The notes beneath the pieces were generated by a model that saw nothing but the letters and a program-made list of their open reading frames with translations, did no database searches and was not told the origin of the DNA. 20,000 nucleotides of DNA, from positions 115,235 through 135,234 of IMG/VR virus record IMGVR_UViG_3300006213_000002; one strand, given 5' to 3'. The stretch comes from an uncultured virus (IMG/VR IMGVR_UViG_3300006213_000002). Its lineage: Duplodnaviria; Heunggongvirae; Uroviricota; Caudoviricetes. Position numbers and translations under genes: made by a program. Shown here piece after piece: positions 1 to 20,000 of the stretch (positions are counted from its first letter, which is position 1; every line of letters begins with the position of its first letter).

Positions 1-2
1 GA

Positions 3-524
3 TTATATACTGGACAGACTAAACATAAAGTTGTTAATGGAGATATTAGAAAGATTATAATTAATCTTACAATAGAGGCGTTAACATCATATTTTAGTAA
101 GAATAATAGTCAGTTAAAAGAATTATGCATGATAGTAAAGATGAATGCAAAAGTACGTCGAGAAGGTGATAAAGTACGTACAGCAGTAATCAAAAATACA
201 ATAACTAATTGGTCATCATACAAGATGAAAAATTATGATCCGTGTACAAGAAAAGGAGTTAAGGAATATAAAGAAATATTTATTATTGAGGGAGATAGTG
301 CAAAAGGTAGTTTAAAGAATGCTAGATTTCCTGAATTTCAAGCACTATTTAGTATACGTGGCGTTAGCTTGAATGTTTTCAAAGCAACTATAGATCAAAT
401 ATTTGGTCCTAAAGGTAATAAAGAATTTACTGATTTAGTAACTATATTAGGATGTAATGTAGGACCTAAATTCGATTTAAGTAAACTTCAGTTTAGTAAG
501 ATTATTATAGCATCAGATGCGGAT
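3..524 (+). CDS. gyrB: DNA gyrase/type IIA topoisomerase subunit B, exon upstream of the intron (gene starts before window)
   Basis: Frame is open from nt 3 (LYTGQTKHKV, GQTK motif). It contains EIFIIEGDSAKGS, FSIRGVSLN (PLRGKILN-like) and KIIIASDAD, which is completed by VDG in the next exon. Confidence 0.93.
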
Positions 525-1731
525 AAATTATCTATGTCCGCTTAAAATTCTTTTAATTGCTGGGAGTTCTTGTTAAGTTAATTCAACCGCGGTATTATAG
601 TAATATAATATGCAGCATATATCATAATGGATATAGGATGGTAAAATCGAATTAAATAGAGATAATCAGCAAATAATTATATTGATTCTAATTTTAATTA
701 TAAATTACTAAAGAAAGGAGGTATATAATAATATGAAATATAATAAATCTATGTTAAATAATGCATATAATGATTTATTACAAGAAAAAGATATTAGATC
801 TATGGAATTATTTGATAAACATTATTGTGAATTATCAATAGCAGAAATAGATAAATTAGAAAAATATATGTATGATTTATCTAATCCTATATGGAAACCT
901 ATAATGATAGATGGTAAAGATAGTGGATATAAGATTAGTAATATAGGTACAGCAGTTGATTCAAATAATAATGAATTAAAATATTATCAAAATTCATCTG
1001 GTTATTTAGTTATCTGGATTCATATAAAAGGTAAACGTAATAATGTACCTAAATCTATTCATAGATTAGTAGCAGAATCATTTATTCCTAATCCTGATAA
1101 TAAATCAGAAGTGAATCATATTAATTGCAAACAAAATATGAATTGGGTTGGAAATCTTGAATGGGTAACGCATGAAGAAAATATACGATATATGATAAAT
1201 TGTGGTAATCAAGTTATAGGAATGAATCATAAAAACTCTAAGTTTACTGATGAACAAATACATTTAGTTTGTAAAATGCTTGAAAATCCTAATAATGATA
1301 TTAAAACTATTTCAGAAAAAACTAAAGTATCACTTAGAACTATTCAAAATATAAGATTTTATAATGGGTGGAATCATATAAGTGGATTATATAATATAAA
1401 TAGATCTAAGTATGTTAAAGGTCCTAAATTTAGTTATGTTTCTAAAATAATATCCGATATGGTTAATAACGGAAAAACAAATTCTGAAATACGAAATAAA
1501 TTGCATGAATTAGGTTTAGATTTAAATATAACAAGTAAGAGTATTAGTGATAGAATATATCATATACGAAAATTAGAATCAAATAAAACTTCATCGACTA
1601 TCGAAAAGCTATGATATAGGATTATTAACCATATCAATATAGTTAGTAGAGTATACTTATAATAGTAGAAATGAAGGACATTATGAAGATATAGTCACAA
1701 CATTTATAGAAATATAAAGATAAGATAATTG
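525..1731 (+). mobile_element. Group I self-splicing intron in gyrB
   Basis: Exon end GCGGAT(519-524) pairs with GTCCGC(536-541), with a U.G wobble at the splice site (P1). ATCTAT(530-535) pairs with 3' exon GTGGAT (P10). Core elements: P AATTGCTGGGA(555-565), Q AATCAGCAA(664-672), R TTCATCGACTA(1590-1600), S AAGATATAGTC(1686-1696), P9 GAAA hairpin 1703-1718, terminal G1731. Removal restores DAD|VDG in frame. Confidence 0.95.
733..1614 (+). CDS. Intron-encoded HNH homing endonuclease (NUMOD4-like + HNH_3 + C-terminal HTH-like region)
   Basis: IWKPI...YKISNIG, HRLVAESFIPNPDNKSEVNHIN...NLEWVTHEEN; RBS AAAGGAGG. The ORF is looped out by a 14-bp stem (682-695/1569-1582) and its 3' end overlaps the intron R element. 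Confidence 0.92.
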   Translation: MKYNKSMLNNAYNDLLQEKDIRSMELFDKHYCELSIAEIDKLEKYMYDLSNPIWKPIMIDGKDSGYKISNIGTAVDSNNNELKYYQNSSGYLVIWIHIKGKRNNVPKSIHRLVAESFIPNPDNKSEVNHINCKQNMNWVGNLEWVTHEENIRYMINCGNQVIGMNHKNSKFTDEQIHLVCKMLENPNNDIKTISEKTKVSLRTIQNIRFYNGWNHISGLYNINRSKYVKGPKFSYVSKIISDMVNNGKTNSEIRNKLHELGLDLNITSKSISDRIYHIRKLESNKTSSTIEKL

Positions 1732-2652
1732 GTGGATGGATTATTTATTAGAAGTCTACTTATGGCATTCTTCTTTAGAGTATTACCAGAAATTATTTTG
1801 GATGGTAGATTATATATAGCAGAACCACCTCTATATAGAGTTGATAATCCAAAAGATCCATTTGTAATTAATAAAGAAGATTATAACAATCGATATGTAA
1901 AAGAGTGTATGAAATATTATCAGATAGGATATCCTATTATAGATAATGGAGTAATAGTTGACGTTAATATTTTAAATAAAAATGATATTAAAGAATTATT
2001 ATCTGATACATCATCTTATGTTAAAGACATAGAATTATTAGCTAATCATTATAGGATTAATGAAAGATTATTTGAGATAATAATTGAAGAAGTAGCATTA
2101 ATGAATATCGATGTCAATTTATGTGCAGATATACAGAAGGATATTATTGATAAAATCAATATACAACATCTTGTGACAAGAATACAAGCAGAATTTCCAG
2201 AAGTATATTATGATGACAAATTTAAGTTAATACGAGGATCAATAAATACTGTTAGACAATTAATTGAATTATCACCTAACATAATTAAGAAGTCTAAAGT
2301 AATAATTAATTATATTATAAAATGGAAAACTGCACAGACTAAATTAGTATTAAGAGATAATAAAACAAAAGCAGAAAGATTATTATCATTATTAGAATTA
2401 TTAAAAGTTTTAAGAAAATATCAACCTGATATCAAGCATCGTTTTAAAGGTTTAGGCGAGAATGATACAGATGATATACGAAAGACTATTATGGATCCTA
2501 ATACTAGATCACTTATAAAAGTAAATATAAGTGATATAGAAAATGATGAAAAAATCTTTCAGATGTTAAGGGGTGGAACTGCACAAAATGCATTAGATAG
2601 AAAAAATATGATGCATAATTATAGTATACCAGTCGAGTTAATTGATACGTAA
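1732..2652 (+). CDS. gyrB: DNA gyrase subunit B, final exon
   Basis: VDGLFIRSLL, LYIAEPPLY, RFKGLGEN, TIMDPNTRSLIKV are the canonical C-terminal GyrB motifs; no RBS before the track's 1729 start. Confidence 0.93.
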   Translation: MDGLFIRSLLMAFFFRVLPEIILDGRLYIAEPPLYRVDNPKDPFVINKEDYNNRYVKECMKYYQIGYPIIDNGVIVDVNILNKNDIKELLSDTSSYVKDIELLANHYRINERLFEIIIEEVALMNIDVNLCADIQKDIIDKINIQHLVTRIQAEFPEVYYDDKFKLIRGSINTVRQLIELSPNIIKKSKVIINYIIKWKTAQTKLVLRDNKTKAERLLSLLELLKVLRKYQPDIKHRFKGLGENDTDDIRKTIMDPNTRSLIKVNISDIENDEKIFQMLRGGTAQNALDRKNMMHNYSIPVELIDT

Positions 2653-2663
2653 AATTATAATTG

Positions 2664-2701
2664 TATATATGATAATAGGATATTTCCTATTATCATATAT
2701 A
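2664..2701 (+). terminator. Hairpin after gyrB, probable terminator or processing site
   Basis: 17-bp inverted repeat TATATATGATAATAGGA-tatt-TCCTATTATCATATATA; U-tract is weak. Confidence 0.6.
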
Positions 2702-2732
2702 ACATATTTTATTTGAATGGAGATATTTTATT

Positions 2733-3176
2733 ATGAAATATAATGAAATAAAAGGAATGAACCAATGTGGTATAGATGGTTTACCAGAAAGATATAATGA
2801 TCATGTATTGGTCTTAGATAAACAATATACAGTAGGATCATTATATAAAGAATTACATGAAGAACATATAGAACAAAAAGTAATTAGTTTATTCTGTATT
2901 AAAGATCAAAATCATAATGATATTGCATATAAAACAACTTTTCCTAAAAATAAAGATTTATTTGATCCAGAAAAGTATAAAGATATTTTAGATATACCAG
3001 TAGATGATTGCACATATGAAGAAGTTAGTTTCAATGGTAATTTTAAAAAAAGATTGTATGTTATAAATAGAGAACCAGATAAATATGGTAGTCTAATGTT
3101 TAGTAAAGAATTTGATAAATATGCTAGTAGTGATACATCACATATAATATATGCACTTTATGGTGATAATATCTAA
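2733..3176 (+). CDS. Hypothetical protein
   Basis: 147-aa ORF with GGAG RBS; no recognised motif. Confidence 0.75.
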   Translation: MKYNEIKGMNQCGIDGLPERYNDHVLVLDKQYTVGSLYKELHEEHIEQKVISLFCIKDQNHNDIAYKTTFPKNKDLFDPEKYKDILDIPVDDCTYEEVSFNGNFKKRLYVINREPDKYGSLMFSKEFDKYASSDTSHIIYALYGDNI

Positions 3177-3177
3177 A

Positions 3178-3187
3178 ATTATATATT
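3178..3187 (+). promoter_or_regulatory. Putative phage promoter motif ATKATATATT
   Basis: ATTATATATT in the intergenic gap upstream of an RBS; the motif recurs in 7 intergenic positions. Confidence 0.55.
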
Positions 3188-3223
3188 CTAATAATGTAAA
3201 AAATTGAAAGGAGATATTTTATT

Positions 3224-4024
3224 ATGCCAAGAAAGAAACTTGAAACACCAGAAGAAGAACTTGATATCAAAAAGGAGGTAAAGAAGGAAACATTCATAAC
3301 ACGTTGGTTCAATGATTATGCAGTTAATAACAAAGAAGAAATGAAAATTATTTGCGAATTAACTGCAAGATCTGTATATGAACAATTTACATTATATGTA
3401 GAATCAAAGAATTATGAATTATATGCAGCTGTATTCTATGCAACTTTTACAACAATTCTTGATTTTCTTAGGGGAAAAGAAAATAAGTATAATAATTTTA
3501 CTATTGAAGTTGCTAATAGCATAAATATAGGATATAGTAATAGCACAAATGAGGACAATGAAAAAGTAGGTAACTTTATGCCTATATTGGAGTATATAGG
3601 TACAAATATGAAAGTTGTTGACAATAGTCCTGAATCTGAAAAGAAAAAGGATGTTAATAGAACAAAAACGAATTGCATGAGATGGAAACAAATTAATGTT
3701 AAACAAAATATCAATTTCGTTTCAGAAATACAGGAAACTGCATATGAACGTATCAAGAAGGAATATAGAACTGATATGAGAACATCAGAATGTGTAATTC
3801 CTATATTCTGTATATTCATGGATAACATTATTCATGTTATCAAATTAAAATACCAAGAATTGGAAGGCACAGATGTATCAGAAGTGTCGATGAATGTATT
3901 AGGATTATTTGATATATATTATTCTTTTAATTCAGAAGATAATATTGAAATTATAGAATTCCAACCTAATATAAGAATGAAGTTGGCATTGAAAAATGAT
4001 GTTGCAGCTGGAAAGGATGAATAA
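3224..4024 (+). CDS. Putative tandem HU/IHF-like DNA-binding protein
   Basis: C-terminal half IFCIFMDNIIHVIK...EVSMNVLGLFDIYY...IEFQPNIRMKLALK mirrors the HU helix2/strands/FxP-helix3 pattern; the N-terminal half has a similar layout. Strong RBS. The CDS is secure but the function is tentative. Confidence 0.5.
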   Translation: MPRKKLETPEEELDIKKEVKKETFITRWFNDYAVNNKEEMKIICELTARSVYEQFTLYVESKNYELYAAVFYATFTTILDFLRGKENKYNNFTIEVANSINIGYSNSTNEDNEKVGNFMPILEYIGTNMKVVDNSPESEKKKDVNRTKTNCMRWKQINVKQNINFVSEIQETAYERIKKEYRTDMRTSECVIPIFCIFMDNIIHVIKLKYQELEGTDVSEVSMNVLGLFDIYYSFNSEDNIEIIEFQPNIRMKLALKNDVAAGKDE

Positions 4025-4032
4025 TAAAAATA

Positions 4033-4392
4033 ATGAATAAGAAAATGAAATATTCTACTAGAACGAGAGAAAAAAATATATTAAGTAAACTTGGTACAGT
4101 TGTTCTAATGTTAGTTGTATTATGTATAGGATTTCTACTTATATCATGTATGACAAGTTCAACTGTAAATGCCTTTGGATCAAGAGGCAATAAAGCAGGA
4201 AACACTTTTGATATGACATATACTTATGATAAAGCTTATATCAATACTTTCGATGGTAAAATTGAAGTTGATGTTAAGAACTGGAGAGAATGGGACGACG
4301 GAGAAGGGTTAGTAGAAGTAATATCTACAACAGGAGTTCACTATTATACATCATATGAAAATGTTATACTGATTAATTCTGGTAAAAATTAA
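4033..4392 (+). CDS. Membrane-anchored or lipoprotein-like hypothetical protein
   Basis: Basic N-terminus, hydrophobic stretch LGTVVLMLVVLCIGFLLISC (possible lipobox), then a small beta-rich domain. Confidence 0.7.
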   Translation: MNKKMKYSTRTREKNILSKLGTVVLMLVVLCIGFLLISCMTSSTVNAFGSRGNKAGNTFDMTYTYDKAYINTFDGKIEVDVKNWREWDDGEGLVEVISTTGVHYYTSYENVILINSGKN

Positions 4393-4393
4393 T

Positions 4394-4428
4394 ATAAAGG
4401 GAAGGTATATACCTTCCCTTTATTTTTT
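4394..4428. terminator. Intrinsic terminator between convergent genes
   Basis: Perfect 30-bp palindrome ATAAAGGGAAGGTAT|ATACCTTCCCTTTAT followed by a T-run. Confidence 0.85.
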
Positions 4429-4436
4429 GTATTAAA

Positions 4437-5174
4437 TTACATCCATTTATCATACGGAAGATCCAAATGAAATGTGTCTCTAGCTTTTTCTAACCATGTT
4501 TCCTTTTTATCCTTTGCATTAGCATAATCATCTATTTCCAAATTTAAATTTCCATGAGCAGATGGAATATTTTTATATCTTTTTAAATTATTATATAACA
4601 TAATTTGCACATCATATGTTGCTAATTCTAAAAATGAATCATAACATCCATCTTCTATAGTTTCTCCATTAGGTTCATGATTACATGCTACTTCAAATGT
4701 TAATATAGTTTTAGGAAATCCATATAATTTAATTTTATTATTTCCTAAATATTCAAATGTAGGTTCTGCTCTCATTTGACCTGCTAACATCATATATGAT
4801 TGAGCTGTTATTACACCTTGTACTGATCGATTAATTCCATAACCAGGAGCTACATCACCATATGTACCCCTTGTATTATGAAATGGCATTCTAACATCGA
4901 CTACATATTGGATTGGAGTTAATGTTAATGCAACTGGTAATTGGTATATACTTTCTCTTTGATCTATAACTTTTAAATCTGTAATGCTACAATCTCCAAT
5001 CCTAATCCATGGAACAAATTGAGAATATTGAGGTATCGTTACAGCAGCTATAGTTCTAAATAATACTTGTTCTATAGGTATAATTTCTTTTGTTGTGGCA
5101 TCTTTAAATGGCAATCCTAAATTATATAATCCTTCACTTACAATTATTGAATTTATAATTTTATTCATATTCAT
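4437..5174 (-). CDS. Putative virion neck / head-tail adaptor protein (T4 gp13-like)
   Basis: Start revised to MNMNKII at 5174 (AAAGGATGTGG RBS). C-terminal ...KRYKNIPSAHGNLNLEIDDYANAKDKKETWLE resembles the gp13-type neck protein ending. Confidence 0.55.
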   Translation of the reverse strand: MNMNKIINSIIVSEGLYNLGLPFKDATTKEIIPIEQVLFRTIAAVTIPQYSQFVPWIRIGDCSITDLKVIDQRESIYQLPVALTLTPIQYVVDVRMPFHNTRGTYGDVAPGYGINRSVQGVITAQSYMMLAGQMRAEPTFEYLGNNKIKLYGFPKTILTFEVACNHEPNGETIEDGCYDSFLELATYDVQIMLYNNLKRYKNIPSAHGNLNLEIDDYANAKDKKETWLEKARDTFHLDLPYDKWM

Positions 5175-5222
5175 ATTTAATTCCACATCCTTTCTTATAT
5201 TATTGAATATTTCATATAATGT

Positions 5223-5232
5223 ATTATATATT
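5223..5232 (+). promoter_or_regulatory. Putative phage promoter motif ATKATATATT
   Basis: ATTATATATT in a divergent intergenic region, where a promoter is required for the + strand genes. Confidence 0.55.
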
Positions 5233-5280
5233 ATAATATTGAAGTAAAGATGAAATACATATGAAAAGGAGAAATTCATC

Positions 5281-5388
5281 ATGAAAAATATTTTAATTGC
5301 ACCGAAAAGAAAGAAAAAGATTATCGTAAATGATAATGCTGCTTTTCAAATCCGGCTCAATAAAATTTTAAAGGAAGAGAAAAAATAA
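5281..5388 (+). CDS. Small basic protein, 35 aa (not in ORF track)
   Basis: MKNILIAPKRKKKIIVNDNAAFQIRLNKILKEEKK*; AAAGGAG RBS upstream of the ATG; follows the promoter motif. Confidence 0.65.
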   Translation: MKNILIAPKRKKKIIVNDNAAFQIRLNKILKEEKK

Positions 5389-5418
5389 AAATGAATTTAG
5401 TGAAAAGGGGAATGAATT

Positions 5419-5625
5419 ATGGAATATGCATTTTCAGCTATGAGAGGATTAACAAAAAAAGATGTAAAGGTAATATTTAACATTGCAAATGATCCAAACA
5501 ATGTTAAGACAATTCAATCCGCAGATGTGATTATTTATCCGAACGGCGTTGTAAGAATCAATGATCTTAAGGATATGCAGGAGATTATTTCCAGTATTAA
5601 TAATGTTACGATCTTTTCAAAATAA
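5419..5625 (+). CDS. Hypothetical protein
   Basis: 68 aa, AAAGGGG RBS, followed by a terminator. Confidence 0.7.
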   Translation: MEYAFSAMRGLTKKDVKVIFNIANDPNNVKTIQSADVIIYPNGVVRINDLKDMQEIISSINNVTIFSK

Positions 5626-5640
5626 AAACTGAATAATGAG

Positions 5641-5674
5641 AAAGGGTGATTTTAAAATCACCCTTTATTTTTTT
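5641..5674. terminator. Intrinsic terminator between convergent genes
   Basis: Perfect 26-bp palindrome AAAGGGTGATTTT|AAAATCACCCTTT plus T-run. Confidence 0.85.
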
Positions 5675-6224
5675 ATAAAAATACTGGTTTATTTTTTGTA
5701 GAATTTCCCTTTAATACTTTATTAGCATTATATCCGCTCATATTAAGAAATTTTTCCATCATTGGATGAAATCTATTATTCATTTCATCTATAAATTTAT
5801 CTGTGTATTCTGTTATCATTCCAATATATTGCGAATCTATATCTTCTGATTTCAAATTACTAATACATTCATTAATATTTTTAATGGTATTATTTATTCC
5901 TGATATATATGATTCTATAAATTTTGGTATTTCATTATATTTATTTTCTGTATCTTCAAATAATTGGGTATCAATATACCCAATACCAGCTTCATATATA
6001 ACTTTATATGGAGATGAATTTTTATTGTTTGATTCTTCTATTATGTATTTACAGCATTTATTTACATACTCATTAAATCTATCAAATGCCTCATTAATAT
6101 TAAATAATGTTATTTTGTAATCTTTTATATTTAAACCCCATTCATTTGCTAATTCATTTATAGAATCCATCATACCTCGATTATATTTTTCAAGAAATTC
6201 TTTTATAGCATTATCAATTTTCAT
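5673..6224 (-). CDS. Hypothetical helical protein
   Basis: 183-aa ORF with AAAGGAG RBS. Confidence 0.78.
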   Translation of the reverse strand: MKIDNAIKEFLEKYNRGMMDSINELANEWGLNIKDYKITLFNINEAFDRFNEYVNKCCKYIIEESNNKNSSPYKVIYEAGIGYIDTQLFEDTENKYNEIPKFIESYISGINNTIKNINECISNLKSEDIDSQYIGMITEYTDKFIDEMNNRFHPMMEKFLNMSGYNANKVLKGNSTKNKPVFL

Positions 6225-6282
6225 ATATTAAAACTCCTTTCTTATAATAAACGCTTAAATTATATACACGTTTCTAAATTCA

Positions 6283-6292
6283 ATGATATATT
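6283..6292 (+). promoter_or_regulatory. Putative phage promoter motif ATKATATATT
   Basis: ATGATATATT in a divergent intergenic region. Confidence 0.55.
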
Positions 6293-6322
6293 ATTAGTGT
6301 AGATATAAATAAAATTATATCT

Positions 6323-6455
6323 TATTTCATATATTTTTTCTTTATATTAATTTACTGCTACTTTTATAAATAATAAATTTCTCCTTTCATATTGGATTAT
6401 ATATAAATTACTCCAAATATTATAAGGGTAGCAGTAATTAATATTATATGAAATA
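6323..6455 (+). ncRNA. Candidate structured RNA or leader with anti-SD internal loop
   Basis: Nested stems 6323-6333/6445-6455, 6344-6369/6420-6444 (G.U pairs favour the + strand) and 6389-6396/6412-6420; the loop contains TTTCTCCTTTC. Confidence 0.45.
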
Positions 6456-6534
6456 TTAATTTTGAAATAAACATGAATTATTTTCATGCTTATTAATATA
6501 TTAATAAAGTTTTAATTTTAAGGAGGAATTTAAA

Positions 6535-6792
6535 ATGAGTAACATTGAAGAAAAGTATCTTTTAAAAGATGGAGAAACAGTGCCTGAGGGTTATGTTGTA
6601 AAAACATGTGAAGTATGTAACAGATCATTTGCAATGCCTGCAGATGTTGCAGAGAAATCAGGACCAATTTGTGAGTCAGCTGAGTGCAAAAATGAATATG
6701 AAAGAAGATGCATAGAGCAAACAAAAGCTCTTATGAAATCAGATACAGCAACGCAAACAGAAGCGGAAATCAAAACAGCACTTGGAAATTAA
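6535..6792 (+). CDS. Small zinc-finger protein
   Basis: KTCEVCNRSF...PICESAECK (CxxC-x18-CxxxxC); AAGGAGG RBS; own terminator. Confidence 0.75.
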   Translation: MSNIEEKYLLKDGETVPEGYVVKTCEVCNRSFAMPADVAEKSGPICESAECKNEYERRCIEQTKALMKSDTATQTEAEIKTALGN

Positions 6793-6796
6793 ACAT

Positions 6797-6835
6797 ATAA
6801 AAGAGTGGGATATAATTCTCACTCTTTTATTTTTG
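6797..6835 (+). terminator. Intrinsic terminator
   Basis: ATAAAAGAGTGGGA-6nt-TCTCACTCTTTTAT plus T-run. Confidence 0.85.
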
Positions 6836-6855
6836 TTGTTAAAGGAGAAAAGTAT

Positions 6856-7605
6856 ATGGGAAACAATAATGAGTTAAAATATATAACAGAAGAAGAATTA
6901 GATAAAATTTTTAAATTTTGGCCATTTAATTTATTACATGAAATATTTGGTGTAAATATTGATTGTATCTATACGAATATTAATAATATTCATACAGTAT
7001 TAACAGCACCTGATTTGTTAAGTGAAAAAGAATTAGATGTAATATTATATAGATTTAAATCATATATGATATTTAGTGATATTGCAAAAAAGGTGAATGT
7101 TACTAAACAAAGAGTGACTGAATTGCAAAATCATGCAATATTTAAGTTAAGAAGAATAATGAATTTCGATTTGAAGAGCATTGATTATAGAACGTATAAC
7201 GAGATTAATGGAAAATATAATACATTACTTAAATCATATAAAGAATTAGAAAAATATGAAATCATAGGAGAGGATATAAAGGAAAAAAATAAATCTGAAA
7301 TGTATAAAGACATTAATATTGCAACTTTAAGACCAAAAATGTCTAATAGGTTGTTTAATTGTTTATATAGAGGAGATATATATACAGTATATGATCTAAT
7401 TAATATGGATATTTATAGAGCTATGAAAATTAGAAATTTTGGTTTAAAAACTTTTGAAGAATTATTAGTAATTCTTAAAGCAAATGATTTAACTTTAAAA
7501 AGAGTAAGAAATAGAAAATATGAATATGATGATATATTAAATGCTTCTAAATTATATATAGAATTAATTGGTAAATCACCATTTATAGAAGAGGAGGAAG
7601 AATGA
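6856..7605 (+). CDS. Sigma70 region-4-like HTH fused to RNAP alpha C-terminal domain
   Basis: LSEKELDVILYRF...FSDIAKKVNVTKQRVTELQNHAIFKLR (sigma r4) and MSNRLFNCLYRGDIYTVYDL...KIRNFGLKTFEEL (alpha-CTD). Start revised to 6856 (AAAGGAG RBS). Confidence 0.85.
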   Translation: MGNNNELKYITEEELDKIFKFWPFNLLHEIFGVNIDCIYTNINNIHTVLTAPDLLSEKELDVILYRFKSYMIFSDIAKKVNVTKQRVTELQNHAIFKLRRIMNFDLKSIDYRTYNEINGKYNTLLKSYKELEKYEIIGEDIKEKNKSEMYKDINIATLRPKMSNRLFNCLYRGDIYTVYDLINMDIYRAMKIRNFGLKTFEELLVILKANDLTLKRVRNRKYEYDDILNASKLYIELIGKSPFIEEEEE

Positions 7606-7931
7606 GTTTTAAAATAAATAATACATTAAAAGATACCATTGATATGAAATCAGTTTATACAACTTTTATCGTATGTGATTCTCCTGATCAGTTAAAATAT
7701 TTACATAGAAAATTTATGGATCTGGTATTATCAACAGACGAATTCTTATATGCTAATAAAGATTCTATTATGACAGATGATAGACATAAATATGTATTTT
7801 GTTTTTATTCTAATTATGAAAATCTTAACCGTGGTATTGGAATGAATCAAAATAAAATTACTGGAATAATTTTTGAATCTATGATGAATTCATTTATTAA
7901 TGGAGGAAGCAAAGAATGGGCAAGTATATAA
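7602..7931 (+). CDS. Hypothetical protein
   Basis: 109 aa; ATGA overlap with the upstream gene; GAGGAGG RBS. Confidence 0.75.
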   Translation: MSFKINNTLKDTIDMKSVYTTFIVCDSPDQLKYLHRKFMDLVLSTDEFLYANKDSIMTDDRHKYVFCFYSNYENLNRGIGMNQNKITGIIFESMMNSFINGGSKEWASI

Positions 7932-8527
7932 CTGAAGATGACAAAGAAAAAATATTAATGTTATGGCCGTATAATCTCAGTAAAGTTATATTTAAAGATG
8001 ATAACCCATTAGAAATATCTTTAACAGGATTAGATTTAGCATTATCACATTTAGATGTAGATAAAATTAAATTAATTTTATTACGTTATCGAGAATACAT
8101 GACTTATGATAAGATAATGAGTATAACTGGATTAGAAGACGTAGATAAAATTAATGAAAAAATTCATATTGCTATAACAATATTAAGATCATATGCTGAT
8201 TGTATTAAAAGTAAATCAATAAAAGAATTTGAATATCCTATAAGCAAAACTAAGATACATTCAGATATATTAAATATAAATTTATCTGTTATTGATATAC
8301 ATCCTTTAGCTATATGGGAATTAAAACAAAATGGAATTGATAATATTCTTAAATTAACTAAGATGGCACCACATGAATTATGGTACACTAAATATATAGG
8401 TCAATCTAGATTTATTAAAATATTAGAATATTTAAAATCCCATGAATTGTCATTATCATGTGACGATAATGTTGAACTTAATTATCGTAAATCTTATAAG
8501 ATTTACAAACAATATTTTTCAGATTAA
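7916..8527 (+). CDS. Divergent paralog of the sigma-r4/alpha-CTD fusion protein
   Basis: KYITEDDKEKILMLWPYNL vs KYITEEELDKIFKFWPFNL; ILLRYREYMTYDKI; LKQNGIDNILKL...KYIGQSRFIKILEYLK (degenerate alpha-CTD HhH). Confidence 0.78.
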   Translation: MGKYITEDDKEKILMLWPYNLSKVIFKDDNPLEISLTGLDLALSHLDVDKIKLILLRYREYMTYDKIMSITGLEDVDKINEKIHIAITILRSYADCIKSKSIKEFEYPISKTKIHSDILNINLSVIDIHPLAIWELKQNGIDNILKLTKMAPHELWYTKYIGQSRFIKILEYLKSHELSLSCDDNVELNYRKSYKIYKQYFSD

Positions 8528-8541
8528 AAAAAATAAATATG

Positions 8542-8576
8542 AAAGGGTGGTATTATTATACCACCCTTTATTTTTT
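8542..8576. terminator. Intrinsic terminator between convergent genes
   Basis: AAAGGGTGGTAT-tatt-ATACCACCCTTT plus T-run. Confidence 0.85.
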
Positions 8577-8736
8577 ATCCATATTTATATCCAGGCTGAT
8601 TAGATTGAGCATTCAAAATTCTATTTCTAATTTCTGTATCAATAAGATCTTGACGTGCTTTTTCTTGTTGTGCTTTAACAGCTTCCTGAATTTTCTTTTC
8701 TTCTTCTGCTGTAAATTTAATTGTTGAATTAGCCAT
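8575..8736 (-). CDS. Small helical protein, 53 aa (not in ORF track)
   Basis: MANSTIKFTAEEEKKIQEAVKAQQEKARQDLIDTEIRNRILNAQSNQPGYKYG*; AGGAGGT RBS; TAATG coupling to the upstream ORF. Confidence 0.8.
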   Translation of the reverse strand: MANSTIKFTAEEEKKIQEAVKAQQEKARQDLIDTEIRNRILNAQSNQPGYKYG

Positions 8737-8924
8737 TATAAACACCTCCTTTTGTTAATCCAATTATTTCTTTTTTGATTTCTTTCTAACAAATATATTC
8801 TCTTGTTATTTTTATTAGTTTCTTCTTTAATAATATCAAGAACACTTGTTATACTACTCTGTTTAGTAACATATTCATGTAATTCTTGTGAATTTGGTAT
8901 TGTAGTTTTAACATGTTTAATCAT
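8736..8924 (-). CDS. Hypothetical protein, 62 aa
   Basis: Start revised to MIKHVK at 8924, behind an AAGGAGG RBS. Confidence 0.7.
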   Translation of the reverse strand: MIKHVKTTIPNSQELHEYVTKQSSITSVLDIIKEETNKNNKRIYLLERNQKRNNWINKRRCL

Positions 8925-8981
8925 TTTTATTTTCCTCCTTTCTTTATTATAATAAAAATATTTCTCAATGTATATTTTCAA

Positions 8982-8991
8982 AATATATAAT
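8982..8991 (-). promoter_or_regulatory. Putative phage promoter motif ATKATATATT
   Basis: ATTATATATT on the minus strand upstream of the 8924 start. Confidence 0.5.
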
Positions 8992-9068
8992 TATTTATTC
9001 ACGTATATTATAGTAACATATTTAATTTCTACCATTTAATTTAAATAATAAAAAAATGAGGTGATTAA

Positions 9069-9518
9069 ATGGATAATACTATTATTGGTTATGATACAAC
9101 ATTTGAATTGAACGAATTTAATCAACCAAGGATACGTAGTGAAATAGAAACAGTAAAAAATACTATTCTTTTTATTTTATTTGCAAAACCTGGATCATAT
9201 CCATCTATACCCTATTTAGGTATGGATATACAAAATACTCTATATTCTTTTTATGATGAATTAGATACATCTAAGATGGAAGATGATTTAATTCAACAAT
9301 GTGAAGCATTACAAGTATTTTTTAATAAAGGAGATATAGGAATAAAGAAAGTAAAATATAAAGGAAAAATACCTTCATTACTTATTCATATAGAAGGTGA
9401 AGAAACATATCCTGAAGGTTATATGAAGAATCCAATAAATAATATTAATCGTTATTTAATAGGATTAACTTATAATGAACTAAATGAAATGTTAGTGAAT
9501 ATTAATAGTGAAATATAA
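9069..9518 (+). CDS. gp25/GPW-like baseplate wedge protein
   Basis: ETVKNTILFILFAKPGSYPSIPYLGMDIQNTLY matches the gp25 family pattern (IxxILxTxxGExxxxPxFG); GAGGTGA RBS. Confidence 0.7.
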   Translation: MDNTIIGYDTTFELNEFNQPRIRSEIETVKNTILFILFAKPGSYPSIPYLGMDIQNTLYSFYDELDTSKMEDDLIQQCEALQVFFNKGDIGIKKVKYKGKIPSLLIHIEGEETYPEGYMKNPINNINRYLIGLTYNELNEMLVNINSEI

Positions 9519-9533
9519 AGGAGGTTAATTAAT

Positions 9534-10256
9534 TTGGTTACTAATAGAAAATATATAGAAAAGTTAATATATGATACATATGATGCATTAGATCCATCTG
9601 GTACTAATACTCAAAAATATAGATCTATATTAGAAAATTTATCTGATAAAGAATTTGAAAAGTTTTTTAAAGATTTTTTAAAAGACGAACATGAAAACTT
9701 TGTGTTAGATATTGTAGAGTTAGAAAGACCAATAAAAATGGAATATTGTCAAAAAGCAGCTAAAGTTGTTGGTATACCATTAATGGAATATGTATATATG
9801 CCACATCTTACTATGGATAAATCTAATGTAATAGTATCAAAAGAAAAATGTCTTGTAGGATTTATGAATATTAAAAGACCACAACAAATGGTTTATAAAA
9901 AGAATTCATTATCCATATCAGATGAAAAACGTTCGGCTACTACTGGTCAGGTTGTAGCTAAAGATAAAAATGCACGTGATAGTGATATTGAAGCTTCATT
10001 GTTAGTATCTTTAGGAGCAAATAAAATACTAGCTGAGTTTCATGGACCAAGAGCTGATGATATTATAATGAAACGACAAATGAATCAAAGTATAAAGAAT
10101 AAGGGATATGTAATATTAGATGAATTAGAGAATCTTCCTACTAACAAGGTTACTCTTAATACTGTAAATACATATTTATTATCTATGATGCTTAAGTCAG
10201 ATCTTGTATCAGATACATATATTTTACCTAAAACATCTGAAGAATTATTTACTTAA
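9534..10256 (+). CDS. Phage RNA polymerase beta subunit, C-terminal fragment
   Basis: VGFMNIKRPQQMVYKK...RSATTGQ...ARDSDIEASLLVSLGANKILAEFHGPRADD aligns by eye with RpoB VGYMYMLKLNHLVDDK...YSLVTQQ...QRFGEMEVWALEAYGA...KSDD. TTG start, AAGGAGGT RBS. Confidence 0.8.
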   Translation: MVTNRKYIEKLIYDTYDALDPSGTNTQKYRSILENLSDKEFEKFFKDFLKDEHENFVLDIVELERPIKMEYCQKAAKVVGIPLMEYVYMPHLTMDKSNVIVSKEKCLVGFMNIKRPQQMVYKKNSLSISDEKRSATTGQVVAKDKNARDSDIEASLLVSLGANKILAEFHGPRADDIIMKRQMNQSIKNKGYVILDELENLPTNKVTLNTVNTYLLSMMLKSDLVSDTYILPKTSEELFT

Positions 10257-10337
10257 TATATTTTATTTCTAATACTATATTATTAAGCTTACAATAGCGG
10301 GATAATACAAATAATATTTAAAAAGGAGATGACAAAA

Positions 10338-10835
10338 ATGGCAAGTTTAAGAATTCAGGTTCTTGGAACAGGATTAATTCCTAGAGGTTTAGGATTAGCT
10401 CCTAGAAAAGAGCCATTCCCTGCAGATTTTACATTAATTGGAACTATAATGGCTACAAATGGATTGAAGATTAATTTCTTGAATCCTACAACAAATAAGT
10501 TTGTTGAGCTTACAAATAAAAATGTAAAACAAATGTGGGATAAATATTCTGATTATGATTTTACAGGATCAAATAATGTGCCTGTAAAAGAAACAGTAAA
10601 GAAACCTGTTGTAGAAAAAACTACAACGCCTCCAGTTGTACCTGTTTCCAATGATTCTAATACTATAGAGAAAGAGAAAGAGGAAGATAAACCTGTTGTA
10701 GAGGAAGAGTCAGTTATTAAAATAGAAACTTCTGATGATAATACAGAATCTAAAGAATCTGATACCCAGGTAAATAATAATTCAATGAAACCATCATTCA
10801 ATAATGGTAATAACAAGAAAAAGAATCATAGATAA
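10338..10835 (+). CDS. Hypothetical protein with small N-terminal domain and disordered tail
   Basis: AAAGGAG RBS fits the ATG at 10338; ~70-aa globular part, then a P/T/E/K/N-rich region. Confidence 0.78.
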   Translation: MASLRIQVLGTGLIPRGLGLAPRKEPFPADFTLIGTIMATNGLKINFLNPTTNKFVELTNKNVKQMWDKYSDYDFTGSNNVPVKETVKKPVVEKTTTPPVVPVSNDSNTIEKEKEEDKPVVEEESVIKIETSDDNTESKESDTQVNNNSMKPSFNNGNNKKKNHR

Positions 10836-10838
10836 TAT

Positions 10839-10879
10839 AATGAAGAGGACATAATGTCCTCTTCATTTATTTTTATTTT
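10839..10879 (+). terminator. Intrinsic terminator
   Basis: AATGAAGAGGACAT-a-ATGTCCTCTTCATT plus T-run. Confidence 0.85.
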
Positions 10880-10880
10880 A

Positions 10881-10890
10881 ATGATATATT
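10881..10890 (+). promoter_or_regulatory. Putative phage promoter motif ATKATATATT
   Basis: ATGATATATT immediately after a terminator and upstream of the RNAP beta' gene. Confidence 0.6.
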
Positions 10891-10955
10891 TTTTAAATGT
10901 ATATAGAACAATCTATACATAAAATAAATCAAAAAATGGAGGTATAAAGAATATT

Positions 10956-13109
10956 ATGTCAGATAACGCCTATGAAGAGCTTGAAGTCTACGATTTACCT
11001 ACTATACGTACAATCGAAGATTGTGAACGTGAATTTCCTGATGTCATAATTATTTCAAGGTATGATACATATGAAAAATTTGATGAATTGTATTATAAGG
11101 TTTACTACGCATTATGCGCATGTATAGAAATAAAGGAATGCGCAGGATATCCTATAAAATTCAAATTTTATCCAGATGAAGATCATATTTATAGTTTATC
11201 TATGGCTAAATTCTTATTGAATTTAAATGCATGGAGACCATTAATAGAATTGCATAGTCTTAGTGATTATTATAAAAGACAGATAGAAGTTCTTGATGAA
11301 AGTTTCATAGTTGGTACAATGATGTCTGATTCAATGAGAATGGGTTTAGAATCAAAAGTATTAAAAGTATTAAATGATTATGGAATTGATTTTAGTAGAA
11401 CTTCTATATTGTTAAAAACAGTTATTGAGAGATATCAAGAAGCATCTATCGAGTTTGCTCTTACACGAGGTAGTAGTGTTCTAACATATGAAAGTATATT
11501 TCTTAATGACTATAGGACATCAGAAAAAATTAGAGAATTAAATAACTTAAAAATACCACAAAGTTTACAGACATCAGAAGTAGAAGATGTATTACGTGAA
11601 AAGACTAATGAACTTATTACAGAACTAGGTAGAACAAAGAATCCTATATGGTATATAAGTAAAGCTGGTAATCACATAAAACAAAAACAGGTACAGGAAT
11701 TATATATTTCATATGGTCAGATTCCAGATGTATCAGGTAATGTTATTCCTTATACAATGCAAGGTAATGGTTTTTCTACTGGCTATCTTGATCCTGCTAC
11801 ATATTATATTGCTGCAACTGGATCTAGATTATCAGCTATTATGAATAAAGCACATATGGGTGAAGCAGGTTATTTATCACGTAATTTGATATTAGCTAGT
11901 AGAACTATGACATTATCTAGAACTATGTATGATTGTGGAACAAAACATATGTTACATTTAAAAGTAACTGATAGTACATTCTTACATAGATTAGAGAATA
12001 AATGGTATTGTGAGCATTTAGGTCAGCCTTTAAGATTAATTCATTATGCAGATTGTAAACATCTTATAGGTAAAACTATATGGGTACGATCACTAATAAC
12101 ATGTGCTGGTGGAAATGAAGTATGTCATGTATGTTATGGTAATGATAGTAATCTTGTTATGAATATGCCAGGTATGGCTATATTTAATACAGAGGTGTAC
12201 TCGGAGCCTGTTGGACAAAATATTCTATCTACAAAACATTTATTATTTACAGCTGCTAATAAAATTGTATTCAGTAATTCTTTCAATAAATATTTTAAAT
12301 ATGATTCTGGTGATATATATATGAAAGAAAAAGATGAATGGGATTTAAATATATCTGCAGAAAATTTTACTATAAGAATAGAAATAGAAAATGTAATTCC
12401 TATCAATAAACAAGACTTAGCAGAATATAATACATTTGGTAATCATATTGAATCACCTTTCTATATTTATAATAAGAAAGATAATACATATGATAAAATT
12501 GAGATTATAAATTATGAATCCATGTTTATTGATGCAACATCTATGAAGAGTTTCAAAATAATTACTGATAAAAAGAATAATAAACAATATTATGAAATTC
12601 CGTTAGATGTTTTATCATCTGATCTTGAAGGTAGATTATTGTCCATTGATATTAAGAATAATGGATTAACAGATAATCTTTATATGATCATGAATATTCT
12701 TAATAAAAATGCAAATAAATATGAAACCTATGATCAATTAGCACAGGAATTCTTTGAAATACTTATTAATTCAGGAATTAGGTGCAGGCATGTGCAAGCA
12801 GAAGTTATTCTTAATAGACTTATTAGAGATGCTAATAATCTTTATAATAGACCTGACTTCTCACAATTCAAACAACCTGAATACAAGATACTTACATTGA
12901 ATCAAGCTTTATTAAATACTAAAGCTCCTACTATAGGATTTTCATATCAAGAAGTTAAAAGACAAATTTTATCAGATGCATTATATGAAGATAAAGATGG
13001 ATCATCATTCTTGGATCCTTTATATGCAGATAAAATTAGTACGGATCATTTAAGAGAGTTAGTACAAAAGATAAGTGAAAGGAGAAAAATGAGACATGCA
13101 ACAGCCTAA
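10956..13109 (+). CDS. Phage RNA polymerase beta' subunit, C-terminal part (bridge helix, Zn site, trigger loop)
   Basis: EAGYLSRNL, DCGT, VRSLITC-x6-CHVCYG, SEPVGQNILSTKH, HVQAEVILNRL. No NADFDGD, as expected for the split beta' of phiKZ/AR9-like phages. Confidence 0.92.
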   Translation: MSDNAYEELEVYDLPTIRTIEDCEREFPDVIIISRYDTYEKFDELYYKVYYALCACIEIKECAGYPIKFKFYPDEDHIYSLSMAKFLLNLNAWRPLIELHSLSDYYKRQIEVLDESFIVGTMMSDSMRMGLESKVLKVLNDYGIDFSRTSILLKTVIERYQEASIEFALTRGSSVLTYESIFLNDYRTSEKIRELNNLKIPQSLQTSEVEDVLREKTNELITELGRTKNPIWYISKAGNHIKQKQVQELYISYGQIPDVSGNVIPYTMQGNGFSTGYLDPATYYIAATGSRLSAIMNKAHMGEAGYLSRNLILASRTMTLSRTMYDCGTKHMLHLKVTDSTFLHRLENKWYCEHLGQPLRLIHYADCKHLIGKTIWVRSLITCAGGNEVCHVCYGNDSNLVMNMPGMAIFNTEVYSEPVGQNILSTKHLLFTAANKIVFSNSFNKYFKYDSGDIYMKEKDEWDLNISAENFTIRIEIENVIPINKQDLAEYNTFGNHIESPFYIYNKKDNTYDKIEIINYESMFIDATSMKSFKIITDKKNNKQYYEIPLDVLSSDLEGRLLSIDIKNNGLTDNLYMIMNILNKNANKYETYDQLAQEFFEILINSGIRCRHVQAEVILNRLIRDANNLYNRPDFSQFKQPEYKILTLNQALLNTKAPTIGFSYQEVKRQILSDALYEDKDGSSFLDPLYADKISTDHLRELVQKISERRKMRHATA

Positions 13110-13587
13110 ATGTAATTATGAAAATGCAATTAATGCATTGAATGAAATGAATCAAAGTATCGAAAAGCAAATGAAGGAATCAGAAGATGTAAAAAATGGT
13201 ACTATGACATTAGATGAAAAACTCGATCAAGAAGGTTATACTTTATTTAAAATGATAACCGAAGATATCGAAAAAATGATGAATGAAAAAGTAGTACAAG
13301 ATGTATTTGAAATTATTAAAAATTCTACTGATAAACAAATGGCAGATGCTGTTTGTAGTTTAATGATGACATTAATGGCATTTTCTTCTCATGATGCAGT
13401 TAGTAGATATGATGAGATGATTACAGAAAAATTAAATCATCAATTTGATATCATTAATAACAATATGTTGATGTTGAAGAGTTCTATAGAAGCTCATGAT
13501 GCAGTATTAAAAGTACAGAAGAAAAAGATTGATGATCTTGAAATGAAATCAAAGAAAATTCCTGAAAGTAAATTCTTTAATAATTAA
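13096..13587 (+). CDS. Hypothetical coiled-coil protein
   Basis: 163 aa; overlaps the RNAP gene end; AAAGGAG RBS. Confidence 0.75.
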   Translation: MQQPKCNYENAINALNEMNQSIEKQMKESEDVKNGTMTLDEKLDQEGYTLFKMITEDIEKMMNEKVVQDVFEIIKNSTDKQMADAVCSLMMTLMAFSSHDAVSRYDEMITEKLNHQFDIINNNMLMLKSSIEAHDAVLKVQKKKIDDLEMKSKKIPESKFFNN

Positions 13588-13589
13588 TT

Positions 13590-13624
13590 TAGGAAGGGGA
13601 TTAATCCCCTTCCTATTATTTTTT
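13590..13624 (+). terminator. Intrinsic terminator
   Basis: Perfect 26-bp palindrome TAGGAAGGGGATT|AATCCCCTTCCTA plus T-run. Confidence 0.85.
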
Positions 13625-13634
13625 ATGATATATT
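13625..13634 (+). promoter_or_regulatory. Putative phage promoter motif ATKATATATT
   Basis: ATGATATATT between the terminator and the RBS. Confidence 0.6.
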
Positions 13635-13659
13635 CTCTATATAGAAAGGAGATGGATAT

Positions 13660-14376
13660 ATGGGTTATAATCCAAAAAAATCTGTATGGTTAAATCCTGA
13701 TATAGAATACATATTTGGTGATGAAATTATTGAATATGATATCAGAGATGCAGGGTTTAATTTGATACGACAATATAAATTATTACCTGAAGAAAAAATA
13801 AAAGAATTATTATATATGGAAAAAATGGAAAGGCATATTACTATAGGTAAGATACAAGGAGCAGATAAAGATTTTTCTGATGTATTGATGAATAAATTTG
13901 CAGAAATCAGATCTATATTTATTAATACAAATAAAATCCGTGATAATGATATTATTAGTGTTAAAAAAGATGCTCTATTTATTATCGGTGAACAACAACG
14001 AACAAAATTTGGAATGGTTGAGTTTCGAGATAAGAATAGATATTCTTCATATATTAGATTTCCAAATATAAGAGATTTAGAAATTTATTATGGAGAAGAT
14101 AATTTTGATATAAAAGGTATGGGTGATTCTGCAATATCAAGGCATAGACTTTATATGATAGAATTTTTAAGAAATATAATTTCTATGTTGGAAAATAGTG
14201 ATATTCGAATTAAGAGATATTTAAAAAAGTTTATTGATAATTATAAATTCCATAATCTGGATGAAGAATATTATTTAGAATTTAATAGTAAATCTACAGA
14301 TATCAATTATTTATTTAATTATCAAAATATAATATTACCGATAACCCAAATTGTTATAAAACTTATAGGTGAATAA
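13660..14376 (+). CDS. Small family-B DNA polymerase palm-like protein
   Basis: IIEYDIRDAGFNLI (motif A-like), IISVKKDALFII (motif C-like), FDIKGM (thumb KG-like). Confidence 0.55.
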   Translation: MGYNPKKSVWLNPDIEYIFGDEIIEYDIRDAGFNLIRQYKLLPEEKIKELLYMEKMERHITIGKIQGADKDFSDVLMNKFAEIRSIFINTNKIRDNDIISVKKDALFIIGEQQRTKFGMVEFRDKNRYSSYIRFPNIRDLEIYYGEDNFDIKGMGDSAISRHRLYMIEFLRNIISMLENSDIRIKRYLKKFIDNYKFHNLDEEYYLEFNSKSTDINYLFNYQNIILPITQIVIKLIGE

Positions 14377-14377
14377 T

Positions 14378-15049
14378 ATGGATAAATATTATTTAGTATA
14401 TCGTATATATACTAAAAAAGAGAGGCCTAATGTAAAAGATAGATCTATATTTTATGGATGGTCAAAAAATAAATCTATAATAAATGCATTTATGAATCAA
14501 CGAACAAAATCGAAATATATGAGTATAAAACTATATAGTGATGACCCAAGATTAGAAAATATGAGGTCAGATTATATAGATGAACATCATATGATTGATT
14601 TTGTTATATTACATTCATCAGCAGATCCTTTAATAAATATAAAATTCTTTACTACTACAAATGAAATGATGAATACGGAAATACAGATTCAAAGATTATT
14701 TCATGAAAGTAGTTCATTAAGTAATATTGATCCTGATGAGATAAGTGTATACGTAAATATGATGTTGAATTTAAAGGATAAATATTTTGATGCATTAGAT
14801 TTTATAGGTTTTAGACCACAAGAGATAGATCAATTATATGATTCATCAGATGAAAAAGATAACTTTAATAATTTAGAGGATATAGAAAATCAGATTACAG
14901 AAGCATATGAAGATTCAATGTATCAATGTAGCGAAGGTATAATAAAAGGATATAGAGAACCTTTTGGTAGTAATGTAATAGATGATATAGCTAGTAAAGT
15001 TATTTATTCAATAGAATCTTTTGTTAAAGTATTAAAAGATGATTTATAA
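14378..15049 (+). CDS. Hypothetical protein (paralog of next gene)
   Basis: AGGTGA RBS favours the ATG at 14378; shares motifs with 15061-15597. Confidence 0.78.
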   Translation: MDKYYLVYRIYTKKERPNVKDRSIFYGWSKNKSIINAFMNQRTKSKYMSIKLYSDDPRLENMRSDYIDEHHMIDFVILHSSADPLINIKFFTTTNEMMNTEIQIQRLFHESSSLSNIDPDEISVYVNMMLNLKDKYFDALDFIGFRPQEIDQLYDSSDEKDNFNNLEDIENQITEAYEDSMYQCSEGIIKGYREPFGSNVIDDIASKVIYSIESFVKVLKDDL

Positions 15050-15060
15050 GGAGAATTGCC

Positions 15061-15597
15061 ATGAAAAAATATGAACCTGGAGATGAAGCAACATTTTATT
15101 TCATTTCCATAAAAGATGATGAATTATCAGAAAGAAGAATACATGCATGGACTGATAGCAAAAATATGTTAGATCAATATTTATCTTTTCATAAATGTAA
15201 TAATATGAAGAAACATATTATTACTAAACGAATTGAAGAGATAATGAAATTTGTTGAAGAAAATCTACATGATGAAATTGAAGTCTATAATATTAGATAT
15301 AAAGATCCTGATAAAAAGAGAAAATGTAAAACAATAACTATACCGGCAACTGGTACAGAGATGCAATTTGTATCAGAAGAATGTAATACATTTATGTCAT
15401 CGGTAATTAATTATAATTATTTGCAATCTGCAATGCCATATTTAAAAAATAAATATCAAAAAGCATTAAATATGATATTAACTCATGAAGTATCAAGATC
15501 AATATGTGGTGGAAAAACTTCTGAGAGATTACAAGAAATAGAAATGGATCAATTATTAGTATTTATTAAGTTACTACCTGATTTATTTGGTAAATAA
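15061..15597 (+). CDS. Hypothetical protein (paralog of previous gene)
   Basis: AAGGAG RBS; AWTDSK/GWSKNK, LKNKYQKALNMI/LKDKYFDALDFI. Confidence 0.78.
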   Translation: MKKYEPGDEATFYFISIKDDELSERRIHAWTDSKNMLDQYLSFHKCNNMKKHIITKRIEEIMKFVEENLHDEIEVYNIRYKDPDKKRKCKTITIPATGTEMQFVSEECNTFMSSVINYNYLQSAMPYLKNKYQKALNMILTHEVSRSICGGKTSERLQEIEMDQLLVFIKLLPDLFGK

Positions 15598-15599
15598 TA

Positions 15600-15609
15600 A
15601 TTATATATT
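15600..15609 (+). promoter_or_regulatory. Putative phage promoter motif ATKATATATT
   Basis: ATTATATATT in the 44-nt gap before the kinase gene. Confidence 0.55.
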
Positions 15610-15641
15610 CTTATTATAGATAAGAAGGGAGGTTTATATAC

Positions 15642-18317
15642 ATGAGGAAAATTCTTAGATCATTAATATTAGAAAAATTTCCTTTAGATCTAAGAGTAAA
15701 ATTAGATTTATTGTCTAGACGTAGAGATATTACAAATGAAGAAAAACATGATGAGTTATTAAATATTCTCAAAAATAGTGATGTCAAAATTGATAGACAA
15801 TTAGGACCTGGAACTAATCGATATGCTGTAAATATTAATGGTTTCGTTGTTAAATTTGCTACTGATCATGATGGAAAAATTGATAATATGAAAGAATTTA
15901 AAATGGCAAAAAGATTATTTCCATATGTATCAAAGACATATGATGTTAGTCAAAATGGAGTATTATTAGTAGCAGAATATATTCCGCCATTTATAAGCTT
16001 TACTGAAATGTTACAATATGCAGATCAGATAAGGGAAATTCTTAGAAAAATTTCAGCTGTATACTTAATAGGTGATGCTGGAATATCAGATAAGAATTTT
16101 GGTAATTGGGGATTAAGACCTGGAACCAATGAACCAGTATGTCTAGATTTTGCATATGTATATGAAGTATCATCTAGATTATTTGTTTGCCCTGAATGTA
16201 AAGTAGGGGCAATGTTAGTACCGGATAATGATTTTAAAGATCTTTATTGTTCTAATAAAGCATGTGGTAAAAAGAAATTATTTGAAGACATTAGAGCAAA
16301 AATTGGTAATGATATTCATAATCATGAGATTGGTGATCTTTCTGAAGAAGGATATAAATTAACAGAATCCTTTACAGAAACAGAATTGACATTAGAAAGA
16401 TCTAATTATCTTGTAAAGAAGCTTAAAAAAGAAAAAGATGAATATGATGAAAATATTAATCATATTACTGATGAAGAATCAGAGAAAGAATCCATTATAA
16501 TTAAGGAGGAAGAAATTATGGATAACAAATTTATTACAAATGTAACAGTAACAGCGGCAAATGCAGCAAAGAGAAATCCTAATTTATTTAAACTTAAGGA
16601 TAGACCAAATCCAAAAGTAGTTGCTCAAGTAAAAACTGAAAATGAACATTTAGATACAATTGATAATGAAGCAGAAGAAACTCAGGAAGAATTAGCTGAA
16701 GAAGCTATTGAAGAAACAAAAAAGCCTGAAGCTAAAGTTGCTTTTTCCGGATCATTTAATGATTTCGTTTCAAATGTAGAAGTTAAGGTTTCAACTCCAG
16801 CTAATAAAGGAGTAAAGAAAACGGTTGAACCAAATAAAGAAGACACTTCAGAATGGATTCCAATTGAAGATCGGTTCTATGATTCATTTGTGGATAATGC
16901 ACATAAAGCAGTATCATTGTTAGCTAATCGTATTACATTTGATTTGAAAAATATTCAAATATTTGATAAAGTTAAAACAACAATGAAGAGAAATATGTAT
17001 CCAGAGACATTTTACAATAATATCCAAAATTGTGTATTTTTGTCTTTGGTAGATTATCTTAACTTCATAGAAACTGAGGTTCCAAAGAAGGATTCAAATG
17101 AAAAAGCAATTATCTTTATTCCACCGATTGAAGCAGGTTCTGATAATTTTGATCACAATACAATGATGTTTATTCAACGTATATATTTAGATAAGGAATT
17201 ATCAAATGAAAAAAATCCTGAAAAGATTGTGGATTTAGCTGATGATCTGTATGGTGATGCGGCTACATTCATTAATTCAGAATGGTTATTTGTTCTTGAA
17301 GATAAACTGAAGAGAAAAATGAAACTTACTGTAGCAGGAGCTAAAATAGTAACTGATAGAATTGATGAAATATGGTGTGATAGTTTTATTGATGAAAATA
17401 CTTCTATGAATCTATCTGAAGAAGCTAATGATGATAATTCATTTGAAGATACAGTTACAGTGAATCCTGAAAATACTTATGAAGATATTTATGGTAACCA
17501 AGATGAAGAAGGTGAAGAATATGTAGATGCAGATGAAGTTGTTAATGAAGATGAAATGACAACTATCGACATATATCCTGAAGATGATGTTGATATTATT
17601 AAATTATATTCTGTGGATGCTTTTGGTGAAACCAATATTCCTATTTATATAAGATTAGCTGAAATCGATATTGAGGAATCAAAACAATATAATACTTTTG
17701 AGGATAATGGATATTGGGATTGGTTAATTCATATAGTTCCAGATATAATGTTTAGAACAAAAAATCCTCAGAAGTGGTTAGAAATTAATAATGAAGAATA
17801 TGAAGAAGATGATTCCCAAGTTCATACTGCTATAATGCAGAAATGTAAATCATTAACTGACGGAAAAGATGAATATGTTATGGGGTTATTTAACCTTAAA
17901 GGTATTTATCTTGTGGATGATGATTATAATAGAGAATTTATAATGGATCCTATTCTTCTTGAACAGCTTAATGCAGCAATTAATACTGCTTTAAGTGGAA
18001 CAATCATGTCCCATAGACATAGATCATTAAGAATGACACAATTAATATATGATGAATCATATATAAAGATGATGTTAAATAATAATGAATCTAATGAAGA
18101 TGATACAGAATCAAATACAGATGAAGAATCTCCAATTAATGATGAGACACAAGATGATTCTACTAAGAAAGAAGGAAATCCAGAAACACCTGAGGAAACA
18201 GTAACTAAAGAAGAAAGTGAAACTGTAATTACTGAGGAAACAGTAGAAGAACCAAAAGAAGAAATACAACAGACAACTTCTTCGGCAATGAAGCCTGTAA
18301 GAAGAAAAAGATCATAA
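15642..18317 (+). CDS. Ser/Thr protein kinase-like domain + Zn ribbon + long acidic C-terminal region
   Basis: LGPGTNRYAV (Gly loop), VVKFA, NMKE, IGDAGISDKNFG (catalytic loop), CLDFA (DFG-like), CPEC...CSNKAC. Confidence 0.82.
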   Translation: MRKILRSLILEKFPLDLRVKLDLLSRRRDITNEEKHDELLNILKNSDVKIDRQLGPGTNRYAVNINGFVVKFATDHDGKIDNMKEFKMAKRLFPYVSKTYDVSQNGVLLVAEYIPPFISFTEMLQYADQIREILRKISAVYLIGDAGISDKNFGNWGLRPGTNEPVCLDFAYVYEVSSRLFVCPECKVGAMLVPDNDFKDLYCSNKACGKKKLFEDIRAKIGNDIHNHEIGDLSEEGYKLTESFTETELTLERSNYLVKKLKKEKDEYDENINHITDEESEKESIIIKEEEIMDNKFITNVTVTAANAAKRNPNLFKLKDRPNPKVVAQVKTENEHLDTIDNEAEETQEELAEEAIEETKKPEAKVAFSGSFNDFVSNVEVKVSTPANKGVKKTVEPNKEDTSEWIPIEDRFYDSFVDNAHKAVSLLANRITFDLKNIQIFDKVKTTMKRNMYPETFYNNIQNCVFLSLVDYLNFIETEVPKKDSNEKAIIFIPPIEAGSDNFDHNTMMFIQRIYLDKELSNEKNPEKIVDLADDLYGDAATFINSEWLFVLEDKLKRKMKLTVAGAKIVTDRIDEIWCDSFIDENTSMNLSEEANDDNSFEDTVTVNPENTYEDIYGNQDEEGEEYVDADEVVNEDEMTTIDIYPEDDVDIIKLYSVDAFGETNIPIYIRLAEIDIEESKQYNTFEDNGYWDWLIHIVPDIMFRTKNPQKWLEINNEEYEEDDSQVHTAIMQKCKSLTDGKDEYVMGLFNLKGIYLVDDDYNREFIMDPILLEQLNAAINTALSGTIMSHRHRSLRMTQLIYDESYIKMMLNNNESNEDDTESNTDEESPINDETQDDSTKKEGNPETPEETVTKEESETVITEETVEEPKEEIQQTTSSAMKPVRRKRS

Positions 18318-18333
18318 TTAAAATAAAAATATT

Positions 18334-18366
18334 ATAGGGGATTTAATATCCCCTATTTTATTTTTT
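18334..18366 (+). terminator. Intrinsic terminator
   Basis: ATAGGGGAT-ttaat-ATCCCCTAT plus T-run. Confidence 0.8.
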
Positions 18367-18386
18367 AATGAAAGGAGATAATTTTA

Positions 18387-19076
18387 TTGATATACAGAAT
18401 AGATTATCAACATTTTCTTACCCATATGATAGATCATTTTACATTTGATGAAATATTATCAATACAATATTGTCTGATAAGCGTTAAGGTATCTAATACA
18501 TCAAAATTATTAACTGTTAATAAATGTGGACACTTTTTTCCAACAACAGATATGATCTTATGCTATGAAGAAACTAAAAATAAAGAAATATTAGAAGAAA
18601 TGTATATGGATTTATTATTGCCTAAAGATAATAAACTTAAAAAACAATCTGGAGCAAATTCTTTATATACAACTTTTATTAATCCTCTATTACATCATGT
18701 TGATATTTGTATTGTATGTGATGAAGTAGAAAATGATTATATTGATTGCTTCTGTAATATATTACAAAAAGAATATGCTATTGAAGTTATTAATCTCAAT
18801 GAATTATTTAAGAAGGGATTTATACACCCAATAACTATAAATAGAGAAAAAATATGGGATAAAGCAGTTGATATAAGAAAATTAGCAGGTAATAGACAAA
18901 TAGATGAATTAAAAGCAACATATGATGGCAGAATGAGATTATTAAATGTTATTATGGATAAAAAGTCTAAATTACATGCATTAAAAGAATTAGGTATAGA
19001 TGTAGATAAAAATACAAAAGAAAAAGAATTAAATCAGCTTCTCATAGAAGCTTGGGAATTAGAAATAGAACAATAG
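18387..19076 (+). CDS. Hypothetical protein
   Basis: 229 aa, TTG start behind an AAAGGAG RBS. Confidence 0.78.
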   Translation: MIYRIDYQHFLTHMIDHFTFDEILSIQYCLISVKVSNTSKLLTVNKCGHFFPTTDMILCYEETKNKEILEEMYMDLLLPKDNKLKKQSGANSLYTTFINPLLHHVDICIVCDEVENDYIDCFCNILQKEYAIEVINLNELFKKGFIHPITINREKIWDKAVDIRKLAGNRQIDELKATYDGRMRLLNVIMDKKSKLHALKELGIDVDKNTKEKELNQLLIEAWELEIEQ

Positions 19077-19099
19077 GATGGTATGATACCATCCTATTT
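19072..19099. terminator. Intrinsic terminator between convergent genes
   Basis: AATAGGATGGTAT-g-ATACCATCCTATT overlapping the TAG stop. Confidence 0.75.
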
Positions 19100-19140
19100 A
19101 TATTTATAATAAAAATAAATAATATTTAAATTTAATACTT

Positions 19141-19923
19141 TTATATTTTTAATATTTTATTAACTGCAACCTCATTACAAGTAAAAGTACCATTTCCTAC
19201 TGAGTATAATACATCTGCACCAATTACTCTATATCTTAATCCATAAATTAATCTATTATCACTAAATCCACTATTTATCCATATTTCTACTGTAGGACCA
19301 GGATCAAAGTTATCAATAAATGTTCTTACAAAAGGCCCCCAAGCAGAACCTGAAACTTTACATTCAAATCTATTTTCCCATCCATTAGTTGTATGAGCTT
19401 CTATTCTTATTTGAGCTTTACATCCTGAAGGAGATAGATCAAAATATATATCATATGGACACCATGGTACATATTTAGCCGGTATTCCAATAGATCCTTC
19501 AAATATTTCAATAGTTTCATAATGGTTTATAACAAAATTACATTTTGAATCATGATCACCAAATAAATTATAATTCATATCCCGATAACCTCTATATAGT
19601 TTTAACCACATCATTTTATAATCAATTTCTGATGGATAAACAGTAGATATATTTTGTTTATTTGATAATAAACTATTTACTTCGCTTTCTGTATAATATC
19701 TATCATCATGATTATGTGTAGTTAATGAATAATTACTATGAGTATGATTAGTTTTACTATATACACTATCATGATTATGTGTAGTTAATGAATAATTACT
19801 ATGAGTATGATTAGTTTTACTATATACACTATCATGGTTATGGTTAATATTTGCTTTATTTTTTAATTCATTCTTTGTTAATCTTATTAATTCTTTTATA
19901 CCATTATCCTTTAATTGTTTCAT
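19141..19923 (-). CDS. Short tail-fibre/spike-like protein with HxH repeats
   Basis: Five HNH/HTH motifs ending HNHDDRYYTESEV, typical of phage fibre shafts; beta-rich C-terminal domain; GGAGGT RBS. Confidence 0.65.
   Translation of the reverse strand: MKQLKDNGIKELIRLTKNELKNKANINHNHDSVYSKTNHTHSNYSLTTHNHDSVYSKTNHTHSNYSLTTHNHDDRYYTESEVNSLLSNKQNISTVYPSEIDYKMMWLKLYRGYRDMNYNLFGDHDSKCNFVINHYETIEIFEGSIGIPAKYVPWCPYDIYFDLSPSGCKAQIRIEAHTTNGWENRFECKVSGSAWGPFVRTFIDNFDPGPTVEIWINSGFSDNRLIYGLRYRVIGADVLYSVGNGTFTCNEVAVNKILKI
19705..19836. repeat. Exact 63-bp tandem duplication within the fibre gene
   Basis: Units start at 19705 and 19768, with a partial third at 19831; encodes HNHDSVYSKTNHTHSNYSLTT twice. 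Confidence 0.95.
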
Positions 19924-19943
19924 ATTATTATACCTCCAATATA

Positions 19944-19986
19944 CTAAATAATTACTATATTTATAATAAATATAGTAATTATTTAG
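19944..19986. repeat. 43-bp AT-rich palindrome
   Basis: CTAAATAATTACTATATTTAT-a-ATAAATATAGTAATTATTTAG (21-bp perfect arms). Confidence 0.9.
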
Positions 19987-20000
19987 ATTTATAATTTATA

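Follow-up and report, generated by a model that had tools for sequence, protein, structure and literature searches.

What is the role of two genes in a giant mouse-gut phage (a jumbo phage) that each join a sigma-70 domain 4 to the C-terminal domain of the RNA polymerase (RNAP) alpha subunit (alpha-CTD)? In bacterial promoters, the upstream half is read by sigma domain 4 and the alpha-CTD, which are also the polymerase modules that most activators work through. Members of a widespread phage family unite the two in one small, probably dimeric protein. Such a protein could rival the host enzyme at that DNA, mimic it or redirect it there, and knowing what one member does would show the way in which many gut phages deal with host or phage transcription. 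The two genes considered here, A and B, offer a natural contrast within one operon: A has kept the DNA contacts of its alpha-CTD, and B is DNA-blind. The phage also has RNAPs of its own. An original prediction, made from the letters of the window (the whole 20,000-nucleotide stretch of DNA that was analyzed), held that the two proteins are paralogous and that they form a one-chain mimic of the promoter-reading surface in a phage with an alpha-less RNAP. It offered occlusion of host promoters, sequestration of activators and redirection of RNAP as alternative modes of action, with B as a possible partner or antagonist of A.

Genes A and B and the open reading frame (ORF) between them, M, form one operon (Table 1). 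The start of M overlaps the stop of A, the end of M overlaps the start of B, and terminator-like hairpins lie on both sides; six terminator-like sites were found, against 0.5 expected from shuffled sequences. A ribosome binding site (AAAGGAGAA) precedes gene A. The transcription unit probably has the Cys-rich ORF upstream of A as its first gene; the 310-nt spacer upstream of this ORF is the likeliest promoter region. A scan for sigma-70-type promoters was uninformative in this A/T-rich DNA (34 sites versus 46.2 expected). The only Pfam matches of the Cys-rich ORF were sub-threshold zinc fingers (E values of 0.012 and weaker). ORF M had no match in Pfam or NCBIfam and a weak one in PHROGs (E = 0.011), and in the Atlas it led to clusters without a name and to weak fold similarities of the terminase-ATPase type, nothing more. 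The predicted coordinates of the two fusion genes were exact, and all of the quoted motifs (KYITE, WP(F/Y)NL, SNRLFNCL, RNFGLKT, HPLAIWEL and KYIGQSR) were recovered in the translations.

Table 1. Features of the sigma domain 4/alpha-CTD operon and its surroundings (positions in the window)
Feature	Position	Strand	Description
Cys-rich ORF	6535..6792	+	85 aa, upstream of A; ORF list
Terminator-like hairpin	6797..6830	+	14 pairs and T run; 25 nt before A start codon
Gene A	6856-7605	+	249 aa; sigma domain 4/coiled-coil/alpha-CTD fusion
A signature motif (W/Y)P(F/Y)NL	6919..6933	+	WPFNL, residues 22-26
A sigma-70 domain 4 (helix-turn-helix, HTH)	6958..7170	+	residues 35-105; Pfam, fold match
A linker helix (predicted coiled coil)	7186..7302	+	residues 111-149; model, heptad (a/d) hydrophobic pattern
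A alpha-CTD	7294..7500	+	residues 147-215; Pfam, 1z3e_B superposition
ORF M	7602..7931	+	109 aa, between A and B
Gene B	7916-8527	+	203 aa; degenerate family member, full-length
B sigma-4-like domain	8003..8212	+	residues 30-99; recognition helix net charge -2
B alpha-CTD-like domain	8258..8458	+	residues 115-181; R, N, C, K and S contact positions replaced
Bidirectional terminator-like hairpin	8542..8569	.	12 pairs; operon end
RNAP beta-like gene	9534-10256		
RNAP beta-like gene	10956-13109		

Both modules of A were identified by profile and by fold. The Pfam model RNA_pol_A_CTD (PF03118; cutoff, 23.8 bits) matched residues 143 to 208 with 43.2 bits and gave 43.8 bits in a six-frame search, and Firmicute RpoA chains matched in a sequence search of the PDB (E values of 1.5e-6 and weaker). 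Sigma70_r4 (PF04545; cutoff, 24.1 bits) scored 23.1 bits on the protein (residues 55 to 99) and 25.8 bits in a six-frame search of a complete sister genome. In a structural model of A (pLDDT, 88.4), the alpha-CTD superposed on that of Bacillus subtilis (1z3e_B) with a Z score of 10.1 and a root mean square deviation (rmsd) of 1.7 Å over 67 of 67 residues, and the sigma domain superposed on sigma domain 4 structures with Z scores of 9.4 (3vep_D) and below (VIA). The family profile described below matched A over positions 4 to 206 of 207 (E = 8.4e-36), the sigma domain preceding the alpha-CTD. Neither A nor B had a Sigma70_r2 or Sigma70_r3 match in Pfam at an E value of ≤1, indicating that sigma region 2 is missing, and NCBIfam sigma models matched them with the last 50 to 60 model positions only. 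The N-terminal dimerization and assembly domain of RpoA (RNA_pol_L/RNA_pol_A_bac) was not detected. The linker between the two modules of A is predicted, from its heptad pattern, to be a coiled-coil dimerization linker.

The same domain order was recovered for B from more remote similarity, so that the original proposal of two domains in both proteins held, although the profile search suggested as its check detected RNA_pol_A_CTD in A and not in B, and Sigma70_r4 near its cutoff in A and not at all in B. In hmmscan, B had no Pfam match; in the six-frame search, RNA_pol_A_CTD reached 11.8 bits (E = 0.055), below the cutoff. BLASTP aligned A and B over the N-terminal 73 residues (E = 4e-8), and NCBIfam rpoA models gave weak matches to residues 78 to 182 of B (E = 4.8e-5). 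Using hhalign, we aligned B and its ortholog with the family over residues 10 to 182 (probability, 98.5; E = 2.7e-15); the C-terminal part alone gave a probability of 93 (E = 3.4e-7), compared with 0.2 and 0.9 for crossed controls. The model of B (pLDDT, 88.4), which was built on the family alignment and is thus not independent of the homology call, placed the alpha-CTD-like domain on 1z3e_B (Z score, 10.1; rmsd, 1.6 Å; 67 of 67 residues) and the sigma-4-like domain on sigma domain 4 (Z score of about 8; VIA). Homology of the C-terminal domain of B to the alpha-CTD is thereby supported only by profile-profile comparison and by fold.

B carries the signature motif (WPYNL, residues 17 to 21) and lacks the DNA-contact residues of either domain; among its alpha-CTD contact positions, only the hairpin glycine is kept in the alignment of A, B and the family. 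Where A has the heptad-repeat linker, its expected means of dimerization, B has a 26-column gap and a short disordered stretch (residues 103 to 113), a difference that bears on the suggested role of B as partner or antagonist of A. Comparison of B with a 78%-identical ortholog suggests that the degenerate alpha-CTD-like domain is under constraint, because that part is far more identical (53 of 62 positions) than the linker (7 of 21, with 8 gaps). The description of A and B as paralogs stands in the sense that they belong to the same family. A recent duplication giving rise to B from A was not supported by the phmmer ranking of 222 compared proteins: the best non-self matches of B were other family members (31.8 bits), which outranked the first A-type sequence, an ortholog of A (22.7 bits).

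By sequence, A and B belong to a large family, carried mostly by phages and as yet uncharacterized. Its plan runs from an N-terminal (W/Y)P(F/Y)NL motif through a sigma-70 domain 4 HTH and a heptad-repeat linker to an alpha-CTD. An exhaustive HMMER search returned 878 cluster representatives at an E value of ≤1e-3. The best 149 of these came mostly from phage contigs. Both modules were present in 136 of the 149, and in 135 of these 136 the N module came first; the other 13 had alpha-CTD repeats only. Both Pfam families were detected in 49 of 51 rows of the family alignment, the exceptions being B and its ortholog, and the Atlas clusters carrying both were mostly viral. Within the signature motif, P, N and L occurred in 71, 67 and 65 of 77 family rows, respectively. 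Hydrophobic residues in the linker peaked at positions 114, 117, 121, 124 (90%), 128 and 131 (87%). Regulators usually lie in the early/replication module of phages, and this is the neighborhood of the family: in ordinary phage contigs, its genes are accompanied by DNA methyltransferases, helicases, DnaD-like loaders, single-stranded DNA-binding proteins (SSB), RusA and Arc/Xre regulators. The family probably controls transcription.

On three Clostridia genomes, the family profile matched rpoD (83 to 86 bits) and rpoA (90 to 93 bits) only, with no fusion. One family member was 45 to 50% identical to the rpoD C terminus across many bacteria; genome contigs scanned with one family member gave mostly rpoD, over residues 12 to 84 only, and no clear full-length fusion locus. 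Among the annotated phages of INPHARED, the stretch had no DNA match; in tblastn searches of this collection, A matched 2 records (over the alpha-CTD part alone), B matched none, and a canonical family member matched 13, none of which covered 80% of the query. A word-based homolog search found two near-identical relatives each for A and B. Existing annotations read "hypothetical protein" or "RNA polymerase sigma factor (sigma-70 family)" or are missing. The view that the family is uncharacterized was borne out in that NCBIfam and PHROGs have no model dedicated to the fusion, and a search of the full main texts of articles outside subscription journals returned no paper on it and no name for it.

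Retention of DNA-contact residues separates A from B and, in one respect, A from its family. Residues that contact DNA in primary sigma region 4.2 and in the alpha-CTD are conserved in the family consensus; we take these positions to be the -35 contacts and the alpha-CTD "265 determinant," respectively. In the alpha-CTD, the 77 family rows have R at position 165 (77/77), N at 168 (72), C at 169 (68), G at 196 (77/77), K (49) or R (16) at 198 and S (59) or T (10) at 199. A retains R165, N168, C169, G196, K198 and T199; we presume that these correspond to the E. coli contact positions, in agreement with the alignment of A residues 145 to 217 with residues 249 to 317 of 4mex_A. The column counts and the alignment thus bore out the predicted difference between A, which keeps the alpha-CTD contacts, and B, which has lost them. 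The recognition helix of A is altered at the -35-reading positions, with T88, E89 and F96 replacing the R, Q and R of the family (R in 67 of 77 rows at position 88 and Q in 71 of 77 at position 89), and its net charge is +4, against a family median of +6. The proposed mimicry of a -35/UP-reading surface therefore suits the family consensus but not A, given T88 and E89.

Our preferred reading, to which we assign a probability of roughly 45%, is that A binds DNA as a free-standing, probably dimeric protein and thereby regulates transcription and that B works through protein contacts. The alpha-CTD of A would enter the minor groove of A/T-rich DNA via its retained contact residues, and the sigma-4 HTH would read a neighboring major-groove site. 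Given the altered recognition helix, that site should not be the canonical -35 hexamer. From a position upstream of promoters, A would either hinder or assist an RNAP. B would most likely act by protein-protein contact, for example at a site normally occupied by sigma domain 4 or the alpha-CTD, and could modulate A or a polymerase. The DNA binding, the dimerization, the targets and the direction of effect are what we infer from domains and residues. Several points speak against this preferred reading. With T88, E89 and F96 in place of the family residues, the HTH of A may not read DNA; the closeness of the family consensus to host primary sigma region 4 and the RpoA CTD could equally reflect docking on RNAP; and a phage with its own RNAPs may not need to regulate host-type promoters.

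Docking on the host enzyme, which we consider unlikely, would place the sigma-4 domain of A and/or B on the beta-flap where host sigma domain 4 normally sits. T4 gp33 occupies the beta-flap of the host RNA polymerase. Transcription that depends on -35 elements would then be inhibited, or the enzyme would be re-targeted, with the alpha-CTD adding to or competing for the upstream DNA contacts. The very close match of the family profile to host rpoD region 4, the identity of one member to the rpoD C terminus across many bacteria and the superposition of both models on sigma domain 4 from holoenzyme structures would suit such docking, and the persistence of B despite its lost DNA-contact residues fits a role exerted by protein binding alone. 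The flap is described as a binding site of sigma-type HTH domains, with gp33 at the same site, in the relevant part of PMC7824862. The conserved N-terminal extension and the coiled coil would be unnecessary for flap docking, however, and no sigma-2-like partner is encoded nearby. Very improbable, in our estimate, is a decoy function, in which A and/or B would titrate binders of sigma domain 4 or the alpha-CTD (host activators, anti-sigma-type factors or defense sensors) and B, which would not bind DNA, would serve as a decoy only. Regulators are known to target both domains, and B is conserved with both folds kept and the DNA contacts gone. The best structural match of both models was an alpha-CTD in complex with Spx (1z3e_B), and the sigma-4 matches of A include the anti-sigma complexes 3vep, 5wuq and 8jzt. 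Set against this are the lack of a candidate partner and the strong conservation of DNA-contact residues across the family, which points to DNA binding as the core activity.

The remaining alternative centers on the phage's own polymerase, and we give it little credence. A would dock on the alpha-less phage RNAP (virion or non-virion) and supply HTH and alpha-CTD contacts in trans, for instance as a promoter-class switch, with B as a competitor without DNA binding. A specific form of this idea, in which the sigma-4-like domain of A sits on the flap of that enzyme and the DNA-blind B rivals it for the site as a two-protein promoter-class switch, has a similarly slim chance. As originally predicted, the phage has RNAP genes of its own and appears to lack alpha: it encodes split multisubunit RNAP beta-like genes, and several beta/beta'-like pieces were found in its complete sister genome (289 kb). 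A search of that genome for the alpha N-terminal domain (PF01000), which gave matches in control genomes, found nothing. Downstream of the operon, at a distance of about 2 kb, are two beta-like genes, and two other RNAP-encoding jumbo contigs have one family member each. The section of PMC7824862 on RNAP-encoding jumbo phages reports no sigma-type factor in them and leaves the flap partner unassigned; in the relevant part of PMC9209446, the AR9 specificity subunit gp226 is described as having no HTH and as contacting upstream DNA nonspecifically only. That account also has gp226 already occupying the position of the sigma-4 helix (PMC9209446), which counts against docking of A there, as does the distance of tens of kilobases between the fusion gene and the RNAP genes in the two other jumbo contigs. 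The occurrence of the family weighs in the same direction. Of 24 other viral records with a family member, only 2 gave clear RNAP gene matches: of five large records, two had clear matches and one had a 13-bit match only, and an RNAP beta-like gene was found in none of 19 further records, including the 7 that are at least 90% complete. Two complete large records (136 kb and 200 kb) lack an RNAP gene. The tie to an alpha-less phage RNAP that the original prediction drew is thus not a trait of the family, and the family-bearing records without such an enzyme indicate that the ancestral role of the family is independent of phage RNAPs.

Known systems share parts of this architecture. The same two folds stand side by side on UP/-35 DNA in the RNAP holoenzyme, as alpha-CTD and sigma region 4 (PDB 3N97; further alpha-CTD reference structures are 1LB2 and 1Z3E). 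Unlike the holoenzyme subunits, the fusion is a single chain without the alpha N-terminal domain or sigma regions 2 and 3, adds the (W/Y)P(F/Y)NL motif and a heptad-repeat linker, and has changed -35-reading residues in A and lost contacts of both domains in B. Phage G1 gp67 binds domain 4 of host sigma-A and so acts at the same upstream-promoter interface, according to the relevant part of PMC3694059. Its complex (4g6d) was one of the sigma-4 structures that A matched (Z score, 6.1); gp67 itself has an unrelated fold and binds to sigma domain 4, whereas A and B are copies of polymerase domains. Phage G1 gp67 reportedly blocks the use of alpha-CTD and UP elements.

Among phage proteins, T4 gp33 lacks an alpha-CTD, unlike A and B, and resembles them in module type; to our knowledge, it does not bind DNA. 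T4 gp33 and "minimal" phage sigma factors are, like A and B, encoded by phages as independent modules resembling sigma domain 4, as described in part of PMC7824862. RinA and ArpU, late-gene activators of Gram-positive phages, are small and sigma region 4-like and bind upstream of promoters in the account given in part of PMC3152322; they lack an alpha-CTD, and their genes immediately precede terS, whereas the examined family members lie in early/replication modules. AR9 gp226 and phiKZ gp68 constitute the sigma-like fifth subunit of jumbo-phage nonvirion RNAPs. Like A and B, gp226 occurs in a jumbo phage and relates to functions near the promoter, and the relevant part of PMC9209446 assigns to it sigma-2-like, finger and first sigma-4-helix elements. 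It lacks an HTH and an alpha-CTD, and A and B lack a sigma-2-like part.

The stretch was present in 20 sequencing runs from nine studies, none of them listed as RNA. The two runs that covered the operon were nearly identical (two substitutions and one single-base gap), too few for a test of selection. One run that had been guessed to be RNA contributed three pieces only, of 18 to 24 bases, and is probably DNA. Conservation in a related phage was seen as well.

Protein A fuses a sigma-70 domain 4 (sigma-4) to an RNA polymerase (RNAP) alpha subunit C-terminal domain (alpha-CTD). It scored 43.2 bits against the Pfam model RNA_pol_A_CTD (cutoff, 23.8) and 23.1 bits against Sigma70_r4 (cutoff, 24.1), or 25.8 bits in a six-frame search, and its best PDB sequence matches were Firmicute alpha subunits (E values of 1.5e-6 and weaker). 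An alignment of 80 family rows yielded a model with a mean pLDDT of 88.4, which was compared with 48,161 chains using VIA-align. Residues 147 to 215 superposed on the Bacillus subtilis alpha-CTD (1z3e_B; Z, 10.1; rmsd, 1.7 Å; 67/67 residues; 37% identity), and residues 35 to 105 superposed on numerous sigma factor domain 4 structures (Z of 9.4 and below). Foldseek returned the identical two structure sets with weak E values (0.0045 and up). In the model, the two domains are joined by a single helix (residues 111 to 149), along which hydrophobic family positions are spaced by 3 or 4 (A positions 114, 117, 121, 124 [90% hydrophobic], 128, and 131 [87% hydrophobic]). Because this spacing is a coiled-coil signature, the linker probably forms a coiled coil, through which A may dimerize.

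Protein B matched no Pfam model, and its BLASTP similarity to A was significant only at the N terminus (E = 4e-8). In profile-profile comparison, B and its 78%-identical ortholog matched a 15-row family alignment over residues 10 to 182 (probability, 98.5; E = 2.7e-15); the C-terminal part of B alone reached a probability of 93 (E = 3.4e-7), versus 0.2 and 0.9 for the crossed controls. NCBIfam rpoA models matched residues 78 to 182 (E = 4.8e-5). In the model of B (pLDDT, 88.4), residues 115 to 181 superposed on 1z3e_B (Z, 10.1; rmsd, 1.6 Å; 67/67 residues; 16% identity) and residues 30 to 99 on sigma domain 4 (Z of ~8); because the family alignment went into it, this model supports the homology call rather than proving it independently. 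The original prediction of both domains in both proteins was therefore borne out, although Pfam itself recovered the alpha-CTD of A clearly, its sigma-4 domain around the cutoff, and nothing in B.

Across 77 family rows, the sigma-4 recognition helix resembles that of primary sigma factors (T in 54, R in 48, E in 62, and R in 69), followed along the helix by R (67) and Q (71) and then by R (65), K (64), L (69), R (63), H (48), and P (60). In the alpha-CTD (A numbering), R165 and G196 are invariant (77/77), N168 and C169 occur in 72 and 68 rows, position 198 is K in 49 and R in 16, and position 199 is S in 59 and T in 10. We take the helix positions to be the -35 contacts of sigma-70 region 4.2 and the alpha-CTD set to be the Escherichia coli "265 determinant"; the offset to E. 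coli numbering agrees with the VIA-align ranges (145 to 217 versus 249 to 317 of 4mex_A). Against three Clostridia genomes, the family profile scored 83 to 86 bits for rpoD and 90 to 93 bits for rpoA. As predicted, the 77-row counts and the alignment of A, B, and the family show that A keeps the alpha-CTD contact set and B has lost it. A carries T88, E89, and F96 at the family R, Q, and R; in B, the contact residues of both domains are replaced, with a hairpin glycine as sole survivor. The net charge of the recognition-helix segment is +4 in A and -2 in B (family median, +6). B also lacks the linker segment (26 gap columns; residues 103 to 113 disordered). Between B and its ortholog, 39/45 N-terminal and 53/62 alpha-CTD-like positions are identical, whereas the linker is least conserved (7/21, with 8 gaps), a pattern that points to continued use of the degenerate domain.

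An exhaustive HMMER search with A against 1.84 billion cluster representatives yielded 878 representatives at an E value of ≤1e-3. Of the 149 best, excluding A's own cluster, 136 possess both an N-terminal module (motif plus sigma-4) and an alpha-CTD module, in that order in 135. Ten fusion members among these 149 bear 2 to 5 alpha-CTD copies. The other 13 (P0006, P0021, P0025, P0028, P0065, P0070, P0085, P0093, P0101, P0102, P0109, P0150, and P0152; 227 to 786 residues) consist of 2 to 4 tandem alpha-CTD copies with no sigma-4 module and look like a second uncharacterized alpha-CTD-based architecture. In a 51-row alignment, 49 rows matched both Pfam families, the exceptions being B and its ortholog, and an Xre-type HTH_3 was added in 10. 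The ESM Atlas holds many two-family clusters of 50 to 180 members each, mostly with viral labels and automatic names only. In IMG/VR, at least 521 of 588 candidate stretches were confirmed, with about 27 full-length fusions among the 80 loci kept (contigs, 4.6 to 259 kb; G+C, 28 to 59%). At 23 loci, 138 neighboring open reading frames (ORFs) were annotated, leaving out one locus without a called target ORF and three near-duplicates. Counting one further locus, the neighbors are DNA methyltransferases, helicases, DnaD-like loaders, SSB, RusA, HNH nucleases, and Arc/Xre regulators, placing the family genes in the early/replication module; one short relative, as an exception, is flanked by portal and scaffold genes. 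Among 400 sampled Clostridia-class genomes, at least 2 encode full-length fusions, a floor set by scoring 7 candidates per genome. Members are named "hypothetical protein" or "sigma-70 family" at source, NCBIfam and PHROGs contain no dedicated family model, and nothing on a sigma-4/alpha-CTD fusion was found in the literature searched. A and B belong to a large phage family for which no prior study was found.

The window (G+C, ~25%) covers the final 20 kb of a viral record of 135 kb, and a near-identical sister genome (289,059 bp; direct terminal repeats; estimated completeness, 100%) has the same genes. The stretch from 6500 to 8600 was present, as at least half of the sampled words, in 20 public runs from 9 studies labeled mouse gut or feces. 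Further beta-like and beta'-like pieces are scattered elsewhere in the sister genome, in which no alpha N-terminal domain was matched by a model that matches 14/14 control genomes. These results uphold the predicted phage type, a jumbo phage bringing its own alpha-less RNAPs.

Features in and around the A-M-B operon and elsewhere in the window
Feature	Position (nt)	Details
Topoisomerase II large-subunit pieces and intervening HNH endonuclease ORF	3-545, 733-1614, 1729-2652	family matches
Virion protein		family matches
Baseplate-like protein		family matches
Cys-rich ORF	6535-6792	85 aa; paired cysteines; 5' of hairpin 6797-6830
Terminator-like hairpin, strong	6797-6830	25 nt 5' of A start codon
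Gene A	6856-7605	249 aa
ORF M	7602-7931	109 aa
Gene B	7916-8527	203 aa
Terminator-like hairpin, bidirectional	8542-8569	
Split multisubunit RNAP beta-like gene	9534-10256	phrog_3233
Unannotated ORF between the beta-like genes	10329-10835	168 aa
Split multisubunit RNAP beta-like gene	10956-13109	phrog_3015

We favor, at a probability of roughly 0.45, a reading in which A acts on its own as a DNA-binding regulator, probably as a dimer, and B is a DNA-blind relative. The alpha-CTD of A would enter an A/T-rich minor groove, its altered sigma-4 helix-turn-helix (HTH) would read an adjoining site, and B would work through protein contacts; the analysis shows the domain identities, family membership, residue patterns, and operon layout, from which we infer DNA binding and dimerization, as well as the targets and the direction of the effect. 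A would then be a transcription regulator put together from the modules with which RNAP reads promoters, the local features being the pairing of an intact and a degenerate copy in a phage with its own RNAPs. The original interpretation, a mimic of the -35/UP surface, is partly supported: the family consensus and the alpha-CTD contacts of A fit it, but the changes at T88, E89, and F96 do not. Docking on the host beta flap seems unlikely, and a decoy for regulators is the least probable reading; part of the probability is assigned to no reading.

That A serves the phage RNAP as a trans-acting module is scarcely more probable than a decoy. Two family members occur in this phage only, with one each in four other large records. 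Among large family-bearing records, two further jumbo records (249 kb and 259 kb) also carry two phage beta-like genes; none is present in two complete records of 136 kb and 200 kb, and a record of 96 kb gave a 13-bit beta-like match only. A phage RNAP beta-like gene was found in 0 of 19 further family-bearing records (0 of 7 among those at least 90% complete). Because such genes are missing from most family-bearing records, the family did not evolve for alpha-less phage RNAPs, and the proposed tie fails as a family property. The AR9 specificity subunit is described as related to sigma factors but lacking an HTH, with nonspecific contacts to upstream DNA (PMC9209446), and a second report states that RNAP-encoding jumbo phages yielded no sigma factor and leaves the flap partner unassigned (PMC7824862). 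These reports leave room for a bolder reading, quite improbable in our view, in which a family member was put to secondary use with this lineage's alpha-less RNAP.

A, M, and B are consecutive, with stops overlapping the next starts and good ribosome-binding sites. The window scan found 6 terminator-like sites (0.5 expected). Since there is no promoter room between the upstream hairpin and A, the operon is probably entered from the 310-nt spacer 5' of the Cys-rich ORF. The hairpin may gate this entry as a regulated terminator or as an attenuator. That ORF, with sub-threshold zinc-finger matches only (E, 0.012 to 0.17), may encode a zinc-ribbon protein cotranscribed with the operon. For ORF M, no family was found; its ESM Atlas model (pLDDT, 0.59) shows weak similarity to large terminases in their N-terminal ATPase part (TM, 0.51 to 0.64, all below the naming bar).

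Start codons at 3224, 13660, and 15642 are preceded at a distance of 33 to 44 nt by the motif TATATATTCT or a one-mismatch copy (3180-3189, 13627-13636, and 15602-15611). In the 135-kb record, 9-mers of this motif are enriched between genes (16 to 17 intergenic regions). The motif is a candidate promoter element of the phage, and no copy was seen 5' of the A operon. Several ORFs 3' of the RNAP beta-like genes lack a family match, including one of 891 residues (15642-18317). The topoisomerase II large-subunit gene is GyrB-like and in two pieces (Toprim/DNA_gyraseB and DNA_gyraseB_C) with the HNH ORF between them, and looks split by a homing endonuclease or interrupted by an intron. At position 7918, both of the other covering runs (X4 and X9) have T for G, which changes the B start codon from ATG to ATT and W106 of ORF M to L; in these strains, B may start at a noncanonical codon or by coupling to M.
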